The notes beneath the pieces are model-generated. The model had not been told where the DNA came from and made no database searches. It was given only the letters and a program-made list of their open reading frames with translations. A stretch of 64,000 bases of DNA from the human T2T-CHM13v2.0 reference genome, Homo sapiens: the NCBI RefSeq assembly GCF_009914755.1, contig NC_060947.1; one strand, written 5' to 3'. The translations under genes were made by a program, and so were the position numbers. Position 1 is the stretch's first letter; every line of letters begins with the position of its first letter. Below are positions 1 to 64,000 of this stretch, piece after piece.

Positions 1-458
1 GAATTCAATAAACTCACAGGTCATTTACAAAATATTAACCCAGTTGTTAAATAGTTGCAGCTGGTCAGAGAAAAGGGCTGATGAAACTTATGCCACAGAC
101 TCAGCCTCCCAGTATTTGAATGAATTTTGTTCCATATTATAGTTGCAGATTTCACAATTAATTTAGCCAAACACAAGTGCATTATTTTCATCACCCTTAA
201 GAAAACCCTTATAATCCTGAAGTAATTTAGTAGATGTCCCTCAGAAGTTTGTGGTCCACAGTCGTAGTTTTGTTCTCTTGCTTTTTTTAACGTTCTCCAA
301 AACCCTTTGACTCTCATTCCGCTACAAATTGGAGTGTTTACCTCAGAAAGAATGACTGTGGCTACCAGGGGGAAAGCTGAGAGTGAGTCCAATTTCTTTT
401 GGCCTGTTTGGCTTTTTCTGGGTTGCTTTGAATGCCAGATTTTAAAAGATGGACTAAG

Positions 459-1168
459 TACCATCTCACACCAGTTAGAATGGTGATCATTAAAAAGTCA
501 GCAAACAACAGATGCCGAAGAGGATGTGGAGAAACAGGAACGCTTTTACACTGTTGGTAGGAGTGTAAATTAGTTCAACCATTGTGGAAGACAGTGTGGC
601 AATTCCTCAAGAATCTAGAAGCAGAAATACCATCTGACCCAGCAATCCAATTACTGGGTATATACCCAAAGGATTATAGATCATTCTACTATGAAGACAC
701 ATGCACACATATGTTTATTGTGGCACTATTCACAAAAGCAGACTTCGAACCAACCCAAATGCCCATCAATGATAGACTGGATTAAGAAAATGTGGCACAC
801 ATACACCATGGAATACTATGCAGCCATAAAAAAGGATGAGTTCATGTCCTTTGCAGGGACATGGATGAAGCTGGAAACCATCATTCTCAGCAAACTAACA
901 CAGGAACAGAAAACCAAACACTGCATGTTCTCACTCATAAGTGGTAATTGAACAATGAGAACACTTGGACACAGGGAGGGGAACATCACACACTGTGGCC
1001 TGTTAGGGGGTGGGGGGTAAGGGGAGGGATAGCATTAGGAGAAATACCTAATGTAGACGATGGGTTGATGGGTGCAGCAAACCACCATGGCACATGTATA
1101 CCTATGTAACAAACCTGCACGTTCTGCACATGTATCCCAGAACTTAAAGTATAATAAAAAATAATAAA
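459..1168 (+). mobile_element. 5'-truncated L1 (L1PA5-7-like): ORF2 C-terminus, 3'UTR and A-tail
   Basis: ORFs 582-785 and 691-951 give L1 ORF2p C-terminal peptides ([21 protein letters not shown]). G-rich 3'UTR ends CCCAGAACTTAAAGTATAATAAAAAA. TSD AAAAGATGGACTAAG (444-458) / AAACGATGGACTAAG (1169-1183) at a TT/AAAA endonuclease site. Confidence 0.95.
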
Positions 1169-1984
1169 AAACGATGGACTAAGAAAAGAAAAATGAGAAA
1201 GAAAATAACAAATTTTGCCCTTCTTTTCTCCTGAAAGCATATGACCATTGCTGGACTTCTGAAATCTAAATCAGATCATCACTGCAGCTAATAGGTAAGT
1301 AAGTATAAACAAGTGCCTCAAGCCTTGGTATAAACCATGTATTTCATATTCTTCATTTATGGTGACTAAAATTGAATTCAAATTGCATTTTGTGGTATTT
1401 TGACTTCTCCTAAGGCATGTGCTTCTAGGAAATGAGGGAATCCAGGCTCTTTCTATGACCGCTGCTGATACTGTCACACTGTGTACCTATCCTTTTCCTC
1501 TGATTCTCCTCAGCACCTGCTCCTATCTTTCTAGAAAATTAGGATTCTACGAATTAGATGGAATGAATGCATTATATACCAGCAAGAATCCAAATAGAAA
1601 GATATTTTGGAAAGAGACATGTAATAAGAGTATGCCCATTTGGAATACTAAATATTTTATTGATGTAACAGAGAAAAGACTAATGAAATTTGCATATTAG
1701 GCAAAGCTGAGAGAGATCCCAGATATTTTAGAAGTCAGAATTGAAACAAAATGAAGTCCTGATCAATCAGATAAGCCATTCTGACTTCAAAGAAGACAAT
1801 GATAAAATACTGAATAATAAATAATACAAAGACTCCTCTATGTAAAGGGATTTTAAAAATTCAGATAGAATAAAAAATAAATGTGCAAAAAATTCTATAA
1901 TGTTATTCAACTTGAATGTGTTAAAACACATTAAAGTGAAACTTTGTGCATATTATTATTGAAGTAAGGTTGTTTACATAGTTG

Positions 1985-2410
1985 GAAAATCATTAACTTT
2001 AAAGTCAGAAGAGGGATTCAAATTTTGGCTCCTCCATTTTCTAGCTGCATACCTGTAGATTAATTATATATCTTATTTTAGACTTTTCTTTAGGTATGAA
2101 ACTGAGGTAATAACATTTGTTTCACAGGATGCTGTAAGGGTTAAATGAGCTAATGTAAGTCAGTGGTTCTCAAAGGGGTGATTTTTTTCCCCTAGGGGAC
2201 ATTTAGCAATGTCTGAAGACATTTTTTTGTTGTTGTTGCAATGGGGTGGGGTTGTGGTGTAAGTACTACTGGTATCTAGTGAGTAGAGGCCAGGGATGCT
2301 GTAATATTATACTAAGCATTCTACAATGCATAGGACAGCCCCTTATCAAGGTTGGGAGAACCCTTGTGAAGTGCATAGCCATTACCTGGTATGTAGTAAA
2401 CAAGAGCCAT
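1985..2410 (+). mobile_element. MIR interrupted by MER20
   Basis: MIR core-like GTAATAACATTTGTTTCACAGGATGCTGTAAGGGTTAAATGAGCTAATGTA; resumes after the MER20 with GTGAAGTGCATAGC...CCTGGTATGTAGTAA. Confidence 0.65.
2161..2365 (+). mobile_element. MER20 (hAT-Charlie MITE)
   Basis: CAGTGGTTCTCAA start; GGGGACATTTAGCAATGTCTGAAGACATTTTT; GTAGAGGCCAGGGATGCTG; ends GGTTGGGAGAACCCT. Confidence 0.85.
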
Positions 2411-3999
2411 CTATAGGTATTAGTTTAATTATTGAACTTGAATAAGAATATATAGAATCAACTTAATTTTTCTCAGAAGAGACAAGAGAAGAAAGTTGTA
2501 ATATTAAGTTGAGCCAAACATGCTGACAGTGATCCTGGGTATAACCACTGAAGGCCTTTGTGGGACAAACTAAAATGCCCATTTCAAACTTTTTAAACAC
2601 TAAAAACAAAAGGTAAAATTTGAGCCATTAAAAAGTGTTGAGACCATTAAAGAGTTGTTTTTGCTGGGGTGATGCGAGGCCTATGGAAAATTTTAAATTA
2701 CACAAACAAATAAGACTGGATTTAACACATTTCAAGGTATTAAAGCTATTAAGATCACTAGACTGTGAAATATGCTACCAAGGAAGTGCCAGATCTACCA
2801 CCAATTGAGACACTTAAAACTCAACTAAAACATTACAAAGTATATTTCTGGGAAAAGGGAACTAGCAAAGAAGGGGATCAAACTGCTAATTCAAGAGTTT
2901 TTTTTTCTTTCTGATATTTGTATTTCAGCAGCTATTTTTAAAATGGTAGGAGGCAAAATGTCAAATTGGAAACAAGTTTCATGAGATGACCCATAAAATT
3001 ACTTACTTGATCACTTTGGCAAAGACCATGGAAATTGACAACAGCTTACTATTGTAAAAAAATTAAAGCTGTTAAAGAGTTTCCTCTTCGATATTATAAT
3101 CAAATTAGCTTTAGTATCTACAAAGTAGACAATGGAGTTGACTTTGAGCCAAAACAAAATTTTTTTCAGACATTAACGAAACCACCTGGAAATGGTTACA
3201 TAAAAGATAATGATAAAGTTCACTGTAATGATTTTTAAATTGATTGCCTATCCCATTTTAGTTGCAGTTTCTTTACCTCATGAATGGCATAACTATTCAC
3301 AAATCTTTTAAAATATTTAAGGATTAATGTTTGAGAAGTACTTTGTACACTGACAGCATATATATACTAGCATACTATGCTTCATCCTCTTTAATAAGAA
3401 AGCCATTTGACAAGAACCATCTCAACCGATTAAAACAAAACAAAATCACAAATTCACGAGGTAAGCAAAATACAGAAAATGCAGACAAGTCAGGCTATGT
3501 GACTTGCTGAAGGCCAGTTGGTATATTTATAAGGTAGGGGTAGCGTGACAAAATTAGATTTCCCTGACAACTGGTCTAGTACCCTTTCTGCTGTTTTGAC
3601 TGCCTTCCTTCCACTCCTTCAAGTGAGTGCTAATAAATGAAAGAGAACATGCTTAAGTCTTATATTATCCAGGCATCTAAATGTTTATTTCCCTAAATTT
3701 TCAGCTCCCGGTTCATGGTTGAGTCCCTACATGTAGCAGTTGGACATTTGATAAATATGCTAAATTAATAAATAAAAATTGAGATTTTGCTAGCTTCAAC
3801 AGATAGACTACTAGAGTTTAGATGAGATGGATATATTTTCTTAAGAATATCCATTAGTCAAGACAATCTCTGTTCTTGGTTAAGTCTTTTTGAATTAGCA
3901 ACTATGAATTGTCAAGTCTTGTCTAAATTAAGATGTGTAATATACGAAAGTGCTCTGAAGTAGAAGAAATGTATAATGATTTGTTCTATTTTCATCACC

Positions 4000-4370
4000 A
4001 TTAGCTGAAAGCTGGAATATGTTAATTAAAAGAAAATATTTCTGAACACTCAATGGAGTTCACAAGGGGAACACCTTAGTAATTTTCCACTACTGGAAAA
4101 GTTGTCATGTAAAGAGGCATTGGGTTTACGCTATATGATCCAAGAGGGCAGAACTAAAACCAAATGATTTTGGTTTTGGACTAGCAAAGACTATCCCCAC
4201 GTGGGAATGGCTTCCTCTGGAAGAAATGATTATCTCATTTTTGGAAGTGTTCAAATGGGGATGGGGGCCATCATTCACTGGGAAAACTGTGAGAGGGATT
4301 CAGACATTGAGTAGAAGCTGGGTTTAACACACTCACAAATTCCATCTTTGAGTTTCTATTATCATGATGG
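4000..4370 (+). mobile_element. L3/CR1-like ancient LINE 3' remnant
   Basis: AGAGGGCAGAACTAAAACCAAATG...GGAAGTGTTCAAA...GAGAGGGATTC resembles a CR1/L3 3' end. Confidence 0.45.
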
Positions 4371-5039
4371 ATAGAGAGATATAAATTAGTGAAATTGCTA
4401 CCTAGCTCTCTACCTCAAAAACTAGTACTACCTAAAAAAAAGTTGTACTTAAAAGAAAATTTCAACAGACTTTATTAGCAATGGGGGTCCCACTTTATTA
4501 AACAGTGCAGTCAAAATGCACTCATGTTTAGCCAGACTTTTCCTATTTGGGCACAATGTTTCTAATTGAAAGTAAGATAGATGGGATACTGAAATCTAAG
4601 CAGCGCCAGTAATGGCTTCTAATTATTTTGTTGTAAAAACATAGGCATTTTTTCTCTTTTAATGGCTGTGTTTTCCTGCTGTTTCCAATTGCAACAGCTT
4701 CTTTAAGAAACTGTGTGAAATACTTCCTAGGTAATCATTTGGCTAGCCCCAAATGACCAATTTATGACAGCTACGCTAAATAATATTACCGGAATTCAGT
4801 GGTACTGCCCAGTCACAGAAGTGAGTGTAAAATACACTGCAATTTAACTCTCCCCACAGGATCATGGCTGTAATCTCACTGTTGGAGAAACTGCTTACTT
4901 CCCAAATGTGTTTGCAAAACACCAACTGACCAAAAGAGTGATAAATTCAATTAGTCAAATTAAGATGTACTCACAAAGTACAAGGCTCTGGGATGGGCTA
5001 GAAATGATTATTTTTCCAAAAAGGCATTTTTTTAAACAA

Positions 5040-5210
5040 TAGTATGCATAAGCATAGTCAGTGGATTCATTAAAATGCCCAGTCATCGGTTCCACTCCGA
5101 ATTTTCGGATTCAGCAATGCTGGGTAAGGCACAGAAATGTATATTTTTAACAAGCAATGCAGGGGAGACCAAAGGAAGTGGCACATGGACTATATTTTGA
5201 GAAACACTGG
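5040..5210. mobile_element. MER5A-like MITE
   Basis: GGATTCAGCAATGCTGGG...TATATTTTTAACAAGC...TTTGAGAAACACTG terminus. Confidence 0.6.
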
Positions 5211-5494
5211 CAATCCTTCTATATACTATGCTTTAGTTTTTCCCAGATTATGAGTTATAAACATAGTTGCTTTCCATGTATAAATGTTTTTATTCAGAAT
5301 TATGCTACTCAGGAAACTTAAATATAATTTGATAACCCTTCCTTTGGAACTGATCATTATTCTTATATCCATTTTTTGGAGGAGAAAACTGAGACACAGA
5401 GAATTAATTTCAATTCTCAACCTTTCCAAAATAACACTGAATTACCTCCGGTTAGCAAGTAAGCTTGGCTTTTGTACTGCTGAGACCCTAGAGA

Positions 5495-5700
5495 AGCCCG
5501 GTCCAACAGAACTTTCTGTGATGATGGATATGGCCTGTGACATCAAAGATAGCTAATAGCTAATAACTCTGTGTGGTTATTGAGAATGTGCAATGGGGCC
5601 AGTGTGACAGAAGAATTACTTTTCTAATTTTAGTTGATTAAAATTTAAATTTATATAGGCACACGGGGCTAGTGGCTACTGTTTGGGGTATCATAGCTCT
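5495..5700. mobile_element. MER3/MER33-like MITE
   Basis: GTCCAACAGAACTTTCTGTGATGATGGA; GTGGTTATTGAG; AATTTAAAT...GGCTAGTGGCTACTG. Confidence 0.75.
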
Positions 5701-6589
5701 AGACAGGACTTTTGGGAGACGTAATTTTTGGGGGCAAGCTCTTAGAACTGTTTCCTGAAACAGGGTGAACAATGGGAAGAATGAGGAAGACATTAGGAAG
5801 ATGTTGGAAGTTAATGTAGTGCACCTGGAAAAGTTTTTGTTGTTGTTGTTCTTTGCCCACCAGACAACAGGCCACATGCCCAGTATTTTGCTGGACTAAG
5901 CTACCACGCTTCCAACAACCTTATGTAATAAAACAGATGCCTTTACCTTCTGACTAAATTCAGTCTGTTGACCTGTGATTCTCTCTCTCTCTTTCTTTTT
6001 TATAGATGCTGGCCTTTTTTGCAGTGAGTTACCTCTAATATACACTTACTGAAAGCACACATCTTCACAGCTGAAAATAAAAATAAAATATATTCCATTA
6101 CAATTTTGGTGACATCTCTCCTAGCAGATCTTGTAAGCTGTATTTCCCAAGCAATACCGCTTTTGATCACTTTCTCAATTCCTCACATGAAATATTCATT
6201 GTAGTGAAATGTCTTAGTAAGGCAGGTTTAAGAGAGAAGAGGGAAAACAAATACTGAACCATGTTCCAAGAATATGGTAAAAACAAAAGAAGCAAAAGAA
6301 AGATGGAAAAATATGAGATTTTAATTAAACTACAAAAATGTTACTGATTTTTATCCCATTCATTTTTCTTGAAAGACTTTAGTCTTTATTCTCTCCTTCT
6401 TTCCCATACCATGTACAATCACACCATGGCAGGTTCTTAAAGTTTAACTGTTAGCAACTCTGGCTGCATATTAGAATCACCTGGGAACATTTAAAAACTA
6501 CTGACATCCACATTCCACTCTTGGAGACTCTAGTTTATTTGGTTTGAGGAGGAGCCCTGGAATAGCATGCTTTAAGATTTTTGTATTTT

Positions 6590-6790
6590 AGACATCACAG
6601 GATTTTAGAAGAGGAGGGGAATTAGAAATCAATGAATCAACTCCTCTTATTTTGCAGATGAGGTAAATGTGGTCCAGAGAAGGGCAGCGACTGGTCCAGG
6701 CTCATGTAGTTAGTTATTTGTTCCTGAGCTAAGGCCAGAGTTAAAGATCTGATTCCTAAGTCTAATTCTTCTAGAACAGTACACTGCAGC
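6590..6790 (-). mobile_element. MIR
   Basis: CCTCTTATTTTGCAGATGAGGTAAATGTGGTCCAGAGAAGGGCAGCGACTGGTCCAGGCTCA MIR core. Confidence 0.75.
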
Positions 6791-6999
6791 CTACCTTTAT
6801 CTAGACATGTTTCCTATTGGTCCTACTCTTCCTTATACAATACCACTTTTGCTTTCCCTGTGGTGTCTATTTCAAAATTTTCTTGGGTTGTATGATGCAT
6901 TTGTACTGATTAACCACTTGAGGAGATTGTTATATTTACCTTTGGGTAGACTGTCTCTACCTAGAATATCTCAAATAAGGTGGTATATATTAGGTCAGA

Positions 7000-7178
7000 G
7001 CAGTAGTTCTCAATCTTGGCTGCGCATTAGAATCATACGAGGGATTAAAAAAATACTGATGTCTGGGTCTCCTCTCAAACCTAGTAAAATCAGCATCTCT
7101 ATAGATGGGCCCTTGGCATTGGTATTTTATAAGTTTCCCGGGGGATTCTAATGTGCAGCCAAGGTTGAGAACATCTGG
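7000..7178. mobile_element. MER5A/B MITE (a partial copy also at ~6452-6575)
   Basis: Terminal inverted repeats CAGTAGTTCTCAATCTTGGCTGCGCATTAGAATC / GATTCTAATGTGCAGCCAAGGTTGAGAACATCTG. Confidence 0.85.
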
Positions 7179-8172
7179 ACCAGAGGAAGATATAAAGAAA
7201 GACTTTTAATTATTAAGTACGGGATGGTCAGAGGACATAAATGGTTATGCTGACAATATACCCCCTTGTCTAATATAATTTAATTTAATATAAATTTGCC
7301 ATGTTGGCTTTACCAAGACCTCACAATTTGGGTAGTTGCCATGGTTACCACAAATGCAAGTTCATGGTTGGGAATACAGAAAATCAGTATTTCCTTCACA
7401 GTAACATGTGAGCTATGCTGAGCTCAAAGACCCAGTGACTTTTTCAGTAGCTTTGAGAGGCCTGTTTTATGTTTGCTTTCATTTCAGAGGTACTGTTCAG
7501 ACTCAAGGGCCAAACCTAGGAAATTATTTTTAATTTTTCTTTTGAAAAGTTTTCTTTAAAAGAAAAATACTTTAATAAGACCTTGACGATAGTACTTTAT
7601 GTAAAATGAGCTGGTTCAAGATGGAGCACAACAACCAAGAGGCATACTCTAAAGAAAGAGAGGTGGGGAAGGGAGAAAAAAAGAAAGGGAAGGAGAAGAA
7701 AGAAAATGAGAAGGAAAGATGAGTAATGAGAGGAAGGGAAAGAGAAAAAAACAGATTCGATACTCTGAACTCTTACAATTTGCAAGCATTATCTCATTCA
7801 ATGCTAAAACAACCCTCGAGCTAGGTGCTATTATATTTGTCATTATTTAGTTGGAAAGACTAATCCTCAGAGGAATCCACTTGTTCAAAGTTGCCAGATT
7901 CATAAGAAGATATTTGAATCTTGGTCAGGGTTTCTAGCTGGCTCTGTGACTTTAATAACTTCAGTATCCTCCCTTTCCGACTTAGTTGTTGTCTTCTCAA
8001 TCAGAGTGGGAATTATTACTAACTGGACTTCTCCATTTGTATTACACGTGTCATGCACAGAAAAATGCAAGAGGTATGTGTTAGCTGTCATTGGTTCTAG
8101 TTCTTCACTGTTCCCTTCCTGTATCCATGCCCTTTGACATGTGACTTTGCAACTCTTCCCTCTATAGAGTTG

Positions 8173-8540
8173 TGTATTAGTCCATTCTCACACTGCTATG
8201 AAGAATACCTGAGACTGGGTAATTTATAAAGGAAGAAGGTTTAATTGACTCACAGTTCCGCATGGCTGGGGAGGCCTCAGGAAACTTACAATCATGGCAG
8301 AAGGCAAAGCAGGCACTTTCTTCACAAGGCGGCAGAAGGAGGTGAGTGCAAGCAGGGGAAATGCCAGACGTTTTTAAACTATTAGATCTCATGAGACTCT
8401 CACTTTCATGAGAACAGCATGGGGGAAACCTCCCCCATGATTTAATTATCTCCACCTGGTCTCTCCCTTGACACGTGGGAATTATGGGGATTACAATTCA
8501 AGATGAGATTTGGGTGGGGACACAAAGCCTAACAATATCA
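8173..8540 (-). mobile_element. THE1/MSTA-type MaLR solo LTR
   Basis: TGTATTAGTCCATTCTCACACTGCTATGAAGAATACCTGAGACTGGG...AACAATATCA; 5-bp TSD AGTTG on both sides (8168-8172, 8541-8545). Confidence 0.93.
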
Positions 8541-8932
8541 AGTTGTATTGTATTTCCTCAACTCTTGAGTTTGAATTTGGCCATATGATTTGTTTTGGCC
8601 AACAGAATGAGATGAAAATGATGGTGTGCCAGTTCCCAGTCTAGGCAAAAGTCTTTTGTGCCTCCACCACGCCATAAAGAGGTCAGACCCTCAGTGATCC
8701 AAGGAAGAGAATGAGAAGTATTTGGAGCCAACTCACAGACCTGTAGTGTGAAGCAGAGCTACCCCCAGCCACATCTTTGATCAAAGTCCAGCTGACCTGT
8801 TGACCAATCTCAGACACGTGAGATTGCCCAGCTGAGTTCAGTAAGCCACCCAGTCCAACCACAGATGTGTGATTTGTGAGCAAGCCCAGCTGGAGTCAGT
8901 AGAACTGCAGATGTATAAGCGAATCAAATACT

Positions 8933-8933
8933 A

Positions 8934-9014
<81 letters not shown>
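8933..9014. repeat. Compound microsatellite (ATCT)n(CT)n
   Basis: Directly visible tetranucleotide run followed by a dinucleotide run. Confidence 0.97.
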
Positions 9015-9017
<3 letters not shown>

Positions 9018-10299
9018 CCTGAGATTTTGTGATTCTTATGTCTAGTAGCTCATATTACAGGATAAGAGAGAGCTAATATCACTGTACTTTTGAATATGTG
9101 GACACATAAAAGCACGCAAGGGCAGTCTACGTGTGCTACAGTCAAATACCTGTACAACATGACTGCTGGGAGGAAAAAACACCCTGTTGTTTATCTCTCC
9201 TGGTCACACAATGTCAAGTAATCCTGAGCCACAGGGATATTTCTTTCCTCCATGGTAACTGATCTGTAGCACACTACTTGTTAAAAAGGACATCGAGTCA
9301 GAGGGAGAAGACAAAGAACTTTACAGTCATAAGGTTGATCTGTGGCTCCAGGAATGTTATTCTGAAATATCCTATAGCCTGAAGGTGCATAAATAGCCAG
9401 TGGGTCCTCCCTTCTTTATAAAGATATCACATATTGCTGATCTTTGCTTCTACTGAGCACTATTCTTAACAGCTATTCATAACCTTTAGGGACTAGACAC
9501 TAAGAACAGTGGTGACTCTCAAGGTTAGGTAAGTAGGAAAGGAAGATGAGGTTGGAAAGAGTAATAAAGGGAGACAGTTTTTATAATACACATGCCTATC
9601 TTGCCAGAATTGCTGGTGGGAAGTCATATGCATATTTTATAAAATCACCCAACATACTCTGGTACTTATGAGGTTCCAGTTGAGAAAGACTTCACTAAGA
9701 GCAGTCTTTTCAACTTTTTCAGTCTATGGCCCATCTTTCCTATGAAATCCCACTTTCCACAATGAAAAAGAATTCTATGATTACCAAGAATTATAGAGAA
9801 GCAAAATAAATAACTTGTAGTAAAAATTTTTTGTTGGCAATGTATATGAATCTCATTATTAACTTTCAGAAATATGAGTCTTTAAACAAGATTCTGAGAG
9901 TCCTTGTACATTTTTGAAGTTTAGGAATCCAACTTCCCAAGAAATGAAGGAACAATGAATTCATATTTGAACTTCAATGCATATACATCTTAACTTCTAG
10001 TTATTGGAAAATTATACATAAAAATATTGTTGATGCAAAAATGTATCCCTACTCACTGTAAGGTGAACAAACAACTATTCCCAAGCCAAATTAATAATGA
10101 TGAAGCTAAATTGGCAGCATTTATAATTAAAATTCAAGGATTACAGCAATTAAAAACCACAATCAAATGAAGACAGCACTGATGATAAACTCACTGATTA
10201 CAAATTGCCCTTTCTGGAATTTGGTGGAATTCCAACTGCATATATACTTAGAATCACATGTGGCAGCCCCATTTCTAGAGTGCAAATGAAAATCTTTAG

Positions 10300-10480
10300 T
10301 AGACTCTAGCAATCTACTAGAAAGAACAAAGCTGCGTCTTGATTATTTTGTTATGAGAATGCAAGGATGCTTTCAAAAGTTCTGGAGTAGTATCAAAGGG
10401 AACCAACCTAAAGGGGCTCCCAGTGGTCAAATTGTGGCACTGGATAATGAAAAGAAAATAACAATTGTAGTCAATACTAT
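10300..10480 (+). mobile_element. L1MC4/5-like 3' remnant
   Basis: GGAACCAACCTAAAGGGGCTCCCAGTGGTCAAATTGTGGCAC motif. Confidence 0.55.
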
Positions 10481-10769
10481 TTCTGAGCATGAGATCTATG
10501 ATCAATAGAGAAATATTAATAGGTATGATCATAAGATTTTCTGCTGCAATGCAATGGCCATCTGTGTGGAAAATGTTCATAAATTAGATGATATTTTGTA
10601 CACTATTACAAATATTAATGGACTGCAACAAGGCATTCAATTCATGGCTGCAAAAATAGATGTTACTGGGCTACAGCCTAGAGACTGGATATATTAATAT
10701 TTCAAAATTCAGCAGAAAGGACATCACTTCAATTGCACTGGATGGGACCATCCAGTGGTCCTTCTAACC

Positions 10770-11215
10770 ACTCACCAAATGACAAGGTCTCATGCTTTCC
10801 AGCCCTGAATCTTCTTTCCCCCTGTAAGATGTCTGCTGCACTCACTAAGAGCTCCTTACTCGTAGTTTCATGTATCACCTTATAGCCATAAAAATAAATT
10901 GTATGTATTTTCTACTAGCCCAAAATTTGCTCTTTAGAATGCTCACCTTGTAGATAAAAATTAAGATTATAATCATAGACTTTTCCTTGCCTTTTGAGAA
11001 CAACCGACCCTCAGGAAAACCATGCTTCCTTGAATTCCCCCACAAAATCACCAAAAAGCCCATATCCTATAAGAAGACTCTTCTCACACCCTCTTCCTGA
11101 GCTGCCTCACGGTTTCCTATCATGTACTGTCTTCCTCATTACCTTGGGCCAATAAACCCAATTTTTTCAACCATAACTATGTCTCTGATGGTCTTCGGCT
11201 AGAAGGCACTGACGT
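10770..11215 (+). mobile_element. Degenerate LTR remnant (probably ERV1 class)
   Basis: TATA-like CCTATAAGAAG, CAATAAACC poly(A) signal, U5-like GATGGTCTTCGGCT. Confidence 0.45.
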
Positions 11216-11301
11216 CGCAAATAAGATTTGACCTGGACCACTTCAAGAACAAAATCAAGAGTTAACTTTAAAGTATACACTACAAGTAAGTGTCTTCTGC
11301 T

Positions 11302-11580
11302 GAGAAGGAGAGAGAGGAAAGAGAGGAGAGAGAGAGAGAGGAAAGAGAGGACAGAGAGAGAGAGGAAAGAGAGGACAGAGAGAGAGAGGAAAGAGAGGAC
11401 AGAGAGAGAAAGGAAAGAGAGGACAGAGAGAGAGAGGAAAGAGAGGACAGAGAGAGAGAGGAAAGAGGAGAGAGGGAGAGGAAAGAGGAGAGAGAGAGAG
11501 AGGAAAGAGAGGAAAGAGAGAGAGGAAAGAGGACAGAGAGAGAGGAAAGGGAGGAGAGAGAGAGAGGAGAGAGGAGAGGG
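11302..11580. repeat. GA-rich polypurine minisatellite with 24-bp unit GAAAGAGAGGACAGAGAGAGAGAG
   Basis: Unit restarts at 11341 and 11365 and continues; it produces the ERKERTER / SLSVLSFL periodic ORFs. Confidence 0.95.
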
Positions 11581-12653
11581 AATAATAACCACTAAAGTAA
11601 TTAAACCTAAAAAAAAATCACCATAAGTTACTATGTTGATCTCCCTGGATTTGCTAATATAATTACTACCTTTCAATTCTAAGGTACAAGATTTTGTCAT
11701 TCCGGATTGGAGGTAAATGTCAAAGAATGATTAACTAAGATCAAAATGATATACCTTTTTCTACTCAGTATTCATTATACAAATGATTTTAAATACTGGG
11801 TGTGTGCCCTTAATATTCAGGGCTCTAAAAAAGAAGGTACTTTAATTGAAAAAAATTATGCATACATTTCAAATAGTGCAGAAAGTATGCATGGTTTAAT
11901 TATCTGCAGGTTCACTGCAGAATCAAATTCAAAGCAAGAGGGTATTTAAAAGCCAAGAGGTGTGTGTGTGTGTGGGGGGGGAGGGCATGTGGAAATGCCC
12001 CTTTTAAGAAAAATATGAAAATAGAAATGTCTCTCTTTAATAAAATAAGTAGTTTTAATTAGAGAAGAAAATAAAGCTAATCACTTTGACTTAAAATACA
12101 GAGCCTCAATTATTCAGATGGGGTCTGCAAGTAACTTCGACTGTGATGTTAAGAATGGTGAATTTATAATCTGGTAAACTAAGAAGTTGCTCTGAAAAGG
12201 TAACTAATCAGGATGAAGCAAATGTCTGAATATTACGCTGTACTCTGCTATCTGCTTTAATTCACAAACTTCTCTGTTGAGCTTTTCTTCTTTTATTTGT
12301 AAAGAGATTCTCTTGCTGTCAAACCGTTTTGCAATGAGAACCTGTCTTACCCATCTGAACTTCAAACACGCATCATTCTGTAGGTATCATGGTTGGTGAG
12401 AAAAAGTTTTAAATAATTTAGGAATTGTCATAAAATATGGTTAATGTGGGAAACAGCGATAGTTAATGTCATTAATTACTTTTTAAAAACATTGGCTGTA
12501 TTAAAACCTAAGACAAACTTATTGCTTATATTTTAGGATTTTTTTCTGCCCCAACCTGAATTCTTCATTCCAGTAACTCTCTAAAAAGGTAACTGTCTTC
12601 CACAGTGTAGACATATGACAAAACATCACACCGTGCCCCATAAATATGTAATA

Positions 12654-13310
<657 letters not shown>

Positions 13311-15105
13311 TATATACAGTAAAAAAAAAAAAAAAAAAAAAAAAGGTTAGTGTGACTTGCATTGTCTGAAACAGCTCCTACATCTATAGTTTCTTACCCC
13401 TGAAGCTGTTTGAAAAATGAAAAAGTGATTCTAACACATCCCAAACCTGAAGTCCAACATGAGGCTTTGCTTACTGTTCTCGATTCCTTCACAAAGGAAT
13501 CAAAGAGATCATGACACATGACACAGTGTTGTGTATACATAGAAGACACTACAAAGAGAAGCAAATCAGCCATCCTGCCAAACCAGAAATTTAGTGTCTG
13601 GATTATGAGAATTTTCTCTGGGAGGTATTAGATAGACTTGAAGAGCCACAAAGAATTAAAATCTGTATGTTTGGAAAGAAAATTAACTTCAATTATTTGG
13701 TCTTCTGAAACCATTATAGTTATGAACTTCATTAGTTCCATGCAGAAAGTTTCTTTACAGGAAAGTTTGGTGTGTATATGTGGAGGGAAGGGTTTGGGAA
13801 GGGGTTCTGCTTATTTTCTGTATTTATTTTTATGACAAGAATAAGCTCTTTGTGCTGATTTCAACTCTCTCTAAAAACAAAGCGGAAACAAGCACCATAA
13901 CAGAGAAAAAGAATGAGTGAGCGAGACAGAGAGAGAGATAGGAAATACATTTGCTCCAGGCTTTCTACCTAGGAAGATTATTGATTCTTGCTTTTATATA
14001 TGTAAAAACATGTATAATTGACTTGAAAACGCTAAAGTTAATATTTCTACCTAACTGTCATTCTCTGGTATATAATCCCTGTTATTATCTCTTATTTTCA
14101 TTCTGTTAACATTTCTGGAAATAGTGTACATATTGAAAAGAGCACAGGTAGGTGTAATGAATTTTCTCTAAGTAAACACACTCATGTAACTAACTAGATA
14201 CAAAATTGGCAGTACCCCCATAAAGTCTGCATGCTCCCTTCTATTCACTAACCTCAGTTCCCCAAAGGTAAGCACTCTCCCAGTTTCTAACACCAGAGAT
14301 TAATTTGCCTGTTCCTGAGTTTACTGTAAATGAAATCTTATTGTGTGTACTCATTGGGTCTGCCTTCCTTTTCTCAATATTGCCTTTGTGAGATTCAAAT
14401 AAAACACATGATATTGTGTGTGGCCCTAATTTTTTCATTTTCATTCCCTTGAATGAATTTACTTCAACTTATTTAACTGTTCTAGTATTAATGGATCTTT
14501 GGATTGCTCCCAGGATTTTCATTTTGTCTTGCTTTTTCTTACTATTGTGAACAATCATGTAATGAACATTGTACATATTTTGTGCATCACGAATGTAGGC
14601 ATTTTGTTGGGTTTGTTGCTAGGAATGGAATTGATGGGGCATGCGATATGCAGATGTTCAGCTTTAGTAGATACTGCCAAGCAGTTCTCCAAGGAACAAA
14701 GTGTATCAATTTACACTCCCAACAACAGTGTGTGAGGCTTCCAGTTACTCCACGTTCTCACCGGCATTTGGTATTATTAATTGTTTCAATTCTACTTATT
14801 CTGGATAGTCTGAATTCATTGTGATTTTACTTTGCATTTCCCTGAGGTCTAATGAAATTAAGCATCTTTATATATGCTTATAGGCTATTTGGCTATTCTT
14901 GTTAGTTAAGTGCCTGTTCAAGACTTTCGCGTTTTTTTTCCTGAGTTGTCTCCCTTGTTCTCATTGATTTGCAGGAGATCTTTCTGAATTTTATGAACAA
15001 GCCCTTTGACACTTATATGTATTCCAAATATCTTCTAACAATCGGTGGCTTGCCTTTTTACTCTCTTAATGGTTCTTGTGATGAAATTACTACCTTAAAA
15101 AATAT

Positions 15106-15229
15106 AGCCTGGTGTGGTGGCACACACCTGTAGTCCCAGGTACTCGGGAAGCTGAAGTGGGGGAATCACTTAAACCCAGGAGTTCCAGTCCAGCCTGGAC
15201 AACATAGCGAGACCCCATCTCTAAAAAAA
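15106..15229 (+). mobile_element. FLAM (free left Alu monomer)
   Basis: GGTGTGGTGGCACACACCTGTAGTCCCAG...CCAGCCTGGACAACATAGCGAGACCCCATCTCTAAAAAAA, single monomer. Confidence 0.88.
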
Positions 15230-17197
15230 TGACTATCACTTTTTTCTTTCTGGTGTTTTTGTGTCTTGTTTAAGAAATCATTACAGTATCATGTCTATTA
15301 CAATATCATGAAGCTATTCTATTCTTTTTCTGGATGATTTATTTAGCTTTTCATCATTAGATCTACAATCCTCCTGGAATTGATATTGGTGTGTGGTATA
15401 AGGTGATTAAGATGATTTTTTTTCCATTTATTAAAAGGACCAGACTTTTTCTCATACTGTTATATTACAACCTTTATTGTAAATCAAATGTCCATATATT
15501 TGTCAGTCGATTTCTAACTCTATTATTTTCTATTGGTCTATTTGTCTATCCTTGCAGAGATACCACACTGTCTTAATGTAGTCTTACAGTAAGTCTGATT
15601 ACTAGTGGTGACAAGCTTCTAGCTTTGTTTCTCTCATACAAGATTGTCTTGACTTTTATTGGGTCTTTAATTTTTTTCTGCATCTATTGTGATAATCGTG
15701 ACTTTTTCTTCTCCTTTATTCTGCTACATTAGTGAATGAATTGACTGATTTCTCTAACGTTAGCCAACCTTGCACTCATACAAGAAACTCTACTTGGTTA
15801 TGATATTCATTTTATATATCACATAATCTGATATGTCAATATCTTACTTAAGATTTACATATATTATATATATATTTACGACAGAAAATTTGCGTAACTT
15901 TTCTTTCTTGAAAGTTCTTCGTCAGACTTTGGTAACAAGGTTATGCTGGTCTCATAAAACTAGTTGAGAAATATCTTTTTGTCCTTATTCTCTGGAAGAC
16001 ATGTTTTTACATTGATTCCTTAAATCTTTGAACAGATCACTTTGGCCTGGAATTTTCTCTTTGGGAAGGTTTTAAATTGCAATTCAATTCTTAGCATGTA
16101 TTTATATAGATTTTCTACTCATTGCCAAAAAGTTGTTCAAAATACCCTCTCGTTATCTGAAATTTCTGTAGCCATGTCCCCTTATATATTTGTTATATTT
16201 ATTATTTCACACTTTTTTCTTCATTCACTTTGCCAGGGGTTTAACTATGTCATTTGTTTTTTCAAAGAGCCACCTTATGCATTTTTTCTTCATTACTGAA
16301 CAATTACTTTCATTTCAGTACTTTCTGCTTTTTGTTATTTACTTCCTTTGAATTTAATCTGATGTTTACTTTTACTAATACCTGGAGAAGAATACTTATA
16401 TTGTCGATCGGCAGAGTTTTGCTTCTTTTCTAATAACGTCTTTATGGGCTATACATTTTACTCTATGTATGGCTTTAGTTTTATATGTAGTATTTTCATT
16501 ATCTTTCAGTTCAAACCATTTTCTAAATATCCATTGTAATTCCTTCAATGATCCACGTGTTATTTAAAATTATATTGCTTAATTTCCAAACACATGGGCC
16601 CTTTTTTGGTTATACTTTCTGTTACAGATTTCTAGCTTAATTATGTTAGGTTCAGAAAATATACTCTGTGCCATTTCAGCCTCTTGAGATTTGTTGAGAC
16701 TTACTTTCTGCCCAAGTATATGGTTAGTGTTGCACATGAAAAGAATGTGTATTCTGTAATTGTTGAGTGCTAAATTCTCTATGTATCAATTAAGTCAAGT
16801 TGTGAATCATGTGTTCTAACTTTCCATGTTACCCGATTTTCTTTTGGTTTATCAGTTACTAACAGAGATGTGTTTAAATTCTCTGCCGTGATTGTAGATT
16901 TGTTTATTGTTCCTAGTGTTTATCTCAGTGCTTTTAAAAAAATATGTTAGATGCTCACAAATATGAAATTGTTTAATCCTCATGGTAAACTAAATGTTTT
17001 ACCACTATGAATTGTTCTTCCTTTTCTCTAGTTATTTTAGTAAAATTATTTCACCTTTCTTTTGGTTAGTGTTTGAAATGTTCCCTCTCACTCTTTTATG
17101 TTCAACCTATCTGTATCTTTGAATTTAAACTCTCTTGTAAGTAGCTTAGTCATTGTTTTCTTTTAGTTGAAGTTTTTCGTACATAATGGAAGTATTT

Positions 17198-17399
17198 GGT
17201 ACATATAACTTAATGTGATTACAGATATATTTAGTATCAAATCTACTATTTTATTCTATCTGTCATTGTTGTATGTCCCCTTTGCTCTTCTCTCATGCGG
17301 TACATATAACTTAATGTGATTACAGATATATTTAGTATCAAATCTACTATTTTATTCTACCTGTCATTGTTGTATGTCCCCTTTGCTCTTCTCTCATGC
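17198..17399. repeat. 101-bp direct tandem duplication (2 copies, 1 mismatch)
   Basis: GGTACATATAACTTAATG...CTCTCATGC at 17198-17298 and 17299-17399. Confidence 0.97.
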
Positions 17400-20300
17400 T
17401 TCCTGTGGGTTTTTTTTAATATTTCATTTTTTTACCTTCTGTTAATTTATTAGTATGCTGTCTTTTAGTATCACTTCACAATTTACTCCAGGAATTATAA
17501 CCTGCATTCGTAACTTTTCAAACTCTAAAATAAATTAGTAATTTTATAGTTTCCTGAATAATGGAAGGACCTTATAAAACTTTAACTCCTTTTACTCCTC
17601 TCCTGCTTTTATGCTGTTCTTTTTTGAATTTTAAATCTGTTTATATTCAAAACAGTCTAAGACATAACTGTTGTGTTATGCAGTCAGATTTATTTAGGTT
17701 TACCCATATATTTACTCTTTCCACTGTTTTTCGTTCCTTATTGCATCTGTATCCTTCTCTGTGGGATTTATTTACCTTCTCTTTTGTAGTCTCTATAGTG
17801 TATATCTGCATTTAGTTTTACTGTGAAGAATACCTTGATTAGATATTGATTTCTAGGTTGGCAATTATTTTTCTTTGGCACTTTGAGGAAATATTTTGTT
17901 ACACAGTTAACTATCAGTCTTATTTTGCTCTTTGAAGGAAGCACATCTAATTTCCTTCTAGGGTTACTTCAGATTTAAGATTTTCTTTTTGAGTTTCATT
18001 TTTAGCAGTTTTATGATATGCTCAGATGTTGTTTTATTTCTAAATAATAATATGGTTATCTTTGCATATAACTTGCTTGGAGTTTGTAATGCTTGTTTTG
18101 AATGTGACTTCATAGCTTTAATCAATTTTGGAAAATTCTGTGCCTTTGTGTCTTTAAGCATGGCGCTTTCCATATTTGACTCTTTCCTCTCCTGGGATTC
18201 CAGTTGAATTCATGCACCACCTTTTCACTATTACATTATTATGCTATTTTTGTATTTTCCATCCTTTGTCTCTTTGTGATCCAGTCTGGATATTTACTCT
18301 TGCCCTGTATTACATACAGTTAACAAATTCTCTCTTCAGTTGTGTCTAATCTCCTAATAAGCCTAACCAGCAAGTTTTTATTTCAGTTATTGTATTTTTA
18401 AATTTTAGAATCTTAATTAAGACCTACTAGTTGTCTGTTCATATTTTATTTTCATTTAATCTTTTGAATATAGTTATCAAAGTAATGACACAGTTTGTGT
18501 TAAGTAACTTAGCTAGGTCTCAGATTAGTCTGTTTTTATTGTTCTTGTTTTCCCTTGAATTTTGGTGAATTCTGGTCTTTTGCAGGCTAGTTGGCTTTGA
18601 TTAAATACGAGGTATTGTATACAAATAATTGTAGATATAATTTGACATTTGGGATGATGTTATTGTCCCTCAAAAAGGATATGCTTTTTCTCCCCCCGGC
18701 ATGTAAGTTAGGCAGGAACAGATCACATTAATGCAATTAGGAGTTGAGCTGATTCAAGGCTGAATTTGTACAGCTGCGAGAGCTCCTCTAATTTTCATTT
18801 TATTCTCAATCCTAGGGTATACCCTTTGAGAACCTCAACTAAATTCTTGCGTATTTACCAGGGCATCTTTACCTTGGCGGGCTTCGAACTCGTTTTTTCC
18901 CTCCCCGTCTTCATGAGATAACAGGAGTTATGCATAGCTTCTTAGTCTGTCCAAGTTTAGAATTGGAAAACACCTCAAGAAGAAAAGCGGCACCAATGAT
19001 AAGACTTCTCTTCTCTGTGGGCTTCCTTTCTCTCTGGGTTATTGATTCCTCACTTCTTTCTGCCTTGGCAGTTCTCTAATACCTTTAAACAGATCTTAAA
19101 ACATTTTTATACACTGTTTTTTTTCCTAGTTTTGCTTGTTTGTACTATTGGACTTACAGGCTAGCTAGCCTGCCATTTTGTTTTAACCATGTCTCAAATT
19201 AATCATTATTAATTTTTTTCAGTAAATGCTTATTATAATTACCTATGTGTGTGTCCATATCTTTGCACACCACTGCCCTTTAAAACATTTTGAGATATAT
19301 TATACCTTAAAAGAATGCATAAAATGTATCTTGTAGGTATTTTCACACGTTTGTACATATGCATGCATACATTTGTTCACCATATGACAAATCACCATAT
19401 TGTACACTTATGGTTTGAATACTTTTCTGTATATGTTGTATTTCAATTAAATATTTTAGATTAAAAATCTATATAATTTAAAGAGTAAGAATAAATAGCG
19501 TTGTACTTATTACTAAAGTTAAAATAATTTATAGTATCTTAAATGCTTCCAGTGTGCCTCTCACCAATTGTATTTCCCTCTCCTGTCACTTCCAACAGGG
19601 GTAACAGGTATCCTAAACTTGAGGCTTATGAGGATTTTCTATTTTTTTATATACACATAGCTAAAATATACATTATTTTGCTTCCCTGGTATTGAACCTT
19701 ATATAAATGGGATTATACAATATTTTATTCTTCTGTGACTTGCTTCCTTTGCTCCCATTATGTTTCTGAGATTTAGAGATGCTGATGTGTGGCAGTAATT
19801 CATTGCCCCGTGTTATCCCAATGCATGAATACATCATCATATATTCACCCATTCTACTTCTGTGCACATTTGTTTTCCCACAGGTTTTTGCTATTGTGTA
19901 CAACGTAGCTATAAACATATTTGTATGTATCACCTGGTTATATGTACAAAATTTTTTCTAGGACATATAACCAAATATAGAATAGCTGAGTCACGGGATA
20001 TGTGCACATAATGCGGAAAATTGGTTTCTAGAATATTTACATCAACTTAAATTTCCACTAAAAGTAAATGAGAGCTTCTGTTGGCCCTATTTTTCTTCCC
20101 ATTCATTTATCAATTACTGATAGAGAAGTGTTTAGATAAACTGCTATACTGGTAGATTTATCAATTTATCTTGAAGCTTGGTCATTTTTGCTGCGGTTAT
20201 TTGGAGATGGCATTCTTAGGTATGTACAAGTTTCAAATTGTTAAATTTTCTAGCGAATTGATCTTTCTGTCATTACCAAAAGACTTACTGTTCTCCCACC

Positions 20301-20538
20301 CCACCTTTTGTGAATACAATGAAATCAGCTTTCTTTTACTTAGTATTTGCCTTAGTATTTGCCTCTTTCCCTTACCATGTCCTTATGTTTTAGATGTGTC
20401 TATTGTCAACAGTATAGAGCAGAGTTTTATAAATGTATGTGTTTTAAATCCAACTGGCAGTGTTTGTTTCTTAATTGAAACATTTAACAATATTTATAAG
20501 TACTGACATATTTATATTTATTTATATAGGTAAATTAA

Positions 20539-21008
<470 letters not shown>

Positions 21009-21789
21009 TTAAGAAAATATAGAAGCAATCAAAATTTATCCTTTTGAAACAAGACAAGGACCTTAGAAAACTCTAATGTGATTATCTTTCCTAAGGTATG
21101 TTATTTCTGTCAAGTGTTCTGATTTTACCTATTTCCCCACACAAGCACAAATTGGATGTTATAGTTATACCATCTCCAATCTTGGACCTTGAATATGGGA
21201 CCATTTCCATTTGTCTAAAATATATGGTTTGAATTTTATTTTAGATAGGGTCTTTTTGAAGTAAACTCTCTCAGTCCTGTTTGAAAATGTTTTCATTTGG
21301 TTGTTTCTCCCAAAATACATGTTTGTTTGGTATAGTTGTTTTTTCACTTAGCAGATTGACAATATTATTCCAGTGTCTTCTAGCTTACATTGTTGCTACT
21401 CAGGTGGTAGCTATCTGTCTAATTACTCTGGCTTTGTAGGTTATCTGTCTTTCCTGTCTGGTTGATTTTAAGATTTTCCCCCTTTTACGGTGTTCTACAG
21501 CTTCACTATGATGTGTCTCGATATATGTTTAATTTTACATATTCTGTAGAGCTTCACTGGGCTTTCCAGATTAGAGAACTGGTGTTCTCTTGTTAACCAC
21601 ATTTTGAACGTTTTCAGCCATTGTGTTTTTGAATATTGCCTTTTCTACTTTCTACTATCTCCTTCTGGATTACCAGTTAGATCTCTTATTCAAACTTTCA
21701 CTCTTTCATGTATTTTAACCTGTCACATTTTCCAACTTTGATCATTTTAGGCCACATTTTGTGCCATTTGCTTAGATCCATATATCATT

Positions 21790-22474
21790 TATGTTTTATT
21801 GATATATAATAGTTGTATATATTTTGGGGGTACATGTGATATTTTGATAGCTGTATACACTGTCTAATGATCACATCAGGGTGACTGGGATATGCACCAC
21901 CTCAAATATTTGTCTTTTGTGTTGGGAACATAAACCTTCTAGCTATTTTGAAATATACAACAAATTAGTTCTTTTATCTAGCTGTATTTTTGCACCCCTT
22001 AACTTCTCTTCATCCTTTTCTCCCCCTTTCCCTTCACAGCCTTTGGCAACTACCATTCTATTCTTTACCTCCATGAGATTCACTGTTTTAGCACCCATAT
22101 ATGAGTGAGAACATGTGCTATCCATGTGATATTTGTCTTTCTGTGACTGGTTTATTTCACTTAAATTAATGTCCTCCTGTTCCATCCATGTTGCTGCAAA
22201 CGTCAGGACTTCATTTTTGTGGCTGAATAATATTCCATTATGTATACACACATTTTCTTTATCCACTCATCTGTAGATGGGGGCATTTAGGTTGATTTCA
22301 CATCTTAGCTATTGTGTAGTGTTGCAATAAACATGGGAGTACAGATATCTCCTCGATATACTGATTTCCTTTCTTTTCATATATACCCAGCAGTGAGATT
22401 GCTGGATCATATGGTAGTTCTATTTTTAGTTTTTTTTGACAAAACTCCATGCTGTCTTCCACAATGGCTATACT
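21790..22474 (-). mobile_element. L1MA-type 3' end
   Basis: Minus ORFs 21943-22266 and 22298-22495 give ORF2p C-terminal peptides (ELPYDPAISLLGIY, FAATWME); L1MA 3'UTR. Confidence 0.88.
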
Positions 22475-22604
22475 TAGGTCTATGTTTTTATTCAATATCT
22501 TTTATTTTCATTTAGTTCATATCTGTTGTTGATACAAAATTCACTTCAATTTTTAATTATTTTACTTAAAATGTTCTATTTGAATCTTGGCCAAATTTGC
22601 TTAA

Positions 22605-22912
<308 letters not shown>

Positions 22913-23918
22913 TGCTTAATTTTTTTTTTTTTTAGTTTGTATATTGCTCATATTTCTGAGCTTTTTTCTTTAATAAGATTAAATATTGCTCTTTTATATT
23001 CTGTATTGATAATTTCGATATCTGAAAGTTTTTTAGATCTGTTTCTATTGCTTGTGTTTTGTTGGTTCTCATCCATTATGCCTTGTTTCCTCATGGATTT
23101 TGTAATTTATTTTAACTGTGAGTTCCTCTTTTTTCTTTGAAACTTTATGGGAATTCTTTGTAGTAGGTTGAAATAGGCCTTTTCCAAAGTAGATTAAATA
23201 TACACAAGGTACATAAACAGATGTATAATTGCTAAGACATATGATAATCTCCTGTAGTTCACTAGCTATTGCCATATTATCCTCCAAAGTGTTTATACCA
23301 ACTTACGCTTTCCCCCATAAGTATATGAAAGTTTCTATTCTCCACATTTCAGATGCCCGGTATTATTTGATTATCCTTTATAACTGCTCATCTGGTAATT
23401 AGGGAGTTATATCTCATTTCTGTTTTATTTGCAATTCCATGATGGTCAGTGAGGCTAAGTATCTTTTCACATATTAAACGGTCATACAGATTTTCTCACT
23501 TGTGAATTTTCTCTCCAATCCTCTACCAGGTTTATAACTTATTCTGTAATGATGTTAGGAATTTTAAAAAGATATTCTTGAAAATATTTATTTATTGGTC
23601 ATATGTACTGCAAATATCTCCTGGGTTTAAATTTTATTACTTCTTTTGTCATTTTACAAATTTTAATTTTAACATGGATTTTATCCACTTTTTTAATTTA
23701 TAGGATATGTAATATAGGATTTTGTATCTTAAGTAGTTCTTCATTATCATGTCATAATGTTTTGCCTTTCTTATTTAGGACTTGAATCCAACTGGAAAAC
23801 ATTTTATGATGGGAGCTATAGTGACTTGATTTTATTTTCATGAAGATATGAAAGCATACTCTATATAAGCATTTCTTTGAAAGTCATCTACGTAAAACAT
23901 TAACCTCTCTCGCTCGCT

Positions 23919-23944
23919 CTGTGTGTGTGTGTGTGTGTGTGTGT
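23919..23944. repeat. (TG)n microsatellite
   Basis: Direct observation. Confidence 0.95.
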
Positions 23945-25687
23945 AGGCCTTTTATTCTATTCCATTAACGTTTGTCTAGCACTTTGTCACTATCATCGAG
24001 TTTTGATTAATAGATGTTTATGTAATCAGCCTTGACACATGGCAAGGGAGAAAGGAATCTGATCTTATTCTTACTCTTTTATTTTTCCAAATTGTTTTTT
24101 CTAGGTCCTTTCCTTTTCCATATGAATTTCAGCTAACTTGCCAAATTCTCAGGACTTTGTTAAAATTACACTGAATTTATAGATTACTCTGAGGCAAAAA
24201 AACAAAATCTATTCAATATTGAATTTTACCACCATAAAACATGGTATGGGTTTCCATTCAATCATATCATCCTTTATATTGTTGAATTACATTTTAAAGA
24301 CTCTAGAAACATTATTATACAAAATTTGGTGGAGCTATTTCTTGTCTTTTTAAAAATGTAATTGTTATCTTGGATGAAATATTTATTGATATTTTCTATT
24401 TTAATGAACTATGGCGATGCCATAGATTTTTGTGGCTAATCTTATATACAGAAGCCTTGCTGTTGGTGTTAAGAGTTTTAGAAATGTCTTAAATTTTCAT
24501 GTAGCCAATCATATTATTTATGATAAACAATTCTGCCTTTTTATTTTCAGAGTTTATCCCTCTTACTTCTAGAGCAATTGAATTGGCTAAGATCTTCATT
24601 ACAATGATAAGTGTTAAGGATCATAGTAAAAATAGTTATGACAACTCTAAAATTTTAATGTTAGCTATAATATTTACTATAAGAGTTAAAGTTTACAACA
24701 AAGGATTTTGAATATTATTGAATTATTTTTCCCTACTTTTATTGGGATGATTCTTTTCTACTTTAATTTTTTATTAAAAGATTATATTTCATTATATTCA
24801 AGATTTTAAAACCTGAACTATTCTTGAATTTGGGGAATACACACTCCTTTACTTGTTCATTATACATTTTAATACATAGCTGAATTATATTTTGTAATAA
24901 ATTATCTGTATTTTTGCATCTATGTTCAGTTATATTTGCTTATAATATCCTTAAATTGTACTGAAATTTTCTGTTTTAATATATTTCTGGTTTAATATAT
25001 TTTATTATATTTTATAAAAATAATTGAATATATTTACCTTTTATATTTTTGCAAGTGCTTGTATAAGATGAATATCTTTTCCTGTGAAACTGCAACTGAT
25101 ACCTTGCATGGGGATGAGGAATAGTTTTGATTTCTTATTTAATTTTTAAAAAATTGTTGATTTGATTAGGTTTTGTCTTCATTAACCAATTTTGTAACAT
25201 GCTTTTTAAGAAAATTATTTTGTTCTAAGTTTAAAAATGTATTGGCATAAAATTGTTTATGATTCTCTTATTTTTAAAATCCCCACTCTAACTATAGTTG
25301 CATCCCCCTATAAGAATCTGTACAAATTCTTTCTTACTTTTTAAAAATTTCAGTCTTTTTTTTTTTATTGAATGAGCCTGCTATGGGCTTGTCCATTTCA
25401 TTCAGTTTTTAAAAGTACCAAGTCTGGGTTATATTATTTCTCTTTTTATCCCTATTGTATTTTAAATATATATTTTGCTTTTGTTGTCATCATTTCCTTC
25501 CTATTTCTTCCTTTAAGTTTGCTACATATTTTTCTCTTAAGTTTGAATTCTTATTTTTTTTTTCTGGTACCTAATAATAGCACAGTATTAGCTTTATTGT
25601 ATTAACTAATATCATCATCATCATCATCACTATTTTTTTTTCCGTATCATGCCAACTGAATTCTTATTTTTAAAAACCTAAACAATC

Positions 25688-26049
25688 AGCCATAAAAAAG
25701 AATGAGTTCCTGTCCTTTGCAGGGACGTGGATGAAGCTGGAAACCATCATTCTCAGCAAACTAACACAGGAACAGAAAACCAAACACCGCGTGTTCTCAC
25801 TCATAAGTGGGAGCTGAACAACGAGAGCACATGGACACAGGGAGGGGAACATCATACACCGGGGCCTGTCGGGGGGTGGGGGACAAGAGGAGGGAGAGCA
25901 TTAGGACAAATACCTAATGCACGCAGGGCTTAAAACCTAGATGATGGCTTGATAGGTGCAGGAAACCACCATGGCACATGTATACCTATGTAACAAACCT
26001 GCACGTTCTGCACATGTATCCCAGAACCTAAAGTATAATAAAAAAAAAA
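25688..26049 (+). mobile_element. L1PA (PA7/8-like) 3' end with A-tail
   Basis: CAGCCATAAAAAAGAATGAGTTCC...CCCAGAACCTAAAGTATAATAAAAAAAAAA. Confidence 0.93.
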
Positions 26050-26408
26050 TAAGCACATATTTATAGCACATAAAGCTATAAATTTACCTCTGAGTATTGC
26101 TTTGTTTGCCTTTCACAAGTGTTACTATGGAGGATTTTCACTGTCTTTTTGTATACTTACAGTTTTTTAAAAATTCGGACTCACTCTTAATTCACGTATT
26201 ACTTAGAAGTGCCTATTTCAGTTTCCAAATTTGTATGTCTTTTGTGTGACTACCATTTTCTTGTTAGTTTAAATTTAAGTGACTTGTAGTTAGAGAATTT
26301 TGTTTGTCTTATATAATTTGGGGGAGGATTTCTTAAGATTTATTTTGTCTTCAGATGTTTAATGTGTTTTAGAAACAATTTATAGCCCTTTATAGTGGAT
26401 GCAGGGTT

Positions 26409-26621
26409 ATATATACACATATATACACACACACATATATACATAACTACACACATATATATATATACATAAGTACACATATATACATGATGTATATATG
26501 TACACACACATATACATCGATGTATATATGTACACACACATATACATCGATGTATATATCTACACACATACATATCTACATCGATGTATATATGTACACA
26601 TATACATATATACATATATAT
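26409..26621. repeat. TA/CA-rich low-complexity repeat with an internal 30-bp unit GATGTATATATGTACACACACATATACATC
   Basis: Direct observation; unit repeated around 26489-26548. Confidence 0.9.
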
Positions 26622-29600
26622 TAGATTGAGCTTGAAATTTTTAAATATGCTATACGTTTATTCATTTTGTTTTTCATCTGTTCATTTCTAATAGTTATGT
26701 TAAATATTCTGATATGATTGTAGATTTATTTTGCTTCACATTCTATTCAGAATTTCTGTGTGTTTTTAGTTGAGGGGTGGATATTAGCTTAATGCCATGT
26801 TGCCAAATCTGAACAAGATCATTTATCCTTTCAGAAGATACAGAAATGAAGATCTCAATAATCCTTAGAAATCACACATTCTGTTAGGTAAAAAGAGAGA
26901 GGTTAACACTTGGTCCTAGACTCTAGTTGTTACAGTTGGAAAGGATCTTATAGATTCTTCAATTTCCAGTTATCTTCTAATTTCTCTATGTTAAAGTACT
27001 GCTCCCCTCAAATGAATAATAGATTCAAACCTTGGCTCTTTGACTTATTTTTATGCAAGATATTGAGACAAAGAGATATTTTCCTTAGGAACTACAAAAT
27101 TACTATTTTTATTAATTGTAAAATACCATAAAGACATTTTCAAATAATAGTCCGTTTTTAATCCATTAGAAAAAACTAAAGGGGAAGGAGAATAAAGCAA
27201 GTTTATTTCAGAGATTTAGTTAAGAGAGGGAGAGAGGCACAGAGATAGCACAAGACAGACACAGAGAGACAGAGGGAATGTGCTCACCTAATAGTCCCAG
27301 GGTCAAAAGAAAGTTACTACTCATTTAAATCTGCCGGTTTTACCTACCTCTATTGTATTATAGTATGAAAAAAGATCTTCCTACTGACCCTAGTGAAAAT
27401 CCTAAATGATCAATGATTCAATTACATTCCCTTTGCTCAACTTACTAAGAAAATATCTAACAATTAGAATTAGAGTAAGGGGAGACTAGATTTAAATTTT
27501 AATTAGTAGGAAAATTAAATTAACTAAATCCTCCATTCTCAAAGTACTTTGGAGAATTGAGATTTTACTGCAATAAATAAAATTCTGACTGGATTTTTAC
27601 TGAATAGGAAATTTCTCCTTGTGCTCTCATTCAAAGCTCGGTATAAATGCTATTTAGCATGTGTTTTTAATTTTTCAAAGACATATCTAATAAAAAGCAG
27701 CTATGAAGAATGCCTTTGCTTCATCTTTTTATCAAGTGATTTTGTTCAAGAAATTCTGTGTATCTGGTGTTCTGCTAGGATACACAAACACACACACATA
27801 TATGTAAATATGTGTATATATGCATAAGCTTTATACATATATTCAATAATCTTAAACTGTGCCCTCAAGTCAAAATCTAAAATATTTAGTCAAACAGCAA
27901 CGGGCTTCAGCATTTGCATGTCCCTTAAAACCATAGGTTTCAAAAGAAGTTTTTGCCTCTAAAGAGAAGAATCAAAACAATAATGACAAAAGAAACATAA
28001 AATATTTTGTAGACGGAGTTACAAATTAAAAAGCATTCCTGTCTTATCATTTACCTTCAAAAAGTGCTTTTCAAGTGTTTCCTTTCCAGAGCTACAGATG
28101 GTCTTTGCCATTTAGCATCCTGATCCCTGTTAGAAGAAGCCAATTAATATCATATCCCTATACTTCTAATCAAGGCTGCCCTAATAGTGTTCTGCTGAGT
28201 GAACTGTTGCTGATTAACTGAAAATTAGTGAGTGAAGCTAACGATTTTCTCTCTAGACCCTGTGGACCCATAAAAATGTTCATTTGAATTAAGGATAGTT
28301 AATTATGGTGTATGATTTGCCAGTAGACTGAACTTACTGAGTCCCTGTGAGGAGCCCAGGTTGGGGTGGTTGATTTGATGCAGGCTGGCAAATCTCTCTT
28401 TCAAAGTCTGCTGTTTTCCTCTTAGCTCATTTCTCTTCCAGGCATTTCCAGGAGATATGTCTGGCAGCTCGTTCACTCAGCTTACAAGAAAAAAACTCCC
28501 CAGTGTATCACGAGGGGAAGAGCAAAATATGAACCTTTCGTCACTGGCAAAGTGTTCCTTGGTGAGCAGCACAATTTCTGGGGGTTGACAAAGATCATTT
28601 TAATTTTAATGTGCTTTTAAGCTACTGAAACACATTGCAATCAACATGGATATGATGTATACGAGTATGCCGCCCAGGTTATGCTGCAGCTGTCACAGAA
28701 CGATGAACAGATGTGAAGAAGATGCACTTTCAGACTGCTGGTCTTTCAAGGCCCCAAGAGAAACAAAAGATGGTTAGCAAGAATATTTGAGTAAGAGCAG
28801 TAAGGAAAATCTCTAATTCAGTGAGACAAAACATGGCTATGCAGTGAAATGTCAAAGAGAGAAAATGCAAACCTACTGAATGTGAGATATTGAAATTCAG
28901 GTTGCCTTTTTCCTCAGATTTCAAGCTACAGTTTTACACATGGTATTGTTTTGTAGCCATGTCATTTTGGTACTTCAATAATTAAGCCCCTGGAGGAAAA
29001 TTTAAGATGGACTTGACTTTTACTATAAGGTATGAAGGCTGGCATACCTAAAATATATCTATCTTAGATTTATTTAGCATATTCTAAAAGAGACTGCCTA
29101 GGCTTTTCTTGCAATACTCATGTGCATGATAAAACAGGAGGGAAATATAATTTATAAGCCAAAAATCAATAGTCTCTTGTTAAAGGGACTTTGGTAATCT
29201 TCCATTTCTATTAACTAAACCTACCTTTTCTAGATATAGAGGGCTCTAGGGCCCTAGTGAAGTTTTCTCTAAGACCTCCCCTCTGGTTTATATTTGAGTT
29301 CAGTGCCTTGTACTAAAGAGATTGCCTATATAACAGAAACAAGAGTGAAACATCGAACCTTGTTTTGAGCTGAAGAAGATTAACTTTTTTATTTTTTAAA
29401 GATTTCCTCAAGTGAGGAATATGGAAGTTCAGAAATGGTTGCAGGTGTGAGCAAATTAGAAATTAGACAAGCCCAAAAACATAATTTCAAGAGCCTCTTA
29501 AAACCAATAATGCAATGTTTTCAATGATATGCAGAGATAATCATTGAACAAGAGGCACTCAGGATTAAAAAAGAAATAGCAGAGAAATTTGTTGAAATGT

Positions 29601-30794
29601 TTTTAAGGTTTTACCAAGGTAGATGTTGTGAGGCATCCAGGAGTGGTTGAATTAACCACACTTTCAACTGACTGAGCTTGGTTGAAGCCCTAACATCCCC
29701 ACTAATGATTGATTTGTGTATTTTGGTTGACTCACGTATCTTCTAGTCGGTTTGAGGAACTATTACATGCCAGTAGCTGATCTTTCTATAGATAAATAAA
29801 TTAGTTTTAATTAATAAGGTCTGGCCAATAAGGTTTAAAATGAGAGCTGAGGAAGAGCATAGGTTCAATTTCATAGCCTTGCCTTTCTTTTGCTCTCCTT
29901 TATGTAGAAGGAGGTGTCTGGGTATTAGCTTTAAGGTGACTCCATCCCTCTTTTCTTACTTAGCAGGAATGACTACAAATTGAGTTAGGACACCACCATT
30001 AAAAAAAAAAAAAAAACAACAACAACCATAACCCCTAAAAGGTTTTGCTATTTGGCATAGGAAGTCCATTTGTATTATGTAGTTTAGTTCTGCTCATTGT
30101 TCCTGGAGGAAGATGTAAAAAAGACAGAAAAGTTCAAAAGAGTAGCAACTAAAATGATCAGGGGGCTTCCACAGTGTATTGGAATCAAGTAAAAGTCTTC
30201 AAAAGAATCATCAAACTTATAGATTCCTTCACACTCCAATGAGTTTATAAAGCTAGCATTTGTAGTTGACAATTACTATTTAAAGAGTGTTTTCATATAT
30301 ATAATCTTCCAGCAGCCTGGATAAAGACATCAAGGCAGGTATTATCTCTATTTTACAGAAGAAAAAATGGAGGTCTGAGAGATGCTACGACTTTTTCAAA
30401 TTCTGACGGTCATTGGTAACTGGAAGAAGCCAGCCTTGTAACCTAATCTCATCCTTTTCCACTCTTCCAAATTGATTGGATTAACATATCCCCATTCAGT
30501 CTTGACAGGGAATAGCCAGAATGAATTTTCCCAGTCTCTGCTCTGTCTCTAATCATATGTTCCCTTTGACATGCAATTGATAGTGTATACTTCAATGTCT
30601 CTATTGTCTTGTTTCTAATCATTTCATGTGCTGTGGATGTACCTATCATCATTATATCTACCTTGAGATCAGAAGTCTTCAAAGAAAGATGGCGATTGTT
30701 ATAAGCTTTGCTCAACAAAATTGTATTAAAATAATTTGAATGACCTTTCGTTGTTGGCGTCTGGGATGTTAGAGAGGATTTAAGTGGCCTGGAT

Positions 30795-31015
30795 CAGGTG
30801 TCAGCAAGCTATGTTCCATGGGCCAAATCTACTTGCTGCCTACTTTTGTAAATAAAGTTTTATTGGAACACAGCCATGCTCATTTATGCATTGTCTAGGT
30901 CTGTGTTTGTACTACAGTGGCAGAGTTGGGTGGTTTTAACAGAAATGTACAGCCTGAAAAGCTTAAAATATTTACTATCTGACCATTTACAGAAAAAAAA
31001 TTTACCAACCATAGG
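30795..31015 (+). mobile_element. MER58A MITE
   Basis: GGGCCAAATC...TTTTGTAAATAAAGTTTTATTGGAACACAGCCATGCTCATTT...AAAATATTTACTATCTGACCATTTACAGAAAAA. Confidence 0.9.
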
Positions 31016-31899
31016 CCTAGACAATTAATTATATATAATTAGTCCCTGAAAAATGACTAAGGAACAAGCAATACAGAGTGTGTTGTCTTCTGTTTCTTTC
31101 TAGAAATTTGACATCTTGGGACCTGTTGTTATTTGAGGGAGAAATAGTGTTTTTTGGTAAAGAAAATAGGAGGTAGATAGAAGAAATTCCAAGAGCATTT
31201 CAGAAGGGGAGTTATATTTAGAAGCATTGTTCTTCCACAGTCAATCAAGGTAATGAAAGGGAGAATTGCCTGAGGTGAAGGTGTGAACTAGGGCATAACA
31301 TTCTAGAAGTGTTTGTAAGAAGCTGATTGGTACCCAATATATTAAATAGTGAATTTACTAATGCCAATCAAACCCAAACTTTTTTGTTTAAAAATGATTT
31401 AAATTATTACAGTCTATTTATGTTTGCTTTTAGTAAGGAAAAGAGTAGTAGTAGATTTTATTACAGGAGTAAATTCTGAATCTTGGGACATGGATTCAAC
31501 TAAAGTAGAAGTTACTTTTGATTGGTGTTTGCACAAATTGTTTTGCACCAGCTATTATAAAAACCAACTTTTAATATCCCATATTTTGAGATTTATGGAG
31601 GTGACTTTCCTTTTCTTTGGAGATGATGAATGTGTGCCGACTGGTATTGCTGTTTGATTATAGATGGCTAGCTGTGAGGAATGTGGAAATGATCTCAGCC
31701 ATTTAAACCTCAAGGCAATCTCCCCATGTGACCTAAAAGGTGTGCATTTTATTTATGTAGCTATTTTACCTACTCACTCAGATTTCTATTGCACTTAGAA
31801 ATTCCCAAGTGAAATGTCTACAGTTATTTTGTAAAAGTCTTGAAATAATATTCCCTTCCTTCTCATTCTCGCTCCCAGGAAATTTTTGCTTAAAGCAGC

Positions 31900-32460
31900 A
31901 TTTGTGAAATAGCACATGGGAGGTGCCATAGTATGGGTGAAAGAGAACAGGCTTCAGACTCAGGCATACCTGGAAGGCCCTTTGAAAAGTCATGATGTGT
32001 TCAGGAAACTGAAAATGACTCACCGGGGCTGGATAGTAGTGCTTAGTTGGGTGTGTGAACAATGACATGTCTGCAGAGGTGATTAGGAGCCAGATAATGA
32101 AGGATATTGTGTTCCATGCGAAGGAACTGAACAGTTATCAAGGTAATATGGCACCTCTGAAGGGTTTTAAGACAAGAGTATAACACAGTAAAATTTATAA
32201 TCGTGAAAAACACTCTGGAAGTAGGGTAGATGACGGACTGAAATGTAAAGAGAGTGAGGGTAGTTAGAGATTTGAAGGACTGGTGTCGAAACTGAGGTTT
32301 TCAAGGAATAATAAGGTCTGCAGCTGGGAGTGTGTCTATGAGGGTAGGTGGCTGAGTTTAGGAGATGTTTGTGTGGCCTAATGGATAGAACGTAGCAATA
32401 TTAACAGATATGAGGGTGAGGGAAGAATGAATTTGGGGACTGAGTTGATTATAATAGTAA
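31900..32460 (-). mobile_element. L2 remnant
   Basis: GA-rich; GGAGCCAGATAATGAAGG...CCTCTGAAGGGTTTTAAG...CACTCTGG L2-like motifs. Confidence 0.55.
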
Positions 32461-32744
32461 ATTACAGAGGAGAAGAAAGATTAATGCCTATCTTACTATT
32501 GCATGCCCAGAACCTCACCCCACTAAGCAGAGTGTTTCTGTGTTTAGAATGTAACAATAGGAGAAAACAGAAGTAAAGAAAACAAAAATCTGGGTGCTAA
32601 TGACGGTGACAGCAGGAAAAAGGAAGGATCTATAAAGATAGTACACATAGCTGCAAACACAGTTGCCAAGTACCAGCATGAAAAATTGAGACAACATGGT
32701 CTCCAAGGGCAGTGTCTATCTCTAGACGACTATGCCTATACAGA

Positions 32745-33200
32745 GTTTCCTTCTGTAAAGAGAATATCCACCGAGGTTCCCCAGAACCAAAACTTCAGAC
32801 TAAGGTTTCAGCCCACATTTAGGAGGTAATTACCAGCAGGGAGTGGAGAAACAAGAAAGAAAAGCAAAAGTGGTCAATATGAAGTGTGTTAATGATTGGT
32901 TACCACTGTGGGAAACTAGGACTGAATCCTATTGAGAACCTCTGGGAAACTGGGTAGAACATGCCTCATCATTGTTCTACCTGAAGGGCAAGGAGCGTTG
33001 AGTATTCATCTACCAGTTCTACTTCGTCATTGATTACTGGGTTAACCAATGGTAACTTCCTGACACTTCCAACCAGCCCTGGGCTTTGGTCATGCATACT
33101 GCATTGGGCAAAAATTCCCTGAGACAGGGAGTTGTGGTTGTTGGAACTATGAATGCCAAAACGATATGAGCAGAGTTCTGACAGATACTCCTGCATATAC
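32745..33200. mobile_element. Ancient ERVL-class LTR (LTR16-like)
   Basis: AGGTTCCCCAGAACCAAAACTTCAGACTAAGG; GTTACCACTGTGGGAAACTAGGACTGAATCC. Confidence 0.55.
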
Positions 33201-33944
33201 ACACACCCTAACATGGTTAGTACATCTATTGTACCTGTATTTTGAGTTTGAAATGGTAGAGTTTTACTTAAAATTAGACAAGTTACTTCTATGAAGCAGA
33301 TTTTCCATCTTTTTTTAACCTATCTCTCTGTATAGACCTACTGGGATCTAGAAGATTCAAATTTCAAGGCTGTGTCCATTGTATATTGGTAACATTAGTA
33401 AATGGTGATCTATGGTGATGGAATCTTTTGAACAACTGCTGAAACTATAAAGACAGGTATGAAAAGTCAAATGAAACTGTTAAAGCAACTCAGATGTATC
33501 TGGAGAAAGAACACATTCTGTACTCCAAAATGTTACCATTTCCTAAAATTACACTACCAAGATCTGTGAGTTACACATAATATAAATATTTAGTTGTTGA
33601 TTTCAAAAGAAAAGAAAATGAATACACCAGTATACAAGATGCTTAAGACCTAGTAAAGTAGCCCTCCCAACTCTTTATTTGAAAGTGAAAATAAGAAATT
33701 AAATGGAAAGATGAGTTGAAAGAGAACAAGGATATGGAGAGTCATATATAAGATGGAAGAATTGGATTGACTGATGAGTTACCTGGAAATGAGAAAAAAA
33801 GCATTAAGCTCAACTTATGGCAATCCAGTGAAGTATGTTTCCGTTTTTAGTATTTTACTTTATCTCTTCTAGTTCCCTCTTTAAATGCAAAGACACTGGA
33901 AATGAGTTGGTAAGTAAGTCATTCCTACTAGGGTATGCTAACTT

Positions 33945-34130
33945 GTAGCCCTGTTTGTTTCTGCCACTCACTGGCTATATAGCCTTGGGTAAGTTACTTA
34001 ACCTCTCTGTATCTCAGTTTCCTTATTTGGAAAAATTGGTGATAATAATTGTACCTACCTCATAGGTTATGAGGATGAATACATTTGCATATGAAAATTA
34101 CTTACAGTGCTTGACACATAATAAGAAATA
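33945..34130 (+). mobile_element. MIR
   Basis: CTGCCACTCACTGGCTAT...CCTTGGGTAAGTTACTTAACCTCTCTGTATCTCAGTTTCCTTAT core. Confidence 0.85.
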
Positions 34131-35943
34131 CATTCATCTCTTCTGGATAATAAGCAAAATGAATTCAAATTGTTATAGCTTATGGAATTTGACATAAATC
34201 ACACAGAAGTGTATCACAGTGTTATTTTTAATGATTTTTAACATTCAAAATAATTGATAAAAAAATTTGGCATTCCAGAGCCAAAACAAAAAGCAATGGT
34301 GGGAGTTACAGTTCTAACAGAAGGAAGTTTTAGTTATTAGAGCTGTCAAACAATGAAATAGATTGCCTTTGAAGTCATGTGTTGGATGACATGGGAAATA
34401 TGTAACAGACTGGATGACTGCTTCTTACTGATGCTGGAGAGGAGGTTTGTGCATCAGAGAAAAGGTGTAAGTAAATGACCCTTTCAGGTCTTTCTAATTT
34501 TCAGTCAATGATTTCACAATTTGGCTCTAAGCCCTCTTTCTAATATTATATCTTATTGTTTCCTCATGCAAATCCTCTGCCTTAGACACCCAAGCACACT
34601 CATAAACACTTAACAAGTTTCATGCTTTCTCACCATTTGAATTTTCTGCCACTTTCTCCACTTTGTCTTTATCTTTACAGTATAGGCCAAACATTTTGAA
34701 AGTAAAAGTCTTAGTAAAAGTTATAAAGTATATGGTATATTAAAGCTTAATTTCCATGTACAATATTATTAGGACTTGGTTTTTCATAGCTATGCTATGC
34801 TTGAACCTGAAATACTTAAATGAATACATATGAAAGATGAAAAGATGAGTTACCTCCCCACCCATACATACTCATTTAGAAAGGGATAATCTGTGTGGGC
34901 TAACACACTTGAATTAGTAAAAATATCTCCAATCTTTTAGATTTTTTACTTATATTACAATTCACTTCTGAAGATGTGTAGACTTCAACATTAAAATTAA
35001 ATAAGAAATAAAAGGATGTCTTTATACAATGCTTCGTCAAAAATATATATGTTAATACTTCCTTATGGAGGAAAGATTTCTGGGAGAAACGAAGGCAAGG
35101 GAATGAGCTGCTGGTGATTAGTTGGTTTAATAGTTTTACATATTTGTCGTCAGAATCCTTTAAACCAAAGCTTGGTGGGAGGCACAGTTTGAAAACTTAG
35201 AGTTGCTTTAATTAAGGAGGTGGTGGGAGAAAAGAAGATCCTGCCTGGAAGACTAAGAAGGTAATGGGAGTGCTCTTTAAAGCTGTGCCAAAGAGGTTCA
35301 CAATACCTTTTTGCCATGAGAATCAGGACCATTTTCCTGTCCCGAGGGCAGCATGGGCTTGTTCTCACAGTCATTCAGAAGGGCAAATGAGAAGTTTTGT
35401 GTGTGCCTATGAGCTAAATAATCATTTTCAACTAGCTTTGTGGATTACAACGTCATTTTGTGACACAACTTGAGACTCTACACTGACTCCTCCATGTGGA
35501 TTTCAAAACCCCTAAATTATGCCCCACCATCTTGATTTCCTAGTATTTTATATAAACTCACATCAATTTTTCCCCAATATTTTATTACGCAGGACCTGAA
35601 GTTTTCCTGGGGAAAAAGTATTAGTGCTAAAATATGCATTTTTCTATTGGAAATAATAAAATAGTCCAAAGATATTTCCCCTTTTCCATAAAATTCCAAG
35701 GGAAACCCACTTAGAAAATTTAGAGTGTAATTGAAGAATTCTACTGAGCATACATGACATAAAGTTAAACAATACTTGGGTAGAAAAATGTTTGGAGATC
35801 CCTGTCAGGACATAATTTTTCTGTTATTTAATGAAAAAGATGACTTGCTATGGTTTTTAAATCTGCTTAAATGTGTTTCATTTGATCACATTAATATTTG
35901 TACAGTTATTTTTCCATTACTCATGAAACACTAAAAACACTAA

Positions 35944-36318
<375 letters not shown>

Positions 36319-36738
36319 CAAAACTTTTTATGATATATTAATAATATGTTTGACAAAGCAAATACTTTCAGTGTAATTATTCACATTGACTGAAAGAATC
36401 CTTTACTACAGCCCTCTATCTTATTGCTCACATAGATGATTCATTAAAAATCTAGATATATAGATGGCTAGACATGAATGTGGTATGGTTCTCAGAGCAT
36501 AAGGTCTCCTAGATGGAGTAACGGAGGAGCATAACCTCTCCGTTACTCAAGGACTACTCTTATGCCTCCATCTCTAACTCATGGGAGGAATAGGAACATT
36601 GAACAGAGATTTGGTGCCTTCCTTTACTCACAGCTTGTACACAACTCACTGTGATGGTGATGTGTTTAGCCTGTGAACCTATGTAACAGAACTCGACAGG
36701 CAAAAAAATAGTTTCCTTCCACATTAAAAAGCAAACAG

Positions 36739-37095
36739 TGCAGCCATAGAAAAGAACGAGATCATGTCTTTTGCAGGAACATGGATGGAGCTGAATGCTA
36801 TTATCCTCAGCAAACTAATACAGGAAAAGAAAACCAAATACTACGTGTTCTCACTTATAAGTGGAAGCTAAATGATGAGAGCTTATGAACACAAAGAAGG
36901 AAACAACAGACACTGGGGGTCTACTTGAGAGTGGAGGGAGGGAGGAGGGAGAGGAGCAGAAGAGGTAACTATCGGGTACTGGGCTTAACCCCTGGGTGAT
37001 AAAATAATTTGTATAACAAACCCCCATGACATGAGTTTTCCTATGTAACAAACCTTCACATGTACCCCCAAACCTAAAATGCTAAAAAAAAACCA
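36739..37095 (+). mobile_element. Older L1PA (PA10-13-like) 3' end
   Basis: GCAGCCATAGAAAAGAACGAGATCATGTC...CACATGTACCCCCAAACCTAAAAT. Confidence 0.88.
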
Positions 37096-39215
37096 AAAAA
37101 CACCCCAAAACAAAAAAATCTTTACCCCCAAAACCAAATAAAAACCCCCCTTGTTTTATCTAAATCATTATTAAATGCAGTCCTTCCTTAAAATTTTTAC
37201 ATTTTGTTATATTTACATAACGATAAAATCATTTCCCACTTGATATAAGAACAAAAATCTGTTAATTCATTATATTATTAGAATAAGCAAATTAATTACT
37301 GCTAACATCAAATTCATTTTAATTTCCATGACCGTCATATAGAGTTCTATACATAGAGAGTGGAACTCCACAATGAAAACGTGCTTAACTCTTTTTATTT
37401 CCTCCTCACAGCATGTTCTGCTTTAATGACATATTGAGGGAATAAAATACATGGAATTTTATTCTAGTATCAAGTGAGATTTTAAAATATATGTGAAAAT
37501 ATTTGATAAATGCTTTTTTTCCTAATGGGTGCACTTAGAAATTATAGTTTTAGGTATATTTATATTTTGGCCATATAGTCTCTTAAATAAGTAAAACAAA
37601 GCATACTGTAACAAACTATTTTGGTCAAAACTCTAAACAGTATATAGACTTCAAAATAACTTACTCAAAATTCATGAGATTTAGATTTCATGCTCAACTT
37701 ATCAGGAGGAAACACATCCAAAATAGAAGTGGGTTGACTCTATAACTTCTACTCAATGGCTATATCTACATAACTGTGAATTAAAACAAACAAAAAACAA
37801 AAGCTAGAAAACTGAAATTGGTTCTTAGTCATTATGTCTAGTTATGACAAATCGAGACACTATGAGATGATTTTCTCCTCCGGAAACCAGGCATTCAAAG
37901 ACTTCCAGTGACTCAGGATGGGAGTGTACAGAAGAGAAAAGAGGAACGAAGAAAGCACTGATGCAAGAAGACACAATTCATCAATTCATAACCACACCCT
38001 GATCTCCACTACCATAGCATTACAGCCATGATCTCTTTCAGCCTTCTCTCTGCCACTATTGCCCTCAGTGCTGATTTTAATAGATTTTACCTCTTTAGGA
38101 TGGTAGTGATGAGGAGGGATACTGAACTACCGTGATTTGCCGTGAATTTTCCTAGGAAGGGCCCCAGGGGTCTGCCATGTAAGCGTAACAACTCTTATGT
38201 GAGTGTATCTCACTTTATACACAAACACTGTAATAATTTAATGTTATACATTTCTCAACCTGATATTATTTCCCTTTGATTATTTAGGTTGCACCTACCT
38301 CATGAGAAAGATTTGGAGAAGGTGTGAAAACTTTATCCCAAATCTTAGATGCTCTATAAATGTCTTCCATTTTATAAAGGCTATCTGAAAGAGAAGCAAG
38401 GACAATTCCGAAAAATTCTTCAATTTTAGGTTTGGTCAAACCAACAATAAATACAAAGAAATGGCTTCATCTGAGTAACTGATACTTCCAAGACTTGGCC
38501 ATTGCAGTCTTTTGTAGATTATATAATTTACTAGTTAGATTAAAAATTATGGCAGGAGGAAATCTTAGAATGCTTTGGCTACCTATCTACGGATACAAAA
38601 CCATGGTGTATAATTCCAACCTTATTAAAGCATTAGAACATTGGTTTTTAACTCTCTATTGGATTAGGACCAGGTATACTGGCACAGCTCAGTAAAACCT
38701 AAGATTGGAAATAATTTGAAATCTCAAAGTCATTGTCACCTTACCCATTTCACCTGGCTAATTACTTCCTCTCCTTTCATACAACCCAACAAATATGTAT
38801 TCACATTAGTGGGGAAAAGAAGCTCTCCCTATATTTACACAATGGAGTGATTTTTGCCCTTCTAATTAACCAGCATGAGTCAAACGTTTAAAAGGTTCCA
38901 GAAGAAACTGTGCCTTCAATTAACATTCACAGTTTCTAAATTAATCACTGCTGACCTTAACATGCAGGAGTCTTAAAGACATGTTTCACATTTAAAAAAT
39001 GGTAATTTTATTCAAAGAAATCTAACTACCTATGTTTCATAAGTGTTTGGTCATTGTTTTTCTCCTATCACTGCATAAGGAGTCCTAGAGTTTGGAGCAT
39101 TGTTTCATCACATCTCTGGATAAAAGCCCTACAAATGATCTTGAGCATGATAATGATATTGTCTTCAATATAAAAATTAATAGTGACTCATTATACACTT
39201 TGAAAAATCCATACC

Positions 39216-39322
39216 ATGCTCACTTCAGCAGCATATATACTAAAATTGGAATGATACAGAGAAGACTAGCATGATCCCTGTGCAAGGATGACACACAAAT
39301 TCATGAAGCATTCCATATTTTT
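39216..39322 (+). pseudogene. RNU6: Full-length U6 snRNA retro-pseudogene, 5' part of a U6-L1 chimera
   Basis: 107 nt matching recalled U6 (GTGCTCGCTTCGGCAGCAC...TTCCATATTTTT) with 12 transitions, 7 of them at CpGs. ACAGAGA box intact. No recognisable PSE/TATA promoter; directly preceded by the TSD. Confidence 0.97.
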
Positions 39323-42300
39323 CAATAAATGTCCCCATCGGCAAGTTAGAAAGATCTCAAATTAACAACCTAACATCACAACTAAAAGAACTGGAGAAGC
39401 AAGAGCAAACCAACCCCAAATCTAGCAGAAGACAAGAAATAACCAAAATCAGAGCAGAACTGAAGGAGACCGAGACACAAAAAGCCATCCAAAAGATCAA
39501 GGAATCCAAGAGCTGTTTTTTTTTAAATATTAATATAATTGATAGACTAGACTGCTAGCTAGACTATTAAAGGGATAAAAGAGAGAAGACCCAAATAAAC
39601 ACAATTAGAAACGACAAAGAGAATGTTACCACTGACCACATAGTAATACAAACAACCATCAGAGACTACTCTCAACGCCTCCATGCACACAAACCACAAA
39701 ATCTAGAATAAATGGATAAATTCCTGGACACATACACCCTTCCAAGACTGAACCAAGAAGAAACTGAAGCCCTGAACAGACCAATAGCAAGTTCCAAAAT
39801 TGATTCAGTAATGAACAGCCTACCAACCGAAAAATGCCCAGGACCGGAAGGATTCACAGCCAAATTCTACCAGATATACGAAGAGATAGTACCATTCCTA
39901 CTGAAACTATTGCAAAAAAATTGATAAGGAGGGACTCCTCCCCAAATCATTCTATGATTCCAGCATCATCCTGATACCAAAACCTGTCAGAGAGACAATA
40001 AAAAAGAGAAAACTTCAGGCCAACATCCTTGATGAACACAGAGGCAAAAATCCTCAACAAAATACTTGTAAACCGAATCCAGCAGCACATCAAAAAGCTA
40101 ATCCACCACAATGATGTAGGCTTTATCCTGGGATGCAAGGCTGGTTCAACACACACAAATCAATAAATGTGATTCATCACATAAACCAAACTAAAGATAA
40201 AAACCACATGATTACCTCAATAGATGCAGAAAAGGCTTTCAGTAAAATTCAACATCCTTTCATGTTAAAAACTTTTAATAAACTAGTTATTGAAGGAATA
40301 TACCTCAAAATAATAAGAGCCATCTAGGAGAAACCCACAGCCAACATCATACTAACCAGGCAAAAGCTGGAAGTATTCCCCTTGAAAACTAGCAAAAGAC
40401 AAGGATGCCCTTTCTCACCATTCCTGTTCAACATAGTATTGCAAGTCCTGGCCAGAGCAATCAGGCAAGCGAAAGAAATAAAGATCATTGAAACAGGAAG
40501 AGAGGAAGTCAAACCATCCCTGTGTGCAGACAACATGATTCTGTATCTAAAAAGTTTTCACAGTCTTGGCCCAAAAGCTCCTTGAACTGATAAACAACTT
40601 CAGCGAAGTTTCAGGATACAAAATTGATGTGCAAAAATCACTAACATTCCTATACACCAACAACAGCCAACCCGAGAGACAAATCAGGAACACAATCCCA
40701 TTCACAATTGCCACAAAAAGAATAAAATACTTAACAATTCAGCTAACCAGAGAGGTAAAATATCTCCACAATGAGAATTACAAAACACTGCTCAAAGAAA
40801 TCAGAGATGACACATACAAATGGAAAAACATTCCGTGCTCATGGATAGGAAGAATCACTATCATTAAAACAGCCACATTGCCAAAGCAATTTACAGGTTC
40901 AACGCTGTTCCTATCAAACTACCAATGACATTCTTCACAGAACTAGAAAAACTATTTTAAAATTCACATGGACCCAAAAAAGAGCCCAAATAGCAAAGGC
41001 AATCTTAAGCAAAAACAAAAAAGGAGGGGGCATAATATGACTCTACTTCAAACTATATTACAGGGCTACAGTAACCGAAACAGCAGGGTACTGGCACTGA
41101 AACAGACACACAGACAAAGGGGACAGAATAGAGAGAGCCCAGAAATAAGGCTGCACACTTACAGCTACCTGGTCTTCCACAAAACTGACAAAAACAAGCA
41201 ATGGGGAAAGAATCACTATTAAACAAATGGTGCTGGCATAACTGGCTAGCGATACGCAGAAGACTGAAACTGGAACCCTTCCTTACACCATATACAAAAA
41301 TCAACTCAAGATGGATTTAAGACTTAAATGTAAAACTCAAAACTATAAAAACCCTGGACGATAACCTAGGAAATATCATTCTGGATATAGGAACTGGCAA
41401 AGATTTCATGACAAAGATGACAAAAGCAATCGCAACAAAAGCAAAACTTGGCAAATGGGATTCAATTAAACTAACTTCTGCACAGCAAAAGAAACTATCA
41501 ACAGAGTAAATAGACAACATATACAGAATGGGAGAAAATTTTTGCAAACTATGCCTCTGGCCAAGGTCTAATATCCAGCATCTATAAGGAACTTAAATTT
41601 ACAAGCCAAAACAAACAACCCCATTAAAAAGTGGGCAAAGGACATGAACAGATACTCTTCAAAAGAAGACATACATGTGGCCAACAAACACATGAAAAAA
41701 AGCGCAACACCCTTGTAGCATAGTTTGAAGTCAGGTAGTGTGATGCCTCCAGCTTTGTTCTTTTTGCTTAGGATTGTCTTGGCTACACAGGCTCTTTTTT
41801 GGTTCCACATGAAATTTAAAGTAGTTTTTTCTAATTCTGTAAAGAAAGTCAATGGTAGCTTGATGGTGATAGCATTGAATCTATAAATTAATTCGGGCAG
41901 TATGGCCATTTTCACGATATTGATTGTTCCTATCCATGAGCATGGAATATTTTTCCATTGTTTTTGTCCTCTCTTATTTCGTTGAGCAGTGGTTTGTAGC
42001 TCTCCTTGAAGAGGTCCTTCACATCCCTTTTACGTTGTATTCCTAGGTATTTTATTCTCTTTGTAGCAAAGGGCTAATATCCAGAATCTACAAGGAACTT
42101 AAACAAATTTACAAGAAAAAAAAAACAACCCCATCAAAAAGTTGGCAAAGGATGTGAACAGACACTTCTCAAAAGAAGACATTTTTGTGGCCAATAAACA
42201 TATGAAAAAAAGCTCATCATCACTGATCATTAGAGAAATGCAAATTAAAACCACAATGAGATACCATCTCATGCCAGTTGGAATGGTGATCATTAAAAAG

Positions 42301-43730
42301 TCAGGAAACAACAGATGCTGGAGAGGATGTGGAGAAATAGGAACACTTTTACACTGTTGGTGGTATTGTAAATTAGTTCAACCATTGTGGAAGACAGTGT
42401 GGCGATTCCTCAAGGATCTAGAACCAGAAATACCATTTGACCCAGCAATCCCATTACTGGGTATATACCCAAAGGATTATAAATCATGCTACTATAAAGA
42501 CACATGCACACGCATGTTTATTACAGCACTATTCACAATAGCAAAGACTTGGAACCAAGCCGAATGCCCATCAATAATAGAGTGGATAAAGAAAATGTGG
42601 CACATATACACCATGGAACACTATGCAGCCATAGAAAAGGATGAGTTCATGTCCTTTGCAGGGACACGGATGAAGCTGGAAACCATCATTCTCAGTGAAC
42701 TAACACAAGAACAGAAAACCAAACACCGCATGTTCTCACTCATAGATGGGAGTTGAACAATGAGAACACATGGACATAGGGAGGGGAACATCACACACTG
42801 GGGCCTGTCAGGGGGTGGGGGGCTAGGGGAGGGATAGCATTAGGAGAAATACCTAATGCAGATGACAGGTTGATGGGTGCAGCAAACCACCATGGCATGT
42901 GTATACCTATGTAACAAACCTGCACATTCTGCACATGTATCCCAGAAGTTAAATTTAAAAAAAAGCACAACATCACTGATCATTAGAGAAATGCAAATCA
43001 AAACCACAATGAGATACAATCTCACGCTAGTCAAGATGGCAATTATCAAAAAATCAAAAAATAACAGATGTTGGCAAGGTTGTGGAAACAGGAGAATGCT
43101 TATACACCATTGGTGAAAGTGTAAATTAGTTCAACCATTGTGGAAAGCAGTACAGGAGTTCCTCAAAGAGCTGAAAACAGAACTACCATTCAACCCAGCA
43201 ATCCCATTACTGGGTATATACCCAAAGCAATATAAATTGTTCTACCATAAAGACATGCACATGTATGTTCACTGCAGCCCTATTCATTATAGCAAAGACA
43301 TGGAAGCAACCTAAATGCCCATCAATGGTAGACTGAATAAAGAAAATGTACATATACACTGTGGAATACTATGCAGTCATGAAAATGAATGAGCTCATGT
43401 CTTTTGCAGGAACATGGATGGAGCTGGAGGCCATTATCCTAAGCAAACTAATGTAGGAACAGAAAACCAAATACCACATGTTCTTACGTATAAGTGGGAG
43501 CTAAATGATGACAATACATGGATACAAAAAAGGGGAAAAACAGACACTGGAGTCTACTTGAGGGTAGAAGGTGGGAGGAGGGAGATGATCAGAAAAAATA
43601 ACTAATGGGAATGGGTACAAAGTATAGTACTTGAGTGATGAAATAATCTGTACACCAAAGCTCCACGACACAAGTTTACCTATATAACAAACCTGCACAT
43701 ATACCCCTGAAACTAAAAATAAAAGTTAAA
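39323..43730 (+). mobile_element. 5'-truncated old L1PA (L1PA13/L1PREC2-like), ORF2 through 3'UTR, with disrupted frames; interrupted at 41711-42957
   Basis: ORF2p peptides [38 protein letters not shown] and [10 protein letters not shown] (decayed FADD RT motif); 3'UTR ends CCCCTGAAACTAAAAATAAAAGTTAAA. Confidence 0.95.
41711..42957 (+). mobile_element. Younger L1PA (PA6/7-like) with a 5' inversion, nested in the host L1
   Basis: 41711-42069 is antisense ORF2 (minus ORF reads [15 protein letters not shown]...[12 protein letters not shown]). 42067-42957 is sense (ORF 42142-42756 is the ORF2p C-terminus). TSD AAAAAAAGCGCAACA (41695-41709) / AAAAAAAGCACAACA (42958-42972). Confidence 0.93.
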
Positions 43731-44321
43731 CAATCATAAATACTTAGAAAACTCATTCATTTCTAAATATATATTGATTCATGTTCAGTAAATATCTAAC
43801 AGCACTTAATATGTACAGGTACTACTGTGCTGGAAATACAAAAAAGCATGGTACTACTATAAAAATAGGCACATAGACCAATGGCACAGAATAAAGAACC
43901 CAGAAATAAACTCAAATACTTACAGCCAACTGATCTTTTACAAAGCAAACAAAAAAATAAAGTGGAGAAGGGACACCCTTGAACAAAACAGACAAAAACT
44001 CCTGCCTCTGTGAAATTTACATTCAGGGGAGCTATATACAACAAAAGTATAAATAAGTATTGTACACACTCACCCTTCATATCCATAGGGGAATGGTTCC
44101 AGAACCTTCCATGCAGCCCCAAATCAGAAGACGTTCAAGTTCCTTATATGAAATGGTCTAATATTTGCATGTAAACTACACTCATGTTCTCATTTAATTT
44201 AAATAATCTCTAGATTATTTATGATACCTAACAGAATGCAAATGTTATATAAATAGTTTTTATACTGTATTGTTTAGAGATTAATGCCAATAAATAAAGT
44301 CTGGACATTTAAAAAAGAAAA
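43731..44321 (+). other. L1 3' transduction: L2 remnant, internal L1PB-like piece, truncated MER2 and A-rich tail
   Basis: Lies between the L1 end and the second TSD copy GAAAAATCCATACCAT (44322-44337; first copy 39202-39217). AATAAATAAA at 44289-44298, then AAAAAAGAAAA from 44311. Confidence 0.88.
44067..44310 (+). mobile_element. MER2, 3'-truncated
   Basis: Homologous to the MER2 at 12654 (TGGTTCCAG, CAAGTTCCTTATATGAAATGG, TCTCTAGATTATTTATGATACCTAA); lacks the right TIR. Confidence 0.85.
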
Positions 44322-45899
44322 GAAAAATCCATACCATACTATATTTCACATCACCTGCATTTTCCTGCAGGAAGACAGCGGCATACAAATTTCAGAATAT
44401 TCTTATAATTTTCTTTATAAAAGTGGAATTATTACAATTGTTAAAGAAACCCAAATGCAGGTGGTTTATATTGAAAATCAAAGTAAGGAGTTCCTGATGG
44501 GAAACATTTTCCATAGCATTTCAAGGATTCAGAGACACTAATGTCTACTTTCTTTAAGAAATCCTAACTCTGGGGAGACTCAAAGATTGAATCCACCCAA
44601 TCTTACAATGAGGAAAAAGAAAGCTTTTCTAACAGATTTAAAAAAACACTGCCTATGATATATGCAGCCAGGGACTTCATGCATTATCTAAAGCTACGAA
44701 CAAAAATGTGTGAGGTAAATAACTTTATTTGCGAAGCCCTATTATTCAACCTGTTGTTGCCTAATGGTACTGAGGCTAGCGCCCTTCTAGGAGCAACCCT
44801 GGGCTCATCTTGAAACTCTGGTCCTGTATGTCTGACTCTGCTTCTTGAACTCTCTTATTCTGTGTATAGTACGTTTGTCCTCGATGGCAGAAACCTGGTT
44901 CATATTTTTCTCTCCCTTTGTCATCTTGGATTCTGTGCTACCTATATTGTATGTTAACTTGATACTGGAAAATAAAATGTCACTGCTTAAAGGAACCAGG
45001 ATGTTAGCACTAAAATTCTAAAGTCCCATGTAGTTCAAAGTTTTTTTTTTCACAGATGAAGAAACTGTAGCCCAGAAAAATGTGTCTTCCCCAAGGTCAC
45101 ACAGTTAGAAATAGTTTGTTACAATAAAATTTCACCGATCGGTGTCCCAATTTCATATTTAGACCTCCTCCTGTTAATGAATTTTTGTCATCCAGATGAA
45201 TTAATCCCACTTCAGCTGTTTAAAGAGAAGGGTGAGAGTTTCTCTCCACATATTTCTTTATCTTCCTTACACACATGCCCATTCTAAACTATATCCTGCA
45301 GACTTATAAAGCATACCCCACTGACAGGGTTAAATGAAGACAGGCCGAATGTGTGGCAATATCAGAGAAATATTCCCCTATATAAGCATCCATGGGTGTT
45401 ATTCATACTATATCAAGTGATTAGAAATTTCAGGAAGTGCTTACTTAAACAGCCAGTGTGGTGGTAAGCAGAACACAAATCTTAACCCGGAGACAGCGCA
45501 ACCTGGAGGCTGGTTGCAACATTTAGCAAGTTCTCGTAAGGAAGCATTCATGAACAGATTAAAATATCGGCAAACTTCTCCCCAAAAATACCACTGGAAA
45601 AGAATACCTAAACACTAATTTGATGATGACAAAATAGGTTTTCTTTTCTAATAAGTTCTAGTTTAGGGAACTTACTGTATTTTACCCATTTTCATTGAAG
45701 ATGAGAAAAACTGTAACTTACCTTCTCGCTGACTCAAAAAGTCATGAAAAATTTTACAGATGGTTTATAGATAGGCCCGGAGTCATAGATGATACCTGTA
45801 ACTGCCAAGGAACTGCAGTTCCAAGGTTTCTCAAAACTCCTAACTACCAACTATGCTGCTTCCTCTAGTATTCCATGTTACCTTTGCCCTGAAAAATTA

Positions 45900-46356
45900 A
45901 TAATTGTGGTAGTTTATTTTTCAGTAAATATTCACTCCCTCCTCCCCTCCCTTATTTTATATTTAATATTTATATTTTATATTTCCATATATATTATTAT
46001 ATTTGCATGCCTCATTGATGTTGGACTTCGCCATGTCATTTACTGTAGCCAATGTCATGTCGGTGCATTTGACTGTGTGCTAAGTCAAGATTATGCCTTA
46101 AGCAGCGTTACTTGTTTTGTTCTCTTCTCTGGGAGCTTTTGACCACTGACACCATGAGAAAAACATGTAGGCAGTCCCCTGGCTTAAGCATAAAAGACAA
46201 GTGGAACAGGCCTGAATCAACCCCGTGGCTTGGAGCCAGGCCCAGCTGAGCTCAGCCTATGTCAGCTAAACTCCAGCTGAATCACGCATAAGAAATTCTT
46301 CTTATTGTATGCCACTGAGAATTTCTGATTGTCAGCAGCAGTAGCTGACTGATACA
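45900..46356 (+). mobile_element. MLT1 (I/J-like) LTR remnant
   Basis: GGAGCCAGGCCCAGCTGAGCTCAGCCTA...TATTGTATGCCACTGAGA...GCAGTAGCTGACTGATACA terminus. Confidence 0.65.
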
Positions 46357-47394
46357 ATAGTTGTCCCATATGTTATTCCATTTGTTACTTTGTAAATCTT
46401 TGCTGATTTTCCATTTCTCTATATTTTACCTTCCCAATCAGTTTGAAAGACACCTGGGCAGCTTGATCCATGTTTTAACTTATTTGGACCCCAAAGTACA
46501 CACCACTATAACCACTCAATATATTCTAGTTGCAGTCACGAGTGTTTTCCTGGTACCGTGCATTGGAGTAAGTCTTTGCTGTACCATTGATAGCCCTCAA
46601 CGACAAATGCTGCATTTCAGTAGCAATCTCAGAATATGTTTTAGAAGCATAGAGGCTAAGTAACTCAACAGAATAATCAGTGAAATTGAGCAAGTGGAGA
46701 ATTCTTCATTTGGGGACATTGCTGGCATTTTAAGACACTTTTCCATTCATGGTAGAACAGTTATTGCACATAACTGAAAAGGCCATTTTTCTCAAGGTAA
46801 AATTGCTGATTTCAGGAGCACATGGTCTGAAAAAGCTTTTATGAAGAGAGCACTATTTTCCCATTGGATTTCTCCATGAATCTGGTATTTAGAACTGCCC
46901 AAAGGCTAAGGGCTGATATATTTGCTATTATGTTTCACAACAGGGCACAGATGAAGCAGGACAGGGAGCAAGGCGACCTTCACCTTCATATATCACATAT
47001 ATACATGTTGTACCTCACATATATTACATACAATTACATAATTACGTAATACATACATGTACTTACATATACCATGTAATTATAAGTAATACATACATGT
47101 AATATATGTCATACACTGTTCATGTTGGGAAAAACAATCCAGTTAGCTTTTTGAGGTGAATTTTCTTTATTCATCTGAGAAATGGCTTAACATTCCCAAG
47201 TAATACCAATTCTGCTATAGGATGACAGGCGTTTAGGGCATTAAAGATTATTTTTTTTAAATGTATTAAGGGAGAGGGTAAAGAAATCCTAGAAACCCCC
47301 AAATTGTATCTATCAGTGGCAGCAGATGAGTGCTTAGCCAGTTTACTGAAAAGATTTAATTACATCTCTTTCTTACCTTGAATGTCTGCATGGA

Positions 47395-47472
47395 TTTGAC
47401 ATACCGCTTAAAGCAATGATTTTGACATACCGCTTAAAGCAATGATTTTGACATACCGCTTAAAGCAATGAT
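47395..47472. repeat. Perfect 3 x 26-bp tandem repeat (TTTGACATACCGCTTAAAGCAATGAT)
   Basis: ATACCGCTTA starts at 47401, 47427 and 47453. Confidence 0.97.
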
Positions 47473-50149
47473 TGTCCAAAGAACAAACTCTTCCTGCGGC
47501 TAGTAAAATGAGTCCTCTTGACAGTAAGACTTACTAATAGGAAATTAATGATTGTCAAATCTAGGGCTCAACAATGACAAAGCTTTTTGGAACTTGCCAT
47601 ATACTTTCTGTGTGACATTTTCAGCTTTAAATCTTTGCCCATTCTGCTCTTTGAAATCTTGATATGTAAGATCTGGATATGTATGTCATCATGGAAGCAC
47701 GCCTAGTTAAGATCTCTGCAATCTGATTAAAGAGGGGAGAAGACTGAGGAAATAAACAACCTGTTTTTGTATATGTGCTATTCCTAACTTTACCAATGTT
47801 AGTGAGATCCTTTTCCCCTGCAGAAGAGCTGAACAAACTAGCAAAGATTCGCCAGGGCTTGAAACAACAATCAGAGCAAATCCTAAGGAATTTAGGTAAC
47901 AGAAAGGTAAGGTTCTAATTAAAAGAGACATTAAAACCTCTGGTATTCTACAATATTTTAACTCTTAGCTTTTCACTGCCATTATTGGTTTTTGCCTTGA
48001 GATACTGTTAAGAGTGGGAATGTTTCAGGATATTTTGTAGGCTATGGGAAATCTTTGCTTGTTAACAGATTATTGCAGTTTGTAGAAAATTATTTGAGAA
48101 CCTCTGTGACTCTTCAATAATCCTATTATTTTAAAAACAAACTCCTTTTCTTGTCATTCGTCCCAAAGGCACTTGGAATCAGAATCTCTTGAAGAGAGAG
48201 AAAACACAGCTTCTTTACCATTCGAGTGTTTTTGTGTGTGTGTTTGTTTTTCTGAGCTCAGGAATGAGGTAATGAGGGCAAGTCGGAAAAATGTTTGTGG
48301 CTAGGCTGGAAATCAATGGAAAACAGGTTATGGTTTTACAACAAATCAAGTGTCACAGATCTGCTTTGTGTTTGGGAGTTAATCTACTCTCTCTAAAAAT
48401 TCTCCAAAAGCCAGTTAAAGCAAATGAAGCAAGACTTTGCAGGAACCCCCGAGAGAGAACACACTGCTATGTCACACAGCTCTCACAAACGAGTGGGAGA
48501 GATTGTCTGAAATGTGTGTTTTACAACAGATGCCAATTGCTCTGATTCTTGCCATTAACAACTTCAGAATTAGCTTACAAATGGTAATCTTCACAGAGCA
48601 GTGACTTCTGTGTGGGAAACCCAGGAAGAAAAGTGGCTTTTCAGATTTTTTTTTTTTCTTTTGCAGCTGAACACAAATGAGCCTGGGAGCCTCTCTGCAC
48701 TGTGTAGAAAATACAACTATATTCATTTAAGTGTATGTGTGGCATTAATAATTCAGAGAAAGTGATAGTCAAGGGTTGGAGAGAGGCTGGAAATCAACTT
48801 TGAAAGCATAAAAGTTGAAAGATAAAGTGTTGAAAATCTCCTTGGCTATTTAAAAACTCATATAAACCAGTAGTTGGAAATCACTATTTTGGTGTTCAAA
48901 TTCTTAACACCTCCATTTTTCTGCTTAATTCCAAATAATACTCCTGGATATAAAATTGGAATAGGGCTGAAATATTAGAATTTGAGACAGAAAAAATGCT
49001 GTAGTGGTATACTTTAAAGCTGAGGCCATAAGTAATCATGAAAATACTAGTCACTGGTTTTTACATTACTAACAACAACAACAAAAACAAATCGGGACAG
49101 TAAGTCTACTGTATTTCTTCCCATTTGTTTAAATGGTATAGTGTATTACAGCATGACGTGACTCTGCTCAGAAATGAGACAGAAGGGAAGATTGCAAAGA
49201 AGACTAAGGCAGAAAGAAACACCTTGTCACTCTTCAGTGGTGGAAGAGATGTGGGGTAGATAACGCCACTAGAGACAGATCCCCAAGTCATTTTTATTTG
49301 CTTGGAAGTACATTGCAGGCTCTTTACAGTTTTGTATTTCCTTCTCAGTGGTACCTCTTTCAGGCTGATATTAGCATGAGGGATTATTCAATTACAGGGA
49401 GGGGGACAAATTTGAGGGTGTTATTGGAGGGAACCAAACAGCTCAGGGAGCAGGAAAATGGCCAACAGTAATTAAATATCTGCCATCATTACTCCCAGTG
49501 GCGCACATCCGTGTACACATATTCGGAGGTCAACTCGTTGATGATATATATTCCAGTAGCACCCATTAAATGAGTAAGCCTCCTCCCCAAATGTGAAGGC
49601 ATTCAGCTTTCTGTGACTAAGAAAACTAATTTTGGGAATGATTTTCATCATCATAATGGATGAGAAGCACTGATAGAGCATGAATGATACGTTCACATCT
49701 CATCTCAGAAAAATCCAGTGCTTCAAATTACAGTGCTTGAAATTCAGGGACCTTAAGCCTAACATAAGAAATTTCCTTGGAAAGAGTCTTTCCCTGACAA
49801 TTAAAAAAAAATAAAATAAGCACATTTCACCTGCCTTCTCAAATAAAGGGGTCTCTAGGCTTATATTTAAATTGATTTCACTCCTTTCTAATTCCTGGAC
49901 AAGCACAGGACTCTTGTCATTATTGAAGAGCAATCTAATTTTAAAATCTCTACACCTGAAATCACCTCTTACTAGAAACTTTTCTTGCTCTGTTTTCACT
50001 TCTTCTGAACCTGTTCCTTTATTCTTCTCCTGACTCCTATTCTATCTTTCCCCAGCTCACTCTCCTCCATTCTGATTTCATTCATCATTCTATCAGAGAT
50101 TTCAGTGACTGCTCAGTGTGCTGAATGTCTTTCAAATACCTCCATAAAT

Positions 50150-50560
50150 CCATGACTCACCCTTTTCCACCCTGCTCTGTTGCCACTGAAGGCTGATCTG
50201 AATTTTCTGCCTTCTGGTTGGGTACGGTCAATGAGAAGCATTGGCAAGAAGCTAGAAGGAGTATTTATTCTCTCACTTCCATTTTTGTCGGGTCACCACA
50301 GTTAGCTATGTTCTTTGAGCACATCTCCTAACGGGTGCCCCGCAAGTATCCTCTGTGGAATCCAGTAACCATGCTCTCCCCCGTCTGGTTATTCCTTAAT
50401 AAGGACAGCAGCTGCTCCCCAGTATTGGGAGCCCTGGTATACTGTACTGTCTTTTACAATTTCCTTCAACTCCGCTCACAACCTTGTAAATCGTTTATTA
50501 AACTCTAAATTCCAGGGTTTTAGGGTCCCATCTGTTTCCTGCTGGCAATATGATTGACAA
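50150..50560 (+). mobile_element. LTR33-like ERVL LTR remnant
   Basis: CTGCCTTCTGGTTGGG...CAATGAGAAGCATTGGCAAGAAG; TTTATTAAACTCT...CATCTGTTTCCTGCTGG. Confidence 0.6.
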
Positions 50561-50610
50561 ACTCCATATAGCACTAAATCCTTTGCTCCTTTAATGCCAT
50601 TATCAATTCC

Positions 50611-51598
50611 TGTGGTAGACAGACCCTAATGTAACCCTCAATGACCCCTGCCTTCTGGTATTCACGTCTTTGTATCATCCCTTTTCTTTGAGTGTGGGCA
50701 GAACCTGTGACTTGCTTCTAACTAACAAAATATGTCAAAGGTGATGGGAATGTGAATCTGGTAATTATGTTATTGATATGGTTTGGGTCTGTGTCCCTTC
50801 CCAAATCTCATGTCGAATTTTCATCCCCAATGTTAGAGGTGGGCTGTGGTAGGAAGTGATTGGATGATGGGGGCAGATTTCCCCTTTGGTGCTGATCTCA
50901 CAATAGTGAGTGAGTTATCATGAGATCTGGTTGCTTAAAAGTGTGTAGCGCCATTCCCCACTCTCTCTCCTTCCTGCTCTGGCCATGTGAAGATGTACCT
51001 GTTTCCCCTTTGCCTTCCACCATGATTGTAAGTTTCCTGAGGCCTCCAAGCCATGCTTCCTGTTGAGCCTATGGAACCGTGAGCCAATTAAACCTCTTTT
51101 CTATATAAATTACCCAGTTTCAGGTATTCTTTATAGTAATGCAAGAACGGACTAATACAGTTACTTTATATAAGACTCTGTCTTGCTAGTCTCTTTCTCC
51201 TTCTCCTCCCCATTCTCTATTTCTCTCTCTCTCCTTCACTTTGAAGAGATGAGCAGCCATGTTGTAAACTGCTATATGAACTATGAACTATGAACTGGTC
51301 TGCAGGGCAGGTAATTGTGAGCAGTCTGTAGGAGCAGAGGGCCTCCATCCTACAGCTATAAGGAATTGAATTATGCCAAAAATGTGAGTGGCCTTGGGAG
51401 CAGACCTTTCCCCAGCAGAGGCTTCAGATGAGAATTTGAGCCTGGCAGACATCTTGATTGAAACCCAGTGAGGCGCTGAAGCAGCAATCTCAGTTAAGCC
51501 ATGCCTGGAATCCTGATCCACAGAAACATTGATACAGTAAGTATACGGTGTTTTAAGGTGAAATATTTTTGTTAACACAGCATTAGAAAACTAACGCA
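50611..51598 (+). mobile_element. MLT1E/F-type LTR interrupted by an MST LTR
   Basis: TGTGGTAGACAGAC...CCCTGCCTTCTGGTATTCACG; AAGCCATGCCTGGAATCCTGATCCACAGAAAC; ends GAAAACTAACGCA. Confidence 0.8.
50774..51159 (+). mobile_element. MSTA/MSTB MaLR solo LTR
   Basis: TGATATGGTTTGG...CAAGAACGGACTAATACA; 5-bp TSD GTTAT/GTTAC. Confidence 0.92.
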
Positions 51599-52239
51599 AT
51601 CTCAATCACTGGAATAGCCTCTGGTAGGCAGTATACTTTCCTAGTTCCTACTGATAGGTAACTGAATATTTCTAGAGAAAAATCATGAAAGAATGCTGAC
51701 TGAAACTGGAAATCATGTATGTCCCGTGGTTTTAGCTAAAACACTCTCAGTAACCCTTCCTTCATATCTTCTTGATTCTTGAGTCTTGAGCACCCCCCCC
51801 CCAATTTTATCCTTGAATTCGCTTTTATTTCCTTCTTACTGAGTAGCCTATAATAACATTCCATGAGGGGAAAAGCCAGGAATGGGAATGTTCATCTTGG
51901 CCAAATCAAGTGAAGGAGAAAAGGTTTAGGCTTGAGGTTTGTCATCCATGGGTTCATCAGTGTACAGAAACTACCGTCTCAAAGTTCATCAGTAACCTCA
52001 CAGGTGCCAAATTCATTGACCAAAAGTTGTAGGCCTTCCTCTGAAGTCCTCGCAGCATTTTGCCAATAGTCTCTTTTTGTGATTCCCTCTTTCTTGGCAC
52101 TCTTGAGCCCACACTCTTCTGCCGCTATACTACCCTCTCCCATTTTTCTTGATCTTATTCTAATTTATTAAATGGATGTCTTAGACATTACCACTTCTCA
52201 CTCATGTTCAGATTTCATCTTCATCCCAGGTTTCTGAAG

Positions 52240-52630
52240 GATTATATGTGTGAACTTCTTGCCAATGCTTAGCTTTGGCCAAATCCAAAAAGCAGGCAGA
52301 AAGTTTAGTTAGGCAAGGCCATATGATGAGTTCTACCCAAAAGATTGTGAGGGGGAACTGATGGCTGTCACTTACAGGCTGAAGAAATTAAAAGTCACTG
52401 TGAGACCCTCTAACTCTCTCTTCTCCTTTCTTGGTGAGATGTTGAGATGTTGCAGCCATAAGATGGAAGCACATCCTGGTTCTCTGAGGCCCCTGTGGAG
52501 GAAAGATACCCTGGAGAATTGTTGAGGCTCCATGGAACATCGCACAAGTGAGAAACAAATTTTGTTGTATTAAATCATTGAAACTTCATAGCTTTTTAGT
52601 TAAAGCAACCTGGTGTATCTTGACTGATTC
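52240..52630 (+). mobile_element. MLT1J/K-like LTR remnant
   Basis: GCAGCCATAAGATGGAAG...CAAGTGAGAAACAAATTTTGTTGTATTAAATCATTGAAA...TGACTGATTCA. Confidence 0.55.
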
Positions 52631-52649
52631 AGGGATCATTATTCAAACT

Positions 52650-53960
52650 TCCTCCTCGTATTCTTTCTTTCACAATATATTCATATACTGGTCAATGCCA
52701 TTCATCCTTAGAGCTTCATTATCACTTCCATGTCAAGCATATCTAAATTAATAAATTCAGGCAGACTCTTTTCAGCGACTTCTAATTCTGCATGTCCAAT
52801 TGCTCATTGGGCATCCCTTTGCTGATGTCCTTCTGAAACATTAAAATTCCAGTGTACAAAACCAAACCCATGTTCTTTCCCTCACATCCAGGCCCACCTT
52901 GTGATATATCTATTTCTATTAAACTCCCGTGTTGTGAAAAATAAAATTACTCCTCAGCATATGCAATCACCTAGTACTACCTGTTACTCCATCTCCTGGG
53001 TAACTCTCCCTCTGCCATTTCTGATTCCTCTGCTTGGTCCCTCACTGGATCTCAGTCATCTGCAGCTAGAGAGATTAAGACATCCACTGTCATCACTCCA
53101 CTGACGCACTCTTCCTAAAAACACCAGGAACCCATACAGTGGACATATTTTAAACCTTATAATGCTAGATTTTTCTTCTGTACTAACACTAGTTATCATT
53201 GTTATCCTCTAAAAACTTGATTCTCTTCATCTCTGTGATGACTCCTTTTACATTTCAGTTATAGGCTTCTCTTCTGACCAGGTCTTAAATGTCATTGCTT
53301 CCCAAGCATCTATCCTTACAACCTTCCTCTTCATGGGTTTCTCTGAATGCTTTAGTCTTTTCCCACGGCTTTAAATATTTCTGCACACAGGGGACGTGTT
53401 TATCTCAGGCTGTGGTCTTGCCCTTTCTCCCAAATTCCACCCGTTCACTGGATCCTTACACCTACTTGAATATCCCTCACGTACTTTAAACTCAAGATTT
53501 TCAAAGGTGAACTCATTGTCTTATGCCTAAACGTCTTTCTTCCACTGTATTTACTTTGGCAGTTGGTAGACACCCAAGATAGAACCATCAGATTTAGATC
53601 ATTACCTCCATTTACTTCCCCACATTGTTTAATCACCACATCCTGCTGGTTTTGCCTCATAAAAATTTCTTCAGCCTCTTCCTTCAACTCCACCATTGCC
53701 CACTACCTACTGCCCCCATTTAGGTCTTCATCTTCATTTTCTTTGACTATTACAATAGTGTCTGAGTAGCCCTCCTGCCTCCAACCTTATTCCCTTCAAA
53801 TATCTCCTCCCACTTCAGATGGCCTGGATATAAGTATGTCCCCAATTTGAGTTCCTTAGCTCTTTACCACGGCCCATGGGATAAAAGTGCAAACTCCTTA
53901 ACAAAAGGCAAGCAAGGCTTGTCGCTGATGTGGCCCCATCAACCTCTCTGTTCTCATCTC
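52650..53960 (+). mobile_element. L2 remnants
   Basis: CT-rich; TCTTTTCCCACGGCTTTAAATAT; CCTCACGTACTTTAAACTCAAG; AAAGTGCAAACTCCTTAAC. Confidence 0.6.
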
Positions 53961-54629
53961 TAACCTCTTATCGAGTTATATTACTCAAAAACTAATTTAT
54001 GCTAAATGCTCTTGCTAATCTTCCCAAAGCATAGCTCACTCTTTACATTAATATGCTCAAAAGCATCATCTTCTTATTGTCTATCGAATGGAGACTGACC
54101 TTTTAGCCTTGGAATTCAAGGTTCTCCATCTAAACTCTGGGATTTTACCACTCATGATGGAAGTTTCCTAAATAGTTCCAAATAAAGAACATGTGGGGCC
54201 AGAATTGCTTCAGTGACTCATAACTCTGGGCTTGGTAATGAAGGACAGGAATGAGACTACAAGTAGGGATCGAGCGACCCCAGTTGTGAGAAGAAAAATG
54301 AGGGCTGCCAAGCCTACATTGTGACAGACATTTTTACACTGAGTAAACCAAGTCTGGGAAAGTTTAAGTCTCCCAGAGTTACAAACTTGATAATGTAAGA
54401 GGCAGGTTTAAATACCTGTTCTCTTTCAATCTAGAGCCCCATTTATTGCTGGTGCACAAAACGCCTTCCAGTATTTCCATATTGAATGTTTATTCTATCA
54501 CAATCCTACTCGTATTTCCAGGTGCAGCCAGAATCCACAAAGACTTTCTTGAATCACTCAATACATGGTCATGTATTCATTACAGAACTATCTGTGAAAA
54601 ATGGAAATATTCTCTAACTTTGTTTTCTA

Positions 54630-54935
54630 GCCTAGGAGCTACTAGCCACATGCGGTTATTGAGTACTTGAAACGTGGTTAGTAGGACTGAGGAACTGAAT
54701 TTTAAATGTTATTTAAATTTAATTACTTAAATTCAAAGGTGATTAGCTGCATGGGTCTAGTGGATCTGTAGCTCTAGATTTCTGCTATTCAAAAATGGTC
54801 AATCTGCATTGGCATCACCTGGGAAGTTAGTAGATATGTTGAATCTCAGGCCCTACCTCAGACCTGCTAAATCAGAATTTGTAACAAGTTCTCCAGGTGA
54901 TTCATCTGCACATTGAAGTATGAGAAACACTTCTC
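54630..54935. mobile_element. MER3-like followed by MER5A-like MITEs
   Basis: GCTACTAGCCACATGCGGTTATTGAGTACTTGAAACGTGG; GCATCACCTGGGAAGTT...CCAGGTGATTCATCTGCACATTGAAGTATGAGAAACACT. Confidence 0.8.
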
Positions 54936-55419
54936 TAGGGCATTTGTTAGCAGTAGTTTATGGCTTTTCAAAAACCATATTTCATATCAAGTTTTATAAT
55001 ACAGGCACCTAGAGGGGAGGAAACATTCAGATAGCTAAGTAACTATTTGTTGAATTAAACATAGCCTGTATACTTAAAGAATCTATTATATATGTGGAAA
55101 ATAGGTGGCCATTTCTAAGAGAAGAGTTCTGAGCAAACAAAGAATACAGCATATATAATTATAAAGATCTTCCCTTGAGACCTGGCCCCAGTTGATTCAA
55201 TAAACACATATTGATTAACTGTGATGTGGCAGGAATCTTCTAGGGACAGGAAATATAGTAGTGAGTATGACATAATCCTTGCCCATATGGAGCTCACAGA
55301 TGAGGAAAGGAGAGCAAGTGTTCAAGTCTAAATAATCTGTATTATAAAAAAGCAAAGTTTCTATTGGTCCACAATCACTGATTTCAGTATCATTTTAATT
55401 CTTAATATTACTAAGTTTT

Positions 55420-56025
<606 letters not shown>

Positions 56026-58799
56026 CTCCACTCTTTTTGAATGGATTCAGAGTAAAACAGTTCAATGAGAAAGATGTCTCTATTTTTGATGGAAGAAACT
56101 TGAAGAAAATGGACCAGTGGAATAGAGATCTGAGTCACCACCTTGGCTTCTTCCATGAATCTGCAATGGGAGCTCCAGTCTAAGAAGAATCATCACCAGC
56201 TACAATAGCTCCCAAAAGAATGCTCAAGAGAGGACCTTTTGGGGGAATTGCATTGTGGATGTACTTCTTCCTTCTTTGATACCTCTACTTGAATAGGTGG
56301 CTTAGTTTCCTTTTTTGAGATCCTGGAGTTCTCTGCTTAATTTATGTGGGAGAGTAGCAGAAACTGGAATACACTTTTCGCCACACCTTTTGACAGGAGT
56401 CAAAAGGATTTAATCCAGTTCTCAAACCCAGGCTGCATGTCAGAATTCTCTGGCAGGCTTCCTTAAAAACATTGACATGGGTGACATCAGTGAAAATGTT
56501 GGAGCACGGAACTCTAAAAAACTGCCTTTTGGGGAACCAAGGGCCCCTTTGGCTACCAGCCAGGCTCTGCTCAAGGACACCAATCCTTCGTTTCCATCAT
56601 GTTGAGGACCTATGACCTTTGAGCTACCTTAAGTATTTGTGATAGAGACCTAGGGGCCCTTTCAGTCACCTGCCAGACCAAGCACAGAGAGCTGAGGTCC
56701 CTCTGAGCCACTAGCCTCCGCTCCCACTAAGTTAAGGGTGGACCTTCTGGCCATGAGTCAGTTCTCTGGGTCACTGGTTGTATGGCAGAATGAGAAACCG
56801 GGAACCTTTCAGGCCACAAGTTGGGAAAATTTGGCTCCCTTTAGTCACCATCAGTGCCTGCAGATGGTGCTCTGAAGGTCCTTCCAGGCACCACTCTGCC
56901 TGTGCACCCTAGGGTTCCAGCCTTCCCACTCACTGAGGAACTGACAGCACTTTAGGTCATCTGTCCCCCCATGCACTGTGGCCCTGGAATCCTTTCCTGC
57001 CTGCCTGCTGGGATTCCGGGACCCTTTGGGCCACAAGTCTGCCCAAGTGCTAGAGAACTGTGACTCCTTTTGTCCACCATTATAGCCTCATGTTGGGTGC
57101 TCCAGGAAACATTCCAGGAATTGACCTGCCCATGTGCTAGCGTCTTGGTATTCCTTCTGACCACATGCCATCCTGCTTGTTGGGGAGCCAAGGGCATTTT
57201 TGGCTACCTTCCCTCCAATGAGGGGGTGCCCAGAGGCCTTTGAGTAACTTGCCTGTCTGCACACTAGGTTATGGACTCCTTCAGACCGTCAGCAGCCTCT
57301 ATCTAAGCTGGGGAAACAAAAGTCATTTTGGCTACCGTATGACCCTCATGGTGCAAACCAGTGGAATCTTCTGCTCACACACCAACTGCCCTTTCGAGGT
57401 CTCGAGGGCTTTCTGGCCATCATCCCTCTACTTGCCAGTTATCAGGGCCACATGCAGGACTCTATATTCACGGGCACACAGGAAATGGGAGTGTGTGCAC
57501 CGGCCTGATTTTAGTATGGGGAATACCTGCCCCCTTCAGCCACCATCAGTGCCTTGAAGTTCCTCCTGGCCACTAGACTTCCCTAGCACTTGGGTTCCAG
57601 GCTCCTCCTGCCCACTAGCCTTCCAACTTGCTGTGGAACTGAAACCATTTTGGCTACCTTTCCTTCACTGTGCTGAAGCACTTGGGGCCCACGGAATCAC
57701 TAGAATACCCGTCTGCTGGAGTTGGGAGGATTCTTACAGCCACAAATTAGTCTGGGTTCCTGGTGAAGGGAGATTCCTCTCAGCCTTTGTCATTTATATA
57801 TGATTGTTCCTTGGTGGCATTCCTAGCACCAATTTGCTCTAGGACTAGGGCTCTGGTCTTCTTAAGGCTACTAACCTTTCCGCTTACTGAGGAACCAACT
57901 GAAGTTTCAGCCACCTCATCTCTGTGGTACTGTTGACACTGGCATCCATCCAGTCCCTAACCTGCTCTCCCCATGCAGTTTTGGGTTTCTTTGGGGCCAC
58001 GAGCTTGCCTGCGCGCTGGGAAATTGTGGCTCCTTTTAGCCACCACCTTATCCTTCCCCCAGCCACCTGGGGAAACTTCCAGGCAGCAACCTGAACAAGT
58101 GCTATGGTTCTGGGTGTTTTTCTTGCCATCAGGCTTCCCCTTTGCTGCTGAATAGGAGAGCATTTTAGGCCACTTTCCTGCATAGCGCTGCTGTCTGGGG
58201 AGCCCATCTTGTCACTAGTCTGGCTGCTGGGATTCCTGTCACTCTTTGCTCCACAGGCCAGCCCATGTGCTGGGAAACTATGACTCTTTTTGCTCATCAT
58301 AGTTCCTTCAAGGTAGTGCCCTGGAGGTACCTTCTGGTTTCCGGTGGTCCTTCAGGCCATAAGCTTCCCTTGAGCTGGGGAAATGGAAACTTTTCAGATC
58401 CCTTTCTTCCAGTGATCTGATGCCACGTGGGCCAACCAGTCACCAGCCTACCGGTATGCTTAGGTTGTGGGAGATACTTTAGGCCATAACCATGCTGGTG
58501 TTTTTGGGAAACATGGCTCTTCTTGGCAACCATAATACCTTATTGAGGGTGCCCTGGGCATAAGCCTTCCCTGCTGCTAAGGTTCTGGTCAGCTTCCCAG
58601 CACCAGCCTTCTCCCTTGTTGGGGAAGGGGACTTTCAATCACCTTCGCTGCAGTGTGCTGATTTGGAGGGGAGAAGGGTGATGTGGGGTGCCCATCTGGT
58701 CTATAGCCTATCCACTTGCAGAAGTTGCTGTCATCCTTTGCCACAACTTGACCACGTGATGGAAAATCTTAATTTCTTTCAGCCACCATCACATCTTCC

Positions 58800-59620
<821 letters not shown>

Positions 59621-60754
59621 TTCCAATTAGTGCCTCCAGAGAACTTTCCAGGTATCAGCCTGCCTGCATGCCTGGATTTCTTTTGTTCTTAAGCTCACTG
59701 ACCTTCCCCCTTGCTGGGGAAACGGGTGAAGTTTTGCCCACCTCACCTGCAGTGTGCTGCTGCTCTGGGACCCATCTGGTCACTAGCCTGCCTTCCCTCA
59801 TCTATTTCTTGGGGCACAAACCTGCAGACATGCTGAAGAACTGTGACTCCTTTTGGCCAGAGTCTTTTCTTTGCCCTGTCCCCCTAGAGAACCTTCCGGC
59901 CATCAGCCTGCCTATGTGCTATGTCTCCAGTTGTCCTTCCAGCCGTCAGCCTTCCCCATTACTGGCAAACTTCTGTCACTTTTGGCTTCCGTCTCTGAAG
60001 TTTACTGATTCCATGAGTGCCTGTCTGGCCGCTAATCTGTCTGCCCACTGAGTTTTGGGGGATGTTTTAGGTCACAAGCCATCCCGTGTACTGCAAAGCT
60101 GTGGTTCATTTCTCCCTTAGTCATATTCTTGCACTGGTGCCCTTGGGGAAATTTCTGGGTACCAGCCTGCCAACATGGGACAGTTCTGCTTGTTCTTCTA
60201 GCCTTCTCCTTTGCTGTGGAACAGAGAGCACTTTAGGTCACGTTTCCTGCATAGTGCTGATGCTAGAAATAGCTTTGTGGGAGATTTTGATGAAGTTTCA
60301 TAGACCAGTGTTTAAAAGTAAGAGTGAAAATCCATGGATCCTAGGATAATTGCTTCAAACGTTGTTACTTAATAAGAGCCAAAAAGTTACTCTTTCAAAG
60401 ATGTGAGTGAAACAGTGATTTTCACACGACTGTTCTGGAATTCCTCTTAAGATTACTTTATAGGATTGAACTCCACATGGGATCCTTGTAGAACAGTGTG
60501 CCGTGCAGTCCATTGCTGTTCTACCCCTGACCACCTAGGAAAGCAATATTGGCTGAGTGCTGTTTGCATGTACACCTGAAATAAATCCCACTGTAGTTTC
60601 TAGTCCAGTGAGAAACTAAATGAAGCACTAATGGTAAAGCAGGAGAAAGCCAACAGCAAAATAACAGTGTTAATGAATATCATTGCAAATCCTCTTCTAT
60701 AATCCTGGGCTTGGCCTGTAAGCAACAGCTCCTCCCAAAGCACACATTCTGCTA

Positions 60755-61240
60755 TCAAGCTATGAAAAGACATGGAGAAAACTTACTCCATATTACTGTC
60801 TGAAAGAAGCCAGTCTGAAAAGGCTACCTACTGTACAATTCCAACTGTGACATTCTGGAAAAGGCAAAACTGTGGAGACAGTAAAATGATCAGTGGTTGC
60901 CAGAGATTATGGGGAAGGGAGAAATGAACAGATAGATCGCAGAGAATTTTTAGGACAGCGAAGCTATTCCATATGATACCATAATGCTAGATACATGTCA
61001 TTATACGTCGAAACCCATCGAATGTACAACACCAAGAGTGAATCCCAATGTAAACTATGGACTTGGGTGATAATGATATATCAATGCAGGTTCGTCAACT
61101 GTAAGAAATGTACTTTCTGGTGGGGGATGCTGATAATGGTGGAGTTTGCAAGTGTGGGGGCAGGAGGTATATGGGAAATCTCCGTACTTTCCTCTCCATT
61201 TTGCTGTGAACCTAAAATTGCTCTAAAAAAAATAAAGTCT
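60755..61240 (+). mobile_element. L1MC1-like 3'UTR
   Basis: GAAAGAAGCCAGTCTGAAAAGGCTAC...ACAACACCAAGAGTGAATCCCAATGTAAACTATGGACTT...CCTAAAATTGCTCTAAAAAAAATAAAGTC. Confidence 0.88.
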
Positions 61241-62269
61241 ATTAGCAAAAAGAGGTACTCATTCCGAGAGATTACTTCAAAGTCACAGCTGTAATCAGAT
61301 AATGAGATCATGCAACTCAAGTTCCCATGGTTTATGTCAACAAAAGAGATGTTATCCCTGCAATTTCAATTGCCAAAGGGATGTTTGGATTATAAAAAAC
61401 ATCCCTGAATTATCAGTATAAGAAAATGGACACAAGTGCTGGCTAAATATAATTGGTTAAAGTTATGGTACAGAAAACTGTATTTTTCCCTATTTAATTT
61501 TATTTGATAGGACAAAAAATTACTTGCCAATCGCTTCCCCTGCTGTCATGCTGTGTTTCGAGCCTCATTATGCTGAACTCTAGTACACACCTATTATTCT
61601 TCAATTTTTCTCTTAATTTATTCAGGTATTTCTATGATTCTTAATTTTTACTTGGCCCTGAGGATATGAAGAAAAAAAAAAACACAAACCCACCCCCATT
61701 TCTTGTTTCCAAGAAAAATGGCACAGAGTCATAGGAAAACATGGACGAAAAGGTGCACTTTATCAATTAAGAGGAGGGATTGTTTAGAGTTTTTCACTTC
61801 TAGAGAAACGTCTCAATAAAGTCATTTTATGAACCTTAGTTTTGAGACAGTACAGTTGAAAATGTATATTGTGAAGCCTTAAAACAAGTTCTTGCCACTG
61901 CTTTCTACTCTATCCAGACTGTATCGATAGGTTGATGTGGGTAGGGTGGAGAGGAGCCTGTTGCAGTCCTAAAAATGGATTTAATGTTCTTTTATTAATA
62001 CTTTACCTAATTTTCCAATTTTTAAGTTGGACTTCGTATTTGCCAGCCATCATGCTAATAATCATGATTTTAAGGAATGCAGCCTCTAAGGCCTTACGGT
62101 AAGAAAAATACTAGAAAGAATATCTTTTCCTTTGCTGTTTAATGAGGCCATCACCCTTTTAATTCTTATGGATTTTCTCACTCATTACTAGCTGTGGAGT
62201 AGCAGGAGATTCTCTGCTTCTTTGCTACCTTAAAACCAATAATGCACATTAACTAACACCTTAAAGAAG

Positions 62270-63110
62270 ATACTAACACAGAGATTATAACGATTTAACA
62301 CAAGAATAACCTGTTACAGTAAAGCAGGGCTTATCTCAGGAATGCAGGAATGATAAAATATAAGGACATGCAGTAATATAATTATGTTGATAATACTCTA
62401 ACAGCAGAAAGGCATTTGCTAAAATTGAACATTTAAAGGCATTTTTAAAAAGGGATTGAAGATTTTTCCATATATACATGTATATATATATTTTGACAGC
62501 CCTTATCAAAAACCTGTCATAATTATCGTCAATAGCACATTGCTAGAGAATAAGCTCAGGAACAACAATAACAAACATCTATGTTTACTGTTTTTATATA
62601 GTAGCATTTTGGAAATGTTTATTAATACAGCAAGCCATGTAAAAGAAAATAATACACGCTATTATTATGAAATGGCAAGATTATACACGTAGACATCCAA
62701 GGCATTCAGCTAAAAATAACAATCTTTAGTCTTAATGAAAGTTTAATTAAGGGAGCAGTATATGATACGCAGAAGTCAATAGTATTCTGTACATTCACAG
62801 AAAAGAAATAGAACAATTTCAAAAAGGTCAATTCAATGGAAATATAATGCTCTTAAAAACTATAAAGAATAAACATAACAAAAGATGTAGAGAAGCTAAA
62901 TAAAGACAATTGCAAAATTGCACTGGTGTACTGAAAAGACGACCTGCATAAGTGGAAAACTGTGACATATTATGGGATGGAAAGACTGAATATTTTCTAG
63001 TTGTTCTAAGTTATGTTTTAGATGACCTGGAATTAAATCCTTAATCCCAAATAGTTTTTTTTCTGAAAGTTGATGATTTTATTCTAAAGTTCAACTGTTA
63101 AAACAAATAG
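62270..63110 (+). mobile_element. Very old L1M ORF2 remnant
   Basis: GCTTATCTCAGGAATGCAGG, GCAGAAAGGCATTTGCTAAAATTGAACA, GGATGGAAAGACTGAATATT. Confidence 0.6.
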
Positions 63111-63269
63111 TTAACCTTTACAAATACACATTTGGAAATAAGGATTTTCACAAAACAATGCAGAGATCCAGAAATGTGAACTACATGAGCAAATATAGAA
63201 GATCTTCAATTCAAATCACCATTTAAATCACAATTTAAATTTGTATCTAAATCCTTTCAAAAGATCATT

Positions 63270-63862
63270 AACTGTTTTTCAGAAAATTACTACAAACTCC
63301 AGCAACTCTACTTCTAGATATCTACTCAAAAGTGTTGACAGCAGGAACTTGAGCAGATATTTGTGCACCAGTGTTCATAGCAGCGTTATTCTCAATAGCC
63401 AAAAGGTAGAAATAACCCAAATGAACACTGATGGATGAGTAGATGAACAACATGTGGCATGGGTATGTACATACAGTGGAATATTATTCAGCTTTAAAAA
63501 TGAATGAAATTTTGATACATGCCGAAACATAAACGAATCTTGAAAATAGTGCGCTAAGTGAAATAAGCCAGACACAAAAGAACAAATATTGTATGCTTCT
63601 GCTTACATGAGGTACCTCGAGTGGTCAAATTCATGGAGACAGAAGTAAAATAGTGGCTACCAGGGGCTGGAGGGTGAGGGGAATGGGGAGTTATTGTTTA
63701 ATGGGTATAGCATTTCAGTTTGGGGTGCGATAAAGTTTTGGAGATGGATGGTGGTGGTGGTTGCACAACAATGCGAATGTACTTAATGCCATTGAATTGT
63801 ACACTTAGAGATGGTTAAAATGGTAATTTTACATTATGTCTATTTTCCCACAATAAAAAAAG
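63270..63862 (+). mobile_element. L1MB (MB4/5-like) 3' end
   Basis: GTACATACAGTGGAATATTATTCAGC...GAGGTACCTCGAGTGGTCAAATTCATGGAGACAGAA...CCACAATAAAAAAA. Confidence 0.88.
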
Positions 63863-64000
63863 ACTTAAATATATTAAAAGTCATAACAATGTATTGTGGC
63901 AGCATGTGCACACATGTGCACACACACACAGACCAGGAGGGGAAAAATATAAATAAACTATAGGAAGGTGTTTATACTACATGTGAGGTGGTATATACAT

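What the first reader, a model, noticed from the sequence alone, without database searches (positions are those of the whole stretch)
39202..44337. One retrotransposed unit: U6 snRNA + L1 + 3' transduction inside a single 16-bp TSD
Seen: GAAAAATCCATACCAT lies immediately before a full-length U6 (39202-39217) and recurs 5.1 kb later (44322-44337), right after AATAAA and an A-rich tail. It does not recur at the L1 end (43730), which has no real poly(A). U6 ends in T5 and joins directly to L1 ORF2 sequence. The left junction CTTT/GAAAAA is an L1 endonuclease-type site. Established: U6-L1 chimeras arise by RNA ligation (RTCB acting on the U6 2',3'-cyclic phosphate) or template switching, and L1 read-through gives 3' transductions. 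Inference: a three-part RNA (U6, ~3.1 kb of L1, donor flank) was integrated in one TPRT event. Repeat annotation would show it as several unrelated fragments. A chimera combined with a transduction, from an old L1PA subfamily, seems uncommon.
Basis: partly seen in the sequence, partly recalled or inferred. Interest (0 to 1): 0.8.

Follow-up and report, generated by a model that had tools for sequence, protein, structure and literature searches.

The report
U6–L1 chimera carrying chr12 sequence
An ancient retrotransposition event on the human X chromosome pasted in, as one unit, a U6 snRNA copy, half an L1 element and about 450 bases copied from an intron on chromosome 12; it is a well-preserved but essentially ordinary product of known L1 mechanisms.

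Summary
GAAAAATCCATACCAT occurs exactly twice in the window, at 39202-39217 and 44322-44337. It brackets a full-length U6 ending in T5, a 5'-truncated old L1 that starts near ORF2p residue 302-307 and runs to its natural 3' end, and a 591-bp non-L1 tail with AATAAA and an A-tail. No other repeat of 9 bp or more brackets a sub-part.

The U6/L1 part is already published: Law & Burns 2026, Table S2, U6 sheet row 166, L1PREC2. That entry lists no TSD and no 3' part.

New here:
- The tail's only relative in the genome is an intronic chr12 site.
- That site continues past the window's poly(A) point.
- It has no L1 beside it.
- The L1/chr12 joint has no A-tail.
- A 142-bp piece of a third L1 lineage sits inside the chr12 part.

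Best reading (0.55): a read-through (3' transduction) RNA from a donor L1 since lost from chr12, joined to U6 and inserted once. Main rival (0.25): reverse-transcriptase template switching from a chr12 transcript. Interest is modest.

The parts
39202..39217 (+). Left copy of the 16-bp target site duplication, GAAAAATCCATACCAT. It is preceded by cttt, giving an L1-endonuclease-type site.
39216..39322 (+). Full-length U6 snRNA pseudogene (RNU6-266P) ending in T5. It has 12 of 107 differences from the genome's six identical best-scoring U6 copies, and 7 of 7 CpGs are destroyed.
   Evidence: published as U6:2-107 in PMC13174262 Table S2
39323..41709 (+). Old L1 body, first part, in sense orientation. 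It starts at about ORF2p residue 302-307 of 1275, and the reading frame has decayed.
   Evidence: published as L1PREC2, 2,389 bp
41710..42962 (+). A later, independent insertion that is not part of the unit: a younger L1 of twin-priming form. It has an inverted piece at 41710-42069 and a direct 3' piece from 42066 to its A-tail, with its own 9-10-bp TSD (AAGCGCAACA / AAGCACAACA).
   Evidence: 5 family copies align flush on both sides with a 9-base overlap
42963..43730 (+). Old L1 body, second part, running to the family's natural 3' terminus ...AAAATAAAAGTTAAA. No A-run follows.
43731..43735 (+). CAATC: five bases of uncertain origin at the L1/chr12 joint. They could be a decayed tail remnant, diverged chr12 sequence or untemplated bases.
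43736..43838 (+). chr12-derived segment, part 1: 81% identical to G000:C12:80565837-80565944, minus strand.
43839..43980 (+). A 142-bp sense piece of L1 ORF2 from a third L1 lineage. It is absent from chr12 and has no tail or TSD of its own. Its boundaries are uncertain by 1-3 bases because of CAA and T overlaps.
43981..44310 (+). chr12-derived segment, part 2: 84-85% identical to C12:80565510-80565833, minus strand. It ends 12-16 nt after AATAAA (44289-44298), whereas chr12 continues beyond that point.
44311..44321 (+). Remnant of the poly(A) tail, AAAAAAGAAAA.
44322..44337 (+). Right copy of the 16-bp target site duplication.

Best explanation
One L1-mediated target-primed reverse transcription event, a few tens of millions of years ago, inserted a single composite RNA at cttt|GAAAAATCCATACCAT. 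An L1 of an old primate lineage once sat, antisense, in an intron on chr12. Its transcript read through its own weak polyadenylation signal and was cleaved and polyadenylated about 450 nt downstream, at an AATAAA inside a DNA-transposon-like repeat. This is a 3' transduction. The RNA was broken within ORF2, and mature U6 (five U's with a 2',3'-cyclic phosphate) was ligated to the new 5'-OH end. ORF2p then copied the whole chimera from its poly(A) tail. The donor L1 allele on chr12 was later lost and only the empty allele survives.

Shown: the single TSD, the order and orientation of the parts, the chr12 origin of the tail, and RNA-type truncation at a poly(A) site. Inferred: that a donor L1 existed on chr12, that the U6 joint was made by ligation, and the age.
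For: A single exact 16-bp TSD is present and there is no alternative repeat of 9 bp or more for any sub-part. The U6 is full-length and ends in T5 directly on L1, matching the mature U6 form that RtcB ligates to 5'-OH L1 RNA (PMC6789731, passages). The L1 runs to its natural terminus.

The tail's non-repeat parts hit only the window itself and chr12 in the whole genome: 2 of 2 candidates in each of two searches. chr12 extends beyond both ends of the copied stretch. The window copy stops 12-16 nt after AATAAA and then has an A-tail, so it was copied through RNA.

The source stretch is intronic and antisense to an FN3-domain exon. It has no evident promoter of its own, and an upstream L1 reading through is the usual way such sequence becomes polyadenylated RNA.

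The ages of the parts agree. U6 has 12 of 107 differences. The L1's own branch is about 8-9%. The chr12/window pair is 81-85% identical, or about 8-9% per branch.

The published MSA pipeline flags U6 and L1 as arriving together (PMC13174262 Table S2). About 25% of L1 insertions carry transductions (introduction of PMC13009371).
Against: No L1 lies next to the chr12 source. The joined 40.4-kb stretch (30 kb on the upstream side) contains only a ~235-bp piece of a younger L1 3' end, 8.4 kb away on the upstream side.

There is no A-tail between the L1 terminus and the chr12 sequence: at most 5 bases (CAATC) lie between them. By comparison, 72% of partnered transductions show two A-tails (PMC13009371). 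Of the 18 same-family copies (out of 19) in which the terminus was found, only 2 have no leading A-run. This is only moderate evidence, since 4 of those 18 copies are no more A-rich than the window in the first 12 bases.

The chr12 bases at the joint are not a textbook TT|AAAA site. The nearest one lies 15 nt upstream and its sequence is not carried in the window.

The 142-bp L1 piece inside the tail is absent from chr12 and needs an extra event.
Confidence: 0.55

Rival explanations
1. Multi-part chimera made by template switching. ORF2p began reverse transcription on the poly(A) tail of an independent chr12 transcript. It then jumped onto the 3' end of an L1 RNA at or just before its tail. 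The U6 part was added by ligation or by a further jump. The 142-bp piece of another L1 lineage would record a brief jump out and back. No donor L1 on chr12 is needed.
For: There is no L1 at the chr12 source and no A-tail at the L1/chr12 joint, where 5 unassigned bases could be untemplated. A foreign L1 piece is embedded with only 3-nt and 1-nt overlaps. Triple chimeras attributed to double template switches are described in fungi and mouse, and two were reported in human without recognisable flanking repeats (PMC2104539, passages; PMC4476161, passages).
Against: It needs a self-standing polyadenylated transcript from an antisense intronic stretch, and there is no evidence for one. Landing exactly at the L1's natural terminus has no stated reason. 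The resemblance between the L1 end and the chr12 bases upstream of the joint is no better than chance for A/T-rich DNA: 68 of 212 AT-matched windows score as well. Leaving and returning to the chr12 template at adjacent bases, with nothing lost or repeated, would be remarkable. ORF2p's preference for poly(A) ends was raised in the literature against switching onto U6 (PMC6789731). The prior is far lower than for a transduction.
Confidence: 0.25
2. The unit is a single U6-L1-chr12 insertion by either route above, but the 142-bp L1 piece was added later at chrX. It would have been captured as filler during repair of a double-strand break, so it says nothing about how the unit formed.
For: Relative to chr12 it is a clean insertion, with 3-nt and 1-nt microhomologies and no tail or TSD. 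Its estimated own branch (5.3%) is lower than that of the L1 body (7.9-9.3%).
Against: The difference in branch length is within about 1-1.5 standard errors for 142 bases, and both estimates are biased by picking the best-matching copies. The piece's lineage is about as old as the main body's: flank identity among copies is 84.1% against 80.7%.
Confidence: 0.35
3. Two or more separate retrotransposition events that only appear to share one TSD. For example, a chr12 retrocopy could have inserted into the tail of an older U6/L1 chimera.
For: Doucet et al. name this as a general alternative for triple chimeras (PMC4476161).
Against: A second insertion into the first one's tail should leave A-tracts on both sides of the newcomer, and there is none at 43730. 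No second TSD is present: the longest shared words at the inner joints are 7-8 bases. The ages of the parts agree.
Confidence: 0.05

Closest known systems
U6/L1 chimeric pseudogenes (Buzdin 2002, cited in PMC2104539; Doucet 2015, PMC4476161; Moldovan 2019, PMC6789731; Law & Burns 2026, PMC13174262)
   Same: A full-length sense U6 ending in its U-tract is fused to a variably 5'-truncated L1, flanked by a TSD at an endonuclease-type site, with a 3' A-tail. This very locus is row 166 of the U6 sheet in Table S2 of PMC13174262.
   Different: The catalogue entry ends at the nested younger L1. It lists no TSD and nothing 3' of the L1. Here the unit continues for 591 bp beyond the L1 terminus before the tail and TSD.
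L1 3' transduction (partnered type)
   Same: L1 3' end, then unique sequence from another locus, then AATAAA, an A-tail and the TSD. The transduced stretch ends 12-16 nt after a canonical signal, as PMC13009371 describes for most transductions.
   Different: The source locus has no L1 in this genome. No internal A-tail separates the L1 from the transduced sequence. The transduced stretch carries a 142-bp L1 piece that the source lacks.
Tripartite chimeric retrogenes attributed to double template switching (Gogvadze 2005, as cited; Gogvadze 2007, PMC2104539)
   Same: Three or more RNA-derived parts in one orientation within one pair of direct repeats. The mouse examples are B2-U6-L1 with 15-16-bp repeats.
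   Different: In those cases L1 is the 3'-most part. Here L1 is in the middle and a non-repeat genomic transcript is 3'-most, which a read-through transcript explains more simply. According to that paper, the two earlier human tripartite elements had no recognisable flanking repeats, whereas this one has a perfect 16-bp pair.

Membership tests
U6/L1 chimeric pseudogene | Full-length U6 at the 5' end, in the same orientation as the L1 | tested here: met
   Rfam RF00026, model positions 1-105 of 105, 102.1 bits, + strand. The L1 ORF2 is in sense on the + strand.
U6/L1 chimeric pseudogene | U6 ends in its oligo-U tract and joins directly to a 5'-truncated L1 | tested here: met
   ...CCATATTTTT|CAATAAATG... 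at 39322/39323. The L1 starts at about ORF2p residue 302-307.
U6/L1 chimeric pseudogene | The whole unit is flanked by a TSD at an L1 endonuclease-type site, with a 3' A-tail | tested here: met
   Exact 16-bp repeat, with 0 of 100 shuffles giving two matches; cttt|GAAAAA site; tail at 44311-44321.
U6/L1 chimeric pseudogene | U6 and L1 appear at the same point in phylogeny | not testable with these tools
   No primate genomes are held. The published table marks found_by_msa_prediction = 1 for this row, but I did not see the alignment itself.
L1 3' transduction | Non-L1 sequence between the L1 3' end and the A-tail/TSD, ending at a polyadenylation signal | tested here: met
   43731-44310, AATAAA at 44289-44298, and cleavage 12-16 nt later.
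L1 3' transduction | The extra sequence maps to a unique locus elsewhere | tested here: met
   Only the window itself and C12:80565510-80565944 are found.
L1 3' transduction | That locus carries the source L1 immediately upstream, in the same orientation | tested here: not met
   No L1 adjoins the site. In the 30 kb on the upstream side the only L1 is a ~235-bp younger 3' end 8.4 kb away. A donor allele that has since been lost cannot be excluded.
L1 3' transduction | The source element's A-tail is retained between the L1 end and the transduced sequence | tested here: inconclusive
   There is no A-run at 43731, and at most 5 unassigned bases. However, 2 of 18 same-family copies also lack a leading A-run, and 4 of 18 are no more A-rich in the first 12 bases. 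28% of modern partnered transductions lack two detectable tails.
Template-switch multi-part chimeric retrogene | Copies of different RNAs fused head to tail within one TSD | tested here: met
   U6, L1, chr12 sequence and a piece of a second L1 lineage, all in one orientation within one TSD.
Template-switch multi-part chimeric retrogene | The parts come from separate RNA molecules rather than one read-through or ligated RNA | not testable with these tools
   This needs evidence of an independent chr12 transcript, or of a donor L1 in other primates. Junction microhomology was uninformative.

The most novel reading that the evidence does not exclude
A five-segment mosaic (U6 | L1 lineage A | chr12 RNA | 142 nt of L1 lineage B | chr12 RNA again) written in a single reverse-transcription run with three or more template changes. 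By the account in PMC2104539 of the two earlier human cases, it would be a human multi-part chimera that still shows a perfect TSD. It would show that ORF2p can start on a non-L1 polyadenylated RNA and then move onto L1 RNA.
Probability: 0.2. Interest if true: 0.6.

Novelty: new member of a known kind. Interest (0 to 1): 0.3.

Why it matters
The locus is a clean, fully bracketed example showing that a U6-tagged L1 RNA can also carry non-L1 sequence at its 3' end. Repeat-based catalogues truncate such units: the published entry stops at a nested L1 and records neither the TSD nor the 3' part. Tracing the 3' part to a unique chr12 intron gives a rare handle on an old event. If primate genomes show an L1 at that chr12 site, it is a textbook transduction from a donor that has since been lost. 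If they never do, it becomes evidence for template switching from a cellular RNA onto L1 RNA. Either way it bears on mechanisms that are already described and does not open a new question.

Tried and rejected
1. Homology-guided switch at the L1/chr12 joint. The chr12 bases just upstream of the joint resemble the L1 terminus, but 830 of 16,160 windows overall, and 68 of 212 AT-matched windows, score at least as well. I dropped it as evidence.

2. A donor L1 near the chr12 source. None was found in the joined 40.4-kb stretch C12:80555510-80595944.

3. Sibling insertions sharing the chr12 sequence. There are none: the only hits are the window itself and chr12.

4. The 142-bp piece as part of the nested younger L1. 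Rejected, because its best-matching copies are only 79.4% (inverted part) and 75.8% (direct part) identical to that element.

5. Dating the 142-bp piece against the rest. This was inconclusive. The figures are biased because only the best 19-20 of about 1,800-2,500 candidates were used.

6. Alternative TSDs for sub-parts. None of 9 bp or more exists.

7. Literature.
- 'RNU6-266P' is in 0 papers.
- The TSD string is absent from all 6 supplementary files of PMC13174262.
- The TSD string and 'chrX' are absent from the 3 supplementary files of PMC4476161 that were searched; file 1 could not be searched.
- Szak et al. 2003 is not held.
- I saw no statement in the passages read about a U6/L1 chimera with a 3' transduction. 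'Transduction' occurs 0 times in PMC6789731, and the 8 occurrences in PMC13174262 were 5' transductions or reference titles. This is not a full literature search.

Full report
**Observation.** The 16-mer GAAAAATCCATACCAT occurs exactly twice in the 64-kb window, at 39202-39217 and 44322-44337, even allowing two mismatches. None of 100 dinucleotide-preserving shuffles gave two matches. The left copy is preceded by cttt and followed by U6. The right copy follows AATAAA (44289-44298) and the A-rich run AAAAAAGAAAA. No other direct repeat of 9 bp or more links the left flank, the U6/L1 joint or the L1 end with the right end.

**Anatomy.**
- **U6.** Rfam places a full-length U6 at 39216-39322 (positions 1-105 of 105, 102 bits). 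It ends in five T's and runs directly into sense L1 ORF2 sequence.
- **L1 start.** Read through with X at the stops, that sequence aligns to human ORF2p from about residue 307 (envelope 302) of 1275.
- **Nested L1.** The old L1 is interrupted at 41710-42962 by a younger L1 with an inverted 5' piece and a direct 3' piece (twin-priming form). This element has its own 9-10-bp TSD. In 5 family copies both sides align flush with a 9-base overlap. It is a later, separate event.
- **L1 end.** The old L1 resumes at 42963 and runs to 43730. That is the natural terminus (...TAAAATAAAAGTTAAA) seen in other copies of the family, where an A-tail follows.

**The 3' segment.** A whole-genome search with 43731-44321 returned the window itself and one structured hit on chr12. 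Query positions 6-111 (81%) and 250-578 (84%) lie next to each other on the minus strand of C12:80565510-80565944. Positions 109-250 matched many L1 copies instead (40 of 4,203 candidates were scored). Two sub-queries that avoid repeats (43731-43838 and 43981-44110) each found only the window and chr12, 2 of 2 candidates. So chr12 is the only relative.

Reading chr12 shows three things:
- The sequence continues on both sides.
- At the 3' side it runs on into the rest of a DNA-transposon-like repeat up to an inverted-repeat-like end. The name MER2/Tigger type is my recollection and was not tested.
- The window copy stops 12-16 nt after AATAAA and then carries an A-tail.

The stretch was therefore copied from chr12 to chrX through a polyadenylated RNA. 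About 0.9 kb away on chr12, on the opposite strand, lies an exon encoding a fibronectin type III domain. The source is thus intronic and antisense. By map position the gene is probably PTPRQ; that is recalled, not tested.

**What does not fit a textbook transduction.**
- **No donor L1.** No L1 adjoins the chr12 source. In the joined 40.4-kb stretch, the 30 kb on the upstream side holds only a ~235-bp piece of a younger L1 3' end, 8.4 kb away.
- **No internal A-tail.** Only CAATC separates the L1 terminus from firm chr12 homology. In a recent long-read study, 72% of partnered transductions showed two A-tails (PMC13009371, passages). The terminus was found in 18 of the 19 same-family copies. Of those 18, 2 have no leading A-run and 4 have 7 or fewer A's in the next 12 bases; the window has 0 and 7. 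The missing tail therefore counts against a transduction, but only moderately.
- **A foreign L1 piece.** A 142-bp sense piece of L1 ORF2 (43839-43980) sits inside the chr12-derived sequence. chr12 is uninterrupted at that point, nothing is lost or duplicated, and the overlaps are only CAA and T. The piece belongs to a third L1 lineage. Its 19 best copies are 91.6% identical to it on average, but only 75-79% identical to the old body and to the nested young L1. That lineage is about as old as the main one: flank identity among copies is 84.1% against 80.7%. The piece's own estimated branch (5.3%) is not clearly shorter than the body's (7.9-9.3%), given about 2% sampling error and selection bias. 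I cannot tell whether it arrived with the unit or later.

**Age.** The U6 differs from the genome's six identical best-scoring U6 copies at 12 of 107 positions. All 7 CpGs are lost, and 4 of 91 non-CpG sites have changed. The L1 branch (about 8-9%) and the chr12/window pair (81-85% identity) agree with this. All parts are compatible with one event a few tens of millions of years ago. The date is an inference from typical primate substitution rates, not a measurement.

**Mechanism.** An L1 antisense in the chr12 intron read through to the next AATAAA. The RNA was cut in ORF2 and ligated to mature U6. Moldovan et al. report that mature U6 ends in five U's with a 2',3'-cyclic phosphate and that RtcB joins it to 5'-OH L1 RNA (PMC6789731, passages). 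ORF2p then copied the chimera from its poly(A) tail at an endonuclease-type site. A read-through L1 also explains why an otherwise promoter-less antisense intronic stretch became polyadenylated RNA. I give this 0.55.

The main rival (0.25) is template switching from an independent chr12 transcript onto L1 RNA. It would account for the absent donor, the absent tail and perhaps the 142-bp piece. It lacks any evidence for such a transcript. The apparent junction homology is no better than chance. Leaving and re-entering the chr12 template at adjacent bases is hard to credit. Two separate insertions sharing one TSD is unlikely (0.05), because no inner A-tract or second TSD exists.

**What is known.** The U6/L1 chimera at this locus is already published. 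In Law & Burns 2026 (PMC13174262), Table S2, U6 sheet, row 166 lists chrX:22527836-22527941 (U6:2-107) with chrX:22527942-22530330 (L1PREC2). It is flagged as found both by proximity and by the MSA timing prediction (supplement rows read). The lengths match window 39217-39322 and 39323-41711.

That entry stops at the nested L1 and lists no TSD. The paper's 'transduction' passages concern 5' transductions. Triple chimeras are described in fungi and mouse, and two were reported in human without recognisable repeats (PMC2104539, passages; PMC4476161, passages). In what I read, I found no description of this locus's 3' part, its TSD or its chr12 source. One supplementary file of PMC4476161 could not be searched, and Szak et al. 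2003 is not held.

**Verdict.** This is a real, well-preserved single-event composite. It is a new, more complete description of a catalogued U6/L1 chimera, with its 3' part traced to a unique chr12 source. It works by known mechanisms, and the open point (transduction against template switch) can be decided with primate alignments that I could not access. Interest is modest (0.3).

Noticed in passing
window 41710-42962: A younger L1 is nested in the old L1. It has twin-priming form, with an inverted piece at 41710-42069 and a direct piece from 42066 to its A-tail. About 495 nt of L1 are missing between the two pieces. It has a 9-10-bp TSD (AAGCGCAACA / AAGCACAACA) whose one mismatch is a CpG transition.
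   Followed up: partly
window 43839 versus 41065/41078 (old-L1 coordinates): In L1 coordinates, the 142-bp piece starts 13 nt past the inversion breakpoint of the nested younger L1, even though the two belong to different lineages. This is probably chance.
   Followed up: partly
L002 / G000:C12:80564465-80565296: About 200 bp downstream of the chr12 source segment lies another L1 of the same inverted-plus-direct (twin-priming) form. It is 86-92% identical to the window's nested young L1.
   Followed up: no
L002 2831-3160 (+), i.e. C12:80566840-80567169: An open frame encoding a fibronectin type III domain (best PDB matches FN3con and DCC, E about 1e-5) lies on the strand opposite to the source segment. 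By recalled map position the gene is likely PTPRQ.
   Followed up: partly
window 44090-44310 and G000:C2:216036964-216037191: The last ~230 bp of the chr12-derived segment also match a chr2 locus at 79%, so that part is itself an old interspersed repeat. The polyadenylation signal used lies inside it.
   Followed up: no
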